DNA from: Escherichia coli
Lineage (GTDB): Bacteria; Pseudomonadota; Gammaproteobacteria; Enterobacterales; Enterobacteriaceae
Strand: one strand, 5' to 3'
DNA: 64,000 bases
Assembly (NCBI RefSeq): GCF_036507355.1
Contig: NZ_AP027877.1
In this document: positions 1 through 64,000 of the stretch, one piece after another
Position numbering within the stretch: position 1 is the first letter of the stretch
Layout of the letters: every line of letters begins with the position of its first letter
The notes under the pieces: model-generated
Databases searched by the model: none
Seen by the model: the letters and a program-made list of their open reading frames with translations, nothing else
What the model was told of the DNA's origin: nothing
Position numbers and translations under genes: made by a program

Positions 1-1
1 G

Positions 2-193
<192 letters not shown>

Positions 194-589
194 CCCCTTC
201 TTATCGTGCCGGAATACATCCCATATTTCGGCACGCTCACCGGATGCGGCATCAGTGCATTATCCGGATAACAATATTCTCCTATCCAACTTTGGCACAT
301 CTATTGCTTTGTTATACAAGGCAAAGCTTTAACCAGCATCAGTACAACCCGGTTGCACCACAGCAATCCGCCGGTAGCACCAAAAGAGTGCATTTTAAGA
401 ATTTTGCTTCGGAATGGTGCGGTGCACTTCGCAAAAACAAACAATAAAACATCAATATCTTTACATTTAGCCAAACTAAATGTTACCTAACAGTCACAAC
501 ACTGCACAATAAAGTTGCAGACGATAACAACACAAACACTCACAACGGGTATCCATGCGTTCTTAACGCAGAAGATAAAGGAGTTGGAT

Positions 590-1498
590 ATGCAATTACG
601 TAAACCTGCCACAGCAATCCTAGCCCTTGCGCTTTCCGCAGGACTGGCACAGGCAGATGACGCCGCCCCGGCAGCGGGCAGTACGCTGGACAAAATCGCC
701 AAAAACGGCGTGATTGTCGTCGGTCACCGTGAATCTTCAGTACCTTTCTCTTATTACGACAATCAGCAAAAAGTGGTGGGTTATTCGCAGGATTACTCCA
801 ACGCCATTGTTGAAGCAGTGAAAAAGAAACTCAACAAACCGGACTTGCAGGTGAAATTGATTCCGATCACCTCACAAAACCGTATTCCTCTTCTGCAAAA
901 CGGCACTTTCGATTTTGAATGTGGTTCTACCACCAACAACGTCGAACGCCAAAAACAGGCGGCTTTCTCTGACACTATTTTCGTGGTCGGTACGCGCCTG
1001 TTGACCAAAAAGGGCGGCGATATCAAAGATTTTGCCGACCTGAAAGGCAAAGCCGTAGTCGTCACTTCCGGCACTACCTCTGAAGTTTTGCTCAACAAAC
1101 TGAATGAAGAGCAAAAAATGAATATGCGCATCATCAGCGCCAAAGATCACGGTGACTCTTTCCGTACCCTGGAAAGCGGTCGTGCCGTTGCCTTTATGAT
1201 GGATGATGCTCTGCTGGCCGGTGAACGTGCGAAAGCGAAGAAACCAGACAACTGGGATATCGTCGGCAAGCCGCAGTCTCAGGAAGCCTACGGTTGCATG
1301 TTGCGTAAAGACGATCCGCAGTTCAAAAAGCTGATGGATGACACTATCGCTCAGGTGCAGACCTCCGGCGAAGCGGAAAAATGGTTTGATAAATGGTTCA
1401 AAAATCCCATTCCGCCGAAAAACCTGAACATGAATTTCGAACTGTCAGACGAAATGAAAGCACTGTTCAAAGAACCGAATGACAAGGCACTGAACTAA
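590..1498 (+). CDS. gltI: glutamate/aspartate ABC transporter periplasmic binding protein
   Basis: ORF 515..1498; start refined to ATG at 590 preceded by AAGGAG; N-terminal signal peptide MQLRKPATAILALALSAGLAQA; 302 aa. Confidence 0.92.
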   Translation: MQLRKPATAILALALSAGLAQADDAAPAAGSTLDKIAKNGVIVVGHRESSVPFSYYDNQQKVVGYSQDYSNAIVEAVKKKLNKPDLQVKLIPITSQNRIPLLQNGTFDFECGSTTNNVERQKQAAFSDTIFVVGTRLLTKKGGDIKDFADLKGKAVVVTSGTTSEVLLNKLNEEQKMNMRIISAKDHGDSFRTLESGRAVAFMMDDALLAGERAKAKKPDNWDIVGKPQSQEAYGCMLRKDDPQFKKLMDDTIAQVQTSGEAEKWFDKWFKNPIPPKNLNMNFELSDEMKALFKEPNDKALN

Positions 1499-1620
1499 TT
1501 ACAAGAACCAGGGGCGGAAATTCTAGCCCTCTCGATTGTTACGTAGCACGGACAGACTATACGCCTGATGGTCGTTCCCCATCGGGCCTGAAAACCGCAA
1601 TACGCTGGGTAACAATCTTC

Positions 1621-1655
1621 GAGGGTAGCAGTTAACGCTGCTACCCTCTTTTTTC
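1621..1655 (+). terminator. GC-rich hairpin plus T-run between gltI and gltJ (terminator/attenuator)
   Basis: gagggtagcagttaacgctgctaccctc followed by ttttttc. Confidence 0.6.
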
Positions 1656-1667
1656 TGGAGTAGATTT

Positions 1668-2408
1668 ATGTCTATAGACTGGAACTGGGGTATTTTTTTA
1701 CAACAAGCCCCGTTCGGCAACACCACCTATCTTGGTTGGATCTGGAGTGGTTTTCAGGTGACGATCGCTTTGTCGATCTGCGCCTGGATTATCGCTTTCC
1801 TCGTCGGTTCATTTTTCGGCATTTTACGTACCGTTCCAAACCGTTTTCTATCCGGTCTGGGTACGTTGTATGTCGAACTGTTCCGCAACGTGCCGTTGAT
1901 TGTGCAATTCTTTACCTGGTATCTGGTGATCCCGGAGCTGCTGCCGGAGAAAATCGGCATGTGGTTTAAGGCCGAGCTGGATCCCAATATTCAGTTTTTC
2001 CTTTCATCCATGCTCTGCCTGGGGCTGTTTACTGCGGCTCGCGTTTGCGAACAGGTACGCGCCGCGATTCAGTCGCTGCCGCGCGGGCAAAAAAATGCCG
2101 CGCTGGCGATGGGGCTGACGCTGCCGCAGGCTTACCGCTATGTACTGTTGCCTAATGCTTATCGCGTTATCGTCCCGCCGATGACTTCCGAGATGATGAA
2201 CCTGGTGAAAAACTCCGCCATCGCCTCGACTATCGGTCTGGTGGATATGGCGGCGCAGGCGGGTAAATTGCTCGATTACTCGGCCCACGCCTGGGAGTCG
2301 TTTACCGCCATTACGCTAGCGTATGTGTTGATTAACGCTTTTATCATGCTGGTGATGACGCTGGTTGAACGTAAAGTTCGCCTGCCCGGCAACATGGGGG
2401 GCAAATAA
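1668..2408 (+). CDS. gltJ: glutamate/aspartate ABC transporter permease
   Basis: 246 aa ORF, multiple hydrophobic helices, immediately follows gltI. Confidence 0.92.
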
Positions 2409-3082
2409 TGTACGAGTTTGACTGGAGTTCTATTGTCCCTTCCCTGCCGTATCTGCTGGATGGGCTGGTGATCACCCTGAAAATCACCGTCACGGCAGTC
2501 GTGATTGGTATTTTGTGGGGCACCATGCTGGCGGTGATGCGCTTGTCCAGCTTTGCGCCCGTAGCGTGGTTTGCCAAAGCCTACGTTAACGTATTCCGCT
2601 CGATTCCTTTAGTTATGGTTTTGCTGTGGTTTTACCTGATCGTGCCGGGTTTTCTGCAAAACGTGCTGGGATTATCACCAAAAAATGATATCCGTTTAAT
2701 TTCGGCGATGGTGGCGTTTTCGATGTTTGAAGCGGCCTACTATTCAGAGATTATCCGTGCTGGTATTCAAAGTATTTCTCGTGGTCAGTCGAGCGCCGCG
2801 CTGGCGTTGGGAATGACTCACTGGCAGTCGATGAAACTGATTATTCTGCCGCAGGCGTTCCGCGCGATGGTGCCGCTGCTGCTTACTCAGGGCATCGTAC
2901 TGTTCCAGGATACCTCACTGGTGTATGTGTTATCTCTGGCCGATTTCTTCCGTACCGCCTCAACCATTGGTGAGCGTGATGGTACGCAGGTTGAGATGAT
3001 CCTGTTTGCCGGATTTGTTTATTTCGTTATTAGCCTTAGCGCGTCGTTGTTGGTCAGCTACTTGAAAAGAAGGACAGCATAA
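2408..3082 (+). CDS. gltK: glutamate/aspartate ABC transporter permease
   Basis: 224 aa ORF, start overlaps gltJ stop (ATGA-type coupling). Confidence 0.92.
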
Positions 3083-3807
3083 TGATTACCCTGAAAAATG
3101 TTTCAAAATGGTATGGTCACTTTCAGGTGCTGACCGACTGCTCAACCGAAGTGAAAAAAGGCGAAGTGGTGGTGGTTTGCGGCCCGTCTGGTTCCGGCAA
3201 ATCAACGCTGATTAAAACCGTCAACGGCCTCGAACCGGTGCAGCAAGGTGAAATCACCGTCGATGGTATCGTGGTTAACGACAAGAAAACCGATCTGGCA
3301 AAGCTGCGTTCCCGCGTCGGGATGGTATTCCAGCATTTCGAGCTGTTCCCTCATCTGTCGATTATCGAAAACCTGACCCTGGCGCAGGTGAAAGTGCTTA
3401 AACGCGATAAAGCACCCGCTCGTGAAAAAGCATTGAAATTGCTGGAGCGCGTGGGACTTTCCGCACATGCCAATAAATTTCCGGCACAGCTTTCCGGCGG
3501 TCAGCAGCAGCGTGTGGCGATCGCTCGCGCATTGTGTATGGATCCTATTGCCATGCTGTTCGACGAACCGACATCGGCGCTGGATCCGGAGATGATCAAC
3601 GAAGTGCTGGACGTAATGGTCGAACTGGCGAATGAAGGAATGACCATGATGGTGGTGACCCACGAAATGGGCTTTGCCCGTAAAGTGGCGAATCGGGTGA
3701 TCTTTATGGATGAGGGTAAAATTGTCGAAGACTCGCCGAAAGATGCGTTCTTCGATGATCCGAAATCGGACCGCGCAAAAGACTTCCTCGCGAAAATCCT
3801 GCATTAA
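3082..3807 (+). CDS. gltL: glutamate/aspartate ABC transporter ATP-binding protein
   Basis: 241 aa; Walker [13 protein letters not shown] signature LSGGQQQR, Walker [12 protein letters not shown]. Confidence 0.95.
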
Positions 3808-3924
3808 TCACTCTGGCGCGCATCCCCAAGTGCGCGCCATCTCACGCTTTATCGTTTCGCCCCTCGTATCTGTTACATCCTGGCGTTACCCTTGCCGCAA
3901 AGAAGCACACAACAAGGAGCAACA

Positions 3925-4860
3925 ATGGCACTGCCAATTCTGTTAGATTGCGACCCAGGTCATGATGACGCTATCGCAATAGTTCTCGCCCTCGCCTCAC
4001 CAGAGCTTGATGTCAAAGCAATTACGTCTTCCGCCGGAAACCAGACACCAGAAAAAACCTTACGCAATGTTCTGCGTATGCTGACCTTGCTTAATCGCAC
4101 CGATATTCCGGTAGCCGGCGGCGCAGTAAAACCGTTAATACGTGAGTTGATTATCGCGGACAATGTGCACGGCGAAAGCGGTCTCGACGGCCCGGCATTA
4201 CCGGAACCGGCGTTCGCACCGCAAAACTGTACGGCCGTAGAGCTAATGGCGAAAACGCTGCGTGAAAGTGCGGAACCTGTCACGATTGTGTCTACCGGAC
4301 CGCAAACTAACGTTGCCTTGCTGCTCAATAGCCATCCGGAACTGCATAGCAAAATTGCCCGTATCGTGATTATGGGTGGCGCTATGGGGCTGGGTAACTG
4401 GACGCCTGCGGCTGAATTTAATATTTACGTTGACCCGGAAGCGGCAGAAATTGTCTTCCAGTCAGGGATCCCGGTGGTGATGGCCGGTCTGGATGTTACT
4501 CACAAAGCACAAATCCACGTTGAAGACACTGAGCGTTTCCGCGCGATTGGCAACCCTGTTTCAACCATTGTTGCCGAACTGCTGGATTTCTTCCTCGAAT
4601 ATCATAAAGACGAAAAATGGGGCTTTGTCGGCGCACCGCTGCATGACCCATGCACCATCGCCTGGCTGTTGAAACCGGAGTTGTTTACCACTGTTGAGCG
4701 CTGGGTTGGCGTGGAAACACAAGGGAAATATACCCAGGGGATGACGGTTGTTGATTATTATTATCTGACTGGCAATAAACCGAATGCCACTGTAATGGTC
4801 GATGTTGATCGTCAGGGCTTTGTTGATTTACTGGCTGATCGTCTGAAATTTTACGCTTAA
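3925..4860 (+). CDS. rihA: pyrimidine-specific ribonucleoside hydrolase
   Basis: ORF 3892..4860; start refined to [16 protein letters not shown] (nucleoside hydrolase DxDxxxDD motif); 311 aa. Confidence 0.9.
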
Positions 4861-4943
4861 CACACGTCATTGATTAAGATCACCACGCGTTACCTGGGTG
4901 GTCTTAATCTGTTTATCTCTTTTTCTTTCAAGATATAAATGCA

Positions 4944-6614
4944 ATGGATAATGCAGAACTCGCCATTGGTATCGATCTCGGTACTACCAATAGTTTAATT
5001 GCCGTCTGGAAAGACGGTGCCGCGCAATTAATTCCAAATAAGTTCGGTGAATATTTAACACCATCCATAATTAGCATGGATGAAAATAATCATATTTTAG
5101 TCGGAAAACCGGCTGTATCACGGCGTACTTCGCATCCGGATAAAACGGCAGCGTTATTTAAACGTGCAATGGGCAGTAATACCAACTGGCGGTTAGGCAG
5201 CGACACATTTAACGCGCCAGAACTGTCCTCTTTGGTATTACGCTCATTAAAAGAAGATGCCGAAGAATTTCTGCAACGTCCGATTAAAGATGTGGTGATC
5301 TCTGTTCCGGCTTATTTCAGCGATGAACAACGCAAGCATACCCGTTTAGCAGCGGAGTTAGCCGGTTTAAATGCAGTTCGCCTGATTAATGAGCCAACGG
5401 CAGCTGCGATGGCGTATGGCCTACATACCCAACAAAATACCCGTTCGCTGGTGTTTGATCTCGGTGGCGGCACGTTTGACGTTACGGTGCTTGAGTACGC
5501 CACGCCGGTGATTGAAGTTCACGCCTCCGCTGGCGACAACTTCCTCGGTGGCGAAGATTTTACCCATATGCTGGTCGATGAGGTTTTAAAACGCGCGGAT
5601 GTCGCCAGGACCACGCTTAACGAGAGTGAACTGGCAGCCTTGTATGCCTGTGTGGAAGCGGCAAAATGTAGCAATCAATCGCTAATGCACATTCGCTGGC
5701 AGTACCAGGATGAAACGCGGGAATGCGAATTTTACGAGAACGAACTGGAAGATTTGTGGTTGCCGCTGCTCAATCGCTTGCGAGTGCCGATTGAACAGGC
5801 GTTGCGCGATGCGCGTCTGAAGCCGAGTCAAATCGACAGTCTGGTGCTGGTTGGCGGCGCGTCACAAATGCCGCTGGTGCAGCGAATCGCCGTGCGTCTG
5901 TTTGGCAAATTACCGTATCAAAGTTACGATCCGAGCACCATTGTCGCGCTGGGCGCAGCAATCCAGGCAGCCTGCCGCTTACGCAGTGAAGATATTGAAG
6001 AAGTGATCCTCACTGATATTTGCCCTTACTCGTTGGGCGTTGAGGTTAACCGTCAGGGCGTTTCCGGCATTTTCTCGCCGATTATTGAACGAAACACCAC
6101 TGTGCCCGTGTCGCGTGTAGAAACTTATTCAACCATGCACCCGGAACAGGATTCAATTACGGTTAACGTCTATCAGGGAGAAAACCACAAAGTTAAAAAC
6201 AACATTCTGGTGGAATCCTTCGATGTGCCGTTGAAGAAAACCGGGGCTTATCAGTCGATTGATATTCGCTTTAGTTATGATATCAACGGGTTGCTTGAAG
6301 TTGACGTGCTTCTGGAAGACGGCAGCGTTAAGTCCAGAGTGATTAACCACAGCCCGGTAACATTGAGCGCGCAGCAGATTGAAGAGAGTCGGACGCGGTT
6401 ATCCGCATTGAAAATTTATCCGCGCGATATGCTCATCAACCGCACCTTTAAGGCCAAACTGGAAGAGTTGTGGGCGCGGGCGCTGGGTGACGAGCGAGAA
6501 GAGATTGGCCGGGTGATCACCGATTTTGATTCGGCGTTGCAGTCAAACGATATGGCCCGCGTCGATGAGGTCAGGCGGCGGGCGAGCGATTATTTAGCCA
6601 TTGAGATCCCATAA
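4944..6614 (+). CDS. hscC: Hsp70-family chaperone HscC (Hsc62)
   Basis: 556 aa; Hsp70 motifs IDLGTTNS and DLGGGTFD; AT-rich 5' end. Confidence 0.92.
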   Translation: MDNAELAIGIDLGTTNSLIAVWKDGAAQLIPNKFGEYLTPSIISMDENNHILVGKPAVSRRTSHPDKTAALFKRAMGSNTNWRLGSDTFNAPELSSLVLRSLKEDAEEFLQRPIKDVVISVPAYFSDEQRKHTRLAAELAGLNAVRLINEPTAAAMAYGLHTQQNTRSLVFDLGGGTFDVTVLEYATPVIEVHASAGDNFLGGEDFTHMLVDEVLKRADVARTTLNESELAALYACVEAAKCSNQSLMHIRWQYQDETRECEFYENELEDLWLPLLNRLRVPIEQALRDARLKPSQIDSLVLVGGASQMPLVQRIAVRLFGKLPYQSYDPSTIVALGAAIQAACRLRSEDIEEVILTDICPYSLGVEVNRQGVSGIFSPIIERNTTVPVSRVETYSTMHPEQDSITVNVYQGENHKVKNNILVESFDVPLKKTGAYQSIDIRFSYDINGLLEVDVLLEDGSVKSRVINHSPVTLSAQQIEESRTRLSALKIYPRDMLINRTFKAKLEELWARALGDEREEIGRVITDFDSALQSNDMARVDEVRRRASDYLAIEIP

Positions 6615-6620
6615 ACACGG

Positions 6621-6660
6621 CTGCCGGATGCGGCGTAAACGCTGCATCTGGCATCGGCGC
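6621..6660. repeat. REP-like palindromic element between convergent hscC and djlC
   Basis: gccggatgcggcgtaaacgc...ctggcatcggcgc resembles the REP consensus core. Confidence 0.45.
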
Positions 6661-6673
6661 AAAAAACACATCG

Positions 6674-8125
6674 TCAACTAAACAACATCGCGATTTTGCC
6701 GAGAGCATAACCTATCACCAGCACCGTTAAGCTGATTTTGATAATGCTGGTAATGCTCTGTGGTTTTTCATCCTCATCATTTTTTTCTTCATGGTTTTCA
6801 GGTGTTGGCTCATCGACATCTTCATCCTCCGGCTCGAGTTTCACTTTCGTCAACAGCATCCGGGTGATAATGGCCTCTAATGGATGAGCATCTCCACCTT
6901 CCAGCCTTGTATTAAGACGGGCCAGCATCTCTTGTTTCGGAAACGCTTCAAGTACTACCTGTTCCGCTACCCGATACAAATCCAGTAACGGTGAATCTTG
7001 CTCTGTCTCGCTACCGACCCTCGATTTCCACCACGCCCATGCTTTGCGTTTGAAGAATAACGACTCAATAAACGATTGACCTAACGGCGATAGTTTTCCG
7101 CTATGTAAAATTTCCGCCCATAACAGACGCGTCCGGGCGCTCTCACCAGGAACATATTTCAACGGTTTACCTTGCGCATCTACCATGCTCCGTGCTTCGA
7201 TAACCATCACTAATAACGCGAAATAATCCGGGCAATGTTGTGCGCTCCACTGCAACAACAAATTATCGGCTTGTGTAGATGGGTAACTTCCCCAGTACGC
7301 GCAGAGATCGGCAAGCAGGCTTTCCCCCTCGCCGCAGTACAAACGTTGTGCACACTGGTAATACCGGGCATCTTCGCTTTCTGGTTCTTCCGTTTGCCAC
7401 TGTTGGGCAACAGGAATGAGTTCCGCCATACCTGTTTGCACCGAGCTGTACCAGCGCAACAGTTTGCGATGCAACTTCGCATCATCAGGAATTAACCACG
7501 GACCTGCCAACGCCAAAAACGCAGTGACATAGTCAGGATGGTAACGACAGCAACGTTCCAGCGCGAAGTAATACTCAACAGTCTGGTTCTGCAACGCAAT
7601 GGGATATTCCAGAAGGCTAAGGAAATCGAAACAATCACCAGCCTGAATGGCCTCAAGAAAAGCCTCCCTTTCTTCCTCATCCATTCCTACGCTGTCATTA
7701 AACGAATGCCAGTTCAAACGCTCTGCCAGCAAAGAAGCACAATTTAATGAAAGATATCGCGCTTCTATAGCGATTGCACACAGCGGCCAGCGTAATTGAT
7801 CGACATCCTCCATGTTCCAGGTATTTAATTGCTGAATAAATTTCTGCCAGGCGGAAGGCTGAAAACGATCACTTTCTGAATCCAGTAATGTCCTGAATGC
7901 ACGAAGTATTTCATGTTCAGCGGCGGCATCTTTTTCTTCATCATCTGCTTCCTCGACAGGATTTACCGCCAGTCGCAGCGCCTCTTCATAGGCCTGGCGT
8001 AATGCTTTAAACCCCTGCGGATCGGTTTCGGGATGACATAACGGTAAGCGAGCAAAATAAGCCTGGCGGATAATGTCTATTTGCGTCGTGCTTTCAATTT
8101 CGAGGATTTGCCAACATGTTTTCAT
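6674..8125 (-). CDS. djlC: J-domain co-chaperone of HscC with C-terminal membrane anchor
   Basis: 483 aa; N-terminal J-like region with [10 protein letters not shown]-terminal hydrophobic tail [18 protein letters not shown]; start overlaps ybeU stop by 4 bp. Confidence 0.88.
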
Positions 8126-8829
8126 AGGTCGCTCACATCCTTAAGCGTTACCGGGCATTCAGGCTGGACAGTTAATGGTTGCCAGGGAAGCGTGGCATAG
8201 AAACGATCGCTTCCCGCTGCTAGCTCTTCGAACATATGACTCCTGGCGCTATCGTATTTGTACAGGGTTAGCGCCTCGCGTAGCGAAGTGTTGTCTTCGC
8301 ACTGAGAAGATTGCCAGTAGAGACGCCCTAGTGAATAGGCAGAAAAATAGTGCATCCAGCTGTGATAGTAATGGTGAGCTCGTACATAGACGCGCGATTG
8401 CAGCCATAAACTCTCGTCTTCCGTCAGCCACTTGTTGAGCACACCAACCCGTGATAAAAAACCCATCCGCACATAATCCCAGGCTTTGATTCCCCCTTCC
8501 CCACAACACATAGCGGTTTGGGCAACGAACTGGGTATAAATCAACCCTCTCTCCGAGCCACCAGCAATTAATGCTTTCCACTCTTCAGGGGAAGAGCGAT
8601 GCCATGTCAGATATAAGCCAGCTAAATCATTGGCATGACCATCATCAGTCATCTGATAAATAGTCTGAATTAAATCATCACGATTATTTATTCCCCAGGA
8701 TGATGAGAGATCGAATTCTTTTATCCCGGTATACATTTTTGGCGAGTCATGCGCGGGTTTGCAACCCTGATTAAGTATTTCCATGGGCGCAGAAAGCGCA
8801 AAAAGAAGATATTGTTCTTCCTTATTCAT
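8122..8829 (-). CDS. ybeU: DUF1266-like protein, function unknown
   Basis: 235 aa; paralogue of ybeR with shared motif [20 protein letters not shown]. Confidence 0.85.
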
Positions 8830-8930
8830 TTGTTAATAATCCCTTAAGTGCATTAACTGACTACTTTTTTATTATTGATGAGTATAAACTTGACGCTTTC
8901 AAAATAAAAAGAAAATCGAAACATTCACAC

Positions 8931-9485
8931 ATGAATAAAAAATTAATGTATATATTCGCAATTTTTATAGTTGCAGCAATTACCTGTATTAGCCAACCCA
9001 AGAAAACGACGTTGCGTGATAAAGCCATGGTGAATTATGCCTTTGATTATTTAAGCTCACCGGGCAGTCTTCCATTCACCACGGCAGCCACGGAGCTTTC
9101 CGCGATTCATGGTCACTCAACGTCGCAATATCGCCTTGGAGAATTTTATCTTCATGGTAGCGACGGTAAACCACTGGATTATACACAGGCGAGATACTGG
9201 TATGAGCAATCAGCGGAACAGGAAAATCCACGCGCGCAAAGTAAACTGGGGTGGATCTACCTCAAAGGTCTGGGGGTCAAACCCGACACCCGTAAAGCAA
9301 TTCTCTGGTATAAGGAAGCAGCTGAACAAGGGTATGCTCATGCTCAATATACTTTAGGTTTGATCTACAGAAATGGCTCAGGTATTAATGTTAACCATTA
9401 TGAATCTCAAAAATGGTTAAAACTGGCCGCCAAACAACATTACAAAAATGCGGAAAGATTACTTGCCGGGCTTCCCGCACATTAA
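8931..9485 (+). CDS. ybeT: Sel1-repeat (TPR-like) protein with N-terminal hydrophobic segment
   Basis: 184 aa; N-terminal [21 protein letters not shown]; Sel1-like repeats (AQ..LG..Y..G.GV); AT-rich coding sequence. Confidence 0.85.
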
Positions 9486-9494
9486 CGTCGACTG

Positions 9495-10922
9495 TCACCC
9501 GAACAGATGGAGTATTTTCCCTATCAAACCAGCAAAGATAAAAATATAGAAAATAATTTTAATGATGCCCAGACAGCCTGGCCCACCATCGTCAACGGGC
9601 ATTGGCTGCGGTTGCGGCTCCGGTTCAACAGTTTGCTTCTCGGTAAAATTCGCCGCCTGAATTAATAATCGACGAATAATTAATGCTTCCAGTGGACAAC
9701 GATTTTCTGCATCAAGACGGCTTACGATCGGCATTAATGATTCTTCTGTTGGTTGGCTGGCCTGCACTAATTGTTTGGCAACTAAATATAATGGCCATAA
9801 GGGATGTTCTGTATCACGCGTGAGTGAGATCCGCGGCTTACGTCCTTTGTGCAAAACCATCTCGACCAGTGAACGCCCCAGAGCAGAGAGTTTTTCATCG
9901 CTGAGTATTTCGTATAAATGAAAACGCGTACGGGCGCTGTCGCCGGGGATATAAAGTAGCGGTTTTCCCTGATCGTTAACCAGTTCACGAGCTTCAATCA
10001 TCATCACCACTAACGGGTAATAATCGACCCGATGCTGACGGCACCATTGCAATATTAAAGCATCCGCCTGGGTGGAGGGATACTCGCGCCAGTAGTCACA
10101 AAGTTCTGCCAGCAAGCTTTCGCCTTCTCCACAATAGACGCGTTGTGCGTATTCATAATAACGCGCATCTTCATTATCAGGTTCAGCTTCCCGCCACGAC
10201 CGGGCGTAATCCAGGAGTTCGGGAATTCCCAGGCGACCTGCGCTATACCAGCGGAGTAAATTTCTGTGCAGTTTTGCATCATCGGGGATAATCACTGCGC
10301 GATGTTGCGCTAAATACAATGTCAGCCATTCTGGATGCGATGACCAAATCCGAGCGAACATTTGGTAAAAATCGATGGTGTCATTTTGCACGGCAACGGG
10401 CAGATGCAGGATGGTCTGGAAGTTAAAAACATTCCCCTTCGCAATGGCATATAAAAAGGATTCCAGTTCTTCTTCGTCTATTTCCCCGACGTTTTCTTCC
10501 TGCAACCACCGCAATCTTTCTGCTAATAACACCACGCACTCGAAGGATAAATGGGCAGTGTTCATGGCTATTGTGCACAGCGACCAGCGTAATTCATCAA
10601 TCTCTTCCATCGAGCAATAATTTAATTGCTGAATGAATCGCTGCCAGGCGGAGGGCAGAAAACGTTCGCTATCAGAGGCAAGTAACGCACGAAAGGCGAG
10701 CAGAATTTCATGTTCTGCTACCTCATATTCTTCTGGTTGCCAAACAGATTTAGCAGGCGACTGCGCAATCCGTAGCGCCTCCTCATACGCCTGACGAAGT
10801 TGTTTAAAACCCTGCGGATCGGTTTCTGGATGAAAGGACGGTAACAGCGCCAGATAAGCGCGGCGGATAATATCGACGTCAGTCGTTTCCTCTATGTTGA
10901 GGATCTTCCAGCAATTTTTCAT
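9495..10922 (-). CDS. djlB: J-domain protein with C-terminal membrane anchor, paralogue of djlC
   Basis: 475 aa; N-terminus [23 protein letters not shown]...[10 protein letters not shown]-terminal hydrophobic tail; start overlaps ybeR stop by 4 bp. Confidence 0.88.
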
Positions 10923-11626
10923 AGGTCGCTCATATCCTTAAGCGTTTCCGGGCATGTGGGGTAGTCAGCCAGTGGTTGCCAGGGTAAGGTCGCGTAATAT
11001 GCATCGTCACTGGCAAATAATTGATAAAACATATCATTGCCGGAATCGTCGTATTCTTTACGCGCTAAGAATTCACGTAATAAAGGCAGATTATCATCTT
11101 CGGGAGACTGCCAATATTGCCGACCAAAGGTATAACCGGCAAAGTATTGCCGCCAGTTACTATAATAACGTAGAGCCCGTAGATGAATACGCGACTGGAT
11201 CCATAGACTTTCTTCTTCACTCAACCAGTTATTAAGTACGCCCATTCGACTTAAAAAACCCATCCGGACATAATCCCATGCTTTAATTCCTCCCTCACCA
11301 CAGCATTCGGCTGTGCTGGCGACAAATTGCGCATAAGCCTGACCTTGCTCATTTAATTCAGCAAGATAGTCACGCCATTCACATGGAGAATAACGAAACC
11401 AGCGGTGATAAAACCCTGCCAACCGAGCGGCATGACCGTTATCGATCATTCGGTGAATTGTGCGCAGCAGGTCATCACGGTCATCAATTCCCCAGGAGGA
11501 AGAAAGGTCAAAAAAGCATGTACCTAAATACATTTTGGGGGATGAATGCGAAGGTAAACAGCATTCATTGCGTATTTCCATCGGAGTGGAAAGTGCAAAC
11601 AATATTTTTTGCGACTCCATGTCCAT
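10919..11626 (-). CDS. ybeR: DUF1266-like protein, function unknown, paralogue of ybeU
   Basis: 235 aa; same [20 protein letters not shown] motif as ybeU. Confidence 0.85.
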
Positions 11627-11783
11627 ATAATTTATCCTTAAACATTCATTTAATGAATGTAAACTACATTAGGAGGCTCATTTATTTATACTTTTCTGAC
11701 ACAACATAATACGCATAAAATAAGACTTACGCAAAAACGGAACACATAAAAATATAATATGTTTTATCTGCAACCATAAGGAA

Positions 11784-12767
11784 ATGATAATGATTTTTAC
11801 GTCAAGTTGCTGCGATAATTTGTCAATAGATGAGATTATCGAACGTGCTGAACAAGGCGATAGTGAGGCTCAATATATTGTTGGGTTTTATTATAATCGC
11901 GATAGCGCAATTGACTCTCCGGACGACGAAAAGGCCTTTTACTGGCTGAAGCTGGCCGCTGAGCAAGGTCATTGTGAAGCACAGTATTCCTTAGGGCAAA
12001 AGTATACCGAGGATAAAAGCCGTCATAAAGATAATGAGCAAGCCATCTTCTGGCTGAAAAAAGCTGCCCTACAAGGCCATACTTTCGCTTCCAACGCCCT
12101 TGGCTGGATACTGGATCGTGGAGAAGACCCCAACTATAAAGAAGCGGTTGCCTGGTATCAGATAGCCGCGGAGAGCGGAATGTCTTATGCGCAAAATAAT
12201 CTTGGGTGGATGTACAGAAATGGCAACGGAGTCGCACAAGACTATACGCTGGCATTTTTCTGGTACAAACAAGCTGCATTACAAGGCCATAGTGACGCGC
12301 AAAACAATCTGGCCGATCTTTATGAAGACGGAAAAGGCGTTGCTCAAAACGAGACACTCGCCGCATTCTGGTATTTGAAAAGCGCACAGCAGGGTAATCG
12401 GCATGCTCAGTTTCAAATTGCATGGGATTATAACGCTGGCGAAGGGGTGGACCAGGACTATAAGCAAGCGATGTACTGGTATCTGAAGGCTGCCGCTCAG
12501 GGGAGCGTCGGCGCTTACGTCAACATCGGTTATATGTATAAACACGGACAAGGCGTTGAGAAAGATTATCAGGCTGCCTTTGAATGGTTTACGAAAGCCG
12601 CTGAATGCAATGACGCCACTGCCTGGTATAACCTGGCCATTATGTATCACTACGGAGAAGGAAGACCTGTCGATCTCCGACAGGCTCTCGACCTGTATCG
12701 TAAAGTTCAGTCATCCGGAACCAGAGATGTCAGTCAGGAAATTCGTGAGACTGAAGATTTACTGTAG
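11784..12767 (+). CDS. ybeQ: Sel1-repeat (TPR-like) protein
   Basis: 327 aa; at least seven Sel1-like repeats (AQ..LG..Y..G.GV..D...A..W); Cys-rich N-terminus. Confidence 0.85.
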   Translation: MIMIFTSSCCDNLSIDEIIERAEQGDSEAQYIVGFYYNRDSAIDSPDDEKAFYWLKLAAEQGHCEAQYSLGQKYTEDKSRHKDNEQAIFWLKKAALQGHTFASNALGWILDRGEDPNYKEAVAWYQIAAESGMSYAQNNLGWMYRNGNGVAQDYTLAFFWYKQAALQGHSDAQNNLADLYEDGKGVAQNETLAAFWYLKSAQQGNRHAQFQIAWDYNAGEGVDQDYKQAMYWYLKAAAQGSVGAYVNIGYMYKHGQGVEKDYQAAFEWFTKAAECNDATAWYNLAIMYHYGEGRPVDLRQALDLYRKVQSSGTRDVSQEIRETEDLL

Positions 12768-12771
12768 AGAT

Positions 12772-12812
12772 AAAAACAAGGGCCGGGGAATTTCATTCGG
12801 CCCATATTCTCT
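12772..12812. terminator. hairpin between convergent ybeQ and ybeL
   Basis: gggccggggaatttcattcggccc stem-loop flanked by A/T runs. Confidence 0.4.
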
Positions 12813-12836
12813 TTATTGCTGTGCGAAATCAGACTA

Positions 12837-13319
12837 TTACGGCTCAAACGGGCGTCTCTGGAACTGGTCATGACCACATTTCGGGCATAGCGTCAGCACT
12901 TCCGGTGTGTAGATCGGGAGATGGAAGTGACATTTCTCGCAGACCAGATTTCCCAGCCCGACCACTTCTCCGCTGTGATAAACCCCATGATGATTGAGGT
13001 CCTGGAAAACTTCGCGCCATTCAAGCTGCGTTTTATCGGTGATGTCTGCCAGCTCCTGCCACAAGCTTTCTTTAATCACCCGCATAAAGACGCTGTCAGA
13101 TTCTTCTTTCAGGCTCTCTTCATAGCTCATGGCGAACTCTTCCAGGTCACGTCTGACAGCTCGCGTCAGCTCATCGACCTCGGTTCGCGTTAACTCCCCT
13201 GTTTTTATTACGCGCTCGCGCGCCTGTTCCACCAGTGCGTCGATATCACGTTCGCCATTGCGCAGGCGTTCGCTCAGTGACGCGACCAGTTCACGGTAAT
13301 ATTGAGCAACCTTGTTCAT
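12837..13319 (-). CDS. ybeL: DUF1451 zinc-ribbon protein
   Basis: 160 aa; C-terminal CxxC...CxxC (CEKCHF...CPKCGH). Confidence 0.85.
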   Translation of the reverse strand: MNKVAQYYRELVASLSERLRNGERDIDALVEQARERVIKTGELTRTEVDELTRAVRRDLEEFAMSYEESLKEESDSVFMRVIKESLWQELADITDKTQLEWREVFQDLNHHGVYHSGEVVGLGNLVCEKCHFHLPIYTPEVLTLCPKCGHDQFQRRPFEP

Positions 13320-13554
13320 CGTTTCATCTCCCGGGTCGTTAACTGACTATAATAATAGACGTTCTTTGTTCCTTGCTTTGCTAATACGCCCACAAACTCT
13401 GTAAATTAATGTATGAATAATCCGGGCATCATTTCAACGTCGAGTGCGCGAAAGGCTGTTTTGACGCGGACGTTTGGGCTATGCTATGCGGATCTGAAAA
13501 ACCACCTCTAACGCTACTTTTGTAGCCGTAATGAAAACAGGACCACTGGCTGCC

Positions 13555-16137
13555 ATGCAAGAGCAATACCGCCCGGAAGAGATAGAATCCAAAGTACAGC
13601 TTCATTGGGATGAGAAGCGCACATTTGAAGTAACCGAAGACGAGAGCAAAGAGAAGTATTACTGCCTGTCTATGCTTCCCTATCCTTCTGGTCGACTACA
13701 CATGGGCCACGTACGTAACTACACCATCGGTGACGTGATCGCCCGCTACCAGCGTATGCTGGGCAAAAACGTCCTGCAGCCGATCGGCTGGGACGCCTTT
13801 GGTCTGCCTGCGGAAGGCGCGGCGGTGAAAAACAACACCGCACCGGCACCGTGGACGTACGACAACATCGCGTATATGAAAAACCAGCTCAAAATGCTGG
13901 GCTTTGGTTATGACTGGAGCCGCGAGCTGGCAACCTGTACGCCGGAATACTACCGTTGGGAACAGAAATTCTTCACCGAGCTGTATAAAAAAGGCCTGGT
14001 ATATAAAAAGACTTCTGCGGTCAACTGGTGCCCGAACGACCAGACCGTACTAGCGAACGAACAAGTTATCGACGGCTGCTGCTGGCGCTGCGATACCAAA
14101 GTTGAACGTAAAGAGATCCCGCAGTGGTTTATCAAAATCACCGCTTACGCTGACGAGCTGCTCAACGATCTGGATAAACTGGATCACTGGCCAGACACCG
14201 TTAAAACCATGCAGCGTAACTGGATCGGTCGTTCCGAAGGCGTGGAGATCACCTTCAACGTTAACGACTATGACAACACGCTGACCGTTTACACTACCCG
14301 CCCGGACACCTTTATGGGTTGTACCTACCTGGCGGTAGCTGCGGGTCATCCGCTGGCGCAGAAAGCGGCGGAAAATAATCCTGAACTGGCGGCCTTTATT
14401 GACGAATGCCGTAACACCAAAGTTGCCGAAGCTGAAATGGCGACGATGGAGAAAAAAGGCGTCGATACTGGCTTTAAAGCGGTTCACCCATTAACGGGCG
14501 AAGAAATTCCCGTTTGGGCAGCAAACTTCGTATTGATGGAGTACGGCACGGGCGCAGTTATGGCGGTTCCGGGGCACGACCAGCGCGACTACGAGTTTGC
14601 CTCTAAATACGGCCTGAACATCAAACCGGTTATCCTGGCAGCTGACGGCTCTGAGCCAGATCTTTCTCAGCAAGCCCTGACTGAAAAAGGCGTGCTGTTC
14701 AACTCTGGCGAGTTCAACGGTCTTGACCATGAAGCGGCCTTCAACGCCATCGCCGATAAACTGACTGCGATGGGCGTTGGCGAGCGTAAAGTGAACTACC
14801 GCCTGCGCGACTGGGGTGTTTCTCGTCAGCGTTACTGGGGCGCGCCGATTCCGATGGTGACGCTGGAAGACGGTACCGTAATGCCGACCCCGGACGACCA
14901 GCTGCCGGTGATCCTGCCGGAAGATGTGGTGATGGACGGCATTACCAGCCCGATTAAAGCAGATCCGGAGTGGGCAAAAACTACCGTTAACGGTATGCCA
15001 GCGCTGCGTGAAACCGACACTTTCGACACCTTTATGGAGTCCTCCTGGTACTATGCGCGCTACACTTGCCCAGAGTACAAAGAAGGTATGCTGGATTCCG
15101 AAGCGGCTAACTACTGGCTGCCGGTGGATATCTACATTGGTGGTATTGAACACGCCATTATGCACCTGCTCTACTTCCGCTTCTTCCACAAACTGATGCG
15201 TGATGCAGGCATGGTGAACTCTGACGAACCAGCGAAACAGTTGCTGTGTCAGGGTATGGTGCTGGCAGATGCCTTCTACTATGTTGGCGAAAACGGCGAA
15301 CGTAACTGGGTTTCCCCGGTTGATGCTATCGTTGAACGTGACGAGAAAGGCCGTATCGTGAAAGCGAAAGATGCGGCAGGCCATGAACTGGTTTATACCG
15401 GCATGAGCAAAATGTCCAAGTCGAAGAACAACGGTATCGACCCGCAGGTGATGGTTGAACGTTACGGCGCGGACACCGTTCGTCTGTTTATGATGTTTGC
15501 TTCTCCGGCTGATATGACTCTCGAATGGCAGGAATCCGGCGTGGAAGGGGCTAACCGCTTCCTGAAACGTGTCTGGAAACTGGTTTACGAGCACACAGCA
15601 AAAGGTGATGTTGCGGCACTGAACGTTGATGCGCTGACTGAAGATCAGAAAGCGCTGCGTCGCGATGTGCATAAAACGATCGCTAAAGTGACCGATGATA
15701 TCGGCCGTCGTCAGACCTTCAACACCGCAATTGCGGCGATTATGGAGCTGATGAACAAACTGGCGAAAGCACCGACCGATGGCGAGCAGGATCGCGCTCT
15801 GATGCAGGAAGCACTGCTGGCCGTTGTCCGTATGCTTAACCCGTTCACCCCGCACATTTGCTTCACGCTGTGGCAGGAACTGAAAGGCGAAGGCGATATC
15901 GACAACGCGCCGTGGCCGGTTGCTGACGAAAAAGCGATGGTGGAAGACTCCACGCTGGTCGTGGTGCAGGTTAACGGTAAAGTCCGTGCCAAAATCACCG
16001 TTCCGGTGGACGCAACGGAAGAACAGGTTCGCGAACGTGCTGGCCAGGAACATCTGGTAGCAAAATATCTTGATGGCGTTACTGTACGTAAAGTGATTTA
16101 CGTACCAGGTAAACTCCTCAATCTGGTCGTTGGCTAA
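13555..16137 (+). CDS. leuS: leucyl-tRNA synthetase
   Basis: ORF 13531..16137; start refined to [11 protein letters not shown]; class I HMGH and KMSKS motifs; 860 aa. Confidence 0.95.
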
Positions 16138-16151
16138 GCGCGGGAGGAAGC

Positions 16152-16733
16152 GTGCGATATCTGGCAACATTGTTGTTATCTCTGGCGGTGTTAATCACCG
16201 CCGGATGTGGCTGGCATCTGCGTGATACCACGCAGGTTCCTTCCACTATGAAGGTCATGATCCTGGACTCAGGCGATCCGAACGGGCCGTTAAGCCGTGC
16301 GGTGCGTAACCAGTTACGTCTGAATGGTGTCGAGTTGCTTGATAAAGAAACCACGCGTAAGGACGTTCCATCCCTGCGTTTGGGTAAAGTGAGCATCGCG
16401 AAAGATACCGCATCGGTATTCCGTAACGGTCAAACAGCAGAGTATCAGATGATCATGACGGTGAATGCGACCGTGTTGATCCCCGGCCGTGATATCTACC
16501 CGATTAGCGCCAAAGTCTTCCGTTCGTTCTTTGATAACCCGCAAATGGCGTTAGCGAAAGATAACGAACAAGACATGATCGTAAAAGAGATGTACGACCG
16601 TGCTGCCGAACAGCTGATTCGTAAGCTGCCAAGCATCCGTGCTGCGGATATTCGTTCCGACGAAGAACAGACGTCGACCACAACGGATACTCCGGCAACG
16701 CCTGCACGCGTCTCCACCACGCTGGGTAACTGA
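16152..16733 (+). CDS. lptE: LPS assembly lipoprotein LptE
   Basis: 193 aa, GTG start; lipobox LITAGC. Confidence 0.9.
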
Positions 16734-17764
16734 TGATTCGGTTGTACCCGGAACAACTCCGCGCGCAGCTCAATGAAGGGCTGCGCGCGGCGTATCTTTT
16801 ACTTGGTAACGATCCTCTGTTATTGCAGGAAAGCCAGGACGCTGTTCGTCAGGTAGCTGCGGCACAAGGATTCGAAGAACACCACACTTTTTCCATTGAT
16901 CCCAACACTGACTGGAATGCGATCTTTTCGTTATGCCAGGCTATGAGTCTGTTTGCCAGTCGACAAACGCTATTGCTGTTGTTACCAGAAAACGGACCGA
17001 ATGCGGCGATCAATGAACAACTTCTCACACTCACCGGACTTCTGCATGACGACCTGCTGTTGATCGTCCGCGGTAATAAATTAAGCAAAGCGCAAGAAAA
17101 TGCCGCCTGGTTTACTGCTCTTGCGAATCGCAGCGTGCAGGTGACCTGTCAGACACCGGAGCAGGCTCAGCTTCCCCGCTGGGTTGCTGCGCGCGCAAAA
17201 CAGCTCAACTTAGAACTGGATGACGCTGCAAATCAGGTGCTCTGCTACTGTTATGAAGGTAACCTGCTGGCGCTGGCTCAGGCACTGGAGCGTTTATCGC
17301 TGCTCTGGCCAGACGGCAAACTGACATTACCGCGCGTTGAACAGGCGGTGAATGATGCCGCGCATTTCACCCCTTTTCATTGGGTTGATGCTTTGTTGAT
17401 GGGAAAAAGTAAGCGCGCGTTGCATATTCTTCAGCAACTGCGTCTGGAAGGCAGCGAGCCGGTTATTTTGTTGCGCACATTACAACGTGAACTGTTGTTA
17501 CTGGTTAACCTGAAACGCCAGTCTGCCCATACGCCACTGCGTGCGTTGTTTGATAAGCATCGGGTATGGCAGAACCGCCGGGGCATGATGGGCGAAGCGT
17601 TAAATCGCTTAAGTCAGCCGCAGTTACGTCAGGCCGTGCAACTCCTGACACGAACGGAACTCACCCTCAAACAAGATTACGGTCAGTCAGTGTGGGCAGA
17701 GCTGGAAGGGTTATCTCTTCTGTTGTGCCATAAACCCCTGGCGGACGTATTTATCGACGGTTGA
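16733..17764 (+). CDS. holA: DNA polymerase III delta subunit
   Basis: 343 aa; start overlaps lptE stop by 1 nt. Confidence 0.9.
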
Positions 17765-17765
17765 T

Positions 17766-18407
17766 ATGAAATCTTTACAGGCTCTGTTTGGCGGCACCTT
17801 TGATCCGGTGCACTATGGTCATCTAAAACCCGTGGAAACGCTGGCGAATTTGATTGGTCTGACGCGGGTCACAATAATCCCTAATAATGTTCCTCCGCAT
17901 CGTCCCCAGCCGGAAGCGAACAGCGTGCAGCGTAAACACATGCTTGAACTGGCGATTGCCGACAAGCCATTATTTACTCTTGATAAACGCGAGCTAAAGC
18001 GCAATGCCCCCTCTTACACTGCGCAAACACTGAAAGAGTGGCGGCAGGAACAAGGACCGGACGTGCCGCTGGCGTTTATTATTGGTCAGGATTCATTGCT
18101 GACCTTTCCGACCTGGTACGAATACGAAACGATACTCGACAATGCACATTTGATCGTCTGTCGGCGTCCAGGTTACCCACTTGAAATGGCGCAACCGCAA
18201 TACCAGCAATGGCTGGAAGATCATTTGACACATAACCCGGAAGATCTTCACCTTCAGCCTGCAGGTAAAATTTATCTGGCTGAAACGCCGTGGTTTAACA
18301 TCTCGGCGACCATCATCCGCGAACGTTTGCAAAACGGTGAATCGTGTGAGGATTTATTGCCGGAACCGGTATTGACTTACATTAACCAACAAGGCTTGTA
18401 TCGCTGA
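17766..18407 (+). CDS. nadD: nicotinate-mononucleotide adenylyltransferase
   Basis: 213 aa; [11 protein letters not shown] nucleotidyltransferase motif. Confidence 0.92.
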
Positions 18408-18430
18408 TACCTGTCGTTACGGAGGGCATG

Positions 18431-19042
18431 ATGCGACTGTGGTTAATTCGTCATGGCGAAACACAAGCGAATGTCGATGGTCTGTACAGCGGTCATGCGC
18501 CCACCCCCCTGACCGCACGCGGTATTGAGCAAGCGCAAAATCTGCATACACTGCTAGATGATGTTTCCTTTGACCTGGTTTTATGCAGTGAACTGGAACG
18601 GGCACAGCATACCGCGCGACTGGTTCTCAGTGACCGCCAGCTCCCCGTTCATATCATCCCTGAACTCAACGAAATGTTTTTTGGCGACTGGGAGATGCGA
18701 CATCATCGCGACCTCATGCAAGAAGATGCCGAAAACTATAGCGCGTGGTGCAATGACTGGCAGCATGCTATCCCCACGAACGGTGAAGGATTTCAGGCAT
18801 TTTCGCAACGTGTGGAACGCTTTATCGCAAGGCTTAGTGAATATCAGCACTATCAGAATATTTTAATCGTCAGCCATCAGGGCGTACTGAGTCTGTTAAT
18901 TGCTCGTTTAATTGGCATGCCTGCCGAGTCTATGTGGCATTTTCGCGTTGACCAGGGGTGTTGGAGCGCCATTGATATCAACCAAAAATTCGCGACGCTA
19001 CGCGTCCTCAATAGCCGTGCCATCGGGGTCGAGAATGCATGA
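18431..19042 (+). CDS. cobC: adenosylcobalamin/alpha-ribazole phosphatase (histidine phosphatase family)
   Basis: ORF 18428..19042; RHGE motif (LIRHGETQAN); 203 aa from second Met. Confidence 0.85.
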   Translation: MRLWLIRHGETQANVDGLYSGHAPTPLTARGIEQAQNLHTLLDDVSFDLVLCSELERAQHTARLVLSDRQLPVHIIPELNEMFFGDWEMRHHRDLMQEDAENYSAWCNDWQHAIPTNGEGFQAFSQRVERFIARLSEYQHYQNILIVSHQGVLSLLIARLIGMPAESMWHFRVDQGCWSAIDINQKFATLRVLNSRAIGVENA

Positions 19043-19283
19043 CTTTTCTGTTTTTTTACGGGTAAGCCGCAACGACCATTGACAGCCCCGGGCAGGCTGA
19101 TATTCTCCGCAGCCAGACTTTTTCCGCCAGACACGACTTTGTAGAAATTGTTTTACAAAAATGGCGATGCAATCTGCGGCGCGGGGTGGGATGATAGCCC
19201 ACTTTCGAAAGCCGATTCGGCGACAATTGTCCCGAAATCGCCTCTGGTTCAGGTATACTGACAGACCATTTTTATCTATTTGA

Positions 19284-19619
<336 letters not shown>

Positions 19620-19622
19620 TGC

Positions 19623-20090
19623 GTGAAGCTGCAACTTGTCGCCGTGGGAACGAAAATGCCGGACTGGGTACAAACCGGTTTTACCGAGTACCTGCGTCGT
19701 TTTCCAAAAGATATGCCCTTCGAGCTGATTGAAATTCCGGCCGGAAAACGCGGCAAGAATGCGGACATCAAGCGCATACTCGACAAAGAGGGTGAGCAGA
19801 TGTTGGCGGCCGCAGGCAAAAACCGCATTGTCACCCTCGATATTCCAGGCAAGCCCTGGGATACGCCGCAGTTAGCCGCTGAGCTGGAACGCTGGAAGCT
19901 GGATGGTCGCGACGTCAGTCTACTGATTGGCGGGCCTGAAGGGTTGTCGCCTGCCTGTAAAGCGGCGGCTGAGCAGAGCTGGTCGCTGTCGGCGCTTACC
20001 CTCCCCCATCCGCTGGTTCGCGTGCTGGTCGCAGAGAGTCTGTACCGGGCGTGGAGCATCACCACCAACCATCCTTATCACCGTGAGTGA
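19623..20090 (+). CDS. rlmH: 23S rRNA (pseudouridine1915-N3)-methyltransferase
   Basis: 155 aa ORF, GTG start 3 nt after rsfS stop. Confidence 0.88.
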
Positions 20091-20120
20091 TAAGGGAGCT
20101 TTGAGTAGAAAACGCAGCGG

Positions 20121-22022
20121 ATGAAACTACAGAACTCTTTTCGCGACTATACGGCAGAGTCCGCGCTGTTTGTGCGCCGGGCGCTGGTCGCCTTTTTGGG
20201 GATTTTGCTGCTGACCGGCGTGCTTATCGCCAACCTGTATAATCTGCAAATTGTTCGCTTTACCGATTACCAGACCCGCTCTAATGAAAACCGCATTAAG
20301 CTGGTGCCTATCGCGCCCAGCCGCGGCATTATCTACGACCGTAATGGTATCCCTCTGGCTCTCAACCGCACTATCTACCAGATAGAAATGATGCCGGAGA
20401 AAGTCGATAACGTGCAGCAAACGCTGGACGCTTTGCGCAGCGTGGTTGATCTGACCGATGACGATATTGCTGCATTCCGAAAAGAGCGCGCACGTTCACA
20501 CCGTTTCACCTCCATTCCGGTGAAAACTAACCTGACCGAAGTACAAGTAGCTCGCTTTGCCGTCAATCAGTACCGTTTTCCGGGCGTCGAAGTTAAAGGC
20601 TATAAACGTCGTTACTATCCTTACGGTTCGGCGTTGACCCACGTCATCGGCTATGTGTCGAAAATCAACGATAAAGACGTCGAACGCCTGAATAATGACG
20701 GCAAACTGGCCAACTATGCGGCAACGCATGATATCGGTAAGCTGGGCATTGAGCGTTACTATGAAGACGTGCTGCATGGTCAGACCGGTTATGAAGAGGT
20801 TGAAGTTAACAACCGTGGGCGTGTTATCCGCCAGTTAAAAGAAGTACCACCGCAAGCCGGACACGATATTTACCTGACGCTGGATCTCAAACTCCAGCAA
20901 TATATTGAAACGCTGCTGGCGGGTAGCCGCGCAGCTGTGGTAGTCACCGATCCGCGTACAGGTGGGGTGCTGGCGCTGGTTTCCACGCCTAGTTATGACC
21001 CAAACCTGTTTGTTGACGGTATCTCCAGCAAAGATTATTCCGCCTTGCTGAACGACCCGAATACACCGCTGGTGAACCGCGCCACACAGGGGGTTTATCC
21101 TCCCGCGTCTACAGTTAAACCCTATGTGGCGGTTTCGGCATTGAGCGCCGGGGTGATCACGCGCAATACGACGCTGTTTGACCCAGGCTGGTGGCAACTG
21201 CCAGGTTCGGAAAAACGTTATCGTGACTGGAAAAAATGGGGCCACGGGCGTCTGAATGTCACAAGATCGCTGGAAGAATCTGCGGATACCTTCTTCTATC
21301 AGGTGGCCTACGATATGGGGATCGATCGCCTCTCCGAATGGATGGGTAAATTCGGTTATGGTCATTACACCGGTATCGACCTGGCGGAAGAACGTTCCGG
21401 CAACATGCCTACCCGCGAATGGAAACAGAAACGCTTTAAAAAACCGTGGTATCAGGGTGACACCATTCCGGTTGGTATCGGTCAGGGTTACTGGACAGCG
21501 ACCCCAATCCAGATGAGTAAGGCACTGATGATCCTGATTAATGACGGTATCGTGAAGGTTCCGCATTTGCTGATGAGCACCGCCGAAGACGGCAAACAGG
21601 TGCCATGGGTACAACCGCATGAACCGCCCGTCGGCGATATTCATTCCGGTTACTGGGAGCTGGCGAAAGACGGTATGTACGGTGTTGCTAACCGCCCTAA
21701 CGGTACGGCGCATAAATACTTTGCCAGCGCACCGTACAAAATTGCGGCGAAATCTGGTACCGCTCAGGTCTTCGGTCTGAAAGCGAACGAAACCTATAAT
21801 GCGCACAAAATTGCCGAGCGTTTACGTGACCACAAACTGATGACCGCCTTTGCGCCTTACAACAATCCGCAAGTGGCTGTCGCCATGATTCTGGAGAACG
21901 GCGGCGCGGGTCCGGCGGTTGGTACGCTGATGCGCCAGATCCTCGACCACATTATGCTGGGTGATAACAACACCGATCTGCCTGCGGAAAATCCAGCGGT
22001 TGCCGCAGCGGAGGACCATTAA
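20121..22022 (+). CDS. mrdA: penicillin-binding protein 2 (elongasome transpeptidase)
   Basis: 633 aa; N-terminal TM segment; transpeptidase motifs STVK and KSG. Confidence 0.95.
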
Positions 22023-22024
22023 TC

Positions 22025-23137
22025 ATGACGGATAATCCGAATAAAAAAACATTCTGGGATAAAGTCCATCTCGATCCCACAATGCTGCTGATCTTACTGG
22101 CATTGCTGGTTTACAGCGCCCTGGTTATCTGGAGCGCCAGCGGTCAGGATATTGGCATGATGGAGCGTAAAATAGGCCAAATCGCGATGGGTCTGGTCAT
22201 CATGGTGGTGATGGCGCAAATTCCTCCACGCGTTTATGAAGGCTGGGCCCCCTATCTCTATATCATCTGTATTATTTTGCTGGTGGCGGTAGATGCTTTC
22301 GGTGCCATCTCTAAAGGCGCTCAACGCTGGCTGGACCTCGGTATTGTTCGTTTTCAGCCGTCGGAAATTGCCAAAATAGCCGTACCACTGATGGTTGCGC
22401 GCTTTATCAACCGCGACGTTTGCCCGCCATCGTTGAAGAACACTGGCATCGCTCTGGTGCTGATATTTATGCCCACGCTGCTGGTGGCTGCACAGCCTGA
22501 CCTGGGAACATCAATCCTCGTTGCGCTTTCCGGTCTGTTTGTACTGTTCCTCTCTGGCCTTAGCTGGCGTCTGATTGGCGTCGCAGTAGTGCTGGTGGCG
22601 GCGTTCATTCCGATTCTGTGGTTCTTCCTGATGCATGATTACCAGCGCCAGCGCGTAATGATGCTCCTGGACCCGGAATCAGACCCACTCGGCGCGGGCT
22701 ATCACATTATTCAGTCTAAAATTGCTATTGGCTCCGGCGGATTACGCGGCAAAGGCTGGCTGCACGGCACTCAGTCACAGCTTGAATTTCTCCCCGAACG
22801 CCATACTGACTTTATCTTCGCGGTACTGGCGGAAGAGCTGGGATTAGTGGGCATTCTGATTCTGCTCGCTCTCTACATTCTGCTGATCATGCGCGGGCTG
22901 TGGATAGCCGCCAGAGCGCAAACCACCTTTGGTCGCGTCATGGCTGGTGGCTTAATGCTGATATTATTCGTTTATGTCTTCGTAAATATTGGTATGGTAA
23001 GCGGTATTCTGCCGGTTGTAGGGGTTCCGCTCCCACTGGTCAGTTATGGAGGATCGGCGCTAATTGTGCTGATGGCTGGGTTCGGGATTGTAATGTCAAT
23101 CCACACCCACAGGAAAATGTTGTCGAAAAGCGTGTAA
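22025..23137 (+). CDS. mrdB: SEDS-family peptidoglycan glycosyltransferase RodA
   Basis: 370 aa polytopic membrane protein directly after mrdA. Confidence 0.95.
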
Positions 23138-23147
23138 GAGGTGCGCA

Positions 23148-24236
23148 ATGCGTAAGCAGTGGCTCGGGATCTGCATCGCGGCAGGAATGCTCGCGGCATG
23201 TACAAGCGATGATGGTCAGCAACAGACGGTAAGTGTACCGCAGCCTGCGGTATGTAACGGCCCCATAGTTGAAATTAGCGGGGCGGACCCGCGTTTCGAA
23301 CCACTGAACGCGACGGCAAATCAGGATTACCAGCGCGACGGTAAAAGCTACAAAATCGTGCAGGATCCGTCTCGATTTAGCCAGGCGGGACTGGCGGCAA
23401 TCTATGATGCCGAACCCGGCAGTAACCTGACGGCCTCTGGCGAAGCTTTCGATCCGACACAGCTGACGGCGGCCCATCCAACGCTTCCGATCCCCAGCTA
23501 CGCCAGAATCACTAACCTGGCTAACGGGCGCATGATCGTGGTGCGCATTAATGATCGCGGTCCTTACGGCAACGACCGCGTTATTTCGCTTTCTCGCGCA
23601 GCAGCTGACCGTCTTAACACGTCAAACAACACCAAAGTTCGTATCGATCCGATTATTGTCGCCCAGGATGGTTCGCTTTCTGGTCCTGGTATGGCTTGTA
23701 CCACAGTCGCCAAACAGACTTACGCCCTGCCTGCACCTCCCGATTTAAGCGGCGGCGCAGGAACAAGTTCAGTGTCAGGCCCGCAGGGTGACATTCTTCC
23801 GGTCAGTAATTCGACGCTAAAAAGCGAAGATCCGACCGGCGCGCCGGTAACCAGCAGCGGTTTCCTCGGCGCACCAACGACCTTAGCGCCAGGTGTACTG
23901 GAAGGCAGCGAACCGACGCCTGCTCCACAGCCCGTTGTTACAGCTCCGTCGACAACGCCTGCAACCTCGCCTGCAATGGTGACACCGCAAGCAGCCTCGC
24001 AAAGCGCCAGCGGCAACTTTATGGTGCAGGTCGGGGCCGTTAGCGATCAGGCTCGTGCGCAACAGTACCAACAGCAACTGGGACAGAAGTTCGGCGTCCC
24101 CGGTCGCGTAACTCAAAATGGCGCAGTCTGGCGGATCCAGCTTGGCCCATTCGCCAGCAAAGCCGAAGCCAGTACCTTGCAGCAACGTTTGCAAACCGAA
24201 GCCCAATTACAGTCATTTATTACCACCGCGCAGTAG
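23148..24236 (+). CDS. rlpA: septal ring lytic transglycosylase RlpA (lipoprotein with SPOR domain)
   Basis: 362 aa; lipobox LAAC; Pro/Ala/Thr-rich linker; C-terminal SPOR-like region. Confidence 0.92.
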   Translation: MRKQWLGICIAAGMLAACTSDDGQQQTVSVPQPAVCNGPIVEISGADPRFEPLNATANQDYQRDGKSYKIVQDPSRFSQAGLAAIYDAEPGSNLTASGEAFDPTQLTAAHPTLPIPSYARITNLANGRMIVVRINDRGPYGNDRVISLSRAAADRLNTSNNTKVRIDPIIVAQDGSLSGPGMACTTVAKQTYALPAPPDLSGGAGTSSVSGPQGDILPVSNSTLKSEDPTGAPVTSSGFLGAPTTLAPGVLEGSEPTPAPQPVVTAPSTTPATSPAMVTPQAASQSASGNFMVQVGAVSDQARAQQYQQQLGQKFGVPGRVTQNGAVWRIQLGPFASKAEASTLQQRLQTEAQLQSFITTAQ

Positions 24237-24375
24237 CGTAAAGCAGGCATCTGATGTGTCAATTTCTGTAAATGACGTTAACAAAGTCACGCGGAAAGTC
24301 AGATGCCTGCCGGTAGTGCATTTGCTATAGTAGGGCACTTTTTTTAATTCCATCACGGATGTCGTAGTTCAGACC

Positions 24376-25587
24376 ATGAATACCATTTTTTCCGCTCGTA
24401 TCATGAAGCGCCTGGCGCTCACCACGGCTCTTTGCACAGCCTTTATCTCTGCTGCACATGCCGATGACCTGAATATCAAAACTATGATCCCGGGTGTACC
24501 GCAGATCGACGCGGAGTCCTACATCCTGATTGACTATAACTCCGGCAAAGTGCTCGCCGAACAGAACGCAGATGTCCGCCGCGATCCTGCCAGCCTGACC
24601 AAAATGATGACCAGTTACGTTATCGGCCAGGCAATGAAAGCCGGTAAATTTAAAGAAACTGATTTAGTCACTATCGGCAACGACGCATGGGCCACCGGTA
24701 ACCCGGTGTTTAAAGGTTCTTCGCTGATGTTCCTCAAACCGGGCATGCAGGTTCCGGTTTCTCAGCTGATCCGCGGTATTAACCTGCAATCGGGTAACGA
24801 TGCTTGTGTCGCCATGGCCGATTTTGCCGCTGGTAGCCAGGACGCTTTTGTTGGCTTGATGAACAGCTACGTTAACGCCCTGGGCCTGAAAAATACCCAC
24901 TTCCAGACGGTACATGGTCTGGATGCTGATGGTCAGTACAGCTCCGCGCGCGATATGGCGCTGATCGGCCAGGCATTGATCCGTGACGTACCGAATGAAT
25001 ACTCGATCTATAAAGAAAAAGAATTTACGTTTAACGGTATTCGCCAGCTGAACCGTAACGGCCTGTTATGGGATAACAGCCTGAATGTCGACGGCATCAA
25101 AACCGGACACACTGACAAAGCAGGTTACAACCTTGTTGCTTCTGCGACTGAAGGCCAGATGCGCTTGATCTCTGCGGTGATGGGCGGACGTACTTTTAAA
25201 GGCCGTGAAGCCGAAAGTAAAAAACTGCTAACCTGGGGCTTCCGTTTCTTCGAAACCGTTAACCCACTGAAAGTAGGTAAAGAGTTCGCCTCTGAACCGG
25301 TTTGGTTTGGTGATTCTGATCGCGCTTCGTTAGGGGTTGATAAAGACGTGTACCTGACCATTCCGCGTGGTCGCATGAAAGATCTGAAAGCCAGCTATGT
25401 GCTGAACAGCAGTGAATTGCATGCGCCGCTGCAAAAGAATCAGGTCGTAGGAACTATCAACTTCCAGCTTGATGGCAAAACAATCGAACAACGCCCGCTG
25501 GTTGTGTTGCAAGAAATCCCGGAAGGTAACTTCTTCGGCAAAATCATTGATTACATTAAATTAATGTTCCATCACTGGTTTGGTTAA
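24376..25587 (+). CDS. dacA: D-alanyl-D-alanine carboxypeptidase PBP5
   Basis: 403 aa; signal peptide; SLTK and KTG motifs. Confidence 0.95.
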
Positions 25588-25640
25588 AAATCGAACACTT
25601 GAAAGTGTAATTTCCGTCCCCATATACTAAGCATCAGTAA

Positions 25641-25675
25641 AAAACTCCCGCCTTCTGGCGGGAGTTGCTATTTAA
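25641..25675 (+). terminator. hairpin downstream of dacA
   Basis: aaaaactcccgccttctggcgggagttgctattt. Confidence 0.45.
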
Positions 25676-25696
25676 TTACGTTACGCCGGAGCTGAC

Positions 25697-25960
25697 ATGA
25701 AAACCAAACTTAACGAACTGCTTGAATTCCCTACTCCTTTTACTTACAAAGTTATGGGGCAGGCGTTACCTGAGCTGGTTGATCAGGTGGTTGAAGTGGT
25801 ACAGCGCCATGCGCCAGGTGACTACACCCCAACGGTAAAACCAAGCAGCAAAGGCAACTACCACTCGGTATCTATCACTATCAACGCCACTCATATCGAG
25901 CAGGTTGAAACACTGTATGAAGAACTGGGCAAAATCGATATTGTCCGCATGGTTCTGTAA
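25697..25960 (+). CDS. ybeD: UPF0250/DUF493 protein
   Basis: 87 aa ORF in conserved position upstream of lipB. Confidence 0.85.
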
Positions 25961-26060
25961 CTCGCTTCTCCGTTACCCGGCCCCTGGTCGGGTAACTCCC
26001 CTCTCCTCGCTGTGATATACTTTTCCCCCACTTTTACTCATTCTCCACGGAGATGCCGTT

Positions 26061-26702
26061 TTGTATCAGGATAAAATTCTTGTCCGCCAGCTCGGTCTTC
26101 AGCCTTACGAGCCAATCTCCCAAGCTATGCATGAATTCACCGATACCCGCGATGATAGTACCCTTGATGAAATCTGGCTGGTCGAGCACTATCCGGTATT
26201 CACCCAAGGGCAAGCAGGAAAAGCGGAGCACATTTTAATGCCGGGTGATATTCCGGTGATTCAGAGCGATCGCGGTGGGCAGGTGACTTATCACGGGCCG
26301 GGGCAACAGGTGATGTATGTATTGCTTAACCTGAAACGCCGTAAACTCGGTGTGCGTGAACTGGTGACCTTGCTTGAGCAAACAGTGGTGAATACCCTGG
26401 CTGAACTGGGTATAGAAGCGCATCCTCGGGCTGACGCGCCAGGTGTCTATGTTGGGGAAAAGAAAATTTGCTCACTGGGTTTACGTATTCGACGCGGTTG
26501 TTCATTCCACGGTCTGGCATTAAACGTCAATATGGATCTTTCACCATTTTTACGTATTAATCCTTGTGGGTATGCCGGAATGGAAATGGCTAAAATATCA
26601 CAATGGAAACCCGAAGCGACGACTAATAATATTGCACCACGTTTACTGGAAAATATTTTAGCGCTACTAAACAATCCTGACTTCGAATATATTACCGCTT
26701 AA
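26061..26702 (+). CDS. lipB: octanoyltransferase (lipoate-protein ligase B)
   Basis: 213 aa ORF with TTG start. Confidence 0.9.
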
Positions 26703-27114
26703 TTTCATACCTCAATGGCCCAATTTACACTGGGTCATTACTCATAACACCTGCTAATGCTTTACATCTCCTTCGCGTTTGTATATTTTCTTTATCACTT
26801 GCAGAAATGCGATGCTACGCCTTGCTCCGTAACTCACCCCATTGATTAACTTATTGAAATAGTTGATTATGATGAGCAAAAGCGTTCCGTTCCAATTAGA
26901 CATAAGATTATTGTAATTTTTTTAAATATTATTTTTCCATGAATAAAATTGGAGTAAGTGCGTGGATAGTAATAATTAAATTGAATCCTGTTTAAGCAGA
27001 AAATCGTCAGAAGGTAAACCACAAATATTTACAACCTTACGAAATATTGATCTTAATCTTCTGACTATTTTTGAAGCTGTATATGTACATAAAGGGATCG
27101 TTAATGCAGCGAAA

Positions 27115-27915
27115 GTGCTTAATCTGACCCCCTCGGCAATCAGTCAGTCTATTCAGAAACTGCGCGTTATATTCCCTGACCCATTGTTTATTCGCAAAGG
27201 CCAAGGTGTCACTCCTACCGCATTTGCGATGCATCTACATGAGTATATCAGTCAGGGCCTTGAGTCCATTCTTGGCGCGCTGGATATCGAAGGAAGCTAT
27301 GATAAGCAACGAACGATAACTATTGCGACCACCCCCTCGGTCGGAGCCCTGGTCCTTCCTGTCATTTATCGGGCGATTAAAACTCACTATCCGCAGCTTT
27401 TACTGCGCAACCCGCCCATCAGCGACGCGGAAAACCAACTCAGTCAGTTTCAAACCGATCTCATCATCGATAACATGTTTTGCACCAATCGTACGGTGCA
27501 ACATCATGTTCTGTTCACCGACAATATGGTGTTAATTTGCCGCGAGGGAAATCCACTACTCTCTTTAGAAGATGACAGAGAGACTATCGACAACGCTGCA
27601 CATGTACTCCTGTTACCGGAAGGACAAAATTTCAGCGTTCTGCGGCAGAGAATTCAAGAGATGTTTCCGGACCGGCAGATCAGCTTCACCAGCTACAACA
27701 TTTTGACAATCGCTGCACTGGTTGCCAACAGTGACATGTTAGCGATTATTCCCAGCCGTTTTTATAACCTGTTTAGCCGTTGCTGGCCGCTGGAAAAACT
27801 GCCTTTTCCGTCCTTAAATGAGGAGCAAATAGATTTCTCTATCCACTACAACAAATTCAGCCTGCGTGATCCCATCCTGCACGGAGTAATAGATGTTATC
27901 CGTAATGCATTTTGA
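27115..27915 (+). CDS. ybeF: LysR-family transcriptional regulator; N-terminus uncertain (HTH-coding sequence continues in frame upstream to an in-frame TAA at 26977..26979)
   Basis: ORF 27115..27915 (266 aa, GTG start); upstream in-frame sequence encodes the LysR HTH region ...TTLRNIDLNLLTIFEAVYVHKGIVNAAK. Confidence 0.6.
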   Translation: MLNLTPSAISQSIQKLRVIFPDPLFIRKGQGVTPTAFAMHLHEYISQGLESILGALDIEGSYDKQRTITIATTPSVGALVLPVIYRAIKTHYPQLLLRNPPISDAENQLSQFQTDLIIDNMFCTNRTVQHHVLFTDNMVLICREGNPLLSLEDDRETIDNAAHVLLLPEGQNFSVLRQRIQEMFPDRQISFTSYNILTIAALVANSDMLAIIPSRFYNLFSRCWPLEKLPFPSLNEEQIDFSIHYNKFSLRDPILHGVIDVIRNAF

Positions 27916-28123
27916 AAAAGTATTGTTACAGCCAGATCACAGCGCAGAACGATAAAATGGCACAATCCAACAACAATTTTACATTTTCGCGACCGCTTTG
28001 GCTGCTTTCAGGTCCGTTTCAATGATATACTGCCAGTCGTTAATTCAAAAATAGTTGATAATTACAACAATCTATTGAATTGAAACGCTTTCCTTCGTAA
28101 TTCGCAACTGGAACACGCACGCT

Positions 28124-29089
28124 ATGAGTAAACCCATTGTGATGGAACGCGGTGTTAAATACCGCGATGCCGATAAGATGGCCCTTATCCCGGTTAAAAA
28201 CGTGGCAACAGAGCGCGAAGCCCTGCTGCGCAAGCCGGAATGGATGAAAATCAAGCTTCCAGCGGACTCTACACGTATCCAGGGCATCAAAGCCGCAATG
28301 CGCAAAAATGGCCTGCATTCTGTCTGCGAGGAAGCCTCCTGCCCTAACCTGGCGGAATGCTTCAACCACGGCACAGCAACGTTTATGATCCTCGGCGCTA
28401 TTTGTACCCGCCGTTGTCCGTTCTGTGACGTTGCCCACGGTCGCCCGGTAGCTCCTGATGCCAATGAACCAGTGAAACTGGCGCAGACCATTGCCGATAT
28501 GGCGCTGCGTTATGTGGTTATCACCTCCGTTGACCGTGATGACCTGCGCGATGGCGGTGCCCAGCACTTTGCGGATTGCATTACTGCCATTCGGGAAAAA
28601 AGCCCGCAAATCAAAATTGAAACTCTGGTGCCGGATTTCCGCGGTCGTATGGATCGTGCTCTGGATATTCTGACTGCAACGCCACCAGATGTGTTCAACC
28701 ATAACCTGGAAAACGTACCGCGTATTTACCGTCAGGTACGGCCTGGTGCAGATTACAACTGGTCGCTGAAGCTGCTGGAACGCTTTAAAGAAGCACATCC
28801 GGAAATCCCGACCAAGTCTGGTCTGATGGTGGGACTGGGTGAAACCAATGAAGAAATTATTGAGGTAATGCGCGACCTGCGCCGTCATGGTGTGACGATG
28901 TTAACGCTGGGGCAATATTTGCAGCCAAGCCGCCATCACCTGCCGGTTCAACGTTACGTTAGCCCGGATGAGTTCGACGAAATGAAAGCCGAAGCGCTGG
29001 CGATGGGCTTTACCCATGCTGCATGCGGTCCGTTTGTCCGCTCTTCTTACCACGCCGATTTGCAGGCGAAAGGGATGGAAGTTAAGTAA
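28124..29089 (+). CDS. lipA: lipoyl synthase
   Basis: 321 aa; radical-SAM CxxxCxxC (CTRRCPFC) plus N-terminal Cys cluster. Confidence 0.95.
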
Positions 29090-29120
29090 TCCTGTAATAA
29101 TTACTTACATCTGTCTGATA

Positions 29121-29149
29121 AAAAACCCGCTTTTTGAAGCGGGTTTTTT
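29121..29149. terminator. bidirectional rho-independent terminator between convergent lipA and tatE
   Basis: aaaaacccgctttttgaagcgggtttttt: stem-loop with A-run and T-run on either side. Confidence 0.75.
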
Positions 29150-29189
29150 GTATCGAACAAGATATTGAGGGAGCGTCCTGCTCGCCACG

Positions 29190-29393
29190 TCACTCTTTAT
29201 GAGAGAGCTTTTCAGCCTGAAGATCAACGTCTGCGCCTTTTTTCGCCGCAGCATCGTCATCATTCATCGCCTTCTTGAACCCTTTAATGGCCGCTCCAAG
29301 GTCTCCGCCCAGCGTACGTAACTTCTTAGTCCCAAACAGCAGAACGACCAGCGCCGCAACTACCAGCAGTTTGGTAATACTAATCTCACCCAT
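29190..29393 (-). CDS. tatE: twin-arginine translocase subunit TatE
   Basis: 67 aa; N-terminal TM helix [25 protein letters not shown] typical of TatA/E. Confidence 0.9.
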
Positions 29394-29521
29394 AGATACC
29401 TTCTTGACATATAACCGGCAACAGAACGCGCCTTAAAAACCAGAGAATATTAACGGTCATTCGACGCGCGCACACAATAGCAATCTGTAACAAGGTGAAT
29501 CAAGCGCCGAGTAAAAAAACA

Positions 29522-30316
29522 TCATAATAATTGCGGCGGCGCAAAGCGACGGTTGTTTAAGACGGGCAGTTGCGCGCGCACCTGACGCACACGTTCGGGC
29601 GTCACTTCCGCCATAATGAGTGCAGGCATTTCTGACGCTGCCGCAATGGTGACGCCAAAGGGATCTATAATCCGGCTTTGCCCGATATTTTTGTTCCCGC
29701 ACTCCCCCGCCGCCACCATATAACAGGTGGTATCCAGCGCACGAGCGGCAAGCAACGTTGACCAGTGATGCTCTTTGAGCGGCCCGCGAACCCAGGCGGC
29801 AGGAAGTGCCAGGATTTCAGCTCCCTGTAATGCCTGTGCCAGCGCCAGCTCTGGAAAGCGTAAGTCATAACAGGTCATCAGACCGACCTTCATCCCTTCC
29901 ACCTCCAGTAACGGAGCGATTTCATTACCAGCATCAACACGGCGTGATTCCTGAATGGCAAATGCATCATAGAGATGCAGTTTGGCATAACGGGCGACAA
30001 TGTTTCCTGCCTGTAGCGCCACCAGCATATTCCATGCGCGCCCCGGCGTTGAAGGAACATGAATCGTCAGAATTGTCGTCATCATGTTACGTTTACTTTC
30101 TCGCCGTAAACGTCCGAGGAATTCGCCTTCCAGCAGCTGTGCTGATTTAACCGATAGATCTGCATCATGATCATCGCGTGCCAGCAATGCTTCCGGCAGG
30201 ACAAACAGCGATACGTCGTTTTCCGCCGCCTGCGCCATCAACGAGGCACAAATCTCAGCGTTCTTTTCCCACACAGATGTAACAGCAAACTGTCCTGCAG
30301 CAACCAGCATTGCCAC
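29522..30316 (-). CDS. ybeM: C-N hydrolase (nitrilase superfamily) protein, apparently intact
   Basis: 264 aa uninterrupted ORF; catalytic Cys context [12 protein letters not shown]. Confidence 0.75.
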
Positions 30317-30402
30317 CTCCTGTCAGAGTCGTAAAATTCGCCAACGACGATTATTCGGCGTTACACTTATCACTCATACAAATCAAATAGCAGGATTTTG
30401 CA

Positions 30403-30786
30403 GTGTTACAACTTCTTTTAGCAGTTTTTATTGGCGGTGGTACGGGAAGCGTGGCGAGATGGCTGTTAAGTATGCGATTTAACCCGCTGCATCAGGCGAT
30501 TCCGTTGGGGACGCTGGCTGCAAATCTGATTGGGGCATTCATCATAGGAATGGGATTCGCCTGGTTCAGCAGGATGACAAACATTGATCCCGTGTGGAAA
30601 GTATTAATCACCACCGGATTTTGTGGCGGTCTTACAACCTTCTCAACATTTTCGGCAGAAGTGGTGTTTTTGTTACAAGAGGGCCGCTTTGGCTGGGCGT
30701 TACTGAACGTTTTCGTCAACCTTCTGGGGTCTTTTGCCATGACCGCACTGGCTTTCTGGCTGTTTTCGGCCTCAACCGCACACTAA
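30403..30786 (+). CDS. crcB: fluoride ion channel CrcB/FluC
   Basis: 127 aa, four hydrophobic helices. Confidence 0.9.
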
Positions 30787-30792
30787 AGACCA

Positions 30793-30821
30793 AAAAAAAC
30801 CCGCTGATTAAGCGGGTTTTG
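30793..30821. terminator. bidirectional rho-independent terminator between convergent crcB and cspE
   Basis: aaaaaaaacccgctgattaagcgggttttg. Confidence 0.75.
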
Positions 30822-30839
30822 AATTCTTGCTGACGTATC

Positions 30840-31049
30840 TTACAGAGCGATTACGTTTGCAGCAGAAGGGCCTTTGGCACCGTTAGTGATTTCGAACTCT
30901 ACGCGCTGACCTTCAGCAAGAGTTTTAAAACCATTAGTCTGGATTGCAGAGAAGTGTACGAACACGTCTTTGCTGCCGTCTTCCGGAGTAATGAAACCGA
31001 ATCCTTTGGACTCATTAAACCACTTAACGTTACCTTTAATCTTAGACAT
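30840..31049 (-). CDS. cspE: cold-shock-domain protein CspE
   Basis: ORF 30840..31133 trimmed to [20 protein letters not shown] (RNP1 motif); 69 aa. Confidence 0.92.
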
Positions 31050-31223
31050 CAAAATTACCTTTACATGAAAAATAGACACAAATGCTGTGTCGGTTACCAG
31101 TACACCAATTGTGGTACGCTTTGTCCAGTGCAACTTTACTAAAAAGTGATAAAAGTCGCGTTATTTTTGATGTTAATTATTTTACTCATTGATTTTAAAG
31201 AATTTACTAAAACTTCATTTGTC

Positions 31224-31714
31224 TCAAAACTGAAAGCGCATCCAGGCAAAGTACACATTACCATTGTTGTAGGTACCCGGAATATAGGTCATCTGAAAAG
31301 TCACTGGACCATAACCCACGGAGGCCAATGGCAGTAGAACCGGGAGAGGGATGTTATTCCAGTTATCACGTGCCGTTACGCCAGCGGTGAATCCCAGACC
31401 TAAATGAAAAGTTTCATCCGCCAGCGGTCGCCAGGTACTTTCCCATCCGTATCCGGCAATCGGTTCCCATTTGTTCCACGAGTCCTTAAATGCCATGGCA
31501 TACAGGCCATGCCAGTTTCCTTTTTCATCCCAACGCGACAGGCCAAAACCGCCACCCCACGGTCGCTCGTTATAGCGATCGGTTTTTTCTTTGTCGTAAG
31601 CGAAACGTGCATGCCAGGTGATGGCAGGAATATATAAATCATAATGTTCAGGCTGTTGCCAGGTTTGTGCAATATTTTCTCTAAACGTTGTCATCCACTC
31701 ATCTGCGTTAGCAA
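31224..31714 (-). pseudogene. pagP: lipid A palmitoyltransferase PagP, 5'-truncated: signal-peptide codons and promoter replaced by IS1
   Basis: Reading frame continues upstream of the ORF-track Met as ...[15 protein letters not shown] and runs straight into the IS1 terminus at 31715; first ~24 codons absent. Confidence 0.85.
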
Positions 31715-31729
31715 GGTAATGACTCCAAC

Positions 31730-32233
31730 TTATTGATAGTGTTTTATGTTCAGATAATGCCCGATGACTTTGTCATGCAGCTCCACCGATTTTGAGAACG
31801 ACAGCGACTTCCGTCCCAGTCGTGCCAGGTGCTGCCTCAGATTCAGGTTATGCCGCTCAATTCGCTGCGTATATCGCTTGCTGATTACGTGCAGCTTTCC
31901 CTTCAGGCGGGATTCATACAGCGGCCAGCCATCCGTCATCCATATCACCACGTCAAAGGGTGACAGCAGGCTCATAAGACGCCCCAGCGTCGCCATCGTG
32001 CGTTCACCGAATACGTGCGCAACAACCGTCTTCCGGAGCCTGTCATACGCGTAAAACAGCCAGCGCTGGCGCGATTTAGCCCCGACATAGCCCCACTGTT
32101 CGTCCATTTCCGCGCAGACGATGACGTCACTGCCCGGCTGTATGCGCGAGGTTACCGACTGCGGCCTGAGTTTTTTAAGTGACGTAAAATCGTGTTGAGG
32201 CCAACGCCCATAATGCGGGCTGTTGCCCGGCAT
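31730..32233 (-). CDS. insB: IS1 transposase InsB frame (InsAB' made by -1 frameshift)
   Basis: 167 aa ORF recognised as IS1 InsB. Confidence 0.9.
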
Positions 32234-32427
32234 CCAACGCCATTCATGGCCATATCAATGATTTTCTGGTGCGTACCGGGTTGAGAAGCGGTGTAAGTGA
32301 ACTGCAGTTGCCATGTTTTACGGCAGTGAGAGCAGAGATAGCGCTGATGTCCGGCGGTGCTTTTGCCGTTACGCACCACCCCGTCAGTAGCTGAACAGGA
32401 GGGACAGCTGATAGAAACAGAAGCCAC
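32152..32427 (-). CDS. insA: IS1 InsA transposition inhibitor/repressor
   Basis: 91 aa; [43 protein letters not shown] zinc-finger N-terminus. Confidence 0.92.
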
Positions 32428-32482
32428 TGGAGCACCTCAAAAACACCATCATACACTAAATCAGTAAGTTGGCAGCATCACC

Positions 32483-33848
32483 CCTTATTGGGGTTGTGGT
32501 TATTGTGGGTGTAGCTCGCTACATCATTAAAGGGTATTCCGCCACTGGCGTGTTATTTGTCGGTGGCCTGTTATTGCTGATTATCAGTGCCATTATGGGG
32601 CACAAAGTGTTACCGTCCAGCCAGGCTTCAACAGGCTACAGCGCCACGGATATTGTTGAATACGTTAAAATATTGCTAATGAGCCGCGGCGGCGACCTCG
32701 GCATGATGATTATGATGCTGTGTGGCTTTGCCGCTTACATGACCCATATCGGCGCGAATGATATGGTGGTCAAGCTGGCGTCAAAACCATTGCAGTATAT
32801 TAACTCCCCCTACCTGCTGATGATTGCCGCCTATTTTGTTGCCTGTCTGATGTCACTGGCCGTCTCTTCCGCAACCGGTCTGGGTGTTTTGCTGATGGCA
32901 ACCCTGTTTCCGGTGATGGTAAACGTTGGTATCAGTCGTGGGGCAGCAGCTGCCATTTGTGCCTCCCCGGCGGCGATTATTCTCGCACCGACTTCAGGGG
33001 ATGTGGTGCTGGCGGCGCAAGCTTCCGAAATGTCGCTGATTGACTTCGCCTTCAAAACGACGCTGCCTATCTCAATTGCTGCAATTATCGGCATGGCGAT
33101 CGCCCACTTCTTCTGGCAACGTTATCTGGATAAAAAAGAGCACATATCTCATGAAATGTTAGATGTCAGTGAAATAACCACCACTGCCCCTGCGTTTTAT
33201 GCCATTTTGCCGTTCACGCCGATCATCGGGGTGCTGATTTTTGACGGCAAATGGGGTCCGCAATTACACATCATCACTATTCTGGTGATTTGTATGCTGA
33301 TTGCCTCCATTCTGGAGTTCCTCCGCAGCTTTAATACCCAGAAAGTTTTCTCTGGTCTGGAAGTGGCTTATCGCGGGATGGCAGATGCATTTGCAAACGT
33401 GGTGATGCTGCTGGTTGCCGCTGGGGTATTCGCTCAGGGGCTTAGCACCATCGGCTTTATTCAAAGTCTGATTTCTATCGCTACCTCGTTTGGTTCGGCG
33501 AGTATCATCCTGATGCTGGTATTGGTGATTCTGACAATGCTGGCGGCAGTCACGACCGGTTCAGGCAATGCGCCGTTTTATGCGTTTGTTGAGATGATCC
33601 CGAAACTGGCGCACTCTTCCGGCATTAACCCGGCGTATTTGACTATCCCGATGCTGCAGGCGTCAAACCTGGGTCGTACCCTATCACCCGTTTCTGGCGT
33701 AGTCGTTGCGGTTGCCGGGATGGCGAAAATCTCACCATTTGAAGTCGTAAAACGCACCTCGGTGCCGGTGCTTGTTGGTTTGGTGATTGTTATCGTTGCT
33801 ACAGAGCTGATGGTGCCAGGAACGGCAGCAGCGGTCACAGGCAAGTAA
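32483..33848 (+). CDS. dcuC: anaerobic C4-dicarboxylate transporter DcuC, 5' end and promoter replaced by IS1 (possible fusion start inside IS1 end)
   Basis: ORF track 32469..33848 begins with TTG inside the IS1 terminal repeat; DcuC-like sequence from ...LIGVVVIVGVARYIIKGY onward. Confidence 0.7.
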
Positions 33849-33888
33849 ATAGTAATGCCGGAGGCAAGTTTCCTCCGGCTTTATCATG

Positions 33889-34569
33889 TCACCCACTGTG
33901 GTATATGCGTTGCGGTCTGCCAACTTTGCCGTGAACAATTTCAGCAATAATCAGATGGCGGCTGGCGCAATATTCAAGATAACGCCTGGCAGTGGTGCGG
34001 CTGATGGTCAGTGCCTGCGCCACTGTTTCTGCCGTATGTTGCACACCCGGCTCTTTGAACAGTTTTCGCACCGCGTTTAGCGTCAAAGGGTCAATGCCGG
34101 TCGGCAGTTCGTCTTTGGGTTCACCGCGAGCATAGGCATTAAACATCTCATCAATTTGCTTCTGGCTGGCGCTATCAATACTTTCCAGCATATGTTTACG
34201 CTGGCGGAAACGGGTTAGCGTTTGCCCCAGCCGTTCATAGGCAATTGGCTTAATGAGATAATCAAATACACCACAACGTACGGCTTCAGACACCGTTTCC
34301 ATATCGCTGGCTGCAGTGGTAAACACCACGTCGCCGGGATAATGCGCCTGCACCAGTTCATGCAGTAAATTAATCCCTCTACCGTCAGGAAGATAGTTAT
34401 CGAGCAAGATTAGCCCCGGCTTAAAACGCTCGATCATCATTCGGGCCTGCGCCAGGTTTCCCGCCAGTAATATCTGACTGAATCCGGGAATGTGACGAAT
34501 ATATTCCGCATGCATCTCTGCCAGCGGCGTTTCGTCCTCAACGATCAATAGGGTTAATGGAGCTGTCAT
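33889..34569 (-). CDS. dpiA: two-component response regulator DpiA (CitB)
   Basis: 226 aa; receiver domain LTLLIVEDE; C-terminal HTH. Confidence 0.9.
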   Translation of the reverse strand: MTAPLTLLIVEDETPLAEMHAEYIRHIPGFSQILLAGNLAQARMMIERFKPGLILLDNYLPDGRGINLLHELVQAHYPGDVVFTTAASDMETVSEAVRCGVFDYLIKPIAYERLGQTLTRFRQRKHMLESIDSASQKQIDEMFNAYARGEPKDELPTGIDPLTLNAVRKLFKEPGVQHTAETVAQALTISRTTARRYLEYCASRHLIIAEIVHGKVGRPQRIYHSG

Positions 34570-36196
34570 TAGGTTTCACTTTCGGAATATAGATTGAAAA
34601 TAAGGTACCGCAGGGATCATTATCTTCGAGAGTGATAACACCACCGCAGCGCGTTACGTAGCTGGCAATCAAGTACAACCCAATGCCATGTTCACCGGGC
34701 TCGTCAGCACGCGTACTGACCCCCTGCTCAAATATTTTGTCTCGTAGAGACTCTGGAACGCCGCAGCCCTGATCGGCGACTTCAATCACCACATCATCGC
34801 CTTCATCGCTGAGGAATAATTCAACGATCTTGTTTCCTTCATCGCTACGCAGGCTGGCTTCGAAGGCGTTATCAAGTAAATTTCCCACAATGGCGGCAAA
34901 CTCGGTGCTATCCAGTCCTGGCGGCAGTTGCGAAAGCTGGCTACCGGGGACGATGATCATTTTTAGCCCCAGTTCGCGGGCGCGCTGCACTTTACCAAAA
35001 AGCAGCCCCGCCACCTGGCGATCGGCAAACGCCTCGCGCAGGCTGTCAATAAGCTGTTGCTGGGCCTGAGACTCCCCCTGCACCATCGCCAGCACGCGAT
35101 CATACTCTTTCATCTGCAACAGACCATTGAGCGTCGACATCCAATTGAGATGCTCGTGTCGCAATGTACGAAGGCTCTCGACGTATTGTTTTATTTGCGT
35201 CAGTTGCGCATTGAGGGTGGAAATTTCGTCTTTACTACGAAAGCTGATAATGGCCCCCAGCAAATCATCACCTGAACGAATAGCTTCCCGATTGGCAATA
35301 ACGCTCAGACCGTTAAAGTTAGCCACCACATCCTGACGTTTTTCATCAATCTGTTCGGTAAAGAAATCGGCGGGCCTGACCACTTCAGCAATGGGTTTAC
35401 CCAACCATTGCCGTCCGGGGGAACTCAGCCCCAGCATCTTTCTTGCGTTACGATTGATGGCGGTAATGTAACCGTGCGGATCCACCGCAATCAGCCCTTC
35501 ATAAACCGAACTAAACAGCGCCTCTTGCTGACGGACCACGCGTGCGATTTGCTTTGGCTCCATGCCCATCATCTGCCGACGGATATGCGCGGCCAGGAAC
35601 CACGACAGCAACATCAGAATCCCTAACAGCACGACAAACACACCTGCCATCGGTAATAAAAACTCAGCCCGCCAGCTATCGATTTTACTCACCAGGTAGC
35701 CAATCGACACCACGCCGATGACTTTTCCATCGTCATCAAAGATTGGCGTTTTGGCGCGCATCGCCATACCCATTGACCCTTTCCCGGTAATGAAGTAGCT
35801 CTCCCCTTTCTCCAGCGCGCCCTGTTTGGTGAACTGCATAGGATAACCAATTTTCTCCGGATTAGGATGGTAAAGGCGGATCGAGTGCCGGTCGCCAATC
35901 ACCACATAATCAAAATCGGTATCTCTTTGTAATTTGTTAGCGATGGTCGCCAGCCGTTTGTAGTCACGCGTTTTCACCGTAGAGATGACACTGTCATTGG
36001 AGGCAATAATTTTCGCCTGATTCATTGCCATGTCGCGTACATGAAGCGTTAAATAGTCCTCAAAACTGGCCGTAAAATATTGCGCCAGGGCTGCAATGAC
36101 AAATATTGAGAACACCAGAATCAGCAAAAAGATACGCAGCGGAAATGCCAGTCTTTGGAAAAATGCAAACTGTTTATTCTCGTTAAGCTGCAACAT
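34538..36196 (-). CDS. dpiB: sensor histidine kinase DpiB (CitA)
   Basis: ORF 34538..36256 trimmed to MLQLNENKQFAFF; two TM helices, periplasmic domain, H-box and ATPase motifs; 552 aa. Confidence 0.88.
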   Translation of the reverse strand: MLQLNENKQFAFFQRLAFPLRIFLLILVFSIFVIAALAQYFTASFEDYLTLHVRDMAMNQAKIIASNDSVISTVKTRDYKRLATIANKLQRDTDFDYVVIGDRHSIRLYHPNPEKIGYPMQFTKQGALEKGESYFITGKGSMGMAMRAKTPIFDDDGKVIGVVSIGYLVSKIDSWRAEFLLPMAGVFVVLLGILMLLSWFLAAHIRRQMMGMEPKQIARVVRQQEALFSSVYEGLIAVDPHGYITAINRNARKMLGLSSPGRQWLGKPIAEVVRPADFFTEQIDEKRQDVVANFNGLSVIANREAIRSGDDLLGAIISFRSKDEISTLNAQLTQIKQYVESLRTLRHEHLNWMSTLNGLLQMKEYDRVLAMVQGESQAQQQLIDSLREAFADRQVAGLLFGKVQRARELGLKMIIVPGSQLSQLPPGLDSTEFAAIVGNLLDNAFEASLRSDEGNKIVELFLSDEGDDVVIEVADQGCGVPESLRDKIFEQGVSTRADEPGEHGIGLYLIASYVTRCGGVITLEDNDPCGTLFSIYIPKVKPNDSSINPIDR

Positions 36197-36575
36197 TGTT
36201 TTCCTTGCGGGTTGTCCCGAGCCTCTTTGACGGATGTAATTAAAATGTTGAATCAAAATACATAGATATTAATTATAATCGTGGCAAATTTTATTCATTA
36301 AATCAATTAAATCACTTAAACCTGCGGGTCATTTCGTAATTACATTAATTAAAAAACTTAAAACCATTAAATAAATAAAAAACCACTAACTCTATGTGAA
36401 ATAAATCAAAATTTCACGCCAAAATACTCCTTAGGATGTATAGCGAAAGGAGAAAAAGATATACCTCGATCACCCCCCTTTCTCCCAAGTGAAAATAAAA
36501 GGTTATCAGTTTGCAACATTGAACAACATTCGTTGCAAATCGATAACAACATGCACCTTCAGGATACTATTTATT
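36197..36575. promoter_or_regulatory. AT-rich divergent dpiB/citC control region with short direct repeats
   Basis: taaatcaattaaatcacttaaacc and repeated ttaaa/taaat units between divergent starts. Confidence 0.4.
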
Positions 36576-37634
36576 ATGTTCGGCAATGATATTTTCACCC
36601 GCGTAAAACGTTCAGAAAATAAAAAAATGGCGGAAATCGCCCAATTCCTGCATGAAAATGATTTGAGCGTTGACACCACAGTCGAAGTATTTATTACCGT
36701 AACCCGCGATGAAAAGCTTATCGCGTGCGGTGGAATTGCCGGAAATATTATTAAATGCGTTGCTATCAGTGAATCCGTTCGCGGTGAAGGACTGGCGCTG
36801 ACATTAGCCACTGAACTGATAAACCTCGCCTATGAGCGGCACAGCACGCATCTGTTTATTTATACCAAAACCGAATACGAGGCGCTGTTCCGCCAGTGCG
36901 GTTTTTCCACGTTGACCAGCGTACCAGGCGTGATGGTGCTGATGGAAAACAGCGCCACGCGATTGAAACGCTATGCCGAATCGCTGAAAAAATTTCGTCA
37001 TCCAGGGAACAAGATTGGCTGCATTGTGATGAACGCCAATCCCTTTACGAAGGGTCACCGTTATCTGATTCAACAGGCTGCGGCACAGTGCGACTGGTTG
37101 CATCTGTTTTTAGTCAAAGAAGATTCTTCACGCTTCCCCTATGAAGACCGGCTGGATCTGGTGTTAAAAGGCACCGCCGATATTCCACGCCTGACTGTGC
37201 ATCGCGGCTCCGAATACATCATCTCCCGCGCTACGTTCCCTTGCTACTTCATTAAAGAACAGAGCGTCATTAACCATTGTTACACCGAAATTGATTTGAA
37301 GATTTTCCGTCAGTACCTCGCTCCCGCGCTGGGTGTAACTCACCGCTTTGTCGGTACTGAACCCTTTTGTCGCGTTACCGCCCAGTACAACCAGGATATG
37401 CGCTACTGGCTGGAAACGCCGACTATCTCCGCACCGCCCATCGAACTGGTTGAAATTGAGCGGCTGCGTTACCAGGAGATGCCGATATCCGCTTCCCGGG
37501 TACGTCAACTGCTGGCGAAAAACGATCTCACGGCTATCGCGCCGCTGGTCCCTGCAGTCACGCTGCATTATTTGCAGAACCTGCTTGAGCACTCCCGCCA
37601 GGACGCGGCAGCTCGTCAAAAGACCCCCGCATGA
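36576..37634 (+). CDS. citC: [citrate (pro-3S)-lyase] ligase
   Basis: ORF 36489..37634 trimmed to ATG at 36576 (MFGNDIFTRVK); 352 aa. Confidence 0.9.
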   Translation: MFGNDIFTRVKRSENKKMAEIAQFLHENDLSVDTTVEVFITVTRDEKLIACGGIAGNIIKCVAISESVRGEGLALTLATELINLAYERHSTHLFIYTKTEYEALFRQCGFSTLTSVPGVMVLMENSATRLKRYAESLKKFRHPGNKIGCIVMNANPFTKGHRYLIQQAAAQCDWLHLFLVKEDSSRFPYEDRLDLVLKGTADIPRLTVHRGSEYIISRATFPCYFIKEQSVINHCYTEIDLKIFRQYLAPALGVTHRFVGTEPFCRVTAQYNQDMRYWLETPTISAPPIELVEIERLRYQEMPISASRVRQLLAKNDLTAIAPLVPAVTLHYLQNLLEHSRQDAAARQKTPA

Positions 37635-37648
37635 GAAACAGGTGAAAA

Positions 37649-37945
37649 ATGAAAATAAACCAGCCCGCCGTTGCAGGCACCCTTGAGTCTGGGGATGTGA
37701 TGATACGCATCGCCCCACTCGATACGCAGGATATCGACCTGCAAATCAATAGCAGCGTTGAGAAACAGTTTGGCGATGCAATTCGCACCACCATTCTGGA
37801 CGTTCTCGCCCGCTACAACGTGCGCGGCGTACAGCTGAATGTCGATGACAAAGGCGCACTGGACTGCATTTTACGTGCACGACTGGAAGCCCTGCTGGCA
37901 CGCGCCAGCGGTATCCCGGCTCTGCCATGGGAGGATTGCCAATGA
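37649..37945 (+). CDS. citD: citrate lyase acyl carrier protein (gamma subunit)
   Basis: 98 aa [26 protein letters not shown]. Confidence 0.9.
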
Positions 37946-38850
37946 TTTCCGCTTCGCTGCAACAACGTAAAACTCGCACCCGCCGCAGCATGTTGTTTGT
38001 GCCTGGTGCCAATGCCGCGATGGTCAGCAACTCCTTCATCTACCCGGCTGATGCCCTGATGTTTGACCTCGAAGACTCCGTGGCATTACGTGAAAAAGAC
38101 ACCGCCCGCCGCATGGTTTATCACGCGCTGCAACATCCGCTGTATCGTGATATTGAAACCATTGTGCGTGTCAACGCGCTGGATTCCGAATGGGGTGTTA
38201 ACGACCTTGAAGCCGTCGTTCGCGGTGGTGCGGACGTTGTGCGTCTGCCGAAAACCGATACCGCTCAGGATGTTCTGGATATTGAAAAAGAGATCCTGCG
38301 TATCGAAAAAGCCTGTGGTCGTGAACCCGGCAGCACCGGCCTGCTGGCAGCGATTGAATCTCCGCTGGGCATTACCCGCGCAGTGGAAATCGCTCACGCT
38401 TCCGAGCGTTTGATCGGTATCGCCCTCGGTGCAGAAGACTATGTGCGCAACCTGCGTACAGAACGCTCCCCGGAAGGAACTGAACTGCTGTTCGCACGCT
38501 GTTCCATTTTGCAGGCCGCGCGCTCTGCGGGTATTCAGGCGTTCGATACCGTCTATTCCGACGCTAACAACGAAGCCGGATTCCTGCAAGAAGCCGCCCA
38601 CATCAAACAGCTGGGCTTTGACGGCAAATCGCTGATCAACCCGCGTCAGATTGATCTGCTGCACAACCTCTACGCACCGACCCAGAAAGAAGTGGATCAC
38701 GCCCGCCGCGTCGTAGAAGCCGCTGAAGCCGCCGCTCGCGAAGGCCTCGGCGTGGTTTCCCTGAACGGCAAGATGGTGGACGGTCCGGTTATCGATCGCG
38801 CCCGTCTGGTGCTCTCCCGTGCAGAACTTTCCGGCATCCGCGAAGAATAA
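37942..38850 (+). CDS. citE: citrate lyase beta subunit (citryl-ACP lyase)
   Basis: ORF 37927..38850 trimmed to [10 protein letters not shown]; 302 aa; overlaps citD stop. Confidence 0.9.
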
Positions 38851-38860
38851 GGCAATCAAA

Positions 38861-40393
38861 ATGACGCAGAAAATTGAACAATCTCAACGACAAGAACGGG
38901 TAGCGGCCTGGAATCGTCGCGCTGAATGCGATCTTGCCGCTTTCCAGAACTCGCCAAAGCAAACCTACCAGGCTGAAAAAGCGCGCGATCGCAAACTGTG
39001 CGCCAACCTGGAAGAAGCGATTCGTCGCTCTGGTTTACAGGACGGCATGACGGTTTCCTTCCATCACGCTTTCCGTGGCGGTGACCTGACCGTCAATATG
39101 GTGATGGACGTCATCGCGAAGATGGGCTTTAAAAACCTGACCCTGGCGTCCAGCTCCCTGAGTGATTGCCATGCGCCGCTGGTAGAACACATTCGCCAGG
39201 GCGTGGTTACCCGCATTTATACCTCCGGCCTGCGTGGTCCACTGGCGGAAGAGATCTCCCGTGGTCTGCTGGCAGAACCGGTGCAGATCCACTCTCACGG
39301 CGGTCGTGTGCATCTGGTACAGAGCGGCGAACTGAATATCGACGTGGCTTTCCTCGGCGTCCCGTCCTGTGATGAATTCGGTAATGCCAACGGCTACACC
39401 GGTAAAGCCTGCTGCGGCTCCCTCGGCTATGCAATGGTTGATGCCGACAACGCAAAACAGGTCGTGATGCTTACCGAAGAACTGCTGCCTTATCCGCATA
39501 ATCCGGCAAGCATTGAACAAGATCAGGTTGATCTGATCGTCAAAGTTGATCGCGTTGGCGATGCTGCAAAAATCGGCGCTGGTGCGACCCGTATGACCAC
39601 TAACCCGCGCGAACTGCTTATTGCCCGTAGCGCTGCGGATGTGATTGTCAACTCTGGCTACTTCAAAGAAGGTTTCTCTATGCAAACCGGTACCGGTGGC
39701 GCATCGCTGGCGGTAACCCGTTTCCTGGAAGACAAAATGCGTAGCCGCGATATTCGCGCCGACTTCGCCCTCGGCGGTATTACCGCGACGATGGTTGATC
39801 TGCACGAAAAAGGTCTAATCCGCAAACTGCTGGATGTGCAGAGCTTTGACAGCCACGCTGCGCAATCGCTGGCCCGTAACCCCAATCACATCGAAATCAG
39901 CGCCAACCAGTACGCTAACTGGGGTTCGAAAGGTGCATCAGTTGATCGTCTCGACGTGGTGGTACTGAGCGCGCTGGAAATTGACACCCAGTTCAACGTT
40001 AACGTGCTGACCGGCTCTGACGGCGTACTGCGTGGTGCTTCCGGTGGTCACTGCGATACCGCGATTGCCTCTGCGCTTTCCATCATCGTCGCGCCGCTGG
40101 TACGCGGTCGTATTCCGACTCTGGTGGATAACGTGCTGACCTGCATCACCCCAGGCTCCAGTGTCGATATTCTGGTCACAGACCACGGTATCGCAGTTAA
40201 CCCGGCACGTCCGGAACTGGCAGAACGTCTGCAGGAAGCGGGCATTAAAGTGGTTTCCATTGAGTGGCTGCGCGAACGCGCGCGTCTGCTGACCGGTGAA
40301 CCACAGCCGATTGAATTCACCGACCGCGTCGTTGCCGTTGTGCGTTACCGCGATGGCTCGGTGATCGATGTTGTGCATCAGGTGAAGGAATAA
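38861..40393 (+). CDS. citF: citrate lyase alpha subunit (citrate CoA-transferase)
   Basis: ORF 38819..40393 trimmed to MTQKIEQSQRQ; 510 aa. Confidence 0.9.
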   Translation: MTQKIEQSQRQERVAAWNRRAECDLAAFQNSPKQTYQAEKARDRKLCANLEEAIRRSGLQDGMTVSFHHAFRGGDLTVNMVMDVIAKMGFKNLTLASSSLSDCHAPLVEHIRQGVVTRIYTSGLRGPLAEEISRGLLAEPVQIHSHGGRVHLVQSGELNIDVAFLGVPSCDEFGNANGYTGKACCGSLGYAMVDADNAKQVVMLTEELLPYPHNPASIEQDQVDLIVKVDRVGDAAKIGAGATRMTTNPRELLIARSAADVIVNSGYFKEGFSMQTGTGGASLAVTRFLEDKMRSRDIRADFALGGITATMVDLHEKGLIRKLLDVQSFDSHAAQSLARNPNHIEISANQYANWGSKGASVDRLDVVVLSALEIDTQFNVNVLTGSDGVLRGASGGHCDTAIASALSIIVAPLVRGRIPTLVDNVLTCITPGSSVDILVTDHGIAVNPARPELAERLQEAGIKVVSIEWLRERARLLTGEPQPIEFTDRVVAVVRYRDGSVIDVVHQVKE

Positions 40394-40396
40394 GCC

Positions 40397-41801
<1,405 letters not shown>

Positions 41802-41851
41802 TTATTTAAGCACTTGATAAATTTTGAAATATTAATTTTCGGAGAACCCGT

Positions 41852-43315
41852 ATGTCTTTAGCAAAAGATAATATATGGAAACTATTGGCCCCACTGGTGG
41901 TGATGGGCGTCATGTTCCTTATCCCTGTCCCCGACGGTATGCCGCCGCAGGCATGGCATTACTTCGCTGTGTTTGTGGCAATGATTGTCGGCATGATCCT
42001 CGAGCCAATTCCGGCAACAGCGATCAGTTTTATTGCGGTTACTATTTGCGTTATTGGCAGTAATTACCTGCTCTTTGATGCCAAAGAATTAGCTGACCCA
42101 GCGTTTAATGCGCAAAAACAGGCGCTGAAATGGGGTCTGGCTGGTTTTGCCAGCACCACGGTATGGCTGGTATTTGGCGCATTTATTTTTGCATTAGGGT
42201 ATGAAGTTTCCGGGTTAGGTCGTCGCATTGCCCTTTTCCTGGTGAAATTCATGGGCAAACGCACGCTGACGTTGGGTTATGCGATTGTCATTATCGACAT
42301 TCTGCTGGCACCGTTTACACCGTCCAACACCGCGCGTACCGGGGGTACGGTTTTTCCGGTCATTAAAAACCTGCCGCCGTTGTTTAAATCATTCCCGAAC
42401 GATCCGTCCGCGCGTCGTATTGGCGGCTATTTGATGTGGATGATGGTCATTAGTACCAGTCTGAGTTCGTCCATGTTTGTCACCGGTGCGGCACCAAACG
42501 TGCTGGGTCTGGAGTTCGTCAGCAAAATTGCCGGTATCCAGATTAGCTGGTTGCAGTGGTTCCTCTGCTTCCTGCCGGTTGGGGTTATCTTGCTTATCAT
42601 TGCGCCGTGGCTTTCCTACGTGCTGTACAAACCGGAAATCACACACAGTGAAGAAGTGGCAACCTGGGCGGGTGATGAACTGAAAACCATGGGTGCGCTG
42701 ACACGCAGAGAGTGGACACTGATTGGCCTTGTATTGCTCAGCTTAGGTTTGTGGGTATTTGGCAGTGAAGTCATTAATGCTACTGCGGTTGGTCTGCTGG
42801 CAGTTTCGCTAATGCTGGCCCTGCACGTTGTGCCGTGGAAAGACATTACCCGCTATAACAGCGCATGGAACACGCTGGTCAACCTGGCAACTCTGGTTGT
42901 GATGGCTAACGGCCTGACTCGTTCTGGTTTTATTGACTGGTTCGCCGGTACCATGAGTACGCACCTGGAAGGATTCTCACCAAACGCAACGGTGATTGTA
43001 CTGGTTCTGGTGTTCTACTTTGCACACTACCTGTTTGCCAGCCTGTCTGCGCACACCGCAACCATGCTGCCGGTTATTCTGGCCGTCGGTAAAGGTATTC
43101 CGGGCGTACCAATGGAACAACTGTGTATCCTGCTGGTGCTGTCTATCGGTATCATGGGCTGTCTGACGCCGTATGCAACCGGTCCTGGGGTGATTATTTA
43201 CGGCTGTGGCTATGTGAAATCAAAAGATTACTGGCGTCTTGGCGCAATCTTCGGGGTGATTTACATCTCTATGTTGCTGTTGGTTGGCTGGCCGATTCTC
43301 GCCATGTGGAACTAA
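41852..43315 (+). CDS. citT: citrate:succinate antiporter (DASS family)
   Basis: 487 aa polytopic membrane protein. Confidence 0.9.
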   Translation: MSLAKDNIWKLLAPLVVMGVMFLIPVPDGMPPQAWHYFAVFVAMIVGMILEPIPATAISFIAVTICVIGSNYLLFDAKELADPAFNAQKQALKWGLAGFASTTVWLVFGAFIFALGYEVSGLGRRIALFLVKFMGKRTLTLGYAIVIIDILLAPFTPSNTARTGGTVFPVIKNLPPLFKSFPNDPSARRIGGYLMWMMVISTSLSSSMFVTGAAPNVLGLEFVSKIAGIQISWLQWFLCFLPVGVILLIIAPWLSYVLYKPEITHSEEVATWAGDELKTMGALTRREWTLIGLVLLSLGLWVFGSEVINATAVGLLAVSLMLALHVVPWKDITRYNSAWNTLVNLATLVVMANGLTRSGFIDWFAGTMSTHLEGFSPNATVIVLVLVFYFAHYLFASLSAHTATMLPVILAVGKGIPGVPMEQLCILLVLSIGIMGCLTPYATGPGVIIYGCGYVKSKDYWRLGAIFGVIYISMLLLVGWPILAMWN

Positions 43316-43344
43316 TACGTTCGCCAAACGCTGAATAAATCATC

Positions 43345-43381
43345 ACGCCCGCCAGGTAAGCCCACCTGGCGGGCTTTTTTA
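43345..43381 (+). terminator. rho-independent terminator after citT
   Basis: cgcccgccaggtaagcccacctggcgggc followed by tttttt. Confidence 0.75.
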
Positions 43382-43428
43382 TGATTTAATAGATAGTATT
43401 CAGTGTATGTATGAGTTCCACACCCATT

Positions 43429-44235
43429 ATGAAAGCATTCTGGCGTAACGCCGCGTTGCTCGCGGTTTCTCTGCTTCCCTTCTCTTCTGCCAACGCCGTA
43501 GCGTTGCAGGCAAAACAGTATGGCGATTTTGATCGCTATGTCCTGGCCCTCTCCTGGCAAACCGGATTTTGCCAGAGTCAACACGATCGAAATCGTAACG
43601 AACGAGATGAATGTCGCCTGCAAACCGAAACGACCAACAAAGCTGATTTTCTGACCGTACATGGTCTGTGGCCAGGATTGCCTAAATCGGTCGCTGCCCG
43701 TGGTGTTGATGAACGCCGCTGGATGCGCTTCGGTTGCGCTACTCGCCCAATCCCGAATCTACCAGAAGCGCGCGCCAGCCGGATGTGTTCATCGCCGGAA
43801 ACCGGATTATCACTGGAAACGGCCGCTAAACTAAGTGAAGTCATGCCAGGAGCTGGCGGACGTTCCTGCCTGGAACGCTACGAATATGCCAAACACGGTG
43901 CCTGCTTTGGTTTTGATCCGGACGCATACTTCGGTACGATGGTACGCCTGAATCAAGAAATTAAAGAGAGCGAAGCCGGAAAATTCCTTGCGGATAATTA
44001 CGGTAAAACAGTGAGCCGCCGTGACTTTGACGCCGCCTTTGCCAAAAGCTGGGGAAAAGAGAACGTGAAAGCAGTTAAGCTAACGTGCCAGGGTAACCCT
44101 GCGTATTTGACTGAAATGCAGATCTCGATCAAAGCTGACGCCATCAACGCTCCGCTTTCTGCCAACTCATTCTTGCCACAACCACACCCAGGCAACTGTG
44201 GCAAAACCTTTGTGATTGATAAAGCGGGTTATTAA
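43429..44235 (+). CDS. rna: periplasmic ribonuclease I (RNase T2 family)
   Basis: ORF 43411..44235 trimmed to MKAFWRNAALLAVSLLPFSSANA signal peptide; 268 aa. Confidence 0.9.
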   Translation: MKAFWRNAALLAVSLLPFSSANAVALQAKQYGDFDRYVLALSWQTGFCQSQHDRNRNERDECRLQTETTNKADFLTVHGLWPGLPKSVAARGVDERRWMRFGCATRPIPNLPEARASRMCSSPETGLSLETAAKLSEVMPGAGGRSCLERYEYAKHGACFGFDPDAYFGTMVRLNQEIKESEAGKFLADNYGKTVSRRDFDAAFAKSWGKENVKAVKLTCQGNPAYLTEMQISIKADAINAPLSANSFLPQPHPGNCGKTFVIDKAGY

Positions 44236-44383
44236 TCATCTGATTTACAAAACACGCTAATTTGTCTTCCATAAACCAAGGCGATTAAGATTTATACATA
44301 ATGCGCTGCATTGAGGAATTCCCTGAATGTGACGCAAATCACTTCAAAGAGTGAGCAACAGTCAGTATCATCATGTGAGTTAA

Positions 44384-44417
44384 ACCCTCGCCGCCTGACG
44401 GTGAGGGTTTTCTTTTG
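44384..44417 (+). terminator. hairpin in rna-rnk intergenic region
   Basis: aaccctcgccgcctgacggtgagggttttcttttg. Confidence 0.4.
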
Positions 44418-44464
44418 GGTATGTTTATCTGCGACACTCGCAGTACCGACGACATGGAGTAAAA

Positions 44465-44875
44465 ATGTCCAGACCAACTATCATCATTAACGACCTGGAT
44501 GCCGAACGCATCGATATTCTGCTGGAGCAACCCGCCTATGCTGGTTTGCCAATCGCCGACGCGTTAAACGCAGAGTTGGATCGCGCCCAAATGTGTTCGC
44601 CAGAAGAGATGCCACACGACGTGGTGACAATGAACAGCCGGGTTAAATTCCGCAATCTTAGCGATGGCGAAGTGCGTGTGCGCACGTTGGTGTATCCGGC
44701 AAAAATGACCGATAGCAATACTCAGCTTTCCGTTATGGCTCCGGTAGGTGCCGCACTGCTGGGGCTGCGCGTTGGCGATTCCATTCACTGGGAACTTCCG
44801 GGCGGCGTTGCAACCCACCTTGAAGTGCTGGAACTCGAATACCAGCCAGAAGCTGCTGGCGACTATCTGCTTTAA
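44465..44875 (+). CDS. rnk: regulator of nucleoside diphosphate kinase (GreA/GreB-like)
   Basis: 136 aa [23 protein letters not shown]. Confidence 0.88.
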
Positions 44876-45012
44876 TCCCATCTGCACAAGCGATAACTCG
44901 CTTTGCCCAGAGGATGCACTCGCATCCTCTTTACGCAAAATCAGCAATTTTTCCTGGTTCTCACTGTTCACTTTTGCTGCAAAATTATTCCGTTTCGTTT
45001 GTGGGAATAACC

Positions 45013-45102
45013 ATGGCAGAAGCATTTTACATCCTGATAGGATTTCTGATTATGGCGGCGATTATCGTCATGGCTGTCCTTTACCTCGAAAACCACTCCT
45101 GA
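45013..45102 (+). CDS. candidate 29-aa hydrophobic small protein (MAEAFYILIGFLIMAAIIVMAVLYLENHS)
   Basis: Internal ATG of ORF 44914..45102 preceded by gggaataacc; single predicted TM helix; unverified. Confidence 0.3.
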   Translation: MAEAFYILIGFLIMAAIIVMAVLYLENHS

Positions 45103-45105
45103 CGA

Positions 45106-46344
45106 TCATATTGTTCCCCCCGGCATCGCATTCACCAGACCTGAAACCGCCTTCTGCGCCGCCTCTGCGCTTTGTGCACCGGGTACCAGAATCACCTTAC
45201 GGCACTCCTCTTCACGTTTTTCGAAAATCTCATATCCCCGGGCGGCCTCTTCAAACGGCATATAGTGGGTAACAATTTCTTCTGGTTTCAGTAATCCTTT
45301 CTCAATTAACGGTAATAATTCTCCCAGCCATGCGTGAACGTGGGTCTGTCCCATTTTAAACGTCAACCCTTTATCAAAGGCGTCGCCAAACAGGAAACCG
45401 TGAATAAATCCAGCGTAGACGCCCGGTACGCTAACAATGCCGCCACGCCTGACCGCCGCAATACACTGACGCAACGCTTTACCGCTGCTGCCCTCCAGTT
45501 TCAGGTTAGTCAGCACCGTTTCCGTGGTGCTGCCTTTCGCTTCAAAACCGACGGCGTCTATTACTGCATCCACGCCCCGGTGACCTGCCGTTTGTTCAAT
45601 AATTGACTGTGCCGGATCGCTATCTTCATCGAAATTAATCGGGATCGCGCCGTAGCGGTCAGCGGCGAAACGCAAGCGGTAGGGATGATGATCAACAACA
45701 AAAATCTGTTCCGCACCGAGCAACCGTGCACAGGCGATTGTCAACAATCCCACAGGACCAGCACCATAGACAGCAACGCTTGAACTTTGTTGGATCTGCG
45801 CATTTTTTGCTGCCTGCCATGCCGTTGGCAGAATATCAGAAAGGAAAAGGGCTTTATCATCTGAAAGCAAAGGCGGTACTTTAAACGGCCCCACATTCCC
45901 TTTAGGGACGCGGACATATTCCGCCTGCCCACCAGGAACGCCACCATACAGGTGACTATAACCAAACAATGCCGCGGGAGCTGGTATCTGTTTTTTATTG
46001 AGCGCAGCGCCTTTACCCGCATTGGTATTTTCGCAGGCGGCATATTACTGCATTCGACAGAAAAAACAGTCGCCACAAGCAATGACAAACGGAATTACCA
46101 CCCGGTCGCCTTTTTGCAAATTTTTTACGTCCTTTCCGGTTTCAACTACTTCCCCCATAAATTCATGACCAAAAATATCGCCATGTTTAACCTGGGGTAT
46201 TTTGCCTCGATAAAGATGGAGGTCAGAGCCACAGATCGCCGTTGCCGTAATACGCAGAATAATATCATCTGCCTGTTCAACGCCCGGATCGGGAACATTT
46301 TCTACCTGAACGTTATATGGGCCGTGATAAGTCAATGCTTTCAT
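45106..46344 (-). pseudogene. ybdR: Zn-dependent alcohol dehydrogenase-like oxidoreductase interrupted by an in-frame TAA at codon 100
   Basis: N-terminal ORF 46045..46344 (99 aa, ends ...[10 protein letters not shown]) and C-terminal ORF 45106..45969 are in the same frame; region between them translates without further stops ([32 protein letters not shown]); total 1239 bp. Confidence 0.8.
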
Positions 46345-46564
46345 GCAACCTCCAGAGACAGTTCAAAAAAGAGTCAGTCTTTAAGGGTAGCAATCACAGC
46401 GGGAAAACGGGCGGTACCACAGGTTTTGGGAGAATTCCTGGTGTTCAGTGAGAATATATTCATCACAGAAACAGTTCGTAAGGAAAAAGAACCAGACAAA
46501 TATCAGGGATAAATATTATAATCATGGCGAATGATTTGTTCATGATTAACAGGGAGAAAGGGTT

Positions 46565-46993
46565 ATGTATAAGACAATCATTATGCCAGTTGATGTATTT
46601 GAAATGGAATTGAGCGACAAAGCTGTTCGCCACGCTGAATTCCTCGCCCAGGATGACGGAGTTATTCATCTACTTCACGTACTACCCGGGTCAGCCAGCC
46701 TGAGCCTGCACCGTTTTGCCGCTGATGTGCGTCGTTTTGAAGAGCATCTGCAACATGAAGCAGAAGAACGTCTGCAAACGATGGTCAGCCACTTCACCAT
46801 CGATCCTTCCCGCATTAAACAACATGTCCGTTTTGGTAGCGTGCGGGATGAAGTCAATGAGTTGGCAGAAGAACTGGGGGCTGATGTTGTAGTTATTGGT
46901 TCTCGCAACCCATCGATTTCGACCCATCTGTTAGGTTCTAACGCCTCGAGCGTGATCCGCCACGCCAATCTGCCTGTACTGGTCGTTCGCTAA
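46565..46993 (+). CDS. uspG: universal stress protein G
   Basis: 142 aa ORF; Usp-family C-terminal region VVIGSRNP...LGSNASSV. Confidence 0.9.
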
Positions 46994-47010
46994 CAGATAA
47001 AAGTATTTAT

Positions 47011-47046
47011 GCCGCCCTGCCTGGAACATCCCGGCAGGGCTTTTTA
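47011..47046 (+). terminator. rho-independent terminator after uspG
   Basis: gccctgcctggaacatcccggcagggc followed by ttttt. Confidence 0.65.
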
Positions 47047-47049
47047 ATG

Positions 47050-47084
47050 CCATAAAAAAGCCGCCAGGTTTGACCCCGGCGGCT
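47050..47084 (-). terminator. terminator after ahpF (minus strand)
   Basis: aaaaaagccgccaggtttgaccccggcggct: stem-loop with U-run on the minus strand. Confidence 0.55.
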
Positions 47085-47113
47085 AAGCAATTGCAGGTGA
47101 ATCTTACTTCTTC

Positions 47114-48679
47114 TTATGCAGTTTTGGTGCGAATCAGGTAGTCAAAAGCACTCAGAGAGGCTTTGGCACCTTCGCCAGTGGCGATGATGATCTGCTTGTA
47201 CGGAACCGTCGTACAGTCACCCGCTGCGAACACGCCTTTCACGTTGGTTTCGCATTTCGCATCAATGATAATCTCGCCCATGCGGTTACGTTCGACTGCG
47301 CCTTCCAGCCAGTTGGTGTTCGGCAGCAGACCAATCTGGACGAAAATACCGGCCAGTTCGATGTTGTGAATATCGCCGCTGACACGATCTCGATATTCCA
47401 GACCAACGACTTTGCTGCCGTCGCCTTTCACTTCCGTGGTTTGCGCATTCAGAATAATGTCGACGTTTTTCAGGCTGCGCAGTTTGTCCTGCAGCACCTG
47501 GTCGGCTTTCATTTCTGGCGCAAATTCCAGCAGAGTTACGTGCTCAACGATACCCGCCAGGTCGATTGCCGCTTCCACGCCGGAGTTACCGCCGCCGATA
47601 ACCGCTACGCGTTTGCCTTTAAACAGCGGGCCGTCGCAGTGCGGGCAGTAGGTCACGCCTTTGGTGCGATACTGATCTTCGCCCGGAACGTTCATGTTGC
47701 GCCATTTTGCACCGGTCGCCACGATAATGCTGCGTGCTTTCAGTACCGCGCCAGAAGCTGTTTCAATCTGGTGCAGACCACCTTCAACCGCTGCCGGGAT
47801 TAGTTTGGTGGCGCTCTGGCTGTCGATCACATCAACGTCGTATTCATCAACGTGAACTTTCAGCGCACCTGCCAGTTTCTGGCCTTCGGTCTTCGGTACA
47901 GAAATGTAGTTTTCGATATCAACGGTATCGAGGATCTGACCACCAAAACGTTCGCCCATCAGACCGGTACGGATGCCTTTACGTGCGGAGTAAATTGCTG
48001 CCGCTGCACCCGCCGGGCCGGAACCAACGATTAATACGTCATAAGCATCACGCTTGTTCAGCTCTTCTGCCGCACGTTTTTCCGCGCCAGTATCAATTTT
48101 GGCAACGATTTCAGTCAACGTCATGCGGCCCTGACCAAACTCTTTCCCGTTTACGAACACTGCCGGAACGCCCATCACGTTGCGATCGGTGATTTCGTTC
48201 TGGAAGGTGCCGCCGTCAATTGCAGTATGCTTGATGCGCGGGTTGAGTACGCTCATCAGGTTCAGCGCCTGCACCACGTCCGGGCAGTTGTGGCAAGAGA
48301 GCGAGTAATAGGTTTCGAATTCAAAATCACCGTCAATATGGCGAATCTGCTCCAGCAGAGACTGCGCTTCTTTCGACGGATGACCACCGGTCCACAGCAA
48401 CGCCAGTACCAGCGAGGTGAACTCGTGGCCCAGCGGGGAGCCTGCAAAACGTGGCCCCTGGTTGGAACCTGGGTTGGTGATCAGGAAAGACGGCTTACGC
48501 ACCGGCAAGCTGTTATCTTCTTTAAAGGTGACTTTGTCTGACAGTTCTGCGATTTCAGCCAACAGTTCCTTGATTTCTGCCGATTTAGCGCTGTCATCCA
48601 GCGTGGCAATTAACTCAACAGGCTTGGTCAATTTCTCAAGGTAAGCCTTGAGTTGAGTTTTCATATTTGTGTCGAGCAT
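47114..48679 (-). CDS. ahpF: alkyl hydroperoxide reductase subunit F
   Basis: ORF 47114..48709 trimmed to [13 protein letters not shown]; two CxxC redox centres (CHNC, CPHC); FAD/NAD Rossmann motifs; 521 aa. Confidence 0.95.
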
Positions 48680-48756
48680 GTTTATCTCCTGGGCTTTAAA
48701 CATCATCATGCAAGCGGCCTCTGCGGCTACCTGGATGCAGCTTGCATCATGGTGCG

Positions 48757-48788
48757 GGGAAGAAAATCGGGTGCCGCAGCACCCGATT
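48757..48788 (-). terminator. hairpin between ahpC and ahpF (partial terminator/attenuator)
   Basis: aatcgggtgccgcagcacccgatt palindrome followed on the minus strand by a U-run. Confidence 0.5.
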
Positions 48789-48807
48789 AATTACGCGATT
48801 GCGGAAC

Positions 48808-49371
48808 TTAGATTTTACCAACCAGGTCCAGAGACGGAGCCAGAGTTGCTTCACCTTCTTTCCATTTAGCCGGGCAAACTTCACCTGGGTGAGAAGCTAC
48901 GTACTGTGCTGCTTTGATTTTACGCAGCAGGTCAGACGCGTCACGGCCAATGCCTTCAGCGGTAACTTCGATTGCCTGGATGATACCCTGCGGGTCAACA
49001 ACGAAGGTCGCACGGTCAGCCAGACCTTCATCTTCACGCATGTTGTCGAAGTTACGGGTCAGGGCGCCAGTCGGGTCGCCGATCATCGCATATTTGATTT
49101 TAGCGATGGTTTCAGAGCTGCTGTGCCATGCTTTGTGGGTGAAGTGAGTATCGGTAGATACTGCGTATACGTCTACGCCCAGTTTCTGCAGTTCTTCGTA
49201 GTGGTCAGCAACGTCACCCAGTTCGGTCGGGCATACGAAAGTAAAGTCAGCCGGGTAGAAGAAGAAGACGCTCCAGCGGCCTTCGGTATCTTTTTCGGTG
49301 ATTTCGATGAATTCGCCGTTTTTGAATGCCTGGTTTTTAAAAGGTTTAATTTTGGTGTTAATCAAGGACAT
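48808..49371 (-). CDS. ahpC: alkyl hydroperoxide reductase subunit C (peroxiredoxin)
   Basis: 187 aa; peroxidatic Cys context FTFVCPTE. Confidence 0.95.
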
Positions 49372-49742
49372 CTATACTTCCTCCGTGTTTTCGATGAGAT
49401 GTAAGGTAACCAATTTTTGCCGATTCGGCTAATGCGTTTCCATTATCAAATCGATAAGTTTTACCTTACAACCTTCGTAAGACAACTTTGTGAACTTTGC
49501 ACCGCCAGCGGCGATAAAAAGTAAAATGGCCCCCTTTCCAGGTGACCGTGTAATCTGAACTACCCTTTGGTATCTTCAGCGCCTGCCTGCAGGCAGAGGT
49601 GTTGCCCTTACAAATGCAACAACGACATGGATTACAACACCCTCATAAACAAAGGGCAATCACCTGATCTAAGCTCTTACCTATGACAGTGATAGGTTAT
49701 GCCTTTTACTCGACTTTTGCACTGACTGAAAAGGACAAATTA

Positions 49743-50489
49743 ATGTTAAAAAAGATACTTTTACTGGCTCTGCTTCCTGCAATCGCCTTCGCAGAGGAAC
49801 TTCCTGCTCCAGTAAAAGCGATTGAAAAACAGGGTATTACGATCATCAAAACGTTCGATGCCCCCGGAGGAATGAAAGGTTATCTCGGAAAGTATCAGGA
49901 TATGGGCGTCACCATCTACCTGACTCCAGATGGTAAGCACGCTATCTCTGGTTACATGTACAACGAGAAAGGTGAAAACCTGAGTAACACACTTATCGAA
50001 AAAGAAATTTACGCACCAGCCGGACGCGAAATGTGGCAACGGATGGAACAATCCCACTGGCTCCTCGACGGTAAAAAAGACGCGCCGGTCATTGTCTACG
50101 TCTTCGCCGATCCGTTCTGCCCATATTGTAAACAGTTCTGGCAGCAGGCGCGCCCGTGGGTAGATTCTGGCAAAGTACAGTTGAGAACATTGTTGGTTGG
50201 GGTTATCAAACCAGAAAGTCCGGCGACAGCCGCGGCAATTCTTGCCTCCAAAGATCCCGCAAAAACCTGGCAAGAATATGAAGCCTCTGGTGGCAAGCTT
50301 AAGCTAAACGTGCCTGCAAACGTAAGTACAGAGCAAATGAAAGTGTTAAGCGACAACGAGAAACTCATGGACGATCTGGGGGCAAATGTCACTCCGGCTA
50401 TCTATTACATGAGTAAGGAAAATACGCTGCAACAGGCCGTGGGGTTGCCCGATCAGAAAACGCTTAATATCATTATGGGAAATAAATAA
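49743..50489 (+). CDS. dsbG: periplasmic disulfide isomerase/reductase DsbG
   Basis: ORF 49683..50489 trimmed to [17 protein letters not shown] signal peptide; thioredoxin-like CPYC; 248 aa. Confidence 0.9.
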
Positions 50490-50697
50490 AAGGTAATTCA
50501 TGGATGGTTGAACTATATCCCTGCTTTTCAACCATCCTAAAAAAGCATGAATTGCTCGCTCTGCCCTAAGTGGCTGTGCTATTTTAGAAAAACTTAATCC
50601 TGAGTTAAGCAAAAAAACATAATCAATAAAAATATATACGCAAAAAACATTGATTAAGTGAATATATCATGGAAGAAAAATATAACCGGAGTAGTGT

Positions 50698-51600
50698 ATG
50701 ACCAATCTCTACGACTTGAAAAAGTTCGACTTAAATCTTCTTGTCATATTTGAGTGTATTTACCAGCATTTAAGCATTAGCAAAGCTGCTGAATCACTAT
50801 ATATCACCCCATCAGCCGTGAGCCAGTCGTTACAACGCTTACGTGCGCAATTTAATGACCCTTTATTCATTCGCTCAGGAAAAGGTATCGCGCCGACGAC
50901 AACAGGGTTAAATCTGCATCACCATCTTGAGAAAAATCTCAGAGGCCTTGAACAAACAATTAATATAGTCAATAAGTCCGAACTAAAGAAAAACTTTATT
51001 ATTCACGGCCCTCAGCTCATTTCTTGCTCTAATAATAGTATGCTGATCCGCTGCCTACGGCAAGATTCCTCTGTCGAGATTGAGTGCCATGATATCCTCA
51101 TGTCAGCAGAGAATGCTGAAGAACTGTTGGTTCACCGCAAAGCCGATCTGGTGATCACCCAAATGCCAGTGATCAGCCGTTCCGTCATTTGCATGCCATT
51201 GCATACGATTCGCAATACTCTAATTTGTAGTAATAGGCATCCACGAATTACTGACAATAGCACTTATGAACAAATTATGGCAGAAGAGTTCACCCAATTA
51301 ATATCTAAATCAGCAGGGGTTGATGATATTCAAATGGAAATAGACGAGAGATTTATGAATCGCAAAATTTCATTTCGTGGTTCCTCTTTGCTGACAATCA
51401 TTAATAGCATTGCAGTTACAGATTTACTGGGAATAGTCCCCTATGAACTTTATAACTCCCACCGTGACTTTCTTAATTTAAAAGAGATAAAACTAGAACA
51501 TCCGTTACCTTCAATAAAGCTTTACATTTCCTATAATAAATCTTCTTTAAACAATCTGGTGTTCTCCCGATTTATTGACCGTCTAAATGAGTGTTTTTGA
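50698..51600 (+). CDS. ybdO: LysR-family transcriptional regulator
   Basis: 300 aa; N-terminal HTH; AT-rich gene and upstream region. Confidence 0.85.
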   Translation: MTNLYDLKKFDLNLLVIFECIYQHLSISKAAESLYITPSAVSQSLQRLRAQFNDPLFIRSGKGIAPTTTGLNLHHHLEKNLRGLEQTINIVNKSELKKNFIIHGPQLISCSNNSMLIRCLRQDSSVEIECHDILMSAENAEELLVHRKADLVITQMPVISRSVICMPLHTIRNTLICSNRHPRITDNSTYEQIMAEEFTQLISKSAGVDDIQMEIDERFMNRKISFRGSSLLTIINSIAVTDLLGIVPYELYNSHRDFLNLKEIKLEHPLPSIKLYISYNKSSLNNLVFSRFIDRLNECF

Positions 51601-51746
51601 TATATAACTTCAGACAGCTACTATAACTTTCACCTATTTATTCACAGCGCGAATGAAAAATAAAACACTCTGCTTTTCAGTGTTTACTTTATAATTAACA
51701 GTCTTATCTCACTGATCACCCTGTAACGTTCAGAGAGCGTCTTCAG

Positions 51747-52967
51747 ATGTCTATTTATAAAATTCCTCTTCCGCTCAATATTCTGGAAGCTGCACGAGAG
51801 CGTATTACCTGGACACTCAACACCCTACCCCGCGTTTGTGTCTCATTTTCTGGCGGCAAAGACTCTGGTTTAATGCTGCATCTGACAGCCGAACTTGCCC
51901 GACAAATGGGCAAAAAAATCTGCGTTTTGTTTATCGACTGGGAGGCGCAATTCTCTTGCACCATTAACTATGTTCAGTCCCTGCGCGAGTTGTACACCGA
52001 TGTCATCGAAGAGTTTTACTGGGTTGCGCTCCCGCTTACGACGCAAAATTCCCTTTCACAATACCAACCCGAATGGCAGTGCTGGGAACCTGATGTCGAA
52101 TGGGTGCGTCAGCCCCCGCAAGATGCGATAACCGATCCTGACTTTTTCTGCTTTTACCAGCCAGGCATGACCTTCGAACAATTTGTACGTGAGTTTGCCG
52201 AATGGTTTTCACAAAAACGTCCGGCGGCGATGATGATCGGCATCCGTGCGGATGAGTCCTACAACCGTTTTGTCGCCATCGCCAGTTTAAATAAACAACG
52301 TTTTGCCGACGATAAACCCTGGACTACGGCCGCACCAGGCGGTCATAGCTGGTACATTTACCCCATTTACGACTGGAAAGTGGCTGATATCTGGACCTGG
52401 TATGCAAATCATCAAAGTCTCTGCAACCCACTGTATAACCTAATGTATCAGGCAGGCGTTCCTCTGCGTCATATGCGAATTTGCGAACCTTTTGGCCCGG
52501 AGCAACGACAAGGATTATGGCTCTATCACGTTATCGAACCGGATCGCTGGGCTGCTATGTGCGCACGAGTCAGCGGGGTAAAAAGTGGCGGCATTTACGC
52601 CGGACATGACAATCATTTCTATGGGCATCGGAAAATCCTCAAGCCAGAACATTTAGACTGGCAAGAATATGCATTATTGCTGCTCAATAGCATGCCAGAA
52701 AAAACAGCTGAGCATTACCGCAATAAAATCGCCATTTATTTGCACTGGTATCAGAAAAAAGGCATCGAGGTTCCACAAACCCAGCAAGGGGACATTGGCG
52801 CGAAAGATATCCCTTCCTGGCGGCGGATATGCAAAGTTTTACTCAATAACGATTACTGGTGTCGGGCATTATCATTTAGTCCTACGAAAGCGAAGAACTA
52901 TCAGCGTTATAACGAACGGATAAAAGGAAAACGTCAGGAATGGGGGATACTATGCAACAACGATTAA
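51747..52967 (+). CDS. ybdN: PAPS-reductase-like PP-loop ATP pyrophosphatase family protein
   Basis: 406 aa; PP-loop motif SFSGGKDS near N-terminus. Confidence 0.85.
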   Translation: MSIYKIPLPLNILEAARERITWTLNTLPRVCVSFSGGKDSGLMLHLTAELARQMGKKICVLFIDWEAQFSCTINYVQSLRELYTDVIEEFYWVALPLTTQNSLSQYQPEWQCWEPDVEWVRQPPQDAITDPDFFCFYQPGMTFEQFVREFAEWFSQKRPAAMMIGIRADESYNRFVAIASLNKQRFADDKPWTTAAPGGHSWYIYPIYDWKVADIWTWYANHQSLCNPLYNLMYQAGVPLRHMRICEPFGPEQRQGLWLYHVIEPDRWAAMCARVSGVKSGGIYAGHDNHFYGHRKILKPEHLDWQEYALLLLNSMPEKTAEHYRNKIAIYLHWYQKKGIEVPQTQQGDIGAKDIPSWRRICKVLLNNDYWCRALSFSPTKAKNYQRYNERIKGKRQEWGILCNND

Positions 52968-53569
52968 CGCAGGATTTAACGCAATTTCTCGCCAGCTTGC
53001 CGGAAGATGATCGCATCAACGCGATTAATGAAATCCGCATGGCGATCCATCAGGTTAGCCCCTTTCGTGAAGAGCCAGTGGATTGCGTTCTGTGGGTTAA
53101 AAACAGCCAACTTATGCCTAATGATTACAACCCAAACAACGTGGCACCACCCGAAAAAAAACTGCTGAAAAAATCCATTGAAATAGATGGTTTTACCCAA
53201 CCCATTGTGGTCACGCATACGGATAAAAATGCCCTGGAAATCGTGGATGGTTTTCACCGCCATGAAATTGGTAAAGGCTCATCATTATTACAATTACGCT
53301 TAAAAGGTTATTTGCCGGTGACCTGTCTGGAAGGTACGCGTAATCAACGCATCGCCGCGACTATTCGTCATAATCGCGCTCGTGGACGCCATCAAATCAC
53401 CGCCATGTCGGAAATCGTCCGTGAACTTAGCCAGTTGGGATGGGACGATAATAAAATTGGCAAAGAGCTGGGAATGGACAGCGACGAAGTGCTGCGCCTG
53501 AAGCAAATTAACGGCCTGCAAGAGTTGTTTGCCGACCGTCAATATTCCCGCGCCTGGACGGTTAAATAG
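52940..53569 (+). CDS. ybdM: ParB/sulfiredoxin-like domain protein
   Basis: 209 aa; DGFHRH motif; overlaps ybdN 3' end by 28 nt. Confidence 0.8.
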   Translation: MGDTMQQRLTQDLTQFLASLPEDDRINAINEIRMAIHQVSPFREEPVDCVLWVKNSQLMPNDYNPNNVAPPEKKLLKKSIEIDGFTQPIVVTHTDKNALEIVDGFHRHEIGKGSSLLQLRLKGYLPVTCLEGTRNQRIAATIRHNRARGRHQITAMSEIVRELSQLGWDDNKIGKELGMDSDEVLRLKQINGLQELFADRQYSRAWTVK

Positions 53570-54730
53570 CTAAAGCTGGCGCAGGCGTTCAGCTGCTGCC
53601 AGCAACGTCGATTCCTTCTTGGCAAAACAGAGACGAATCAGTTTATGAGGGAAGGGATCGGCGCAAAACACCGATAGCGGAATCGCCGCTACGCCGTGCT
53701 CCTGCGTCAGCCACTGGCAAAACTCAACATCATCCAGGGTAGATACGGCGCTGTAATCCACCAGCAAAAAGTATGTACCTTCACACGGTAAAATCTCCAG
53801 CCGGCTTTCATTTAAAGCATTCACCAGAATATCGCGCTTCTGGCGATAAAAGTCCGGTAACGCAAGATAATGCTCAGGTTCTGCACATAGCATATCAGCA
53901 AGCGCCAGCTGTGCCGGGGTATTCACCGAAAAGGTCAGATACTGATGTACCTTGCGAATTTCGGCACTGATGGGCGCTGGCGCAACGCAATAACCCACTT
54001 TCCAGCCGGTCATATGATAGGTCTTGCCAAACGATGACACCGCCACTGCCCGCTCACGCAGCTGCGGATGTGCCAGCACGCTGGCATGGCCCTGCTGTGA
54101 AAAGTTGATGTGCTCGTAGACTTCATCGCTAATGACAAAAATCTCGTGCCCGGCAATCGCCTGCCACAAAGCGGCGAAATCAGCCTGCTGCCAGACAGTA
54201 GCGCTGGGGTTATGCGGTGTGTTGAGGATCACCAGTCGGGTACGATCGCTTAACAAAGCGGCAAACTCCTGCCAGTCCACGCGAAAATACGGCGGTTGCA
54301 GCGCAATACGTTTCACTATCCCCCCAGAAAGCACGATGGCAGGGGCGTAACTGTCATAGCTGGGATCAAAACAAATCACTTCGTCGCCATTGCGCACCAA
54401 TGCGGTTATCGCTGCGTATAACGCCTCCGTCGCCCCTGCCGTCACGGTGATATCGCTGTCGGCATCCGGTTGATAGCCATACAGACGTTCCGTTTTCTGA
54501 GCAATCGCCTCGCGCAATGCCTGCACGCCGGTCATGGGCGCGTATTGGTTTGCCCCCTGGGCAACGTGGTACGCCAGCCGCTCCTGTAAATAGCGCGGAC
54601 CATCAAAATCAGGAAAGCCTTGCGAAAGGTTAATCGCCTGGTGTTGCTGCGCCAGCGCGCTCATCTGGGTGAAAATAGTGGTGCCAAGTTGTGGAAGTTT
54701 GCTTTGTGGAATCAGAGGGTTATTTGTCAT
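53570..54730 (-). CDS. ybdL: PLP-dependent aminotransferase (methionine-oxo-acid transaminase)
   Basis: 386 aa; aminotransferase class I fold with SFGKT lysine motif. Confidence 0.9.
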   Translation of the reverse strand: MTNNPLIPQSKLPQLGTTIFTQMSALAQQHQAINLSQGFPDFDGPRYLQERLAYHVAQGANQYAPMTGVQALREAIAQKTERLYGYQPDADSDITVTAGATEALYAAITALVRNGDEVICFDPSYDSYAPAIVLSGGIVKRIALQPPYFRVDWQEFAALLSDRTRLVILNTPHNPSATVWQQADFAALWQAIAGHEIFVISDEVYEHINFSQQGHASVLAHPQLRERAVAVSSFGKTYHMTGWKVGYCVAPAPISAEIRKVHQYLTFSVNTPAQLALADMLCAEPEHYLALPDFYRQKRDILVNALNESRLEILPCEGTYFLLVDYSAVSTLDDVEFCQWLTQEHGVAAIPLSVFCADPFPHKLIRLCFAKKESTLLAAAERLRQL

Positions 54731-54838
54731 TTTTATTGTGCCTGACGAAGTTGTGTGTTGAAGGCACTATAACACGATGCTAGTATTTGGCAATCAAGAC
54801 GTTTAGATGTCTAAATAAAACAACAAGGACAACACAAC

Positions 54839-55927
54839 ATGCCTCACAATCCTATCCGCGTGGTCGTCGGCCCGGCTAACTACTTTTCACATCCAGGAAG
54901 TTTCAATCACCTGCACGATTTTTTCACTGATGAACAACTTTCTCGCGCGGTGTGGATCTACGGCGAACGCGCCATTGCTGCGGCGCAAACCAAACTTCCG
55001 CCAGCGTTTGGACTTCCAGGGGCAAAGCATATTTTGTTTCGTGGTCATTGCAGCGAAAGCGATGTACAGCAACTGGCGGCTGAGTCCGATGACGATCGCA
55101 GCGTGGTGATTGGCGTCGGCGGCGGCGCACTACTCGACACCGCGAAAGCCCTCGCCCGCCGTCTCGGTCTGCCATTTGTTGCCGCTCCAACGATCGCCGC
55201 CACCTGCGCCGCCTGGACACCGCTCTCCGTCTGGTATAACGATGCCGGACAGGCGCTGCATTATGAGATTTTCGACGACGCCAATTTTATGGTGCTGGTG
55301 GAACCAGAGATTATCCTCAATGCGCCGCAACAATATCTGCTGGCGGGGATCGGTGACACGCTGGCGAAATGGTATGAAGCGGTGGTGCTGGCTCCGCAAC
55401 CAGAAACGTTGCCGCTAACCGTGCGACTGGGGATCAATAATGCGCAGGCCATTCGCGACGTCTTGTTAAACAGTAGCGAACAGGCGCTGAGCGATCAGCA
55501 AAATCAACAGTTAACGCAATCATTTTGCGATGTGGTGGATGCTATTATTGCTGGTGGTGGGATGGTCGGTGGTCTGGGCGATCGTTTTACGCGTGTGGCG
55601 GCGGCTCATGCCGTGCATAACGGTCTGACCGTGCTGCCGCAAACCGAGAAGTTTCTTCACGGCACCAAAGTCGCCTACGGAATTCTGGTGCAAAGCGCCT
55701 TGCTGGGTCAGGATGATGTTCTGGCGCAATTAACTGGAGCGTATCAGCGTTTTCATCTGCCGACTACGCTGGCGGAGCTGGAAGTGGATATCAATAATCA
55801 GGCGGAGATCGACAAAGTGATTGCCCACACCTTGCGCCCGGTGGAGTCCATTCATTACCTGCCAGTCACGCTGACACCAGATACGTTGCGTGCAGCGTTC
55901 GAAAAAGTGGAATCGTTTAAAGCCTGA
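54839..55927 (+). CDS. ybdH: iron-containing alcohol/hydroxycarboxylate dehydrogenase (glycerol dehydrogenase-like)
   Basis: 362 aa; GVGGGALLDTAKA nucleotide-binding motif. Confidence 0.88.
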   Translation: MPHNPIRVVVGPANYFSHPGSFNHLHDFFTDEQLSRAVWIYGERAIAAAQTKLPPAFGLPGAKHILFRGHCSESDVQQLAAESDDDRSVVIGVGGGALLDTAKALARRLGLPFVAAPTIAATCAAWTPLSVWYNDAGQALHYEIFDDANFMVLVEPEIILNAPQQYLLAGIGDTLAKWYEAVVLAPQPETLPLTVRLGINNAQAIRDVLLNSSEQALSDQQNQQLTQSFCDVVDAIIAGGGMVGGLGDRFTRVAAAHAVHNGLTVLPQTEKFLHGTKVAYGILVQSALLGQDDVLAQLTGAYQRFHLPTTLAELEVDINNQAEIDKVIAHTLRPVESIHYLPVTLTPDTLRAAFEKVESFKA

Positions 55928-55936
55928 CGTGCAAAT

Positions 55937-56134
55937 TTAGCAGCAGCGCGCGCCGCCTTTTCCACCGTAGCGCGCGTCCTGCCGCTCACGGAAAAACTCT
56001 TCGTAGGTCATCGGCGTTTGATCGGGATGGTTAACCCGCATATGTTCGACATAGTTGTCGTAATCAGGCATACCAATCATCAGTTTCGCCGCCTGACCTA
56101 AATATTTTCCGGCTTTTGCCAGTGAATCAAACAT
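55937..56134 (-). CDS. ybdD: DUF466 small protein downstream of cstA
   Basis: 65 aa [33 protein letters not shown]. Confidence 0.85.
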
Positions 56135-56286
56135 CAATACCTCCGGTAAACAGGTTGCTGAGAGAGTGCATTAATAGCTATCAACGCGCTCGGTCAGTCC
56201 CCTCGCCCCATCGAGGAGAGGGTTAGGGTGAGGGGGAACCCTCGGCACTATGCCAACATTCGCCAACATCCCCCCTCACTCTGACT

Positions 56287-58392
56287 TTAGTGCGCGCCTT
56301 TCGCCTGCGCTACGATCTCCTCAACATTTTCCGGCATCGGCTCATACGGCGTTTCTTTCGCCGTTGGCTTCGGCTCTTTCAATGCCGCAAGTGCCGTCTT
56401 AATCGAGAACAGTGCCAGAACCACCACGACCACCATAAAGAAGATGGTTAACCCGGCATCCAGACGGTTGTTGAACACCAGTTGCGCCAGCTGTGACTCA
56501 GTATACTGCGACGGAATATTGCCGCTGTCGATCATTGCCTGGAACTTGTTAGCAATGGCCAGGAAGCCGACTTTCGCATCCGGGCTAAACGCTTTCTGCC
56601 AGCCAGCGGTCAGGGTACAAATCAGCAGCCAGGCCGTTGGTACCAGCGCCACCCAGGCGTAACGTTGACGTTTCATTTTGAACAGCACCACGGCACAGAG
56701 CATCAGCGCCATCCCTGCCAGCATCTGGTTGGCAATACCAAACAGCGGCCACAGAGTGTTAATACCGCCCAGCGGATCGACCACACCCTGATGGAGGAAG
56801 TAGCCCCACGCCAGTACGCACAGCGCCGTTGCCAGCAGGTTAGCAGGCAGTGAATCGGTCCGCTTCAGGCCAGGAGACACCACGCCCAGCAGATCCTGCA
56901 ACATAAAGCGCGCAGCACGCGTACCCGCATCTACCGCCGTCAGAATAAACAGAGCTTCAAACAGAATGGCGAAGTGATACCAGAACGCTACATCCATCAT
57001 ACCACCCAGCGCACCGTGCAGGATGTAAGCCATCCCCACCGCCAACGTCGGCGCACCGCCCGCACGGGAAATGATCGACTGTTCACCCACTTCGCTGGCA
57101 ATCTGGTTGAGCGTATCTGGTGTAATGCTAAAGCCCCAGCTACTCACCACCTGCGCGGCAGAAGCGACCACATCCGCCGTCCCTGCCGGAGCCAGCACCG
57201 CCATTGGGCTGTTCATGGCAAAGTAAACGCCCGGATCGATGATACAGGCGGAAACCAGCGCCATAATCGCCACGAAGGATTCCATTAACATTCCACCGTA
57301 GCCGATAAAGCACGCCTGCCCTTCGTTCGCCAGCATCTTCGGCGTGGTGCCGGAAGAGATCAGCGCATGGAAGCCAGACACCGCACCACAGGCGATGGTG
57401 ATAAACAGGAACGGGAACAGGTTACCGGTCCATACCGGGCCAGTGCCATCGACAAATTTGGTCAGCGCAGGCATGGTCAGCGTCGGACGCATAATCAAAA
57501 TGCCTACCGCCAGACCGACGATAGTCCCGATTTTCAGGAAGGTAGAGAGGTAGTCACGCGGGGCCAGCAGTAACCACACCGGCAGCACCGCCGCCACAAA
57601 ACCGTAGCCCACCAGCATCCAGGTCAGCTGCACGCCGGTAAAGTCAAAGTACGGTGCCCAGGTCGGGCTTTCTGCCACCCAGCCGCCAGAGATAATGGCA
57701 AAAATCAGGAACACCAGGCCAATCACTGACACTTCGCCAATACGCCCCGGACGCAGATAGCGCAGGTAGATCCCCATAAACAGCGCCAGCGGAATGGTGA
57801 ACGCAACGGTATACGTTCCCCACGGGCTATGAGTCAGGGCTTTCACCACGATCATCGCCAGCACAGCAAGGATAATGACCATGATCATAAAGCAGGCCAC
57901 CAGCGCGATCACCCCGGCGGTTGGCCCCATCTCTTCTTTGACCAGCTCACCCAGCGAGCGACCGTCACGGCGCGTAGAAACAAACAGCACCATGAAATCC
58001 TGCACCGCACCGGCGAGAACCACCCCGGCGAGCAGCCAGATCATCCCCGGCAGGTAGCCCATTTGTGCTGCCAGCACCGGCCCCACCAGCGGCCCTGCTC
58101 CGGCAATGGCCGCAAAATGGTGACCGAACAGCACTTTCTTGTCCGTCGGCACATAGTCCAGCCCGTCGTTATGCCGCACCGCTGGCGTCATACGCGTCGG
58201 GTCAACCGCCAGCACATTTTTGGCGATATACAGACCATAAAAACGGTAAGCGATCAGATAGATACAGACCGACGCCACCACAATCCACAGTGCGTTGATC
58301 TGTTCCCCACGATTTAAAGCAATGTATCCCAGAGCAAATGCTCCCATTACAGAGAGCACTGTCCAGACGAGGTATTTCCCTGATTTGTTCAT
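56287..58392 (-). CDS. cstA: carbon starvation protein A (peptide/pyruvate transporter family)
   Basis: 701 aa polytopic membrane protein. Confidence 0.92.
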   Translation of the reverse strand: MNKSGKYLVWTVLSVMGAFALGYIALNRGEQINALWIVVASVCIYLIAYRFYGLYIAKNVLAVDPTRMTPAVRHNDGLDYVPTDKKVLFGHHFAAIAGAGPLVGPVLAAQMGYLPGMIWLLAGVVLAGAVQDFMVLFVSTRRDGRSLGELVKEEMGPTAGVIALVACFMIMVIILAVLAMIVVKALTHSPWGTYTVAFTIPLALFMGIYLRYLRPGRIGEVSVIGLVFLIFAIISGGWVAESPTWAPYFDFTGVQLTWMLVGYGFVAAVLPVWLLLAPRDYLSTFLKIGTIVGLAVGILIMRPTLTMPALTKFVDGTGPVWTGNLFPFLFITIACGAVSGFHALISSGTTPKMLANEGQACFIGYGGMLMESFVAIMALVSACIIDPGVYFAMNSPMAVLAPAGTADVVASAAQVVSSWGFSITPDTLNQIASEVGEQSIISRAGGAPTLAVGMAYILHGALGGMMDVAFWYHFAILFEALFILTAVDAGTRAARFMLQDLLGVVSPGLKRTDSLPANLLATALCVLAWGYFLHQGVVDPLGGINTLWPLFGIANQMLAGMALMLCAVVLFKMKRQRYAWVALVPTAWLLICTLTAGWQKAFSPDAKVGFLAIANKFQAMIDSGNIPSQYTESQLAQLVFNNRLDAGLTIFFMVVVVVLALFSIKTALAALKEPKPTAKETPYEPMPENVEEIVAQAKGAH

Positions 58393-58572
58393 AGTTGTTA
58401 TCCGTGTGCGTGTCCATAGAGATGTTACATTTTGTTTCTATAACATCTTTGCGCAATTTAACAACACAGCAACCATGTAAATCGGAGTTGAAACCAATAT
58501 TTAACTTAACAATGTTAACTCGATCACTCCGTTAACCGAGTTTTCCTGCAATCTCATATAATTCTGTCGGGT

Positions 58573-59734
<1,162 letters not shown>

Positions 59735-59735
<1 letters not shown>

Positions 59736-60592
59736 TATTTCACCTCGCGGAAGAGTAGCTTCCACCAGGCGTCGATGGTCGGGTTTTTCGCCAGCATGAC
59801 AAAGTCGATATCACCATGCACTTTGCGCCAGCGCGCCGCCAGCGCCATCATGCGCACCGAATCCAGACCGTAGTCGATCAGGTTGTCGTCATCGAACGGT
59901 TCATCGGACTCGTCCAGCAACGGCAGGATCACCTCACGCAGCGCCGCTTTGCTGGCGGGGATAGGTGCTGGCAGTAATTCTTCGGTCATCACCACCCGGC
60001 CAGAACGTCCGGCCACATATTTCAGCGACATCAAATGCTCGTCACGGCTGAAATCGGCCAGCGCATCCGCCACCATAAACGGTTTAATATCGCGCATAAA
60101 TGCGTCGGTTGCGGTGGTCATACAGCCAATGTGGGCATATACCCCTGTAATAATCAGCTGGTTACGTCCACTCTCTTTGAGCATTTGCTCCAGCGGAGAA
60201 CGATGAAACGCGCTGTAGCGCCACTTCACCAGCACCGTGTCGTCGGCATCTGGCGTCAGGCGATCCACCACCTTTTGCTGTTCCGGCGAGCGGGTCAGGC
60301 CCGGCCCCCACATATCATTCAACAGCGCCCGATCTTCATCGCTCTGCTCTTTCGGCTGGGCGGTGTAATAAACCGGGATATTGTGCTGTTTGCAGTAGTC
60401 GCGCAGCGCAGCAATATTCGCGATCACCTGCTCCATCATCGGGCAGTTCTCGCCCCAGAAGCTGACAAAATAGTCCTGCATATCATGGATTAACAACGCG
60501 GCACGTTGCGGTTCAAAGGCCCAGTCAACTTTATTCTGCGGAATATCGTGAGACTCCGGCAGTGCGTAAGCCTGTAATTTTGGAATAGCCAT
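59735..60592 (-). CDS. entB: isochorismatase / aryl carrier protein
   Basis: 285 aa; isochorismatase N-domain plus C-terminal carrier domain with LGLDSV. Confidence 0.92.
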
Positions 60593-60605
60593 CGTGTTCT
60601 CTCCT

Positions 60606-62216
60606 TCAGGCTGATGCGCGTGACGCCAGCCACTGACGTAATTGTTTTTTATCGACTTTCCCGACCGCCGTCAGCGGAAGTGAATCCACACACTCCACGC
60701 GATCCGGTAATTTAAATTCGGCAATACCCTGTTCACGCAGGAAACGACGCACCTGCACCGCGCGCAGCGGCTCTTTTACCACCAGATAAGCACAGCTTTT
60801 TTCGCCCATCAGCTCATCTTCCATGCTCACCAGTGCGGCATAGATCACCGCCGGATGGCGCAGCAGCAGGTTTTCGATCTCTTCGGCAGCGATCTTCTCG
60901 CCGCCACGGTTGATCTGATCTTTCTCGCGCCCCTGCACGGTGATGTAACCCTCTGGATCAATAGAGATCAGATCGCCGGAACAGTAAAAACCGTTGGCAT
61001 CAAAGGCGCTGGCATTGTGCTGCGGACTTTTGTAATAACCGCGGAAGGTGTACGGCCCGCGCGTCATCAGGCGTCCAACTTCCCCTTGCGGCAGTGGATT
61101 TCCTTCGGCATCGGCAACCCATACTTCATCGTCCGGACACATTGGGTAACCCTGGGTATGGATAATTTTCTCCGCGCTATCATCAAGTCGGGTGTAGTTC
61201 ACCAGCCCTTCCGCCATGCCAAACACCTGCTGCAATTGGCAGCCAATCTCAGCGGGAATACGCGCCGCAAGCGTGGCAGAAAGACGTGCGCCGCCGACCT
61301 GTAACAGTTTTAGCGAGGCAAGCTGCGCCCGGCTTTCGCCTTCAGCCAGCGCCTGCAACCACAGGCTGACTGCCGGCGGCACCAGCGCGGTAACGTTAAC
61401 CTGATGTTTTGCAATCAACGGGAAGCAAAGCGTGGCGCTGGGATCGGCCGCCAGAACAACCGTTCCTCCGGCAAGAAAGACGCCCAGCGATCCCGGCGAA
61501 CTCATGGCGTAGTTATGAGCCGCCGGGATCGCGCACAGGTAGCGCGTCTGTTGTGTGAACTGACAAATCTCGACGCTACGACGCACGCTGTAGTAGTAGT
61601 CGTTATGAGTGCGCGGGATCAGTTTCGGTGTGCCGGTGGTGCCGCCGGAAAGCTGGAAATAGGCCACTTCATCAGCAGGTGACGGCGTGGCAGTAAAATC
61701 CTCAGCCGGATGGTTAATCGCATCCTGCAAGTTATGCTCACCGCTGTCGTTGAGCAGATGCACCACGCGAATGGAGGAATGTTCTGTGACGAAAGTATTG
61801 AGGAAATCATCCCCGCTAAACAGCGCATGTTGGCGATCGGCAATCAGTAACGCCGGTTCAATCTGGCTGGCATAGGCGTTCAGTTCACTACGCTGATGGC
61901 TGAACAGCGCCAGCACTGGCGCAACGCCCAGTTTCAGCAGCGCGAAAAAGGTAATGTAAAGTTCAGCGACGTTACCCAGTTGTACCAGCGCGGTTTCACC
62001 AGGTTTAATGCCCTGACGGCGCAAACTACACGCGAGGTTATCCGCCGCCTGATTCAGCTCCCGATAACTCAACTGCCGCTCGCCGTCGATAACCGCGATG
62101 CTATCGCTCGCGGCGTGGCGGGTCAGAATGTCAGTCAGTGGCAAATCCTGCCAGTAGCCTTTTTCCCGATAGCGACGGGCAAACTCTTCCGGCCAGCGGG
62201 TAAATGGAATGCTCAT
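60606..62216 (-). CDS. entE: 2,3-dihydroxybenzoate-AMP ligase
   Basis: 536 aa adenylation enzyme. Confidence 0.92.
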
Positions 62217-62225
62217 CCTCGCTCC

Positions 62226-63401
62226 TTAATGCAATCCAAAAACGTTCAACATGGTAGAAAGTTTGACGCCGGTTTCGCGCCACTCACCCAACGGTGACGA
62301 CGCAGGTACAATCCCCGCTCCGGCAAACAGACGCACCTGATTTTCCCGCAGCTTCGCGCAGCGGATGGTCACCACCCATTCGCCGTTACCTTCGCTGTCA
62401 CACCAACCCACAATGCCGCCAAACAGTTCGCGGTCGAACGGCTCCAGTTCAGCAATAACCTGGGTCGCGGCCTGATGCGGGAAACCGCTCAGCGCGGGGG
62501 TCGGATGCAGCAGACAGGCCAGAGTCAGTGCGTTTTCTTGCGAATTCGCTTTACCTTCAAAGGGAGTTGCGAGATGCCACAGCGTCGGCGTGGTAATCAA
62601 TTGTGGAGAGGAGGGAACGTGTAACTCACTACTGCGTTCGCGCAGTACCTCTTTCATCGCCTGAGTCACCAGTTCATGTTCATGGCGATCTTTTTCTGAC
62701 GCCAGCAGACGATTACCCGCTTCGCGATCGAGCACTTCATCCGGCTGACGACGCGCGGAACCGGCTAACGGAATGGAGCTAAAACGCTCGCCGTCTTTAC
62801 GTAGCAGCAGTTCCGGGCTGGCCCCCAGCAGAACGCCACCATCTGCCAACGGCACATGGAAGTTGTAACTTACCGGGTTTTGCGCAATCAACCGTTCCAG
62901 CAATACGCCACTATCAATGGCGGCGTCAGTGGTGATATCAATCAACCGTGACAACACCACTTTGTCGACCTGCGGCGTGGCGGTAAGTGCGGCGGCGCGG
63001 GCAACCATCTGTTCAAACGTGGTTTGTTGCGGAATTGCCTGGCGTTCCACCACATTCAGCGACTGGCTGCGGGTGAAACGGCGTGCGGAAGCTTGTTTTT
63101 CCTGACGGGAGAACGACTGCCAGGATTCGGGAATATACAGCGACGAAGGCTGACGTGGATCGAAGGGAATCGCCCCGACCATCACCGGATTTTTGATGCC
63201 CTGCGCTTTGGCATCGGCAAACAGCGCGGCGAGTTTTTGCTGGAAGGGACTGTCGGGCGAATCCCCGTTCACAGCCGGTTCATCGAAGCGGGCGAAACAT
63301 CCTGACGTCGTAAAACTGCGGTACGGCGACATAAAGAAAAAGCGATTGGGCGCAAGTGTTGCCATGGTCTGCTGTACTTCCTCAGCCAGTGACGTATCCA
63401 T
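62226..63401 (-). CDS. entC: isochorismate synthase
   Basis: ORF 62226..63413 trimmed to [16 protein letters not shown]; 391 aa. Confidence 0.92.
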
Positions 63402-63430
63402 ATCATCCTCCACAAAATGATAAAGGCTTT

Positions 63431-63449
63431 AATAATGATTATCATTTAT
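63431..63449. promoter_or_regulatory. Fur box in entC/fepB divergent promoter region
   Basis: aataatgattatcatttat matches the iron-box consensus GATAATGATAATCATTATC. Confidence 0.75.
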
Positions 63450-63589
63450 ATTTTCGGTCGCTAACCTAAAAGCAAACGCGCACTATGTCAACTCTTGAGG
63501 TAACGCAATCTGCAACTCGGGGTTGCATCTGGTTGTGGTTACAATGAAAATGAGAAGCATTAACTTCATTAATAACAGGAAGCTGATTT

Positions 63590-64000
63590 GTGAGACTCGC
63601 CCCGCTCTACCGCAACGCCCTTCTATTAACAGGACTTTTGCTTTCAGGAATATCCGCAGTTCAGGCCGCCGACTGGCCGCGTCAGATTACTGACAGCCGT
63701 GGCACTCATACCCTGGAAAGCCAGCCGCAGCGTATTGTTTCCACCAGCGTCACCCTGACCGGCTCACTGCTGGCGATTGATGCTCCGGTGATCGCCAGCG
63801 GCGCGACCACGCCGAATAACCGCGTCGCGGATGACCAGGGCTTTTTACGCCAGTGGAGCAAGGTGGCGAAAGAACGCAAACTGCAACGGCTCTATATCGG
63901 CGAACCGAGCGCCGAAGCCGTTGCCGCGCAAATGCCGGATCTGATTTTAATTAGCGCAACCGGCGGGGATTCGGCGCTGGCGCTGTATGATCAGCTTTCC
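63590..64000 (+). CDS. fepB: ferric enterobactin periplasmic binding protein, 5' part (runs off window end)
   Basis: GTG start; translation [34 protein letters not shown]...; below the ORF-track length cutoff or truncated, so read directly from sequence. Confidence 0.8.

Follow-up and report, generated by a model that had tools for sequence, protein, structure and literature searches.

Escherichia coli has only three Hsp70s, HscC among them, and HscC with its Djl partners constitutes the 'third Hsp70 system'. The biochemistry of HscC was described more than 20 years ago, and the protein remains without a known client or physiological role. The older names Hsc62 (for HscC) and Hsc56, YbeV/YbeS (for DjlC/DjlB) denote the same proteins. 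Reviews from 2021 and 2026 treat HscC as part of an Hsp70/J-protein pair without a defined substrate (PMC8215388, PMC13254874). [quoted passage not shown] Deletion of hscC, or of djlB together with djlC, causes Cd2+ sensitivity (PMC8215388); deletion of the system leads to sensitivity to Cd2+ and UV, and the pairing of J-protein and Hsp70 is exclusive (PMC8215388, PMC13254874). The HPE tripeptide is the sole tolerated variant of the HPD motif (PMC13254874), and membrane insertion of the tail-anchored DjlC has been published (PMC8215388, PMC6794478).

In the HscA-HscB-IscU system, a specialised Hsp70 and its exclusive J-protein are encoded beside a small partner, which the non-J domain of the J-protein is suited to hold. 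IscU is handed by HscB to HscA, a precedent for the client or adaptor role considered below for DUF1266 proteins. In the TPR J-proteins DNAJC3/p58IPK and DNAJC7, a J-domain is joined to a TPR-type solenoid. DjlA, a bacterial class C J-protein, brings its partner DnaK to the inner membrane; its TM helix is N-terminal and its HPD J-domain C-terminal.

The window, meaning the whole 64,000-nucleotide stretch of E. coli DNA that was analysed, carries the same genes as the described HscC-DjlC/DjlB system, including the HPE motif and the tail-anchored DjlC. The gene order hscC-djlC-ybeU-ybeT-djlB-ybeR-ybeQ, with rihA and ybeL on either side, agrees with a preliminary description made from the sequence alone; that description had hscC followed by two units in tandem, and hscC is in fact convergent to djlC, not co-directional with the units. 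The features are as follows.

4944..6614, plus strand: hscC, specialised Hsp70, 556 aa (open reading frame)
6615..6673, no strand: 59-bp gap where hscC and djlC converge, separating their 3' ends (from ORF coordinates)
6674..8125, minus strand: djlC, J-protein, 483 aa
7961-8125, minus strand: djlC J-domain with HPE motif, residues 1-55
6836-7912, minus strand: djlC TPR-like solenoid, residues 72-430
6680-6757, minus strand: djlC tail-anchor helix, residues 457-482
8122..8829, minus strand: ybeU, DUF1266 protein, 235 aa; its stop shares 4 nt (8122-8125) with the start of djlC
8830..8930, no strand: divergent ybeU/ybeT intergenic region, AT-rich, GC 0.27
8931..9485, plus strand: ybeT, Sel1-repeat protein, 184 aa, hydrophobic N-terminus
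9495..10922, minus strand: djlB, paralogous J-protein, 475 aa
10919..11626, minus strand: ybeR, paralogous DUF1266 protein, 235 aa; overlaps djlB by 4 nt (10919-10922)
11627..11783, no strand: divergent ybeR/ybeQ intergenic region, AT-rich, GC 0.26
11784..12767, plus strand: ybeQ, Sel1-repeat protein, 327 aa, 8 repeats, no signal sequence

As had been proposed, YbeU and YbeR (60% identity) and DjlC and DjlB (53%) are full-length paralogues, and the 4-nt overlap is present in both units. The AT-richness ascribed to the module is real but modest (GC 0.469 vs 0.514 in the rest of the window), the low GC being concentrated in the two divergent intergenic regions. No terminator-like site was detected in the hscC/djlC gap; the promoter/terminator scan was uninformative, returning fewer sites than shuffled controls. 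All seven genes are under purifying selection (dN/dS 0.03-0.14). Identity to Salmonella is 48-65% for the Djl, DUF1266 and Sel1 proteins, compared with 82% for HscC and 92% for the flanking genes.

Conservation was evaluated in two sets of loci: about 70 genome loci found through DUF1266, using an 11-sequence DUF1266 alignment as query, and about 80 metagenome loci found through the J-protein. The preliminary description had named, as an observation that would refute it, DUF1266 and Sel1 genes that are not co-conserved with hscC/djl genes in other genomes; for three genes, those of DUF1266, the J-protein and HscC, co-conservation holds. Every one of the approximately 70 DUF1266-found loci with enough sequence contains DUF1266, an overlapping Djl gene and then hscC, in Pseudomonas (>50 loci), Erwinia, Rahnella, Pragia, Yersinia, Pectobacterium, Brenneria, Marinobacter, Klebsiella and Escherichia. 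Across both scans, DUF1266 lies directly upstream on the same strand for 150 of 151 Djl genes, with an overlap of 4 nt in 142 of the 151 and of 1 nt in 6. The triad is kept even where DUF1266 identity falls to 22% (loci L082 and L085), and DUF1266, Djl and HscC are the only families that recur across triad loci, the flanks being genus-specific and housekeeping. In distant bacteria, a second gene order places an Hsp70 before a TPR/DjlB_C J-protein and then DUF1266 (L086, L169, L171), one of these loci probably coming from a Clostridium. Locus L172 encodes a DjlB_C/TPR protein and DUF1266 with no adjacent Hsp70, and L166 and L168 encode a distant NPE-type J-protein and an Hsp70 with no visible DUF1266; because the locus sets started from DUF1266 and the J-protein, not from HscC, HscC genes without DUF1266 may exist. 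On this gene content, the predicted conserved core consists of DUF1266, Djl and HscC, three genes rather than two or seven.

HscC reaches 379-386 bits against the NCBIfam DnaK and HscA models, far under their cut-offs (620-822), and is thus an Hsp70 outside both families; when compared with E. coli HscC, the Hsp70 genes of the triads reach 450-1220 bits. The convergent arrangement of hscC and djl is found in 129 of 130 related loci, and in about 55 long-form loci, mostly from Pseudomonas, the two genes share 4-7 nt at their 3' ends. When HscC C-termini were checked for an EEVD-type TPR-ligand motif, none was conserved.

DjlC consists of a J-domain, a TPR-like solenoid and a TM helix. The J-domain fold is present in Djl (helical hairpin, helices II and III), the HPD tripeptide is absent, and every Djl N-terminus inspected carries HPE in its place, within the motif HPE[TSRN][DN]Px-GF; Marinobacter departs from this with HPPE, and one Escherichia strain with YPE. 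DjlB shares the HPETDPQGF motif with DjlC and has a hydrophobic C-terminal tail, and its stimulation of the HscC ATPase is assumed from the 64% identity of the two J-domains. By sequence, DjlC resembles TPR families weakly or not at all; by fold, its solenoid is best matched by the TPR domains of PEX5 and Sti1, and the TPR receptors PEX5 and Sti1/Hop bind C-terminal peptides. The TM helix is predicted at residues 457-482 of 483, past a disordered linker, and there is no N-terminal signal. The membrane association suggested earlier is conserved, through this tail anchor in Escherichia and through a polytopic DUF805 domain elsewhere. The common form of Djl is about 890 aa long, with a J-domain of the HPE type, a solenoid resembling TPRs and, at its end, the DUF805 membrane domain. 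DUF805 (PF05656) is matched by residues 756-862 of the long P. mendocina homologue (E 2e-7), and E. coli DjlC gives no match to the Pfam model, indicating that the short enterobacterial Djl lacks DUF805. Escherichia and Salmonella have the shorter, tail-anchored form, and the E. coli locus is best read as a shortened, duplicated derivative of the long J-TPR-DUF805 form; for this reason experiments may reveal more in the versions from Pseudomonas or Erwinia.

YbeU matches Pfam DUF1266 (PF06889) with E 9e-45 over model positions 2-175 of 175, and the DUF1266 profile search returned 1480 clusters at 50% identity. The DUF1266 fold is all-alpha and has no solved structural relative. Of 140 triad-linked DUF1266 proteins, 130 carry a tail motif, LPW-x(6-10)-[KR]P-x-[ST]-L with acidic residues after it, against only 1 of 41 multidomain ones; this acidic C-terminal tail could be a TPR ligand. 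The domain also occurs in secreted multidomain proteins that bear signal peptides, fused to Cu_amine_oxidN1, SLH or TPR, which implies that it has some function independent of Hsp70.

We consider it reasonably probable that the locus encodes a dedicated, membrane-tethered, three-component Hsp70 machine in which DUF1266 is the client or adaptor bound by the J-protein. HscC would be the Hsp70 motor and DjlC/DjlB the targeting subunit, whose HPE-bearing J-domain would recruit HscC and trigger its ATPase, whose TPR-like alpha-solenoid would offer a binding platform and whose C-terminal anchor would hold it at the inner membrane. YbeU/YbeR would act as a cytosolic all-alpha protein, its translation tightly coupled to that of the J-protein, and may bind the Djl solenoid in a roughly 1:1 ratio, possibly via the conserved acidic tail. 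It would then be handed to HscC either as a dedicated client or as an adaptor that recognises a client or ligand. Escherichia and Salmonella would possess the shortened, duplicated version, with two DUF1266/J-protein targeting units and one common HscC. Published data list ybeU-djlC as a single transcription unit and place DjlC in the Crl regulon (PMC6469107).

The literature consulted treats the HscC-DjlC/DjlB system as a two-component pair without a known client (PMC8215388, PMC13254874), whereas here DUF1266 appears as a third component, strictly co-conserved and translationally coupled to the J-protein. This third, co-conserved component, as proposed from the gene neighbourhoods, is what is new here; literature searches, including full-text ones, found no paper linking DUF1266 to HscC. 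A DUF1266 protein locked to the J-protein would be a concrete candidate for the missing HscC client or adaptor, on the basis of adjacency, the conserved 4-nt overlap, co-inheritance across Gammaproteobacteria and the second gene order elsewhere. The triad shares with HscA-HscB-IscU the joint encoding and co-conservation of an Hsp70, a specialised J-protein and a partner, and from this analogy we infer that DUF1266 may be a dedicated client of the same type. It differs in that DUF1266 is unrelated to IscU in both sequence and fold, the Fe-S context is absent, and Djl is membrane-anchored and TPR-like, whereas HscB is neither. Unlike the TPR J-proteins, Djl carries its J-domain at the N-terminus and is membrane-anchored, and with respect to DjlA it shows the reverse topology, the HPE motif, HscC specificity and a DUF1266 partner.

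The Sel1 genes bear on a broader alternative, put forward in the preliminary description, in which all seven genes form one membrane-associated chaperone system and each DUF1266/J unit works with its divergent Sel1 protein. YbeQ contains eight Pfam Sel1 repeats (PF08238, E 5e-11 to 4e-4), with which YbeT aligns, and YbeT gives partial matches to the Sel1-type NCBIfam families MerG, AlgK, MotX and ExoR. The two had been thought to align over their full length; the alignment is repeat-to-repeat only, at 32-37% identity and in several registers, so their paralogy does not extend over the full length, and they probably reside in different compartments, the hydrophobic N-terminus being confined to YbeT. 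Twice in the window, a Sel1 gene and a DUF1266/J unit diverge from a short AT-rich region, and a 332-aa YbeQ orthologue (E 1e-110) is kept at the same position in Salmonella, which nevertheless has no YbeT between its two units. Elsewhere the pairing is missing: a search reaching 10 kb from the triad turned up no Sel1 homologue (E < 1e-5) in about 65 loci outside Escherichia/Salmonella, the Klebsiella locus has neither YbeT nor YbeQ, and in Klebsiella spallanzanii ybeL directly adjoins the DUF1266 gene. Shared regulation favours a link. In array data the ybeT and ybeU-djlC transcription units belong to the H-NS regulon, and SlyA induces ybeT 4.1-fold and ybeU-hscD (=djlC) 2.8-fold (PMC5797941), in line with silencing of the locus by H-NS and induction by SlyA (PMC5797941; PMC7582179). 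Repeats also recur in other forms, with TPR fused to DUF1266 (5-8 of 41 multidomain proteins) and to the second-order J-protein, and with a secreted 685-aa repeat protein encoded 25 bp upstream of DUF1266 in Rahnella, a homologue of which is likewise placed in Yersinia. With Sel1 genes beside the module in Escherichia and Salmonella only, a seven-gene system is unlikely. By their distribution ybeT and ybeQ would be lineage-specific neighbours, accessories at most, which may use the same H-NS/SlyA-controlled divergent promoter regions as the DUF1266/J units, and they can be left out when the E. coli locus is read as a chaperone machine.

DUF1266 might also regulate the HscC cycle, as a nucleotide-exchange factor or inhibitor, rather than serve as client or adaptor. 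The all-alpha exchange factors BAG and HspBP1/Sil1 provide a precedent, and both the all-alpha DUF1266 fold and the strict co-conservation of the three genes would suit such a role. The reviews consulted name no HscC cochaperone besides DjlB/C (PMC8215388; PMC13254874). Translational coupling, however, joins DUF1266 to the J-protein, with hscC on the opposite strand in 129 of 130 loci, and the domain is also found in secreted proteins, where Hsp70 and ATP are unavailable, which makes a regulator quite unlikely.

The module occupies the rihA-ybeL site in both Escherichia and Salmonella, and on sequence comparison the duplication probably dates back to the split between them or further; its age is only approximate, since the identities by which the units are matched as orthologues differ by just 1-8 points and leave DjlB ambiguous. 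With this shared site and age, the horizontal acquisition suggested earlier is, as a recent event, not needed, and the patchy distribution in Enterobacterales allows loss and transfer over longer time scales. Among complete E. coli genomes, the island is full in 68% and absent from about 19%, and some strains carry island pseudogenes, so its function is dispensable. In island-free strains the junction consists of a REP-like hairpin of 44 bp, which matches neither end of the island and is compatible with either insertion or deletion.

It is very unlikely that the triad constitutes an Hsp70-powered, membrane-embedded surveillance or conflict module. In such a module DUF1266, seated on the TPR-like solenoid, would sense a ligand or effector, HscC would respond by remodelling the membrane domain (DUF805 or tail anchor), and the variable secreted repeat proteins nearby (Sel1; the 685-aa protein of Rahnella/Yersinia) would be lineage-specific periplasmic inputs; if true, this would be an undescribed kind of chaperone-driven immune or envelope-stress system.

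An anti-phage defence or conflict system, with DUF1266 or the solenoid as sensor, HscC as remodeller and the membrane domain as effector, is highly improbable. The island's polymorphism in E. coli, its H-NS silencing, and the much faster divergence of the Djl, DUF1266 and Sel1 proteins than of HscC or the flanks would fit it, as would the enrichment of ybeT insertions in a TraDIS phage challenge (10.1101/2025.12.01.691526), although the Keio ybeT mutant has no phage phenotype. Hsp70-family ATPases or J-proteins do act outside general folding in CoCoNuT CnuD (PMC11090510) and in bNACHT25 with DnaJ (PMC12169576), but these have nucleases, NACHT or McrBC modules and defence contexts, and the locus here has none, nor any recognisable nuclease, TIR, protease or NADase effector. 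In PADLOC-DB 2.0 and PHROGs only generic Hsp70 and Sel1 families were matched: HscC, DjlC, DjlB, YbeU and YbeR have no PADLOC match, the Sel1 proteins give marginal PtuA matches (E 6e-4 to 2e-3, no stretch passing alone), and DUF1266 and Djl have no PHROG family. Viral contigs scanned with the DUF1266 alignment gave 14 pattern matches, 0 of them confirmed; tblastn against a phage database found two unannotated records (1.5 and 2.6 kb), and plasmid tblastn limited carriage to Erwinia persicina megaplasmids. Housekeeping genes make up the flanks examined, where neither integrases nor adjacent defence genes occur, and the more than 50 Pseudomonas loci share flanking gene sets within groups. The phage-defence role entertained in the preliminary description accordingly found no footing in PADLOC matches, viral carriage or flanks.

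Matches to E. coli plasmid records of 0.7-4.9 Mb in the plasmid tblastn were set aside as probably mislabelled chromosomes. An IS110-family transposase beside the L082 triad is the only mobile-element exception in the flanks examined. In the RRS paper, djlC is mentioned solely as a neutral insertion site.

The conserved unit at this locus is a triad of a DUF1266 gene, a Djl J-protein gene and hscC, while the Sel1-repeat genes are an Escherichia/Salmonella feature. A DUF1266 profile search yielded 1480 clusters at 50% identity, and a scan of one genome per GTDB species, using the DUF1266 alignment as query, returned 76 loci, in which ORFs were called and then compared with the seven window proteins. 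In every one of these loci with enough sequence, DUF1266 is followed by a Djl homologue that overlaps it, and then by hscC. The taxa comprise Pseudomonas (more than 50 loci, which are phylogenetically redundant in these counts), Erwinia, Rahnella, Pragia, Yersinia nurmii, Pectobacterium, Brenneria, Marinobacter, Klebsiella spallanzanii and Escherichia. When all ORFs of the DUF1266-found loci were clustered, these three families were the only recurring ones; the flanks are housekeeping genes that vary by genus, among them genes for a diguanylate cyclase, nitrate reductase, RlmJ and methionine aminopeptidase. The same triad pattern was obtained from metagenomes with a J-protein alignment (at least 80 loci). 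Both scans are pattern-based, entered either by DUF1266 (at least 76 loci) or by the J-protein. Among the matches listed from both, a co-oriented DUF1266 gene immediately precedes djl in 150 of 151 cases. Together the scans bear out the co-occurrence of DUF1266 and J-protein genes with hscC in other genomes, which the preliminary description had raised as a check.

The two genes are coupled via a conserved 4-nt overlap, present in 142 of the 150 pairs from both scans, with a 1-nt overlap in a further 6. In 129 of 130 loci from both scans hscC and djl converge; their 3' ends share 4-7 nt in about 55 loci of the long form (Djl of ~890 aa ending in DUF805), mostly of Pseudomonas (e.g., L029:13380-13383), whereas a tail-to-tail gap of 59 bp separates hscC from djlC in E. 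coli (window 6615-6673). The triad is still present at 22-25% DUF1266 identity (loci L082 and L085). A second, co-directional order, consisting of Hsp70, then a J-protein of 717-858 aa with TPR repeats and Pfam DjlB_C_2nd, then a DUF1266 of a ~220-aa subfamily, occurs in loci L086, L169 and L171. The organism of L086 is probably Clostridium, since its DUF1266 protein (222 aa) equals in length that of Clostridium carboxidivorans in AFDB. The three genes are inherited together, in genomic surroundings that are unrelated to one another and in either of two gene orders. Loci L166 and L168 encode a distant J-protein with an "NPE" motif and TPR repeats, adjacent to an Hsp70 gene in L168, and no DUF1266 gene is visible in either; L088, a short contig, holds a tandem pair of DUF1266 genes.

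Other neighbours are lineage-specific. Among the DUF1266-found loci outside Escherichia, none has a homologue of YbeT or YbeQ (E < 1e-5) less than 10 kb from the triad. The Salmonella order is ybeL, a YbeQ orthologue (332 aa, E 1e-110), two DUF1266-Djl pairs, hscC, a 412-aa ORF and rihA, with YbeT absent from the locus. The 412-aa ORF (L080:11951-13189, Salmonella enterica) is not in the E. coli window and has no Pfam or NCBIfam match. In Rahnella, a 685-aa signal-peptide protein is encoded 25 bp upstream of DUF1266 on the same strand (L009:3961-6018), and a homologue occupies the same position in Yersinia nurmii (L024); its similarity to the MORN variant and the LIC20035 adhesin is weak, and it may be a fourth gene particular to these lineages and a positional analogue of the Sel1 genes. 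It is unlikely that all seven genes, Sel1 proteins included, form one system as initially proposed: recurrent TPR fusions and these other secreted repeat proteins beside DUF1266 in Rahnella and Yersinia speak for it, but the co-conservation of the Sel1 genes with hscC/djl does not hold, as they are absent from about 65 triad loci. In locus L172 (1-7657), a DjlB_C/TPR and DUF1266 pair without an adjacent Hsp70 gene directly follows a PAAR-RHS toxin gene and a 129-aa ORF, and in L169 (10-423) a gene for Tae4, a type VI amidase effector, lies ~2.6 kb from the triad's Hsp70 gene. Such proximity may be due to chance or may point to a connection with interbacterial antagonism.

The gene order in the window is gltJKL-rihA-[hscC djlC ybeU ybeT djlB ybeR ybeQ]-ybeL-leuS, with hscC and djlC convergent. 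ORF calling recovered the seven genes where the preliminary description had placed them and confirmed its two 4-nt overlaps, ybeU/djlC at 8122-8125 and ybeR/djlB at 10919-10922. The full-length pairing of paralogues that it described stands for YbeU and YbeR (60% identity, gap-free, over all 235 residues) and for DjlC and DjlB (53% identity across 437 residues), but fails for YbeT (184 aa) and YbeQ (327 aa, eight Sel1 repeats), which match only repeat to repeat, at 32-37% identity and in several registers. YbeU matches Pfam DUF1266 with an E-value of 9e-45. The GC content of the seven-gene module is 0.469, compared with 0.514 for the rest of the window, and its AT-richness is centred on the two divergent intergenic regions (GC 0.26-0.27). 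No tRNA genes were found in the window, and its Rfam elements are ordinary for this E. coli region:

1494-1656, sroC
30792-31234, cspA-type thermoregulator
44311-44419, rnk leader
49516-49609, STnc70

The J-protein always joins an HPE J-domain, a TPR-type solenoid and a membrane anchor. The AlphaFold2 model of DjlC (pLDDT 88) contains an acidic disordered linker at residues 56-70, a solenoid resembling TPR domains of the PEX5 and Sti1 type, and a terminal transmembrane helix at residues 457-482. Every Djl N-terminus inspected carries HPE, in the context HPE[TSRN][DN]Px-GF, except for HPPE in Marinobacter and YPE in one Escherichia strain. HPE is the sole tolerated variant of HPD (PMC13254874) and occurs in about 1% of J-domains (PMC10410713). 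The exceptional strain is Escherichia sp. E1V33 (L006:10705-10900), in whose DjlC orthologue the substitution would be expected to disable the J-domain. Outside Escherichia, Salmonella and Klebsiella the J-protein measures ~880-970 aa; it aligns to DjlC for roughly its first 310-370 residues and ends in a DUF805 polytopic membrane domain (residues 756-862 in P. mendocina, E 2e-7). The short tail-anchored form probably arose from it by truncation. YbeU is predicted with high confidence to adopt a 13-helix, all-alpha structure (pLDDT 93, pTM 0.91), with the nearly invariant polar residues H65, D118, R121, R127 and E139, which are kept also in multidomain DUF1266 proteins. Because the latter bear signal peptides, along with Cu_amine_oxidN1, SLH or TPR domains, the DUF1266 domain is predicted to have an intrinsic activity or ligand independent of Hsp70. 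Triad-linked gammaproteobacterial DUF1266 proteins end in a conserved acidic tail, LPW-x(6-10)-[KR]P-x-[ST]-L-x-E, which is found in 130 of 140 of them but in a single one of 41 multidomain proteins; both ~220-aa-subfamily tails inspected lack it. In YbeU the C-terminal tail covers residues ~216-235.

The genes themselves and the HscC-DjlC pairing are already known. [quoted passage not shown] Both ybeT and ybeU-djlC are H-NS regulon members, induced 4.1-fold and 2.8-fold, respectively, by SlyA overproduction (PMC5797941), and in strain 042 at 25 °C an hns mutation relieves the repression of a DUF1266 gene 308-fold (PMC7582179). The Crl regulon includes DjlC, with ybeU-djlC listed as a single transcription unit (PMC6469107). 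In a TraDIS phage screen ybeT insertions were enriched, yet the knockout had no phenotype (10.1101/2025.12.01.691526). No paper treating DUF1266 as a member of the HscC system came up in literature searches by gene name, and in the one paper of the searchable literature that names DUF1266, hscC, ybeU and ybeR go unmentioned. Relative to that literature, four points appear new: DUF1266 as an obligate partner, the J-TPR-DUF805 architecture of the long form, the existence of a second gene order, and a unit that leaves out the Sel1 genes. The DUF1266-Djl-hscC adjacency may already be displayed in gene-neighbourhood databases.

In the model we propose, DUF1266 and Djl would assemble stoichiometrically at the inner membrane into a complex to which the Djl J-domain would bring HscC, and DUF1266 would be either a dedicated client or an adaptor choosing clients or ligands. 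Mechanistically, HscA-HscB-IscU, in which ATPase stimulation is synergistic, comes closest as a precedent. The likeness of the solenoid to PEX5/Sti1-type TPR domains and the acidic nature of the DUF1266 tail suggest a peptide-in-groove contact between the two. Escherichia and Salmonella possess two diverged DUF1266/Djl units with a single common HscC, which suggests two targets or conditions. We regard this three-component model as a whole as somewhat probable; that the three genes are functionally linked is far more certain than the role assigned to DUF1266. That DUF1266 is instead a nucleotide-exchange factor or regulator seems quite improbable, because the coupling is to the J-protein, not to HscC, and DUF1266 occurs outside the cytoplasm too.

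In 5426 complete E. coli genomes, the entire 8.7-kb region is covered to at least 80% in 3686 (68%), djlB-ybeR to the same extent in 3705, and 4409 (81%) carry hscC. In about 19% the allele is cleanly island-free, with a rihA-ybeL spacing of 44 bp, which in E. coli 7CC (NZ_CM137006.1, L001:11958-12001) is a REP-like palindrome/hairpin, GCCGGATG...CATCCGGC, unrelated to either island end in the window. Strain SE15 has lost djlB-ybeR and part of ybeQ, and EC6563 retains one unit with a frameshifted djlC, which an ORF scan suggests to be a djlC/djlB hybrid. Given the island-free allele and the single-unit variants, the island is dispensable and polymorphic in E. coli. All seven genes are under purifying selection (dN/dS 0.03-0.14, E. 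coli versus E. whittamii). Between E. coli and Salmonella, HscC is 82% and the flanks 92% identical. A defence function is very doubtful, as every context test, run against PADLOC, PHROGs, viral contigs, and phage and plasmid databases, came out negative; what might argue for it is that the island is present in some strains and absent from others, that H-NS silences it, and that the Djl, DUF1266 and Sel1 proteins diverge fast (48-65% identity between E. coli and Salmonella).

Several records concern individual strains or replicons. In Escherichia sp. MOD1-EC7003 (L004:3648-5986), a third, divergent Djl-like gene between ybeL and ybeQ, broken into ORFs of 93 and 344 aa with a signal-peptide ORF of 321 aa after it, has no DUF1266 gene upstream and may be a decaying third unit. 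A contig end of a "Paenibacillus" assembly (sp. USDA918EY, L008) encodes YbeU residues 81-209 at 98% identity, most likely through E. coli contamination or a chimeric contig. The unannotated "phage" records OR851168.1 and OR845923.1 (2.6 and 1.5 kb), with ybeU/ybeR-like sequence, and E. coli "plasmid" records of 0.7-4.9 Mb that carry the locus (PLSDB CP099174.1, NZ_CP141089.1 and others) appear to be pieces of chromosome or chromosomes under a wrong label. Genuine plasmid carriage was found only in Erwinia persicina, whose megaplasmids (matches H45-H48, 130-165 kb) carry a DUF1266 gene and are mostly non-mobilizable by PLSDB prediction.

What the first reader, a model, noticed from the sequence alone, without database searches (positions are those of the whole stretch)
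6674..10922. Both J-protein paralogues carry HPE where J-domains normally have HPD, plus a C-terminal tail anchor
Seen: DjlC (...[25 protein letters not shown]) and DjlB (...[25 protein letters not shown]) share an identical HPETDPQGF block where canonical J-domains have the HPD tripeptide. Both end in a hydrophobic stretch (DjlC ...[18 protein letters not shown], DjlB ...[24 protein letters not shown]) consistent with a tail-anchored membrane topology. Established: the HPD motif is the key contact for stimulating Hsp70 ATPase. Inference: these are divergent, membrane-tethered J-proteins that recruit HscC to the membrane.
Basis: partly seen in the sequence, partly recalled or inferred. Interest (0 to 1): 0.55.

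Follow-up and report, generated by a model that had tools for sequence, protein, structure and literature searches.

The report
Known HPE J-proteins DjlC and DjlB
These are the E. coli genes djlC and djlB, membrane-anchored helper proteins of the minor Hsp70 chaperone HscC; their unusual HPE motif and C-terminal membrane anchor are real but are already in the literature.

Summary
The window is the E. coli hscC-djlC-ybeU-ybeT-djlB-ybeR-ybeQ region. Both J-proteins carry HPE at residues 31-33. Sequence profiles and a predicted fold place this exactly on the HPD loop of solved J-domains. Both proteins end in the only strongly hydrophobic segment they contain.

The Glu is not a recent accident. 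It is invariant in every Enterobacteriaceae homologue that has an N-terminus, and it occurs in 105 of the best 150 distant representatives (consensus HPE-x-DP-[EQ]-GF). Six of eight distant HPE-J genes looked up lie next to a 560-566 aa HscC-type Hsp70.

- HPE in DjlB/DjlC: PNAS 2023 and a 2026 review.
- DjlC stimulating HscC ATPase: Kluck 2002, as cited in those reviews.
- DjlC as a bona fide tail-anchored protein: Peschke 2018, as cited.
- The idea that HscC works at the membrane: Mayer 2021.

Novelty is therefore "already known" and interest is low.

Side observations that may be new:
- A DUF1266 gene overlaps the start of the HPE-J gene by ATGA in 7 of 7 loci seen.
- HscC-type Hsp70s share changes next to the J-contact site: L392T and D477S/T in 7 of 7, D481N in 6 of 7.
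- Some members of the clade have NPE, SPE or LPE instead of HPE.

The parts
4944..6614 (+). hscC: HscC-type Hsp70 (556 aa), the partner of DjlC/DjlB; convergent with djlC
   Evidence: ORF and annotation. It is 32% identical to DnaK and keeps R167, Q378, L391 and P419, but has L392T, D477S, D481N and lacks the 208-211 loop. It scores below the NCBIfam cut-offs for DnaK and HscA.
6674..8125 (-). djlC (ybeV): class C J-domain protein, 483 aa
   Evidence: ORF; annotated 'co-chaperone DjlC'. Pfam DnaJ at residues 4-47, E=0.024. Homologues carry PF27158 DjlB_C_2nd.
7961..8125 (-). DjlC J-domain core (residues 1-55: helix I 4-8, helix II 16-29, HPE loop, helix III 36-54)
   Evidence: AF2 models, pLDDT 80-90. 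Foldseek hits are J-domains. Profile against PDB sequences, best E=1e-7.
8027..8035 (-). DjlC HPE tripeptide (residues 31-33, CAT CCC GAA) at the HPD position
   Evidence: H31, P32 and E33 are invariant in alignments A1 and A2.
6680..6754 (-). DjlC C-terminal hydrophobic helix (residues 458-482), the tail anchor, preceded by an acidic disordered linker
   Evidence: KD-19 of 1.99; summed Hessa-scale value for the 19-residue window +1.4. AF2 helix at 458-482; translation. Reported experimentally as a bona fide tail-anchored membrane protein (PMC6794478).
8122..8829 (-). ybeU: DUF1266 protein (235 aa); its stop overlaps the djlC start (ATGA)
   Evidence: Pfam DUF1266, E=9e-45. Junction sequence. 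The same overlap occurs in distant loci.
8931..9485 (+). ybeT: Sel1-repeat protein (184 aa) with a hydrophobic N-terminus; divergent from ybeU
   Evidence: ORF; annotation. Sel1/TPR-type NCBIfam hits, all below cut-off.
9495..10922 (-). djlB (ybeS): paralogue of djlC, 475 aa
   Evidence: ORF; 53% identical to DjlC. Pfam DnaJ, E=6.9e-4. Annotated as a J domain-containing protein.
10824..10832 (-). DjlB HPE tripeptide (residues 31-33, CAT CCA GAA)
   Evidence: Aligned to HPD of solved J-domains.
9498..9575 (-). DjlB C-terminal hydrophobic segment (residues 450-475), the predicted tail anchor
   Evidence: KD-19 of 2.39; summed Hessa-scale value for the 19-residue window -0.67. Translation.
10919..11626 (-). 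ybeR: DUF1266 protein (235 aa), 60% identical to YbeU; its stop overlaps the djlB start (ATGA)
   Evidence: annotation.
11784..12767 (+). ybeQ: Sel1-repeat protein (327 aa); divergent from ybeR
   Evidence: ORF; annotation; NCBIfam Sel1/TPR-type hits.

Best explanation
The two ORFs are E. coli djlC and djlB, class C J-domain co-chaperones dedicated to the specialised Hsp70 HscC, which is encoded next door.

Each protein has four parts:
- an N-terminal J-domain whose catalytic loop reads HPE instead of HPD;
- an all-helical, TPR-like middle region (Pfam DjlB_C_2nd) that probably binds clients or partners;
- a disordered linker;
- a single C-terminal transmembrane helix that inserts post-translationally into the inner membrane (N-in), leaving the rest in the cytoplasm.

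The membrane-tethered J-domain docks on ATP-bound HscC at the interface of nucleotide-binding domain, linker and substrate-binding domain. There it triggers ATP hydrolysis, so that HscC closes on clients located at the membrane.

The Glu is a lineage-fixed variant of the catalytic Asp. HscC keeps the Arg and Gln (DnaK R167 and Q378) that the Asp contacts in DnaK-DnaJ. Other changes accompany the Glu: a shortened loop after the motif, loss of the helix II basic residues, and HscC-specific substitutions and deletions around the docking site. Together these probably make the pair orthogonal to DnaK and its J-proteins.

Shown here: the motif register, its conservation, the tail topology by sequence and model, and the gene linkage to HscC-type Hsp70s. 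Taken from the literature: ATPase stimulation by DjlC and membrane insertion of DjlC. Inferred: recruitment of HscC to the membrane, DjlB activity, and the specificity role of the Glu.
For: Identity of the locus: 99% match to E. coli genomes annotated hscC/djlC/djlB.

J-domain and register:
- Pfam DnaJ hits.
- phmmer and profile alignments to solved J-domains with HPE on HPD, best E=1e-7.
- AF2 helix-loop-helix with HPE in the loop.
- Foldseek top hits are J-domains, including the DnaK-bound DnaJ J-domain 5nro_B.

Selection on the Glu:
- HPE in every one of the 116 Enterobacteriaceae homologues that has an N-terminus.
- H31, P32 and E33 invariant in A1 and A2.
- HPE in 105 of the best 150 distant representatives, none with HPD at this site.

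Partner linkage:
- A 560-566 aa Hsp70 lies adjacent in 6 of 8 distant loci.
- These are 41-60% identical to HscC against 33-37% to DnaK, and share the HscC-type features.
- HscC retains R167, Q378, L391 and P419.

Tail anchor:
- It is the only KD>1.6 segment, at the extreme C-terminus in 20 of 20 homologues.
- AF2 models a terminal helix after a disordered acidic linker.

Literature:
- HPE in DjlB/DjlC (PMC10410713; PMC13254874).
- DjlC alone stimulates HscC; both J-proteins are tail-anchored; a membrane function is proposed; Cd2+ sensitivity of the hscC and djlB djlC mutants (PMC8215388).
Against: - The Pfam DnaJ hit for DjlC alone is weak (E=0.024), and the Foldseek E-values for the small domain are not significant.
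- DjlC's tail is only moderately hydrophobic, contains two Lys, and a comparable maximum arises in 7.5% of composition shuffles.
- No experiment accessible here shows HscC at the membrane, DjlB stimulating HscC, or the Glu being required.
- Kluck 2002 and Peschke 2018 could not be read directly; they are used as cited by open-access papers.
- No single HscC residue change cleanly tracks the D-to-E swap. R167 and Q378 are unchanged, and D481N has one exception.
Confidence: 0.88

Rival explanations
1. HPE is a disabling lesion. On this view DjlB and DjlC are pseudo-J ('type IV') proteins that bind but do not activate an Hsp70, or that work independently of Hsp70.
For: Substitutions in HPD such as HPN or QPD abolish ATPase stimulation in every system tested (PMC8215388; PMC13254874). 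The Pfam DnaJ scores are weak. Helix II lacks the basic residues of DnaJ (alignment).
Against: The reviews report that DjlC stimulates HscC ATPase, and call HPE 'the only replacement tolerated'. The Glu is invariant across a deep clade rather than drifting. The genes remain linked to HscC-type Hsp70 genes. HscC keeps the Arg and Gln that contact the acidic residue.
Confidence: 0.04
2. The C-terminal hydrophobic stretches are not transmembrane anchors. They would instead be amphipathic or oligomerisation helices, or degradation tags, on soluble proteins.
For: DjlC's segment is only moderately hydrophobic (summed Hessa-scale value +1.4) and contains two embedded Lys. Shuffles reach the same KD maximum in 7.5% of trials.
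Against: The top hydrophobic window is C-terminal in 20 of 20 homologues despite sequence divergence. AF2 models a 25-residue helix after a disordered linker. Larger relatives replace the tail with a multi-span DUF805 membrane domain, so membrane attachment is a recurrent theme. [quoted passage not shown]
Confidence: 0.04
3. Only DjlC is functional. DjlB would be a redundant, decaying duplicate whose HPE and tail are retained merely by recent ancestry.
For: Only DjlC has been tested biochemically. DjlB's role is 'assumed' in the review. Both proteins are below proteomic detection.
Against: DjlB is an intact 475-aa ORF only 53% identical to DjlC, so the duplication is old. The DjlB-type cluster P0039 (475 aa, ending in the same C-terminal tail as the window's DjlB) holds more than 10,000 member sequences. 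Its DUF1266 and Sel1 companions were duplicated with it and are also intact. The Cd2+ phenotype is described for deletion of both J genes, which suggests overlapping function.
Confidence: 0.1

Closest known systems
E. coli K-12 DjlC (YbeV) and DjlB (YbeS), co-chaperones of HscC (Kluck et al. 2002; Peschke et al. 2018; reviewed in PMC8215388)
   Same: They are the same genes: same locus, same order hscC-djlC-ybeU-ybeT-djlB-ybeR-ybeQ, 99% DNA identity to annotated E. coli genomes. They have the same HPE motif and the same tail anchor.
   Different: Only strain-level differences.
HPE-type J-domain proteins as catalogued by Malinverni et al., PNAS 2023 (PMC10410713): 2,921 J-domains, about 1% of all
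   Same: The window's proteins are named there as examples of HPE J-domain proteins without other annotated domains.
   Different: That survey does not describe linkage to HscC-type Hsp70 or to DUF1266. Here, 6 of 8 distant loci have an adjacent HscC-type Hsp70, and 7 of 7 DUF1266-J junctions seen overlap by ATGA.
E. coli DjlA, the membrane-anchored J-protein of DnaK
   Same: It is a class C J-domain protein that tethers a J-domain to the cytoplasmic face of the inner membrane, giving an Hsp70 a membrane-localised activity (partner assignment from PMC8215388).
   Different: From general knowledge, DjlA has the opposite topology (N-terminal transmembrane segment, C-terminal J-domain) and a canonical HPD, and it works with DnaK. 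DjlB's J-domain is only 23% identical to that of DjlA.
HscB-HscA dedicated J-protein/Hsp70 pair
   Same: A specialised Hsp70 encoded next to its own class C J-protein, insulated from DnaK/DnaJ and independent of GrpE. HscA also lacks the DnaK 208-211 loop.
   Different: HscB keeps HPD, is soluble and delivers IscU. HscA keeps L392 and D481, whereas HscC-type proteins have T at 392 and mostly N at 481.
J-like or 'type IV' proteins with a corrupted HPD (e.g. DnaJB13, discussed in PMC13254874)
   Same: They deviate from the HPD signature.
   Different: Those are presumed unable to stimulate Hsp70. HPE in DjlB/DjlC is described as the one tolerated replacement.

Membership tests
J-domain (Pfam PF00226, DnaJ) | Significant sequence similarity to the J-domain profile | tested here: met
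   Pfam: DjlB E=6.9e-4, DjlC E=0.024. The clade profile A2 hits 39 solved J-domains, best E=1e-7. The distant relative P0125 scores E=1e-6.
J-domain (Pfam PF00226, DnaJ) | Helix II - loop - helix III hairpin fold with a short helix I | tested here: met
   AF2 helices at 4-8, 16-29 and 36-54, pLDDT 80-90. Foldseek top 50 are almost all J-domains (rmsd 2.0-2.8 A to 2m6y and 5nro_B), although E>0.1 for this small domain.
J-domain (Pfam PF00226, DnaJ) | Invariant His-Pro-Asp tripeptide in the loop | tested here: not met
   The tripeptide is His-Pro-Glu in both proteins and throughout the clade. The proteins are therefore filed as the described HPE variant class, not as canonical HPD J-domains.
J-domain (Pfam PF00226, DnaJ) | Stimulates the ATPase of a partner Hsp70 | not testable with these tools
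   Reported for DjlC with HscC (Kluck 2002, as cited in PMC8215388). Not reported for DjlB.
DjlB/DjlC-type HPE J-proteins (Pfam PF27158 DjlB_C_2nd) | N-terminal J-domain with HPE-x-DP-[EQ]-GF followed by the DjlB_C_2nd region | tested here: met
   Motif invariant. PF27158 is precomputed on nearly all homologues of the window proteins and named. It is not in the Pfam release used by profile_search.
DjlB/DjlC-type HPE J-proteins (Pfam PF27158 DjlB_C_2nd) | Encoded next to an HscC-type Hsp70 | tested here: met
   In the window, hscC ends 59 nt from the djlC stop. 6 of 8 distant loci have an adjacent 560-566 aa Hsp70, closer to HscC than to DnaK or HscA.
Tail-anchored inner-membrane proteins | Single hydrophobic transmembrane segment at the extreme C-terminus, with only a few residues beyond it | tested here: met
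   KD-19 of 1.99 and 2.39, with 1 and 7 residues following the window. True of 20 of 20 homologues. AF2 helix at 458-482.
Tail-anchored inner-membrane proteins | No N-terminal signal peptide and no other transmembrane segment | tested here: met
   The best KD-19 window elsewhere is 1.36 (DjlC) and 1.53 (DjlB), below 1.6. The N-terminus is the J-domain.
Tail-anchored inner-membrane proteins | The transmembrane domain is necessary and sufficient for post-translational membrane insertion | not testable with these tools
   Reported for DjlC (Peschke 2018, as cited in PMC6794478). For DjlB it rests on homology (PMC8215388).
HscC-type Hsp70 (the partner) | 550-580 aa, deletions relative to DnaK including the loop with D211, distinct from DnaK and HscA | tested here: met
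   556 aa; 32% identical to both DnaK and HscA; residues 208-211 deleted. Below the NCBIfam cut-offs for DnaK and HscA. Criteria taken from PMC8215388.

The most novel reading that the evidence does not exclude
The HscC system may have an unrecognised conserved third component. A DUF1266 protein (YbeU/YbeR) is translationally coupled to each HPE-J gene: ATGA overlaps occur in 7 of 7 junctions seen, including metagenomic relatives whose DUF1266 is only 35-39% identical to YbeU. It could be an obligate subunit, adaptor or regulator of DjlB/DjlC. It often sits beside a repeat protein (Sel1 or MORN) encoded nearby.

In the same reading, the Glu of HPE is a specificity determinant co-adapted to HscC-type changes beside the J-contact site (L392T and D477S/T in 7 of 7, D481N in 6 of 7). 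This would insulate HscC from DnaJ, CbpA and DjlA, and insulate DnaK from DjlB and DjlC.
Probability: 0.3. Interest if true: 0.5.

Novelty: already known. Interest (0 to 1): 0.15.

Why it matters
For the finding as stated, it matters little, because the HPE motif, the tail anchor, the HscC partnership and the membrane hypothesis are all in print.

What is still open:
- The clients and physiological role of HscC-DjlB/C. Only the Cd2+ and UV phenotypes are known.
- Whether the Glu is a specificity switch. No E-to-D test was found in the literature searched.
- What the conserved DUF1266 and Sel1 neighbours do.

The linkage data gathered here give a concrete candidate partner (YbeU/YbeR) to test. 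That could help assign a function to one of the last uncharacterised Hsp70 systems of E. coli.

Tried and rejected
1. An alternative functional HPD elsewhere. DjlC has 'HPD' at residues 196-198. It lies in the helical middle region and is not conserved: DjlB has HPE there, and other homologues have YPE, HSE, NTR, QLS or NIH. Rejected.

2. A compensating change at the Hsp70 residues that bind the Asp. R167 and Q378 are unchanged in HscC. Rejected.

3. D481N as the co-varying partner of D-to-E. It held in 5 of 5 HscC-type proteins, with DnaK and HscA both keeping D. It then failed in the L013 Hsp70, which has D although its neighbour P0156 is HPE. Downgraded to a tendency.

4. Fold of the full-length protein. 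Foldseek against the PDB gave only weak TPR-solenoid matches (E>0.1, TM about 0.2). It says no more than 'helical repeat'.

5. NCBIfam has no model for DjlC, DjlB, YbeU or YbeR.

6. A PDB sequence search with YbeU found nothing.

7. The primary papers (Kluck 2002, and by extension Peschke 2018) are not held in the library. Their results are used only as cited by open-access papers.

8. The promoter and terminator scan of 4700-12900 found fewer sites than shuffled sequence gives and was uninformative.

9. Literature on DUF1266 and on ybeU, ybeR, ybeT and ybeQ. Searches found only incidental mentions, judged from titles, abstract starts and term counts; the papers were not opened.
Full report
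**What is in the window.** Listing ORFs across 4000-14000 gives, in order:
- rihA-like nucleoside hydrolase;
- a 556-aa Hsp70 at 4944-6614 (+);
- a 483-aa ORF at 6674-8125 (-);
- a 235-aa ORF at 8122-8829 (-);
- a 184-aa ORF at 8931-9485 (+);
- a 475-aa ORF at 9495-10922 (-);
- a 235-aa ORF at 10919-11626 (-);
- a 327-aa ORF at 11784-12767 (+);
- then a 160-aa ORF at 12837-13319 (-) and an 868-aa ORF at 13531-16137 (+), read from general knowledge as ybeL and leuS.

Megablast of 4900-12800 against complete E. coli genomes finds 99% identical matches. They are annotated hscC, djlC ('co-chaperone DjlC'), ybeU (DUF1266), a Sel1 protein, djlB ('J domain-containing protein'), ybeR (DUF1266) and ybeQ (Sel1). 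The finding therefore concerns the well-known E. coli genes djlC (ybeV) and djlB (ybeS).

**Checking the observation.** The quoted peptide strings are exactly present. The two proteins are 53% identical over 437 residues. HPE occupies residues 31-33 in both, at 8027-8035(-) and 10824-10832(-), with codons CAT CC[C/A] GAA.

The register question, whether this really is the HPD position, was tested four ways:
- Pfam places a DnaJ domain at residues 4-47 of both proteins, weakly (E=0.024 for DjlC, 6.9e-4 for DjlB).
- phmmer of the DjlB N-terminus against PDB sequences aligns HPE onto the HPD of C. elegans dnj-12, human DNAJA1 and E. coli DnaJ.
- A profile built from 38 diverse members of the clade (A2) hits 39 solved J-domains, best E=1e-7. 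The three alignments printed (two DNAJA1 entries and dnj-12) all put HPE on HPD.
- AF2 models of full-length DjlC and of residues 1-92 put HPE in the loop between helix 16-29 and helix 36-54, pLDDT 80-90. Foldseek with the 92-residue model returns almost exclusively J-domains, including the DnaK-bound DnaJ J-domain 5nro_B (rmsd 2.8 A over 58 columns). Its E-values are not significant for so small a domain.

DjlC does contain 'HPD' at residues 196-198. That site is in the helical middle region and is not conserved: DjlB has HPE, and others have YPE, HSE, NTR, QLS. It is not an alternative motif.

**Is the Glu more than chance or recent ancestry?**
- Among 116 homologues from Escherichia, Salmonella, Citrobacter and Enterobacter, every one that has an N-terminus carries HPE at position 31.
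- H31, P32, E33, D35, P36, Q37, G38, F39 and K40 are invariant in a 20-sequence alignment going down to 41% identity.
- A profile search of 1.84 billion representative proteins gave 6488 hits at E<=1e-3. Among the best 150, 105 have HPE and none has HPD at the J position. The consensus is HPE-x-DP-[EQ]-GF.
- Ten carry NPE, SPE or LPE, so the His is lost while PE-DPEGF is kept.

The Glu is therefore a fixed character of a deep clade.

**The tail.** The only Kyte-Doolittle 19-residue windows above 1.6 are the last 26 residues of each protein, with maxima of 1.99 and 2.39. Composition shuffles reach those maxima in 7.5% and 1.9% of trials, so hydrophobicity alone is weak evidence.

Position is the stronger evidence. 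In 20 of 20 diverse homologues the most hydrophobic window lies within 9 residues of the C-terminus, even though the tail sequences differ between subgroups. AF2 models a helix at 458-482 after a disordered acidic linker. There is no N-terminal signal and no second hydrophobic segment.

Membrane attachment also recurs in distant relatives. Of 57 full-length HPE proteins, 34 have at least one KD>1.6 segment and 19 have one in the last 45 residues. The roughly 890-aa class ends in a DUF805 membrane domain.

**Partner.** hscC converges on djlC, with 59 nt between them. I looked up the genomic context of eight distant HPE-J proteins.
- Six lie next to a 560-566 aa Hsp70.
- One contig of 6.9 kb has none.
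- One enterobacterial locus shows three J paralogues at the same leuS-side site.

The neighbouring Hsp70s are 41-60% identical to HscC, against 33-37% to DnaK and 30-34% to HscA.

In DnaK-DnaJ, H33 contacts the L391 carbonyl, P34 contacts P419, and D35 contacts R167 and Q378 (PMC8215388). HscC keeps R146, Q341, L356 and P388 at those positions, so no simple compensating change exists at the direct contacts.

HscC-type proteins do share nearby differences from both DnaK and HscA:
- L392T in the linker, 7 of 7.
- D481N, 6 of 7. The exception is L013, whose J partner is still HPE.
- D477 (Q in HscA) is S or T in 7 of 7.
- They also lack the D208-D211 loop, a deletion that HscA shares in this alignment.

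The deletion of the D211 loop is already noted in the literature.

On the J side, the loop after the motif is about 6 residues shorter than in DnaJ, and helix II lacks K26 and R27 (alignments). K48 is kept as invariant K40.

**What is already known.**
- Malinverni et al. (PNAS 2023) report 2,921 HPE J-domains, about 1% of the total, and name DjlB and DjlC as examples (PMC10410713).
- Mayer's 2021 review makes four relevant statements (PMC8215388). [quoted passage not shown] DjlB is 50% identical to DjlC overall and 64% in the J-domain. [quoted passage not shown] The hscC and djlB djlC mutants are Cd2+-sensitive.
- Peschke et al. established DjlC as a bona fide tail-anchored protein. Its transmembrane domain is required and sufficient for targeting, which depends on SRP, FtsY, YidC and DnaK (as cited in PMC6794478).
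- Pfam now has a family named DjlB_C_2nd (PF27158).

Kluck 2002 itself could not be opened.

**Mechanism.** The best-supported model is a membrane-tethered, HscC-dedicated J-protein. The C-terminal helix anchors DjlC/DjlB N-in in the inner membrane. The cytoplasmic J-domain docks on ATP-bound HscC, and its HPE loop engages the linker and the conserved Arg and Gln to trigger hydrolysis. The helical middle region, weakly TPR-like, presumably selects clients or partners.

- Shown here: register, conservation, topology by sequence, and gene linkage.
- From the literature: ATPase stimulation and insertion for DjlC.
- Inferred: HscC recruitment to the membrane, DjlB activity, and a specificity role for the Glu.

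Three rivals (a dead J-domain, a non-membrane tail, DjlB as a decaying copy) are each contradicted by conservation, linkage or published experiments. They get low confidence.

**Side observations.** The unit Sel1 / DUF1266 / J is duplicated in tandem: YbeU and YbeR are 60% identical, DjlC and DjlB 53%.

In both copies the DUF1266 stop overlaps the J-gene start by ATGA. The same 4-nt overlap occurs in L002, L012, L013 and twice in L014, where the DUF1266 proteins of L002, L012 and L013 are only 35-39% identical to YbeU. That makes 7 of 7 junctions seen.

DUF1266 is confirmed by Pfam (E=9e-45). It has no solved relative by sequence and appears in one paper of the library. This is the most promising lead for something new, a third component of the HscC system, but it lies outside the finding as stated.

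**Verdict.** Novelty is 'already known', and interest is low (0.15). The residual novel reading, DUF1266 as a conserved partner with the Glu as a co-adapted specificity determinant, gets probability about 0.3 and moderate interest if true.

Noticed in passing
window 8122-8125 and 10919-10922; L002 2906-2909; L012 5001-5004; L013 1882-1885; L014 9195-9198 and 11341-11344: In 7 of 7 junctions seen, a DUF1266 gene ends in an ATGA overlap with the start of the HPE-J gene, which suggests translational coupling. The DUF1266 proteins of L002, L012 and L013 are only 35-39% identical to YbeU. DUF1266 is essentially unstudied (one paper in the library mentions it).
   Followed up: partly
window 8122-12767: The three-gene unit Sel1-repeat gene (+) / DUF1266 (-) / J-protein (-) is tandemly duplicated: ybeT/ybeU/djlC and ybeQ/ybeR/djlB. 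The paralogues are 60% (DUF1266) and 53% (J) identical. A distant locus (L002) has a MORN-repeat protein in the position of the Sel1 protein.
   Followed up: partly
P0207, P0219, P0233, P0235, P0241, P0243, P0244 (NPE); P0240, P0252 (SPE); P0257 (LPE): Within the HPE clade some large TPR-bearing relatives have lost the His as well (NPE, SPE or LPE followed by DPEGF). In canonical J-domains the H-to-Q change is inactivating. Whether these proteins still activate an Hsp70 is unknown.
   Followed up: no
window 4944-6614 (HscC residues 357, 444, 448); L002, L005, L006, L009, L012, L013 Hsp70 genes: HscC-type Hsp70s share L392T (interdomain linker) and D477S/T in 7 of 7, and D481N in 6 of 7 (DnaK numbering). 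DnaK and HscA both keep L392 and D481; D477 is D in DnaK and Q in HscA. D481 is a key allosteric clamp residue in DnaK. L013 keeps D481 although its J partner is HPE.
   Followed up: partly
P0125, P0127 and similar proteins (about 885-920 aa); L002 2906-5569; L012 5001-7688: One class of relatives carries the DjlC-like J-domain plus DjlB_C_2nd region and then, instead of a single tail anchor, a C-terminal DUF805 multi-span membrane domain. It keeps the DUF1266 gene upstream and the HscC-type Hsp70 next door.
   Followed up: partly
L014 (GCA_010723345.1 contig, 1-11377): An enterobacterial contig with the same flank as the window (Pfam-annotated tRNA-synthetase, LptE and DNA pol III delta genes, plus a DUF1451 gene like the window's 160-aa ORF at 12837-13319) carries three DjlB_C_2nd J-protein genes. 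Two are preceded by DUF1266 genes. The copy number of the module therefore varies between lineages.
   Followed up: no
window 8001-12000: G+C falls to 41-46% in three of the four 1-kb blocks across ybeU-ybeT and ybeR-ybeQ (the 10001-11000 block is 48.8%), against 49-53% in the flanks. This is compatible with horizontally acquired, possibly H-NS-silenced DNA. Papers on the SlyA regulon mention ybeU and ybeT; this is from search hits only, and the papers were not read.
   Followed up: no
window 4900-12800 against E. coli genomes: Only 4448 of 5426 complete E. coli genomes match the region, and 3691 cover at least 80% of it. The hscC-djlC-djlB island is therefore variably present or partly deleted in the species.
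   Followed up: no
window 8931-9000 (YbeT N-terminus): YbeT begins with a hydrophobic stretch ([23 protein letters not shown]) that looks like a signal peptide or signal anchor. Its paralogue-in-position YbeQ has none. The two Sel1 proteins may therefore sit in different compartments.
   Followed up: no
window 7532-7540 (DjlC residues 196-198): DjlC has a chance 'HPD' tripeptide in the middle helical region. DjlB has HPE at the aligned site, and other homologues vary (YPE, HSE, NTR, QLS). It is not a J-motif.
   Followed up: yes

Follow-up and report, generated by a model that had tools for sequence, protein, structure and literature searches.

DUF1266 proteins YbeU and YbeR as probable facultative partners of the HscC-DjlB/C chaperone system of Escherichia coli

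The purpose and clients of HscC, the third E. coli Hsp70, are obscure. Reviews merely guess at unidentified membrane clients (PMC8215388). In the window studied here (the whole analysed stretch of 64,000 nucleotides from an E. coli contig, NZ_AP027877.1), two genes for membrane-anchored J-proteins have hscC next door, and directly 5' of each lies its own DUF1266 gene (ybeU before djlC, ybeR before djlB). The arrangement raises the question of whether the DUF1266 proteins belong to the HscC machine and, if so, in what capacity. The features on which the argument rests are listed below by their positions in the window.

4944..6614, plus strand: hscC, specialised Hsp70, 556 aa, convergent with djlC (open reading frame; RefSeq name hscC)
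6674..8125, minus strand: djlC, J-domain co-chaperone, 483 aa
8122..8125, minus strand: ATGA stop/start overlap of ybeU and djlC, read from the sequence
8122..8829, minus strand: ybeU, DUF1266 protein, 235 aa, soluble, all-alpha
8138..8142, minus strand: Shine-Dalgarno-like AAGGA in the 3' end of ybeU, 12 nt 5' of the djlC ATG
8449..8508, minus strand: YbeU residues 108-127 (20-residue block), from sequence and alignments
8931..9485, plus strand: ybeT, Sel1/TPR-like repeat protein, 184 aa, divergent from ybeU (Sel1-type repeat matches)
9495..10922, minus strand: djlB, paralogous J-domain co-chaperone, 475 aa, HPE motif, C-terminal transmembrane segment
10919..10922, minus strand: ATGA stop/start overlap of ybeR and djlB, read from the sequence
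10919..11626, minus strand: ybeR, paralogous DUF1266 protein, 235 aa
10935..10939, minus strand: Shine-Dalgarno-like AAGGA in the 3' end of ybeR, 12 nt 5' of the djlB ATG
11246..11305, minus strand: YbeR residues 108-127 (same 20-residue block as in YbeU), from alignment
11784..12767, plus strand: ybeQ, Sel1 repeat protein, 327 aa, divergent from ybeR

HscC matches the DnaK and HscA models of NCBIfam with scores under the model cut-offs. DjlC combines an N-terminal J domain, in which HPE replaces HPD, with a helical, TPR-like middle and a C-terminal tail-anchor transmembrane segment, and tail anchoring is described for DjlB and DjlC alike (PMC8215388). The stretch of DjlC that shows conservation with Pseudomonas spans residues of about 70-315. 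YbeU has no transmembrane segment. It aligns with YbeR without gaps at 60% identity (both 235 aa), DjlC and DjlB are 53% identical, and the DUF1266-J pair was duplicated as one unit in Escherichia. Among the related loci compared, ybeT is restricted to Escherichia; its product carries an N-terminal hydrophobic, signal-like segment (residues 5-23). The defence-system models of PADLOC-DB 2.0 gave zero matches for YbeU, YbeR, DjlB, DjlC and HscC, and for the Sel1 proteins of the locus they gave marginal repeat matches only. A PHROGs search of the locus proteins found none, the literature searched contained no link between HscC and phage defence, and a promoter and terminator scan of positions 4700-13000 yielded no signal exceeding shuffled background.

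Both stop/start overlaps, which an earlier note on this DNA had taken as the signature of translational coupling, are ATGA when read directly, with the TGA stop of ybeU contained in the ATG-A of the djlC start (8125..8122, minus strand). A 4-nt overlap is the commonest junction type in bacterial operons, and a single case is unremarkable. When comparing 76 DUF1266-J pairs from eight gammaproteobacterial genera (Escherichia, Klebsiella, Rahnella, Erwinia, Pectobacterium, Brenneria, Pseudomonas and Marinobacter), we found the overlap kept in every one (71 ATGA, 5 TAATG), at 35-40% protein identity. On this comparative evidence it is the conservation of the overlap, not the overlap itself, that exceeds chance. 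The AAGGA of the E. coli pairs lies 12 nt before the J start, a spacing longer than optimal, and most related loci have an AGGA, GGAG or GAGG element beginning 12-16 nt 5' of the J start. The ybeU-djlC pair is listed as a single transcription unit (PMC6469107). Ribosomes ending ybeU would re-initiate at the djlC ATG, which has a single Shine-Dalgarno-like element a long 12 nt upstream, so that the yields of YbeU and DjlC would be tied to each other in a constant proportion and the two proteins would assemble during synthesis.

The association extends well beyond these pairs. We compared 77 related genome loci, which are not independent (about 55 of the 77 are from Pseudomonas), and nearly all have the DUF1266 and J-protein genes in the same orientation followed by a convergent hscC. 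For distant single-domain DUF1266 proteins at 22-25% identity, all six examined lie beside an HSP70 and a protein with DnaJ, TPR and DjlB_C_2nd matches, the gene order being either DUF1266->J with a convergent Hsp70 or Hsp70->J->DUF1266 with overlaps or gaps of 1-42 nt. Full-length comparison puts the Hsp70s of the latter layout at 40-42% identity to HscC. Every sampled cytoplasmic DUF1266 gene is accompanied by HscC and a J-protein, and the literature searched does not mention a link between cytoplasmic single-domain DUF1266 members and the HscC/DjlB-C locus. The converse does not hold: five Firmicute-type HscC loci were sampled by way of their Hsp70, and three of them have no DUF1266 gene within +/-6 kb (an HMM check covered two of these, L089 and L090), and DUF1266 is thus not universal in systems of the HscC/DjlB-C type. 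The chaperone pair of those three loci must work without it. The earlier proposal that YbeU and YbeR are obligate partners of the adjacent J-proteins accordingly survives in one direction only. A dedicated association is supported, with the junction and the Hsp70 neighbour conserved across genera and two to three gene orders, but obligateness fails on the three HscC loci without DUF1266 and on the existence of secreted DUF1266 proteins.

Since all sampled cytoplasmic DUF1266 genes accompany HscC and a J-protein while the reverse is untrue, DUF1266 looks like a facultative, chaperone-dependent module and not a core co-chaperone. We put a probability of about 0.6 on YbeU and YbeR being a facultative, stoichiometrically co-made, cargo-side module, that is, an adaptor or a dedicated client, of the HscC-DjlB/C system. 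That DUF1266 might instead be the nucleotide-exchange or release factor of HscC is suggested by its position as third gene in an Hsp70/J cluster, the place that GrpE fills functionally in DnaK systems. This is extremely unlikely, given that HscC is reported to require no exchange factor (PMC8215388), that three of five sampled HscC loci do without DUF1266, that secreted homologues exist, and that the protein resembles neither GrpE nor other folds. A more mundane possibility is that there is no physical partnership at all, only co-transcription in a compact, H-NS-silenced accessory island in which the 4-nt overlap is ordinary compaction. Overlaps of this length are indeed very common, the GC content of the locus is low (0.43-0.48 against 0.51-0.53 in the flanks, with intergenic regions at 26%), about 19% of E. 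coli genomes lack the locus, and an hns mutation relieved repression of a DUF1266 gene about 300-fold (PMC7582179). However, chance compaction does not predict that adjacency is kept at 22-25% identity, across changes of gene order and in unrelated neighbourhoods, nor that the two genes were duplicated together, and we regard this explanation as distinctly improbable.

The distribution within the species bears on the same question. Among 5,426 E. coli genomes, at 80% coverage or more, hscC was found in 4376, djlC in 4371 and ybeU in 4257, with djlB in 3708 and ybeR in 3803. The two modules are gained and lost as units across these genomes, one natural deletion taking out djlB and ybeR together, which supports partnership. 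In about 114 genomes djlC is intact and ybeU disrupted, and truncated YbeU variants are common; together with silencing by H-NS, this may reflect weak selection in E. coli.

The profile search proposed in the earlier note identified the shared domain as DUF1266 (PF06889), matched by YbeU residues 41-216 with an E-value of 9.1e-45 over model positions 2-175 of 175. YbeU and YbeR are thus full-length members of a family without assigned function, and in Pfam and NCBIfam YbeU matches no family other than DUF1266. The note was also right that both proteins share a 20-residue block, which is identical in the two at residues 108-127; W and Y are abundant in both (W 3.8%, Y 6.4-6.8%). We ruled out recent gene conversion as the origin of the block, since 9 of its 18 degenerate codons differ synonymously, a proportion comparable to that of the whole gene (71 of 125); the block has therefore been kept by purifying selection on the protein. 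The proposed CC-GEGG motif does not mark the family. C108 is found in no more than 9 of 83 relatives, all from Escherichia or Klebsiella, and C109 is clade-specific (75 of 83, in Enterobacterales and Pseudomonas) and missing from distant members, which rules out the Cys pair as a family hallmark. What is conserved is the signature GGIxAWDxxRxxFLxR together with W45, H65, E139, W158, G168 and W172. Its helix occupies the last 15 residues of the block, and G113, W117, D118, R121, L125 and R127 form the conserved core on one long helix, with the Cys pair outside it. YbeU and YbeR each have W45, H65, G113, W117, D118, R121, R127, E139, W158, G168 and W172.

These counts also weigh on the idea of a thiol or metal sensor, in which the C108-C109 pair and other cysteines (YbeU has five, YbeR seven) would bind Cd2+ or respond to oxidation and bring in HscC. 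Mutants of hscC and of djlB djlC are Cd2+-sensitive in the part of Kluck 2002 relayed by PMC8215388, and C109 is frequent, but C108 is rare, and both cysteines are missing from Marinobacter, Vibrio-like relatives and all members with the Hsp70->J->DUF1266 layout, which nevertheless retain the triad. A sensor of this kind is therefore very unlikely, and the Cys pair would be at most a lineage-specific add-on. DUF1266 also occurs in secreted fusion proteins, with Cu_amine_oxidN1, with SLH and as lipoproteins, and such proteins cannot meet an Hsp70. Because these chaperone-free homologues keep the same polar and aromatic residues, those residues most likely form a predicted ligand-binding or catalytic pocket of DUF1266 itself and not a J-protein interface. 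No fusion of DUF1266 to a J domain was found among 43 multidomain members; the apparent cases in AFDB (A0A2X3M2D5, 627 aa, and a Trichuris 'DNAJC13') are E. coli sequence, either mis-called or present as contamination.

The pocket argument also counts against a regulator like CbpM, which would bind the DjlC J domain or an adjacent region and switch co-chaperone activity off or on with no cargo role. CbpA and CbpM, a J-protein and its operon-encoded modulator, are a precedent (PMC8215388), and a small soluble protein that shares an operon and a tight, conserved junction with a specialised J-protein, and is facultative in HscC loci, is compatible with one. On the other hand, YbeU has no sequence or fold similarity to known families, CbpM included, it is encoded upstream of its J-protein gene and not downstream as CbpM is, and its top conserved residues are common to secreted homologues that have no J-protein, which argues against a pure J-domain-binding role. 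We consider such a regulator rather improbable.

The AF2 model of YbeU is all-helical (pLDDT 91.8, pTM 0.90), and it has no structural relatives that we could find outside the DUF1266 family. One fusion of YbeU, a linker and DjlC residues 1-450, modelled on a paired alignment of 23 rows with no non-cognate control and judged by two scores, reached a pLDDT of 82 and a pTM of 0.75, confidence being low in the linkers only. Two independent bodies would be expected to give a pTM of roughly 0.55, and the modelled value is suggestive of association, with the caveat that forced linkage may over-compact helical proteins. Fusion to DjlC did not raise the pLDDT of YbeU, and residues 191-210 dropped from about 78 to 67. 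An EEVD-type docking mode, with the YbeU C-terminal tail (LPW...P.SL...) inserted in the TPR-like domain, is unsupported, as the pLDDT of the tail is not raised in the fusion, and part of the tail's conservation may be owed to the embedded ribosome-binding site and J-gene start. We dropped an interface drawn from DSSP bridge residues (U191; DjlC 315, 321 and 329), whose pairing partners cannot be assigned without coordinates.

In the cargo-side module that we favour, YbeU would bind DjlC physically at the inner membrane, docking on the TPR-like helical region that DjlC exposes to the cytosol, and the pair would form the cargo-side half of the machine. The J domain of DjlC, with its HPE motif, would then fire the HscC ATPase on that half; stimulation of that ATPase by DjlC is reported in what PMC8215388 relays of Kluck et al. 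2002. DUF1266 would serve either as a specificity adaptor presenting a ligand or client, or as a dedicated client whose state HscC controls.

The HscA-HscB-IscU system joins a specialised Hsp70, a J-protein and a dedicated client in one gene cluster. Similar to it, the HscC system has a specialised Hsp70 without an exchange factor, a class C J-protein that uses its non-J domain to bind one specific partner (predicted in the case of DjlC), and a partner that has its own conserved functional site (predicted for DUF1266) and occurs also without chaperones. Unlike IscU, to which it is not homologous, DUF1266 has no assigned chemistry and no identified Hsp70-recognition motif equivalent to LPPVK, and the DjlB/C J-proteins differ in being membrane-anchored and TPR-like, with DUF1266 and J genes that are probably translationally coupled. 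Related bacterial J-proteins match Pfam TPR and 'DjlB_C_2nd'. In eukaryotic TPR J-proteins such as DNAJC7/Tpr2 and DNAJC3/p58IPK, too, a J domain is joined to a TPR-like solenoid on which a partner or client is held for Hsp70, whereas the DjlB/C lineage is bacterial, has HPE or NPE variants of HPD, is paired with HscC and has a separate DUF1266 subunit.

Among candidates so far for what the HscC machine works on or with, the most concrete is DUF1266, which is encoded, and probably made, with a J-protein across Gammaproteobacteria and in some Firmicutes. An uncharacterised Pfam family thereby gains a biological context and HscC function a practical handle, and the focus for mutagenesis moves from the lineage-specific Cys pair to the W117/D118/R121/R127/E139/H65 site. 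An unlikely but consequential reading is that DUF1266 is a chaperone-gated effector, its predicted, invariant Trp/Asp/Arg/Glu/His pocket being an enzyme or ligand site directed at a component of the envelope or membrane. The membrane-tethered J-protein and HscC would then hold, activate or reset cytoplasmic DUF1266, and the triad, horizontally mobile and silenced by H-NS, would amount to a new type of stress or defence module, complete in itself and with an Hsp70 as its switch. The secreted fusions of DUF1266 (Cu_amine_oxidN1, SLH and lipoprotein) likewise belong to the envelope or membrane.

The hscC region of E. coli (4944-12767) holds seven intact genes flanked by rihA and ybeL/leuS:

from 4944, plus strand: hscC, first in gene order
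6674-8125, minus strand: djlC
between djlC and ybeT, minus strand: ybeU
8931-9485, plus strand: ybeT, a Sel1-repeat gene
9495-10922, minus strand: djlB
between djlB and ybeQ, minus strand: ybeR
11784-12767, plus strand: ybeQ, a Sel1-repeat gene

On the minus strand, the TGA stop of ybeU overlaps the djlC start codon in an ATGA at 8125..8122 (...GAC CTA TGA AAA ACA...), and the ybeR/djlB junction at 10922..10919 is arranged in the same way; djlC and hscC are separated by a 59-bp gap (6615-6673). YbeU and YbeR, each of 235 aa, are 60% identical in a gap-free alignment and share an identical 20-residue block (residues 108-127), while DjlC and DjlB are 53% identical. Direct sequence reading and the YbeU/YbeR alignment thus bear out every detail of the overlaps and the block as the earlier note described them. 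The E. coli genes and their overlaps are already annotated facts. New with respect to the searchable literature are the deep conservation of the DUF1266-J-HscC triad with its preserved DUF1266-J junction, the separability of the true family signature from the Cys pair, and the indication that DUF1266 is facultative for HscC systems; the triad is not a startling finding, yet it gives a concrete, testable handle on the long-unexplained HscC system.

Taken singly, a 4-nt overlap is ordinary. Scanning one genome per species with the YbeU-family alignment, and classifying ORFs by phmmer against the seven window proteins, we obtained 77 loci spanning Escherichia, Klebsiella, Rahnella, Erwinia, Pectobacterium, Brenneria, about 55 Pseudomonas species and Marinobacter, almost all with the order DUF1266(+), J-protein(+), HscC(-). 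Stop and start codons overlap in every DUF1266-J pair (76 of 76; ATGA in 71, TAATG in 5), although YbeU and these DUF1266 proteins share just 35-40% identity. In most loci an AGGA/GGAG element, rich in purines, begins 12-16 nt upstream of the J start (the E. coli spacer is 12 nt), and this longer-than-optimal spacing is compatible with, without proving, a dependence on re-initiation. Pseudomonas loci (L013, L024, L054 and about 40 others) have convergent J and hscC genes with overlapping stop codons (4 nt in 32 loci, 7 nt in 11), which leaves no space for a terminator and implies that the antisense 3' ends overlap.

The association reaches well beyond these relatives. Six distant single-domain members of the DUF1266 family were sampled (22-25% identical), and each one belongs to a cluster with HSP70 and DnaJ/TPR/'DjlB_C_2nd' genes. 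Two of these loci have the E. coli layout, DUF1266 then J with Hsp70 convergent and a 4-nt overlap or 3-nt gap; the other four are co-directional Hsp70-J-DUF1266 operons, whose genes overlap by 4 nt or stand 1-42 nt apart, and have a soluble, TPR-rich J-protein. The Hsp70s of this second layout match HscC over their full length (40-42% identity) and are of equal size, and in Marinobacter the order is DUF1266, J, Hsp70. Because the flanking genes vary between loci, the triad is a self-contained module.

When we entered instead from the HscC-type Hsp70, at five Firmicute or Negativicute loci, a DjlB_C_2nd-type J/TPR protein directly followed Hsp70 in all five. A DUF1266 gene is present in Brevibacillus and Paenibacillus, and is missing at the Clostridium tyrobutyricum, Pseudobacteroides cellulosolvens and Pelosinus propionicus loci (HMM check of loci L089 and L090). 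The third position is occupied in Pelosinus by a TonB_C and TPR protein, in C. tyrobutyricum by an additional DjlB_C_2nd/TPR gene (among loci L089, L090 and L092), and in P. cellulosolvens by a FIST-domain protein, with Thg1, RNA-ligase and TatD genes adjoining. Among 43 multidomain DUF1266 proteins, fusion partners are Cu_amine_oxidN1, SLH, TPR, LRR (LRR_5) and Peptidase_M54, never DnaJ. Signal peptides or a lipobox in all four inspected members with an intact N-terminus indicate that the domain also functions outside the cytoplasm. These secreted or lipoprotein forms (P0171, P0182, P0193, P0222 and 39 others) make up a separate branch that keeps the GIKAWDxFRM helix. Given such proteins and the DUF1266-less loci, the association is asymmetric: the cytoplasmic single-domain protein accompanies HscC and J, which do not need DUF1266. 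The proposal that YbeU and YbeR are obligate partners of the J-proteins therefore holds in one direction, for the cytoplasmic DUF1266 proteins sampled, and fails in the other, at three of five HscC and J loci.

The profile search proposed in the earlier note gave DUF1266 as the sole Pfam match of YbeU. Searches of NCBIfam, PADLOC and PHROGs, and of the PDB by sequence and profile, returned no match, neither a TM segment nor a signal peptide was found, and the searchable literature has no discussion of YbeU, YbeR or DUF1266 function. An AlphaFold2 model from a 35-sequence alignment is confident and all-alpha (pLDDT 91.8, pTM 0.90). Foldseek against AFDB50 gave 153 significant matches, of which the best 50 all trace to the DUF1266 family, either as member proteins or as E. 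coli/Salmonella fragments and mis-calls of such proteins, so that the modelled fold has no characterised relative. Some database entries are misleading: YbeU fragments (P0071, P0083) are named 'putative tRNA ligase', a 627-aa 'Hsc56 co-chaperone' (A0A2X3M2D5) appears as a ybeU-djlC merger, and the 94-98% identity to E. coli ybeU of a 'Paenibacillus' contig (L005) and Trichuris trichiura 'DNAJC13' (A0A077ZGN2) points to contamination.

Conservation was read from alignments of 35 diverse family members and of 83 paired proteins. Conserved residues lie on a long helix at 113-131 (G113, W117, D118, R121, F124, L125, R127) and elsewhere (W45, H65, E139, W158, G168, W172, W216), and are invariant or almost so in the 43 multidomain proteins too. 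Position 108 is Cys in just 9 of 83 (Escherichia and Klebsiella) and position 109 in 75 of 83, C109 being absent from Marinobacter, Vibrio-like relatives and every second-layout member. Half of the CC-GEGG motif noticed earlier is thus a real family signature and the other half, the Cys pair, a lineage-specific decoration. Gene conversion was rejected as the source of the identical block, since synonymous differences there (9 of 18 degenerate codons) are as frequent as across the gene (71 of 125).

In both DjlC and DjlB the J domain is N-terminal, with HPE replacing HPD; they also contain a helical region that gives weak structural matches of TPR-like type, and a C-terminal TM segment. J-proteins of genera other than Escherichia and Klebsiella run to about 890 aa, are homologous to DjlC across the first ~315 residues (32% identity, HPE kept) and have a DUF805 membrane domain at their end; C-terminal TM segments occur in 79 of 83 J-proteins. 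A comparison that took in L058, L080, L087 and L088 shows the Hsp70-activating HPD motif to vary among these J-proteins: those of E. coli and Pseudomonas carry HPE, the Marinobacter one H-P-P-E, those of L080 and L088 NPE, and that of L087 the canonical HPD. Previous work reports that DjlC is tail-anchored in the inner membrane and stimulates the HscC ATPase, which DnaJ, CbpA and HscB do not, that HscC needs no exchange factor, and that hscC mutants and djlB djlC mutants are Cd2+-sensitive (PMC8215388); the Crl regulon lists ybeU-djlC as a single transcription unit (PMC6469107). The Sel1-repeat genes ybeT and ybeQ, each divergent from one DUF1266-J module, occur among related loci in Escherichia alone, YbeT with a hydrophobic signal-like N-terminal segment and YbeQ without; in other lineages TPR repeats lie inside the J-protein itself.

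In Escherichia the DUF1266-J pair was duplicated as one unit, and the presence counts for both modules across E. coli genomes, like the joint loss of djlB and ybeR in one strain (both given below), also bear on a physical partnership. A fused YbeU-linker-DjlC(1-450) construct, folded with AlphaFold from 23 cognate pairs and a 25-residue Gly/Ser linker, reached pLDDT 82.2 and pTM 0.75, and confidence was low nowhere but in the artificial linker, the acidic linker past the J domain and the C-terminus. As two independently tumbling bodies of such sizes would give about 0.55 by our rough estimate, the model is suggestive, and no more than that, of a defined assembly. As the account with the best support, we propose that translation is coupled within ybeU-djlC and within ybeR-djlB, and that the soluble DUF1266 protein would dock on the TPR-like cytosolic domain of its own membrane-anchored J-protein, the pair forming the half of the HscC machine on the cargo side, after which the J domain fires HscC. 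The conserved W/D/R/R/E/H residues, being common to secreted, chaperone-less homologues, most likely form DUF1266's own ligand-binding or catalytic pocket and not the J interface. Such a specialised Hsp70/J system, with a third partner of its own, is comparable to HscA-HscB-IscU or CbpA-CbpM.

Among the rival explanations, each rated unlikely, an exchange factor would be a core co-chaperone, against which the asymmetric association argues; it argues instead for a facultative, chaperone-dependent module, either adaptor or dedicated client. A CbpM-like regulator is another candidate, as is a Cys-based Cd2+ or redox sensor, to be read beside both the mutants' Cd2+ sensitivity and the lineage-specific Cys pair. 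The conserved W/D/R/R/E/H residues, being common to secreted, chaperone-less homologues, most likely form DUF1266's own ligand-binding or catalytic pocket and not the J interface.

Mere co-transcription in an H-NS-silenced island is the remaining rival. The locus genes have 43-50% GC against 51-53% in rihA, ybeL and leuS, with 26% in the divergent intergenic regions ybeU/ybeT (8830-8930) and ybeR/ybeQ (11627-11783); this low GC fits a horizontal origin and the ~300-fold derepression of a DUF1266 gene in an EAEC 042 hns mutant at 25 °C (PMC7582179). In E. coli this is an accessory locus. Across 5,426 complete genomes (at least 80% coverage), hscC, djlC and ybeU were found in 4376, 4371 and 4257, and djlB and ybeR in 3708 and 3803; about 19% lack hscC-djlC-ybeU, and djlB-ybeR is absent or disrupted in about 12% more. 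In the comparison of L085 (NZ_CP124424.1) and L086 (NZ_CP063467.1), one strain has IS1 in place of the whole locus between rihA and ybeL, and another has cleanly lost djlB and ybeR together with the 5' part of ybeQ. In about 114 genomes djlC, but not ybeU, reaches this coverage, and 193-aa truncated YbeU variants are numerous (P0025-P0035 and others), suggesting that ybeU alone has been repeatedly inactivated. In Escherichia sp. MOD1-EC7003 (L001, 1648-3003), two extra DjlB/C-like ORF fragments past ybeQ (E 4e-20 and 8e-15) are perhaps what is left of a third module.

Follow-up and report, generated by a model that had tools for sequence, protein, structure and literature searches.

YbeT and YbeQ as candidate Sel1-repeat accessories of the HscC/J-protein cluster in Escherichia coli

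What are two Sel1-repeat genes doing among the chaperone genes of Escherichia coli? The question is raised by a locus in a 64,000-nucleotide stretch of contig NZ_AP027877.1 (assembly GCF_036507355.1; hereafter the window), where ybeT and ybeQ, already annotated in E. coli and uncharacterised, are interleaved with precisely the genes of the HscC-DjlB/DjlC chaperone system that Kluck et al. reportedly described in 2002. Of the three Hsp70s of E. coli, HscC is understood least, and no client of it is known to us. Membrane insertion of DjlC, its stimulation of the HscC ATPase and a preference of HscC for positively charged peptides have been published (PMC8215388). That published system consists of HscC and J-proteins only, without YbeT or YbeQ; the terms Sel1 and tetratricopeptide are absent from the main text of PMC8215388, and that paper was not among the results of a full-text DUF1266 search. 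The searched literature yielded no interaction, localisation or phenotype data on YbeT or YbeQ, and a clean ybeT deletion gave no phenotype in the one screen that had flagged the gene (10.1101/2025.12.01.691526). We put at about one half the probability that both proteins are accessories of the HscC machine, YbeQ in the cytoplasm with YbeR-DjlB and YbeT at the membrane with YbeU-DjlC.

The cluster lies between rihA and ybeL in the order hscC-djlC-ybeU-ybeT-djlB-ybeR-ybeQ, with the last four genes occupying positions 8931-12767. The specialised Hsp70 gene hscC (4944-6614, plus strand; Pfam HSP70, E = 2.6e-116; so named in RefSeq) is convergent with a J-protein gene here and in every related locus. 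In unit A that J-protein gene is djlC (6674-8125, minus strand; co-chaperone DjlC in RefSeq), whose product carries a weak DnaJ-domain match at residues 4-47 and a hydrophobic C-terminal 19-mer from residue 464, as in a tail-anchored protein. The operon is headed by ybeU (8122-8829, minus strand; Pfam DUF1266, E = 7.8e-45), which overlaps djlC by 4 bp. A 101-bp divergent spacer (8830-8930; 26.7% GC), in which a consensus scan found no promoter, separates ybeU from ybeT (8931-9485, plus strand; 184 residues). Unit B repeats the arrangement: ybeR (10919-11626, minus strand; DUF1266, E = 1.6e-47) heads an operon with djlB (9495-10922, minus strand; named in RefSeq), again with a 4-bp overlap, and DjlB, likewise tail-anchored, has its hydrophobic C-terminal 19-mer from residue 450. 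Across a second divergent spacer (11627-11789; 26.1% GC over 11627-11783) stands ybeQ (11790-12767, plus strand; 325 residues), followed by a terminator-like hairpin (12780-12803, plus strand) found by consensus scan only. There are therefore two tandem units, each a DUF1266-to-J-protein operon with a divergent Sel1 gene across a spacer of 26-27% GC; ybeU-djlC faces ybeT, ybeR-djlB faces ybeQ, and one convergent hscC accompanies both. The operons are paralogous (60% identity for YbeU/YbeR, 53% for DjlC/DjlB), and homology between the two spacers was not detectable. When the cluster was run against the PADLOC 2.0 defence models, six of its seven proteins had no match and YbeQ had one marginal, repeat-like match (E = 5.6e-4).

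Both proteins are built of Sel1-like repeats, as a sequence-only reading of the window had proposed. The Pfam Sel1 profile PF08238, which describes repeats of 36-44 residues (cut-off 30.7 bits), matches YbeT over three stretches (E = 1e-30, 105.5 bits) and YbeQ over eight (E = 6e-67, 220.1 bits). The two share about 37% identity, no closer than unrelated Sel1 proteins, and so do not form a duplicated pair. Repeat family and fold are common to solved Sel1-like proteins from Legionella (LceB, 8sxq; LpnE, 6deh), Oxalobacter formigenes (6ok3, 6orc), uropathogenic E. coli (c5321/EsiB, 4bwr) and Helicobacter (HcpC, 1ouv); LceB, LpnE, c5321, HcpC and SEL1L are among the Foldseek and phmmer matches of YbeT and YbeQ, and in phmmer YbeQ reaches E = 2e-72 with 6ok3 and E = 4e-70 with 4bwr. 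The solved proteins are alpha/alpha solenoids that act as protein-binding scaffolds. They are, however, stand-alone and mostly secreted or host-directed, and, unlike YbeT and YbeQ, none has an Hsp70/J-protein unit next to its gene. Hcp proteins also carry a disulfide per repeat, whereas in YbeT cysteine is confined to the hydrophobic segment.

The same reading had assigned the two proteins to different compartments, and for YbeQ this stands well supported: composition and model alike predict a soluble cytoplasmic protein. The longest open reading frame (11784-12767, plus strand) encodes 327 residues starting MIMIFTSSCCDNLS, and the RefSeq start lies two codons later, giving a 325-residue protein that begins MIFTSS. 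An AGGA lies 7 nt upstream of the ATG at 11790 but just 1 nt upstream of that at 11784, a spacing that supports the start at 11790. In this form YbeQ has a pI of 4.75, four cysteines, eight repeats and no hydrophobic N-terminal segment (best 19-mer, Kyte-Doolittle 1.09), and its AlphaFold2 model is a confident all-helical solenoid of 18 helices, paired along its length (pLDDT 94.7). A hydrophobic leader had been called absent, correctly; the N-terminus had also been called Cys-rich, which comes down to two adjacent cysteines, of which only one never varies among Escherichia, Salmonella and Citrobacter.

YbeT (pI 9.4) does begin with the hydrophobic stretch that had been read from its sequence. 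Residues 5-21 (8943-8993, plus strand) form a 17-residue run, a signal anchor or signal peptide, with no charged or strongly polar residue (mean Kyte-Doolittle 2.54), and the run is kept in five orthologues at identities down to 71%; the three repeats follow. Over a 19-residue window it scores Kyte-Doolittle 2.0 and a Hessa sum of +2.2, comparable with 1.99 and +1.4 for the DjlC anchor and 2.39 and -0.7 for the DjlB anchor. Its run length equals that of the PBP2 anchor (17) and exceeds that of the DacA signal peptide (15), both in-window controls. By length and hydrophobicity this helix suffices for a membrane span, as expected of a signal anchor. The AlphaFold2 model (pLDDT 85.3, pTM 0.75, helices paired throughout) draws the segment as a helix over residues 3-20 at low confidence, and Foldseek matches the model to solved Sel1-like structures with probability 1.0 and a TM-score of about 0.65 on the query. 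These features support a predicted membrane or exported location for YbeT.

Within that prediction, an uncleaved anchor appears more likely than a cleaved signal peptide. YbeT could instead be a lipoprotein, lipidated on Cys19 after a cut between A-I-T and C, or a soluble periplasmic protein released by signal peptidase I past TCIS21. The n-region MNKK and the invariant position of Cys19 match lipoprotein signal geometry, the Escherichia orthologues have C and S at -3 and -1 ahead of Q22, and an older annotation, as quoted in PMC5797941, named YbeT a 'conserved outer membrane protein'. However, the Thr that all five orthologues have at -1 (A-I-T-C19) breaks the lipobox [LVI][ASTVI][GAS]-C, which is intact in the two lipoproteins of the window (T-A-G-C and L-A-A-C). 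The TCIS-Q site is gone in the more divergent orthologue on another enterobacterial contig (L008; F at -1), and no small -3/-1 cleavage site common to all orthologues was found. Additionally, an h-region of 17 residues exceeds the roughly 7-15 expected of a cleaved Sec signal, and the early 'mature' region is strongly basic where a cleaved Sec signal would be followed by neutral or acidic residues. We therefore regard a lipidated or released YbeT as quite unlikely.

Which side of the membrane the repeats face is a separate matter, and sequence alone sets no orientation for the Sel1 domain because there are basic residues both before and after the segment. In the Escherichia orthologues two K/R precede it (MNKK) and four lie within the 15 residues past it, for a net charge of +3. 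This is the highest value after any N-terminal signal or anchor in the window (DacA -1, RlpA -2, PBP2 0, LptE +1), the nearest being +2, seen only in multi-pass membrane proteins. By the positive-inside rule, and from what is known of export-initiation regions, positive charge past the segment opposes efficient export, so the +3 counts against efficient export of YbeT. One possible arrangement, if on the unlikely side, has the N-terminus outside and the Sel1 domain in the cytoplasm, with YbeQ free and YbeT tethered beside tail-anchored DjlC, both acting cytoplasmically. The solenoid would then share a compartment with the J-domain, the DUF1266 protein and HscC, whose published taste for positively charged peptides (PMC8215388) would also suit this arrangement. 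Against it stand the two lysines immediately ahead of the segment, the L008 orthologue, with three K/R before the segment and three after (net +1 after), and two proteins (P0056 and P0057) whose repeats are, outside Escherichia, the most closely related to those of YbeT and whose order of zinc-ribbon, transmembrane segment, linker and Sel1 repeats predicts an external Sel1 domain. Lysines ahead of a hydrophobic segment disfavour translocation of the N-terminal tail. A periplasmic Sel1 domain seems somewhat more likely than a cytoplasmic one. The best NCBIfam matches of both proteins are the envelope-located periplasmic Sel1 scaffolds MerG, AlgK, MotX and ExoR, with scores far under the family cut-offs (MerG 51.9 and 102.5 bits against 350), a similarity at the level of the repeat only; since YbeQ matches them no worse than YbeT, they are uninformative on localisation. 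Of the proposed contrast, then, the soluble YbeQ and the membrane or exported YbeT are supported, and the side faced by the YbeT repeats is not set by sequence.

The coding sequence had also been described as AT-rich, ybeT above all, and a comparison with the flanking genes bears this out. The GC content of ybeT is 0.429-0.431 (with or without the stop codon), and its GC3 of 0.386 is the lowest among the 58 long open reading frames of the window (z = -2.95 relative to the variation between genes; binomial z = -5.0), whereas ybeL, leuS, lptE and holA range from 0.55 to 0.61. For ybeQ the figures are 0.470 and 0.466 (z = -1.66; binomial z = -3.6); djlB, djlC and ybeU are at least as AT-rich. The bias is greatest in the two divergent spacers and extends to six of the seven cluster genes (GC3 z from -1.6 to -2.95), and so is not specific to the Sel1 genes.

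Such composition had suggested foreign origin, and the signs usually read that way are present. The genes are H-NS targets, and both divergent spacers are listed as such in published work: ybeT and ybeU-djlC belong to the H-NS regulon (PMC5797941), the ybeR/ybeQ spacer is listed as an H-NS site and as an RNA polymerase SELEX site (PMC3946193), and in EAEC 042 an hns mutation strongly derepresses a DUF1266 gene (PMC7582179). Among 5426 genomes the full 8-kb cluster occurs in 3691, ybeT in 4256 and ybeQ in 3852; the cluster is missing or partly deleted in about 20-30% of complete E. coli genomes, and in some the absence is clean, with only a 44-bp REP-like palindrome left between rihA and ybeL. 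Plasmids of Erwinia persicina carry a related long-form module. Yet a recently acquired island that includes both Sel1 genes is very unlikely. In Salmonella, Citrobacter and Klebsiella spallanzanii it sits at the matching locus on the ybeL side, neighbour-joining trees place the unit duplication before Escherichia, Salmonella, Citrobacter and Klebsiella diverged, and the cluster borders showed neither an integrase nor a tRNA nor flanking repeats. The module genes of Salmonella and Citrobacter have higher GC3 than the E. coli versions, yet remain below their own flanks. With the shared locus and the old duplication, the cluster is an old resident of foreign-like composition; only ybeT is narrowly distributed. 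Atypical composition, H-NS silencing and presence/absence polymorphism thus survive from the earlier suggestion, and recent import does not. Both Sel1 genes are under purifying selection by comparison of sequences (dN/dS 0.09-0.12 for ybeT and 0.10-0.13 for ybeQ, similar to the other cluster genes). The cluster as a whole is normally silenced but long established, and it too evolves under such selection.

Pairing of the Sel1 proteins with the J-protein units, also part of the sequence-only reading, draws its case from synteny and published co-induction; the evidence is circumstantial and the pairing plausible. The divergent order of Sel1 gene and DUF1266-J-protein operon is conserved for ybeQ across three genera: in Salmonella and Citrobacter it is divergent to ybeR, with eight repeats and 50-60% identity. 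We saw ybeT only in Escherichia and on L008, where the orthologue (71% identity) is transcribed divergently from a lone ybeU-djlC-hscC unit that has other genes around it, and its divergence from the window equals that of its neighbour (dN 0.194 for ybeT, 0.188 for ybeU). When SlyA is overproduced, ybeT rises 4.1-fold and ybeU-djlC 2.8-fold (PMC5797941). On the other side, a Sel1 gene is not kept wherever the HscC-DjlB/DjlC system occurs. The DUF1266-J-protein-HscC core stands without one in about 20 Pseudomonas loci, four Pectobacterium loci and K. spallanzanii, and hence the machine does not depend on a Sel1 gene; in Salmonella and Citrobacter ybeT is absent and ybeU-djlC has no Sel1 partner. 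In gene content, the conserved core is DUF1266-J-protein-HscC, which Pseudomonas shares, and the Sel1 genes appear to be later, lineage-specific additions.

The same distribution admits that the two genes are passengers in AT-rich, H-NS-silenced DNA with no functional tie to the chaperone units, an explanation we find doubtful. It draws on the Sel1-free core of most sampled taxa, on the restriction of ybeT, on the lack of paralogy between YbeT and YbeQ and of homology between the unit spacers, and on how common and promiscuous Sel1 proteins are (200,434 matches at E <= 0.001). It sits poorly, however, with a Sel1 gene in the equivalent position in both units, with a ybeQ position held since before the Escherichia-Salmonella split, with a ybeT that stays beside its unit at equal divergence after relocation, and with the joint induction and purifying selection described above.

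We return to the reading of YbeT and YbeQ as accessories of the HscC machine. The DUF1266-J-protein-HscC machine would act at the inner membrane, on its cytoplasmic side. As scaffolds for protein-protein interaction, the Sel1 proteins would most likely recruit specific clients or partners to the adjacent unit or keep them there. YbeQ, an acidic soluble solenoid of eight repeats, would serve YbeR-DjlB in the cytoplasm; YbeT, a small basic solenoid of three repeats kept at or moved across the inner membrane by its 17-residue segment, would serve YbeU-DjlC there. With J-proteins tail-anchored in the inner membrane, the geometry would suit one membrane-bound and one soluble partner. A periplasmic YbeT solenoid could not contact the cytoplasmic J-domain or DUF1266 protein, which would leave contact between helices inside the membrane as the sole possibility.

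Helical repeats and Hsp70 recruitment also meet in eukaryotes. DNAJC7/Tpr2 and DNAJC3/p58IPK are co-chaperones that combine TPR repeats with a J-domain, and SEL1L/Hrd3 is an adaptor of ER-associated degradation. We liken the cluster to these only by analogy, as a helical-repeat scaffold joined to Hsp70 recruitment at a membrane; SEL1L is in addition a relative of YbeQ and YbeT by sequence and fold. In the eukaryotic TPR-J co-chaperones, however, repeat and J-domain occur together, whereas here repeat protein and J-protein are separate polypeptides, and the long Pseudomonas J-protein has no Sel1 repeats. Pressed further, the analogy would make YbeT and YbeQ the adaptors by which a two-sided chaperone machine in the membrane selects its clients, a bacterial counterpart of SEL1L/Hrd3-type adaptors that cooperates with an Hsp70 across a membrane. 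A periplasmic YbeT might sense or hold an envelope client and couple anchor-to-anchor through the DjlC tail to HscC recruitment in the cytoplasm, and YbeQ might do likewise for cytoplasmic clients of YbeR-DjlB. We consider this a long shot.

Much of what is reported here restates features of annotated y-genes and would not surprise a specialist. The comparative result narrows the focus to the DUF1266-J-protein-HscC core, to which the Sel1 genes appear to have been added later. If YbeT and YbeQ are indeed the specificity factors of the two J-protein units, they would open a direct route to the purpose of a silent, membrane-bound chaperone system, and a reason why Escherichia retains two units.

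The two genes for Sel1-like repeat (SLR) proteins, ybeT (8931-9485, + strand) and ybeQ (11784 or 11790-12767, + strand), belong to a cluster whose RefSeq gene order is hscC, djlC, ybeU, ybeT, djlB, ybeR and ybeQ, flanked by rihA on one side and by ybeL, leuS, lptE and holA on the other. The interval under study runs from the ybeT start to the ybeQ end, and therefore also contains djlB (9495-10922, - strand) and ybeR (10919-11626, - strand). Pfam assigns DUF1266 to YbeU and YbeR, Hsp70 to HscC, and a weak N-terminal J-domain to both DjlC (6674-8125, - strand) and DjlB. The cluster is organized as two tandem units of common layout. In each, a DUF1266 gene overlaps the next J-protein gene by 4 bp (ybeU-djlC and ybeR-djlB), and the Sel1 gene diverges from it across a spacer of 101 or 157 bp; a single hscC is convergent on djlC. 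YbeU and YbeR are 60% identical and DjlC and DjlB 53%, while YbeT and YbeQ, which can be aligned in many repeat registers, share only about 37%, a level also seen against unrelated Sel1 proteins. The two divergent spacers display no homology to each other (alignment score 18 versus a shuffle mean of 18.5). Because the core proteins are alike and the Sel1 genes and spacers are not, the chaperone genes must have been duplicated together, and ybeT and ybeQ are either independent recruits or genes diverged past recognition.

The likely ybeQ start lies two codons 3' of the longest-ORF start, in agreement with RefSeq, as an AGGA is found 7 nt 5' of the ATG at 11790 and only 1 nt 5' of the ATG at 11784. 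Both J-domains carry HPE in place of the canonical HPD (CHPETDPQG, 6674-8125, - strand; FHPETDPQG, 9495-10922, - strand), consistent with a published remark that no J-proteins other than DjlB and DjlC tolerate HPE (PMC13254874). A promoter consensus scan returned fewer sites than it did for shuffled sequence, with neither divergent spacer containing one; an Rfam scan of 4500-13600 found no RNA family, and no PADLOC defence-system model was matched.

Both N-termini quoted in the sequence-only reading are present in the window, and both proteins are made of Sel1 repeats as it had claimed, with three stretches in YbeT and eight in YbeQ (Pfam). The hydrophobic start of YbeT is a 17-residue run (residues 5-21) without charged or strongly polar residues, and is retained in orthologues at 91%, 88%, 82% and 71% identity despite single-residue changes. 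Its hydrophobicity over a 19-residue window (KD 2.0, Hessa sum +2.2) is comparable to that of the DjlC tail anchor (KD 1.99, Hessa +1.4), for which membrane insertion is reported from experiment (PMC8215388); the DjlB anchor is somewhat more hydrophobic (KD 2.39, Hessa -0.7). YbeQ has nothing comparable at its N-terminus, and its supposedly Cys-rich start amounts to two adjacent cysteines, of which one alone is invariant across three genera. In the AlphaFold2 model of YbeT (pLDDT 85, pTM 0.75), a low-confidence helix (3-20) leads through a disordered linker (21-27) into a helical hairpin of lower confidence (28-59); three confident Sel1 helix pairs (63-168) and a short cap complete it. The YbeQ model (pLDDT 94.7) starts with a floppy leader of 12 residues and a cap helix, continues with eight helix pairs and closes with a C-terminal helix. 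YbeT is basic (pI 9.4) with no cysteine beyond its anchor, and YbeQ has four cysteines and an acidic pI of 4.75. Solved SLR structures match both proteins, which are ordinary members of that family. An exhaustive HMMER search with YbeT gave 200,434 matches at E <= 0.001, of which the best 150 are giant generic Sel1 proteins; none of these 150 covers residues 1-50, bar a few starting at 16-45. A word-indexed search with YbeQ was likewise dominated by unrelated Sel1 proteins, with the Salmonella and Citrobacter orthologues missing from its list, and these were identified via neighbourhood look-ups.

To place YbeT, its N-terminus was compared with those of known exported or anchored proteins encoded in the same window, namely DacA (cleaved signal peptide, 15-residue hydrophobic run), the lipoproteins RlpA (lipobox L-A-A-C) and LptE (lipobox T-A-G-C), and PBP2 (signal anchor, 17-residue run). 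The next 15 residues carry net charges of -1, -2, +1 and 0 respectively, and +3 in YbeT, the highest of all. The short positive n-region of YbeT (MNKK) resembles a Sec signal, and a small -3/-1 site (C-I-S before Q22) is found in Escherichia YbeT but not in its relative on L008, a contig bearing a relocated single ybeT and ybeU-djlC-hscC unit. A lipoprotein form would depend on A-I-T-C19, which fails the lipobox at -1. The most likely form of YbeT, as predicted from these features, is an uncleaved N-terminal anchor. Its orientation is not set by the charges, because basic residues flank the segment on both sides (two K/R before and four after; three and three in L008). This reading of anchor and orientation draws on the positive-inside rule, on the sensitivity of export to basic residues directly after a signal, and on the difficulty of translocating a lysine-bearing N-tail. 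With the anchored, cleaved and lipoprotein forms summed, we give a periplasmic Sel1 domain a probability of roughly 0.55-0.6, and a cytoplasmic domain is less likely. The older label of ybeT as a 'conserved outer membrane protein', which PMC5797941 quotes, was predicted and not measured. As a separate observation on the gene start, the ybeT ATG at 8931 has no recognisable Shine-Dalgarno sequence and a second in-frame ATG occurs at codon 6 (8931-8948); a start there would drop both N-terminal lysines and change the predicted topology.

The AT-richness attributed to the Sel1 genes is real by gene-by-gene GC3, and strongest in ybeT. Against the gene-to-gene spread of 51 other long ORFs of the window (mean 0.566, sd 0.061), ybeT has a GC3 of 0.386 (z -2.95), the lowest of 58 ORFs, followed by ybeR (0.413, z -2.5), by ybeQ, djlB, djlC and ybeU (0.465-0.470, z about -1.6) and by hscC (0.536, z -0.5). 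Both divergent spacers are 26-27% GC. The property therefore belongs to the cluster and is not specific to the Sel1 genes. Module GC3 is below that of the flanks in Salmonella and Citrobacter too, for example 0.485 for Salmonella ybeQ versus 0.68 for leuS. Just one further gene of the window equals ybeT in AT-richness, a 300-aa ORF at 50698-51600 (+ strand; GC 0.388, GC3 0.397).

According to published data, the cluster is under H-NS control. Overproduction of SlyA induced ybeT more than any other transcript (4.1-fold, with ybeU-djlC at 2.8-fold), and both transcripts are assigned to the H-NS regulon (PMC5797941). H-NS has a site in the ybeQ/ybeR spacer, which is also a SELEX site of RNA polymerase (PMC3946193), and loss of hns in EAEC 042 derepresses a DUF1266 gene more strongly than most genes (PMC7582179). 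The foreign origin proposed for the module therefore holds as regards composition and silencing, but is wrong if it means recent acquisition, as the cluster is an old, dispensable resident.

The window is E. coli chromosomal sequence. Across 5426 complete E. coli genomes, an 8-kb query (4900-12900) matches 5367, mostly at 95-99% identity, and 3691 carry at least 80% of it; ybeT is present in 4256 and full-length ybeQ in 3852. Partial deletions recur. In ST131 (L002, 7596-8061) djlB-ybeR and the 5' part of ybeQ are deleted, and in another lineage (L003, 5248-6454) an IS1-linked deletion spans the genes from hscC up to and including the 5' end of ybeT. The 168-aa YbeT variant lacking the N-terminus (444 sequences; L039 and L040) was considered as an alternative isoform and rejected as a contig-end truncation, which probably reflects this IS1-linked loss of the unit of ybeU-djlC and ybeT. 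In genomes without the cluster (e.g. ETEC6333; L004, 7958-8001), all that lies between rihA and ybeL is a REP-like palindrome of 44 bp, GCCGGATG...CATCCGGC, with no module remnant at this empty site. At the cluster there was no sign of an integrase, a tRNA, flanking repeats or any Rfam element. 'Plasmid' matches for the cluster in E. coli were set aside as evidence of mobility, being mostly huge records (up to 4.9 Mb) that we read as chromosomes filed as plasmids. Relatives can be plasmid-borne, as Erwinia persicina carries a fragmented long-form module on plasmids of 130-165 kb; on p_Cp2 (L041, 6974-10337) a DUF1266 gene is followed by a J-protein in four annotated pieces, the last a DUF805 protein, and hscC is not among the listed genes.

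Relatives in other genera were found by using DUF1266 homologues as anchors and scanning each locus with seven window proteins. About 20 Pseudomonas species and four Pectobacterium have a core of DUF1266 gene, J-protein gene and convergent hscC, as do Klebsiella spallanzanii, Salmonella, Citrobacter and Escherichia. The Pseudomonas and Pectobacterium J-proteins measure about 900 aa, with a C-terminal DUF805 multi-pass membrane domain replacing the single tail anchor (L022, 10693-13383; L030, 10705-13434), and their middle of about 300 residues has no Pfam match. A Sel1/J-protein fusion was considered for these proteins and rejected, as Pfam gives only the C-terminal DUF805 and hhalign against an alignment of YbeQ a probability of 0.04; no Sel1 repeats were found in the long J-proteins or their neighbours. 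The Pseudomonas, Pectobacterium and Klebsiella loci share no conserved extra neighbour, the adjacent genes (PAS-GGDEF-EAL, LysR, RlmJ, TPS/ShlB) being unrelated. At the locus next to ybeL, K. spallanzanii carries a single unit that lacks a Sel1 gene; a two-partner secretion pair, made up of a TPS-domain protein and a ShlB-type transporter, lies directly beside its hscC (L012, 14020-17532).

In Salmonella and Citrobacter the locus adjoins ybeL, as in E. coli, and a ybeQ orthologue (8 repeats, 50-60% identity, no hydrophobic N-terminus) is divergent to ybeR. ybeT is absent from this locus, where djlB is followed by ybeU after 11 bp (Salmonella) or 72 bp (Citrobacter). We saw ybeT only in Escherichia species and on L008, a metagenome-run contig with flanks about 85% identical to E. 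coli, where a 71%-identical YbeT with its anchor kept is encoded divergently from a lone ybeU-djlC-hscC unit, in other genomic surroundings. Neighbour-joining trees place the duplication of the ybeU and ybeR units before the split of these genera, and the L008 unit as sister to the Escherichia ybeU unit for all three core proteins. Non-synonymous divergence between the window and L008 is 0.194 for ybeT and 0.188 for ybeU, and dN/dS is 0.03-0.15 for all cluster genes, both Sel1 genes included. It follows that ybeT and ybeQ are real genes under constraint. ybeT has accompanied its unit as far back as that lineage is traceable, and the distribution indicates that Sel1 is an add-on and not part of the ancestral machine. 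In Escherichia sp. MOD1-EC7003 (L009, 3648-5003), two extra DjlB/DjlC-like ORFs of 93 and 344 aa lie a few kb outside ybeQ, and may be the remnant of a third J-protein gene.

In published work on the HscC system, only DjlC stimulates the HscC ATPase. DjlC sits in the inner membrane by a tail anchor, as is predicted for DjlB; mutants in hscC and in djlB djlC are sensitive to cadmium, and the system's proteins are below detection during normal growth (PMC8215388). Literature searches returned no localisation, interaction or function for YbeT or YbeQ; ybeT was flagged in a phage Arnold transposon screen, and its clean deletion behaved as wild type (10.1101/2025.12.01.691526). The favoured hypothesis is that the Sel1 proteins are interaction scaffolds, each bringing its unit a particular client or partner; YbeQ would act in the cytoplasm, whereas YbeT would be membrane-bound. 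The case is built on a Sel1 position retained in both units, long shared inheritance, co-induction and what SLR proteins generally do, and is weakened by the Sel1-free modules of other taxa. Not every lineage with the system keeps this gene neighbourhood, and YbeT and YbeQ are for that reason not demonstrable members of the HscC system. A role as adaptors of a two-sided membrane chaperone is possible but improbable. In function, TPR-plus-J co-chaperones and SEL1L/Hrd3 come closest, but in E. coli the repeats and the J-domain are on different polypeptides, and the likeness is thus analogy only.

The analysis shows the architecture, fold, conservation, composition and population variability of the cluster; the observation of the sequence-only reading is confirmed, and its interpretation is partly supported. 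The genes ybeT and ybeQ, their names, repeat content and H-NS control were already on record. The additions made here are modest, being the reading of the cluster as two units, how narrowly ybeT is distributed, the charge signals that conflict around the YbeT anchor, and the evidence that Sel1 is a late accessory to a core also present in Pseudomonas.

Follow-up and report, generated by a model that had tools for sequence, protein, structure and literature searches.

An early ochre codon in the LysR-type regulator gene ybeF of Escherichia coli: a probable null or near-null allele

YbeF (b0629) of Escherichia coli K-12 is a LysR-type regulator whose gene lies between lipB and lipA. Deletion of ybeF from K-12 is viable and leaves 67 genes differentially expressed; expression of lrhA falls, that of the FlhDC regulon and flagellar genes rises, and YbeF has no defined direct target (PMC9068703). 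Both ybeF and citR (ybdO), which encodes a paralogous LysR regulator, are located near the cit operon (PMC9068703). The nearest solved structure to YbeF is that of DntR. Early nonsense mutants of lacI restart translation at internal GUG, AUG and UUG codons, and AUU is the natural start codon of infC and pcnB, in infC a conserved and functional one. Other pseudogenes of ybeF in E. coli represent losses of the same dispensable regulator through a ~392-bp deletion, frameshifts or an IS1 insertion; the lesion described here differs from them in being a point mutation that creates a stop very close to the 5' end of the gene.

The DNA that we analysed, a 64-kb stretch of an E. coli genome (the window), includes the region dacA-ybeD-lipB-ybeF-lipA-tatE. 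The order lipB (26061–26702), ybeF and lipA (28124–29089) is that of K-12, Salmonella and Enterobacter, and the conceptual translation of ybeF is 97.8% identical to YbeF of K-12; unlike in K-12, codon 6 is a stop, which makes the 317-aa protein impossible from the native start. A Shine-Dalgarno sequence, GGAG (26951..26954, plus strand), of which GG.G is kept in Escherichia, Salmonella and Enterobacter, stands 7 nt 5' of a conserved GTG start codon (26962..26964, plus strand), the annotated start of 317-aa YbeF in K-12, O157 TW14588 and A30. Codons 2–5 (GAT AGT AAT AAT) are followed by a premature ochre codon, TAA, at codon 6 (26977..26979, plus strand), so that a remnant ORF of five codons (fMet-Asp-Ser-Asn-Asn) occupies 26962..26979 of the plus strand. 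The remaining frame (26980..27915, plus strand) is open for 311 codons and terminates with TGA at 27913–27915. No ATG, GTG or TTG occurs in frame between 26980 and 27114; the next is GTG 27115, the codon of Val52, which as the first canonical start past the stop opens an ORF of 266 aa (27115..27915, plus strand). All of these positions, from GTG 26962 and the TAA to the start-free gap and GTG 27115, are as given in the original prediction. Near-cognate codons in frame past the stop are ATT 26980, ATA 27025, ATT 27046, CTG 27061, ATT 27067 and ATC 27097. The gap itself is unremarkable, since 6.5% of the 45-codon windows in the genes of the 64-kb window lack a canonical start.

The conceptual 317-aa protein has the architecture of a LysR-type regulator. 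A winged helix-turn-helix (HTH; Pfam HTH_1, E 1.5e-14) covers residues 31–89 (27052..27228, plus strand) and can be aligned with the DNA-binding domain of DntR (PDB 1uth), and a LysR_substrate effector domain (Pfam, E 3.7e-16) covers residues 116–316 (27307..27909, plus strand). With Gln6 restored, the translation matches the NCBIfam model NF008554 with 612.6 bits (cut-off 277), aligned over 1–317 of 317. The second-best NCBIfam match is CitR, and since YbeF reaches 180 bits against a CitR cut-off of 400, it is not CitR. CitR itself (50698–51600) is ~30% identical to YbeF and, unlike YbeF, is intact and full length in the window (98.7% identical to K-12). The sole canonical-start ORF of the disrupted gene, that from GTG 27115, does not contain a complete HTH: HTH_1 positions 1–22 are missing, the profile is still matched at positions 23–59 of 60, including the stretch TPSAISQSIQKLR, and the LysR_substrate domain is intact. 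Thus, just the first third of the HTH domain is lost. It had been proposed that the HTH is encoded upstream of GTG 27115; this holds for positions 1–22 and fails for positions 23–59, and the statement that no DNA-binding helix would be left therefore overstates the loss.

Homologs of YbeF are found across the Enterobacteriaceae, and most of the 120 matches listed are 317 aa long and covered to 100%. In an alignment of 17 proteins from 12 named genera, the column of GTG 26962 is the start of 15 of them, and one (P0030) is annotated six residues longer; residues 2–19 vary, and the sequence is nearly invariant from KPQIF onward. We also aligned the 5' end of the gene at the DNA level in five sequences from three genera. 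Neither GTG 26962 nor the GG.G..AG.GC before it varies among these sequences (E. coli, a divergent Escherichia, Salmonella and Enterobacter), and the predicted duplex of this site with the anti-Shine-Dalgarno sequence (-5.9 kcal/mol; background mean -1.8) is the best among the candidate starts. GTG 27115 is a Val52 codon in E. coli; the divergent Escherichia, Salmonella and Enterobacter have ATA or ATT (Ile) in its place, and codon 7 (ATT 26980 here, Ile7) is likewise not conserved among orthologues. Orthologues that use a downstream or non-canonical start were considered and ruled out by the invariant GTG and Shine-Dalgarno sequence and by the start column shared by 15 of the 17 proteins. The suggestion of a non-canonical codon as the native start is not borne out, orthologues starting at the upstream GTG. 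In the text returned by a full-text literature search, no paper evidently maps the starts of ybeF. GTG 26962 being the native start, the TAA interrupts ybeF. The locus is that of ybeF by sequence and by synteny, and the frame from the conserved GTG is broken at codon 6; it is therefore a disrupted allele or pseudogene of ybeF and not a functional member of NF008554.

Codon 6 is CAA in K-12 MG1655, in O157:H7 TW14588 and in A30, and in the alignment the window differs from them at this codon by a C-to-T change alone. In other genera, the protein alignment has Q, K, S, P or L as residue 6. Metagenome contigs that contain the 5' end of ybeF, 54 of which were obtained with a degenerate control pattern, carry CAA in 49 cases, AAA in 5 and TAA in none. 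The 76-nt haplotype of the window is carried by none of 5,426 complete RefSeq E. coli genomes, and the exact TAA haplotype found no match in the metagenome scan or among the GTDB representative genomes. Over 25 kb, the complete RefSeq genomes closest to the window are 99.0–99.4% identical to it. The comparison of codon 6 with orthologues, which had been named as a check, hence shows that the stop is not common to them (CAA, occasionally AAA). Judged from these alignments, the TAA is a derived allele that arose by a single C-to-T substitution at 26977 (Gln6 to stop; ancestral codon CAA), and orthologues and close relatives have sense codons there. Two further changes, one synonymous and one conservative (Gly226Val, at a variable position), separate the window allele from the nearest intact one, WP_000378056.1, which occurs in A30 and O157, and since there are just these two, the nonsense mutation looks recent. 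The frame 3' of the stop is fully open with no decay visible yet, which fits a recent mutation without proving a loss of function.

Loss of ybeF is frequent in E. coli. In 1,096 of 5,424 complete genomes (~20%), coverage of the ybeF locus is below 80%. The two low-coverage genomes that were examined have an internal deletion of ~392 bp (27486–27877 of the window), with or without a second deletion, and PGAP annotates both loci as frameshifted or incomplete pseudogenes; by extension, the ~392-bp deletion presumably accounts for the ~20% of complete genomes. In one strain, an IS1 is inserted inside ybeF. Among full-length metagenome copies of the gene, 17 of 38 keep an intact 317-aa frame, although some of the singletons may be low-coverage assembly errors. 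First stops recur at codons 110, 114 and 178 in metagenome ybeF, alleles of complete genomes included, and the stop at codon 110 (a frameshift allele) is found on eight contigs.

To search for T at 26977 irrespective of haplotype, we designed a 46-nt test around the neighbouring polymorphisms and scanned the complete genomes with it. One complete genome with TAA at codon 6 was recovered, that of CFSAN018748 (NZ_CP028192.1; swine, Denmark), in which ybeF is located at 1523–2476 of the retrieved locus. CFSAN018748 and the window differ at 40 of 3,046 aligned bases, and the differences nearest to the T flank it at 105 nt on the upstream side and at 9 nt on the downstream side. As the haplotypes around the T differ, the codon-6 TAA probably arose independently on each of the two; a single origin, through a conversion tract of less than 114 nt shared between them, would also be compatible with the alignment. 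Single-base changes can turn ybeF codons into stops by 97 routes, of which 21 are G:C-to-A:T transitions, and because the gene is often lost, a repeat hit at one of them is a mild coincidence.

We identify the window allele, with a probability of about 0.85, as a lineage-specific nonsense allele of ybeF that is null or severely hypomorphic and is tolerated since the regulator is dispensable. Ribosomes that start at GTG 26962 would release a pentapeptide at the TAA, and full-length YbeF should be absent or present in traces. A restart at GTG 27115 would yield a fragment of 266 aa in which the winged HTH lacks its first 22 positions and for which normal DNA binding is not expected. With full-length YbeF presumably not made, or made only in traces, and any restart fragment defective in its HTH, the allele would be a functional null or a severe hypomorph. 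YbeF is dispensable and has been lost repeatedly in E. coli, which is why the loss is tolerated. The neighbouring genes are intact (lipB and lipA are 99.5% and 100% identical to K-12, respectively), and since lipA presumably has its own promoter, a strong polar effect of the stop is not expected. The N-terminal inactivation put forward in the original prediction is supported by the derived C-to-T change five codons past the invariant GTG and GGAG, which is reproduced in an independent assembly (see below). The allele is most likely a strain-specific pseudogene of the ordinary kind, known in kind and already present in public databases.

A first alternative is that the allele is a hypomorph maintained by a non-canonical restart, either by reinitiation at ATT 26980 or by new initiation at ATA 27025, and low levels of YbeF would then be made without residues 1–6 (or 1–21) and with the whole HTH. 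ATT 26980 adjoins the stop, residues 2–19 are poorly conserved and thus probably dispensable, AUU has its precedents in infC and pcnB, and PGAP annotates an ATT start for both TAA haplotypes. ATA 27025 is preceded at 9 nt by a Shine-Dalgarno-like GAAGGT (duplex -4.7 kcal/mol). However, the PGAP call is driven by homology, and the same ATT is chosen on draft contigs that begin at codon 2 of the wild-type gene. ATT 26980 also lacks a suitably spaced Shine-Dalgarno sequence (the GGAG lies 25 nt from it, and no duplex within -20..-4 is better than -3.1 kcal/mol), codon 7 is unconserved, and GAAGGT is limited to Escherichia. Near-cognate codons initiate at roughly 0.1–1% of AUG in E. coli. Like infC and pcnB, this ybeF allele has been given an ATT start by NCBI; in contrast to infC, the ATT is an ordinary, non-conserved Ile7 codon, orthologues start six codons upstream of it, and there is no Shine-Dalgarno sequence at a working distance. 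A non-canonical start in general fares poorly here, as no well-placed Shine-Dalgarno sequence exists past the stop except the weak, Escherichia-only one before ATA 27025. Although trace synthesis of an HTH-complete protein from the ATT next to the stop or from ATA 27025 may occur, we consider a hypomorph of this kind improbable, and a null or near-null allele remains our reading.

Recurrence on a second haplotype raises a related alternative, since the same mutation found twice could hint at something beyond neutral loss. TAA-ATT might constitute a termination-reinitiation site at which ribosomes leaving the five-codon leader restart at AUU, giving a small output of YbeF without its non-conserved first six residues; the recurrence would then reflect selection for turning the regulator down and not off. 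We regard this as quite a long shot.

A further possibility is that the 266-aa protein from GTG 27115 is biologically relevant as an effector-binding and oligomerising protein without DNA binding, in the manner of lac repressor restarts. GTG 27115 is the first canonical in-frame start past an early nonsense codon, the LysR_substrate domain is kept whole, and the product is annotated as a protein (BED23322.1). The parallel with early lacI nonsense mutants extends to the arrangement of an early stop (codon 6) followed by in-frame internal GUG (codon 52) and near-cognate codons, and the ybeF restart product would lose part of the DNA-binding headpiece and keep the effector and oligomerisation domain. 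In contrast to the lacI restarts, the internal GTG of ybeF is a putative restart site with a poor Shine-Dalgarno sequence (duplex -3.1 kcal/mol, against the background mean of -1.8). Moreover, the GTG is merely the Val52 codon and is replaced by Ile codons in other genera, the first 22 HTH_1 positions are gone, and the cell has no intact partner that the fragment could poison. A biological role of the fragment is therefore very unlikely.

The stop could in principle stem from a mistake in sequencing or assembly, with C as the real base at 26977, and it is a single base that sets the window apart from nearly all other E. coli. However, the same TAA is present in the Logan assembly of run ERR3330519, which represents another isolate or another run and agrees with the window in 6800 of the 6801 bases over 24115–30915; since one base (26937) differs, it is not the same record as the window. 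ORF products of the TAA allele are found on three to five public contigs, including a 4.64-Mb chromosome, the exact 266-aa product (BED23322.1) being public on an E. coli contig of 4,643,937 bp, and site 26977 lies outside any homopolymer. The identical T in ERR3330519 rules out an error as the source of the TAA, and independent sequencing, in which a sense codon had been named as a refutation, gives a TAA. On this evidence, the allele is real, and we rate an error as highly improbable. The one differing position, 26937 (C versus T), is the only difference between the two sequences in 6.8 kb; it lies 25 nt 5' of the ybeF GTG and falls inside a weak promoter-like match (26921–26949). A promoter scan upstream of ybeF gave weak matches of 9 of 12 positions at best.

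Readthrough of the TAA, natural or by an ochre suppressor tRNA, with full-length YbeF still being made, is barely credible: a second Gln-to-TAA change in the same 64-kb window (ybdR codon 100) might point to suppression, but that stop is common to 13 ordinary complete genomes and has been annotated as a pseudogene, so that it is an inherited allele and no sign of suppression, the 64-kb window contains no tRNA gene and hence offers no support for a suppressor, and readthrough of UAA is normally about 1e-3 or less.

The TAA allele of the window has been deposited both as a 266-aa protein starting at GTG (BED23322.1) and as a 311-aa protein starting at ATT 26980 (WP_338388407.1, by PGAP), each reported on a contig of 4,643,937 bp, apparently the same chromosome, which the complete-genome collection does not include. 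For CFSAN018748, PGAP likewise annotates a 311-aa CDS from the ATT right past the TAA (WP_107236093.1), with no pseudogene call. The same ATT is picked by PGAP on draft contigs that begin at codon 2 of wild-type ybeF, and the ATT start is therefore a fallback rule and no evidence of translation. Two 311-aa proteins beginning MEPCLS (P0013 and P0015) were considered as extra carriers of the stop and rejected, since their contigs start at codon 2 of wild-type ybeF, with CAA at codon 6. In several draft assemblies, a contig starts precisely with codon 2 of the gene, which suggests a repeat or an IS insertion at the start of ybeF in those strains.

Since the nonsense substitution lies so near the 5' end that 311 codons stay open, gene callers still emit a protein. 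In contrast, ybdR with its internal TAA is marked by PGAP as an internal-stop pseudogene in the related strain 873.10, and by this convention of PGAP's own the TAA allele of ybeF should be placed among the pseudogenes. In counts of regulators and in pan-genomes, both deposited proteins are best handled as coming from a disrupted gene until their expression has been demonstrated. The practical value of the finding lies in annotation; its biological weight is small, as one more route by which ybeF is lost in E. coli.

The Gln-to-TAA codon of ybdR is located at 46045–46047, within ybdR (45109–46344, minus strand). The window also contains an IS1 copy of 769 bp (31715–32483), 99.7% identical to the IS1 of strain Z226-5, which replaces pagP codons 1–17, the pagP-dcuC intergenic region and dcuC codons 1–7. 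The insertion leaves 5'-truncated remnants of pagP (31224–31733, minus strand) and dcuC (32484–33848, plus strand), and the IS1-dcuC junction of the window is absent from 5,426 complete E. coli genomes. In strain 873.10, an IS1 and an IS3 lie between pagP and dcuC, in the same intergenic region, and both genes are intact. The gene ybeM, which encodes deaminated glutathione amidase, is an intact ORF of 264 aa in the window (29522–30316, minus strand); its product has 262 aa in strain 873.10, and the gene is a frameshifted pseudogene in the K-12 MG1655 record. Two direct repeats, D1 (6674–8829) and D2 (9495–11626), both on the minus strand, are 73–76% identical and 2,797 nt apart, and correspond to the paralogous gene pairs djlC-ybeU and djlB-ybeR, whose proteins are 50–60% identical.
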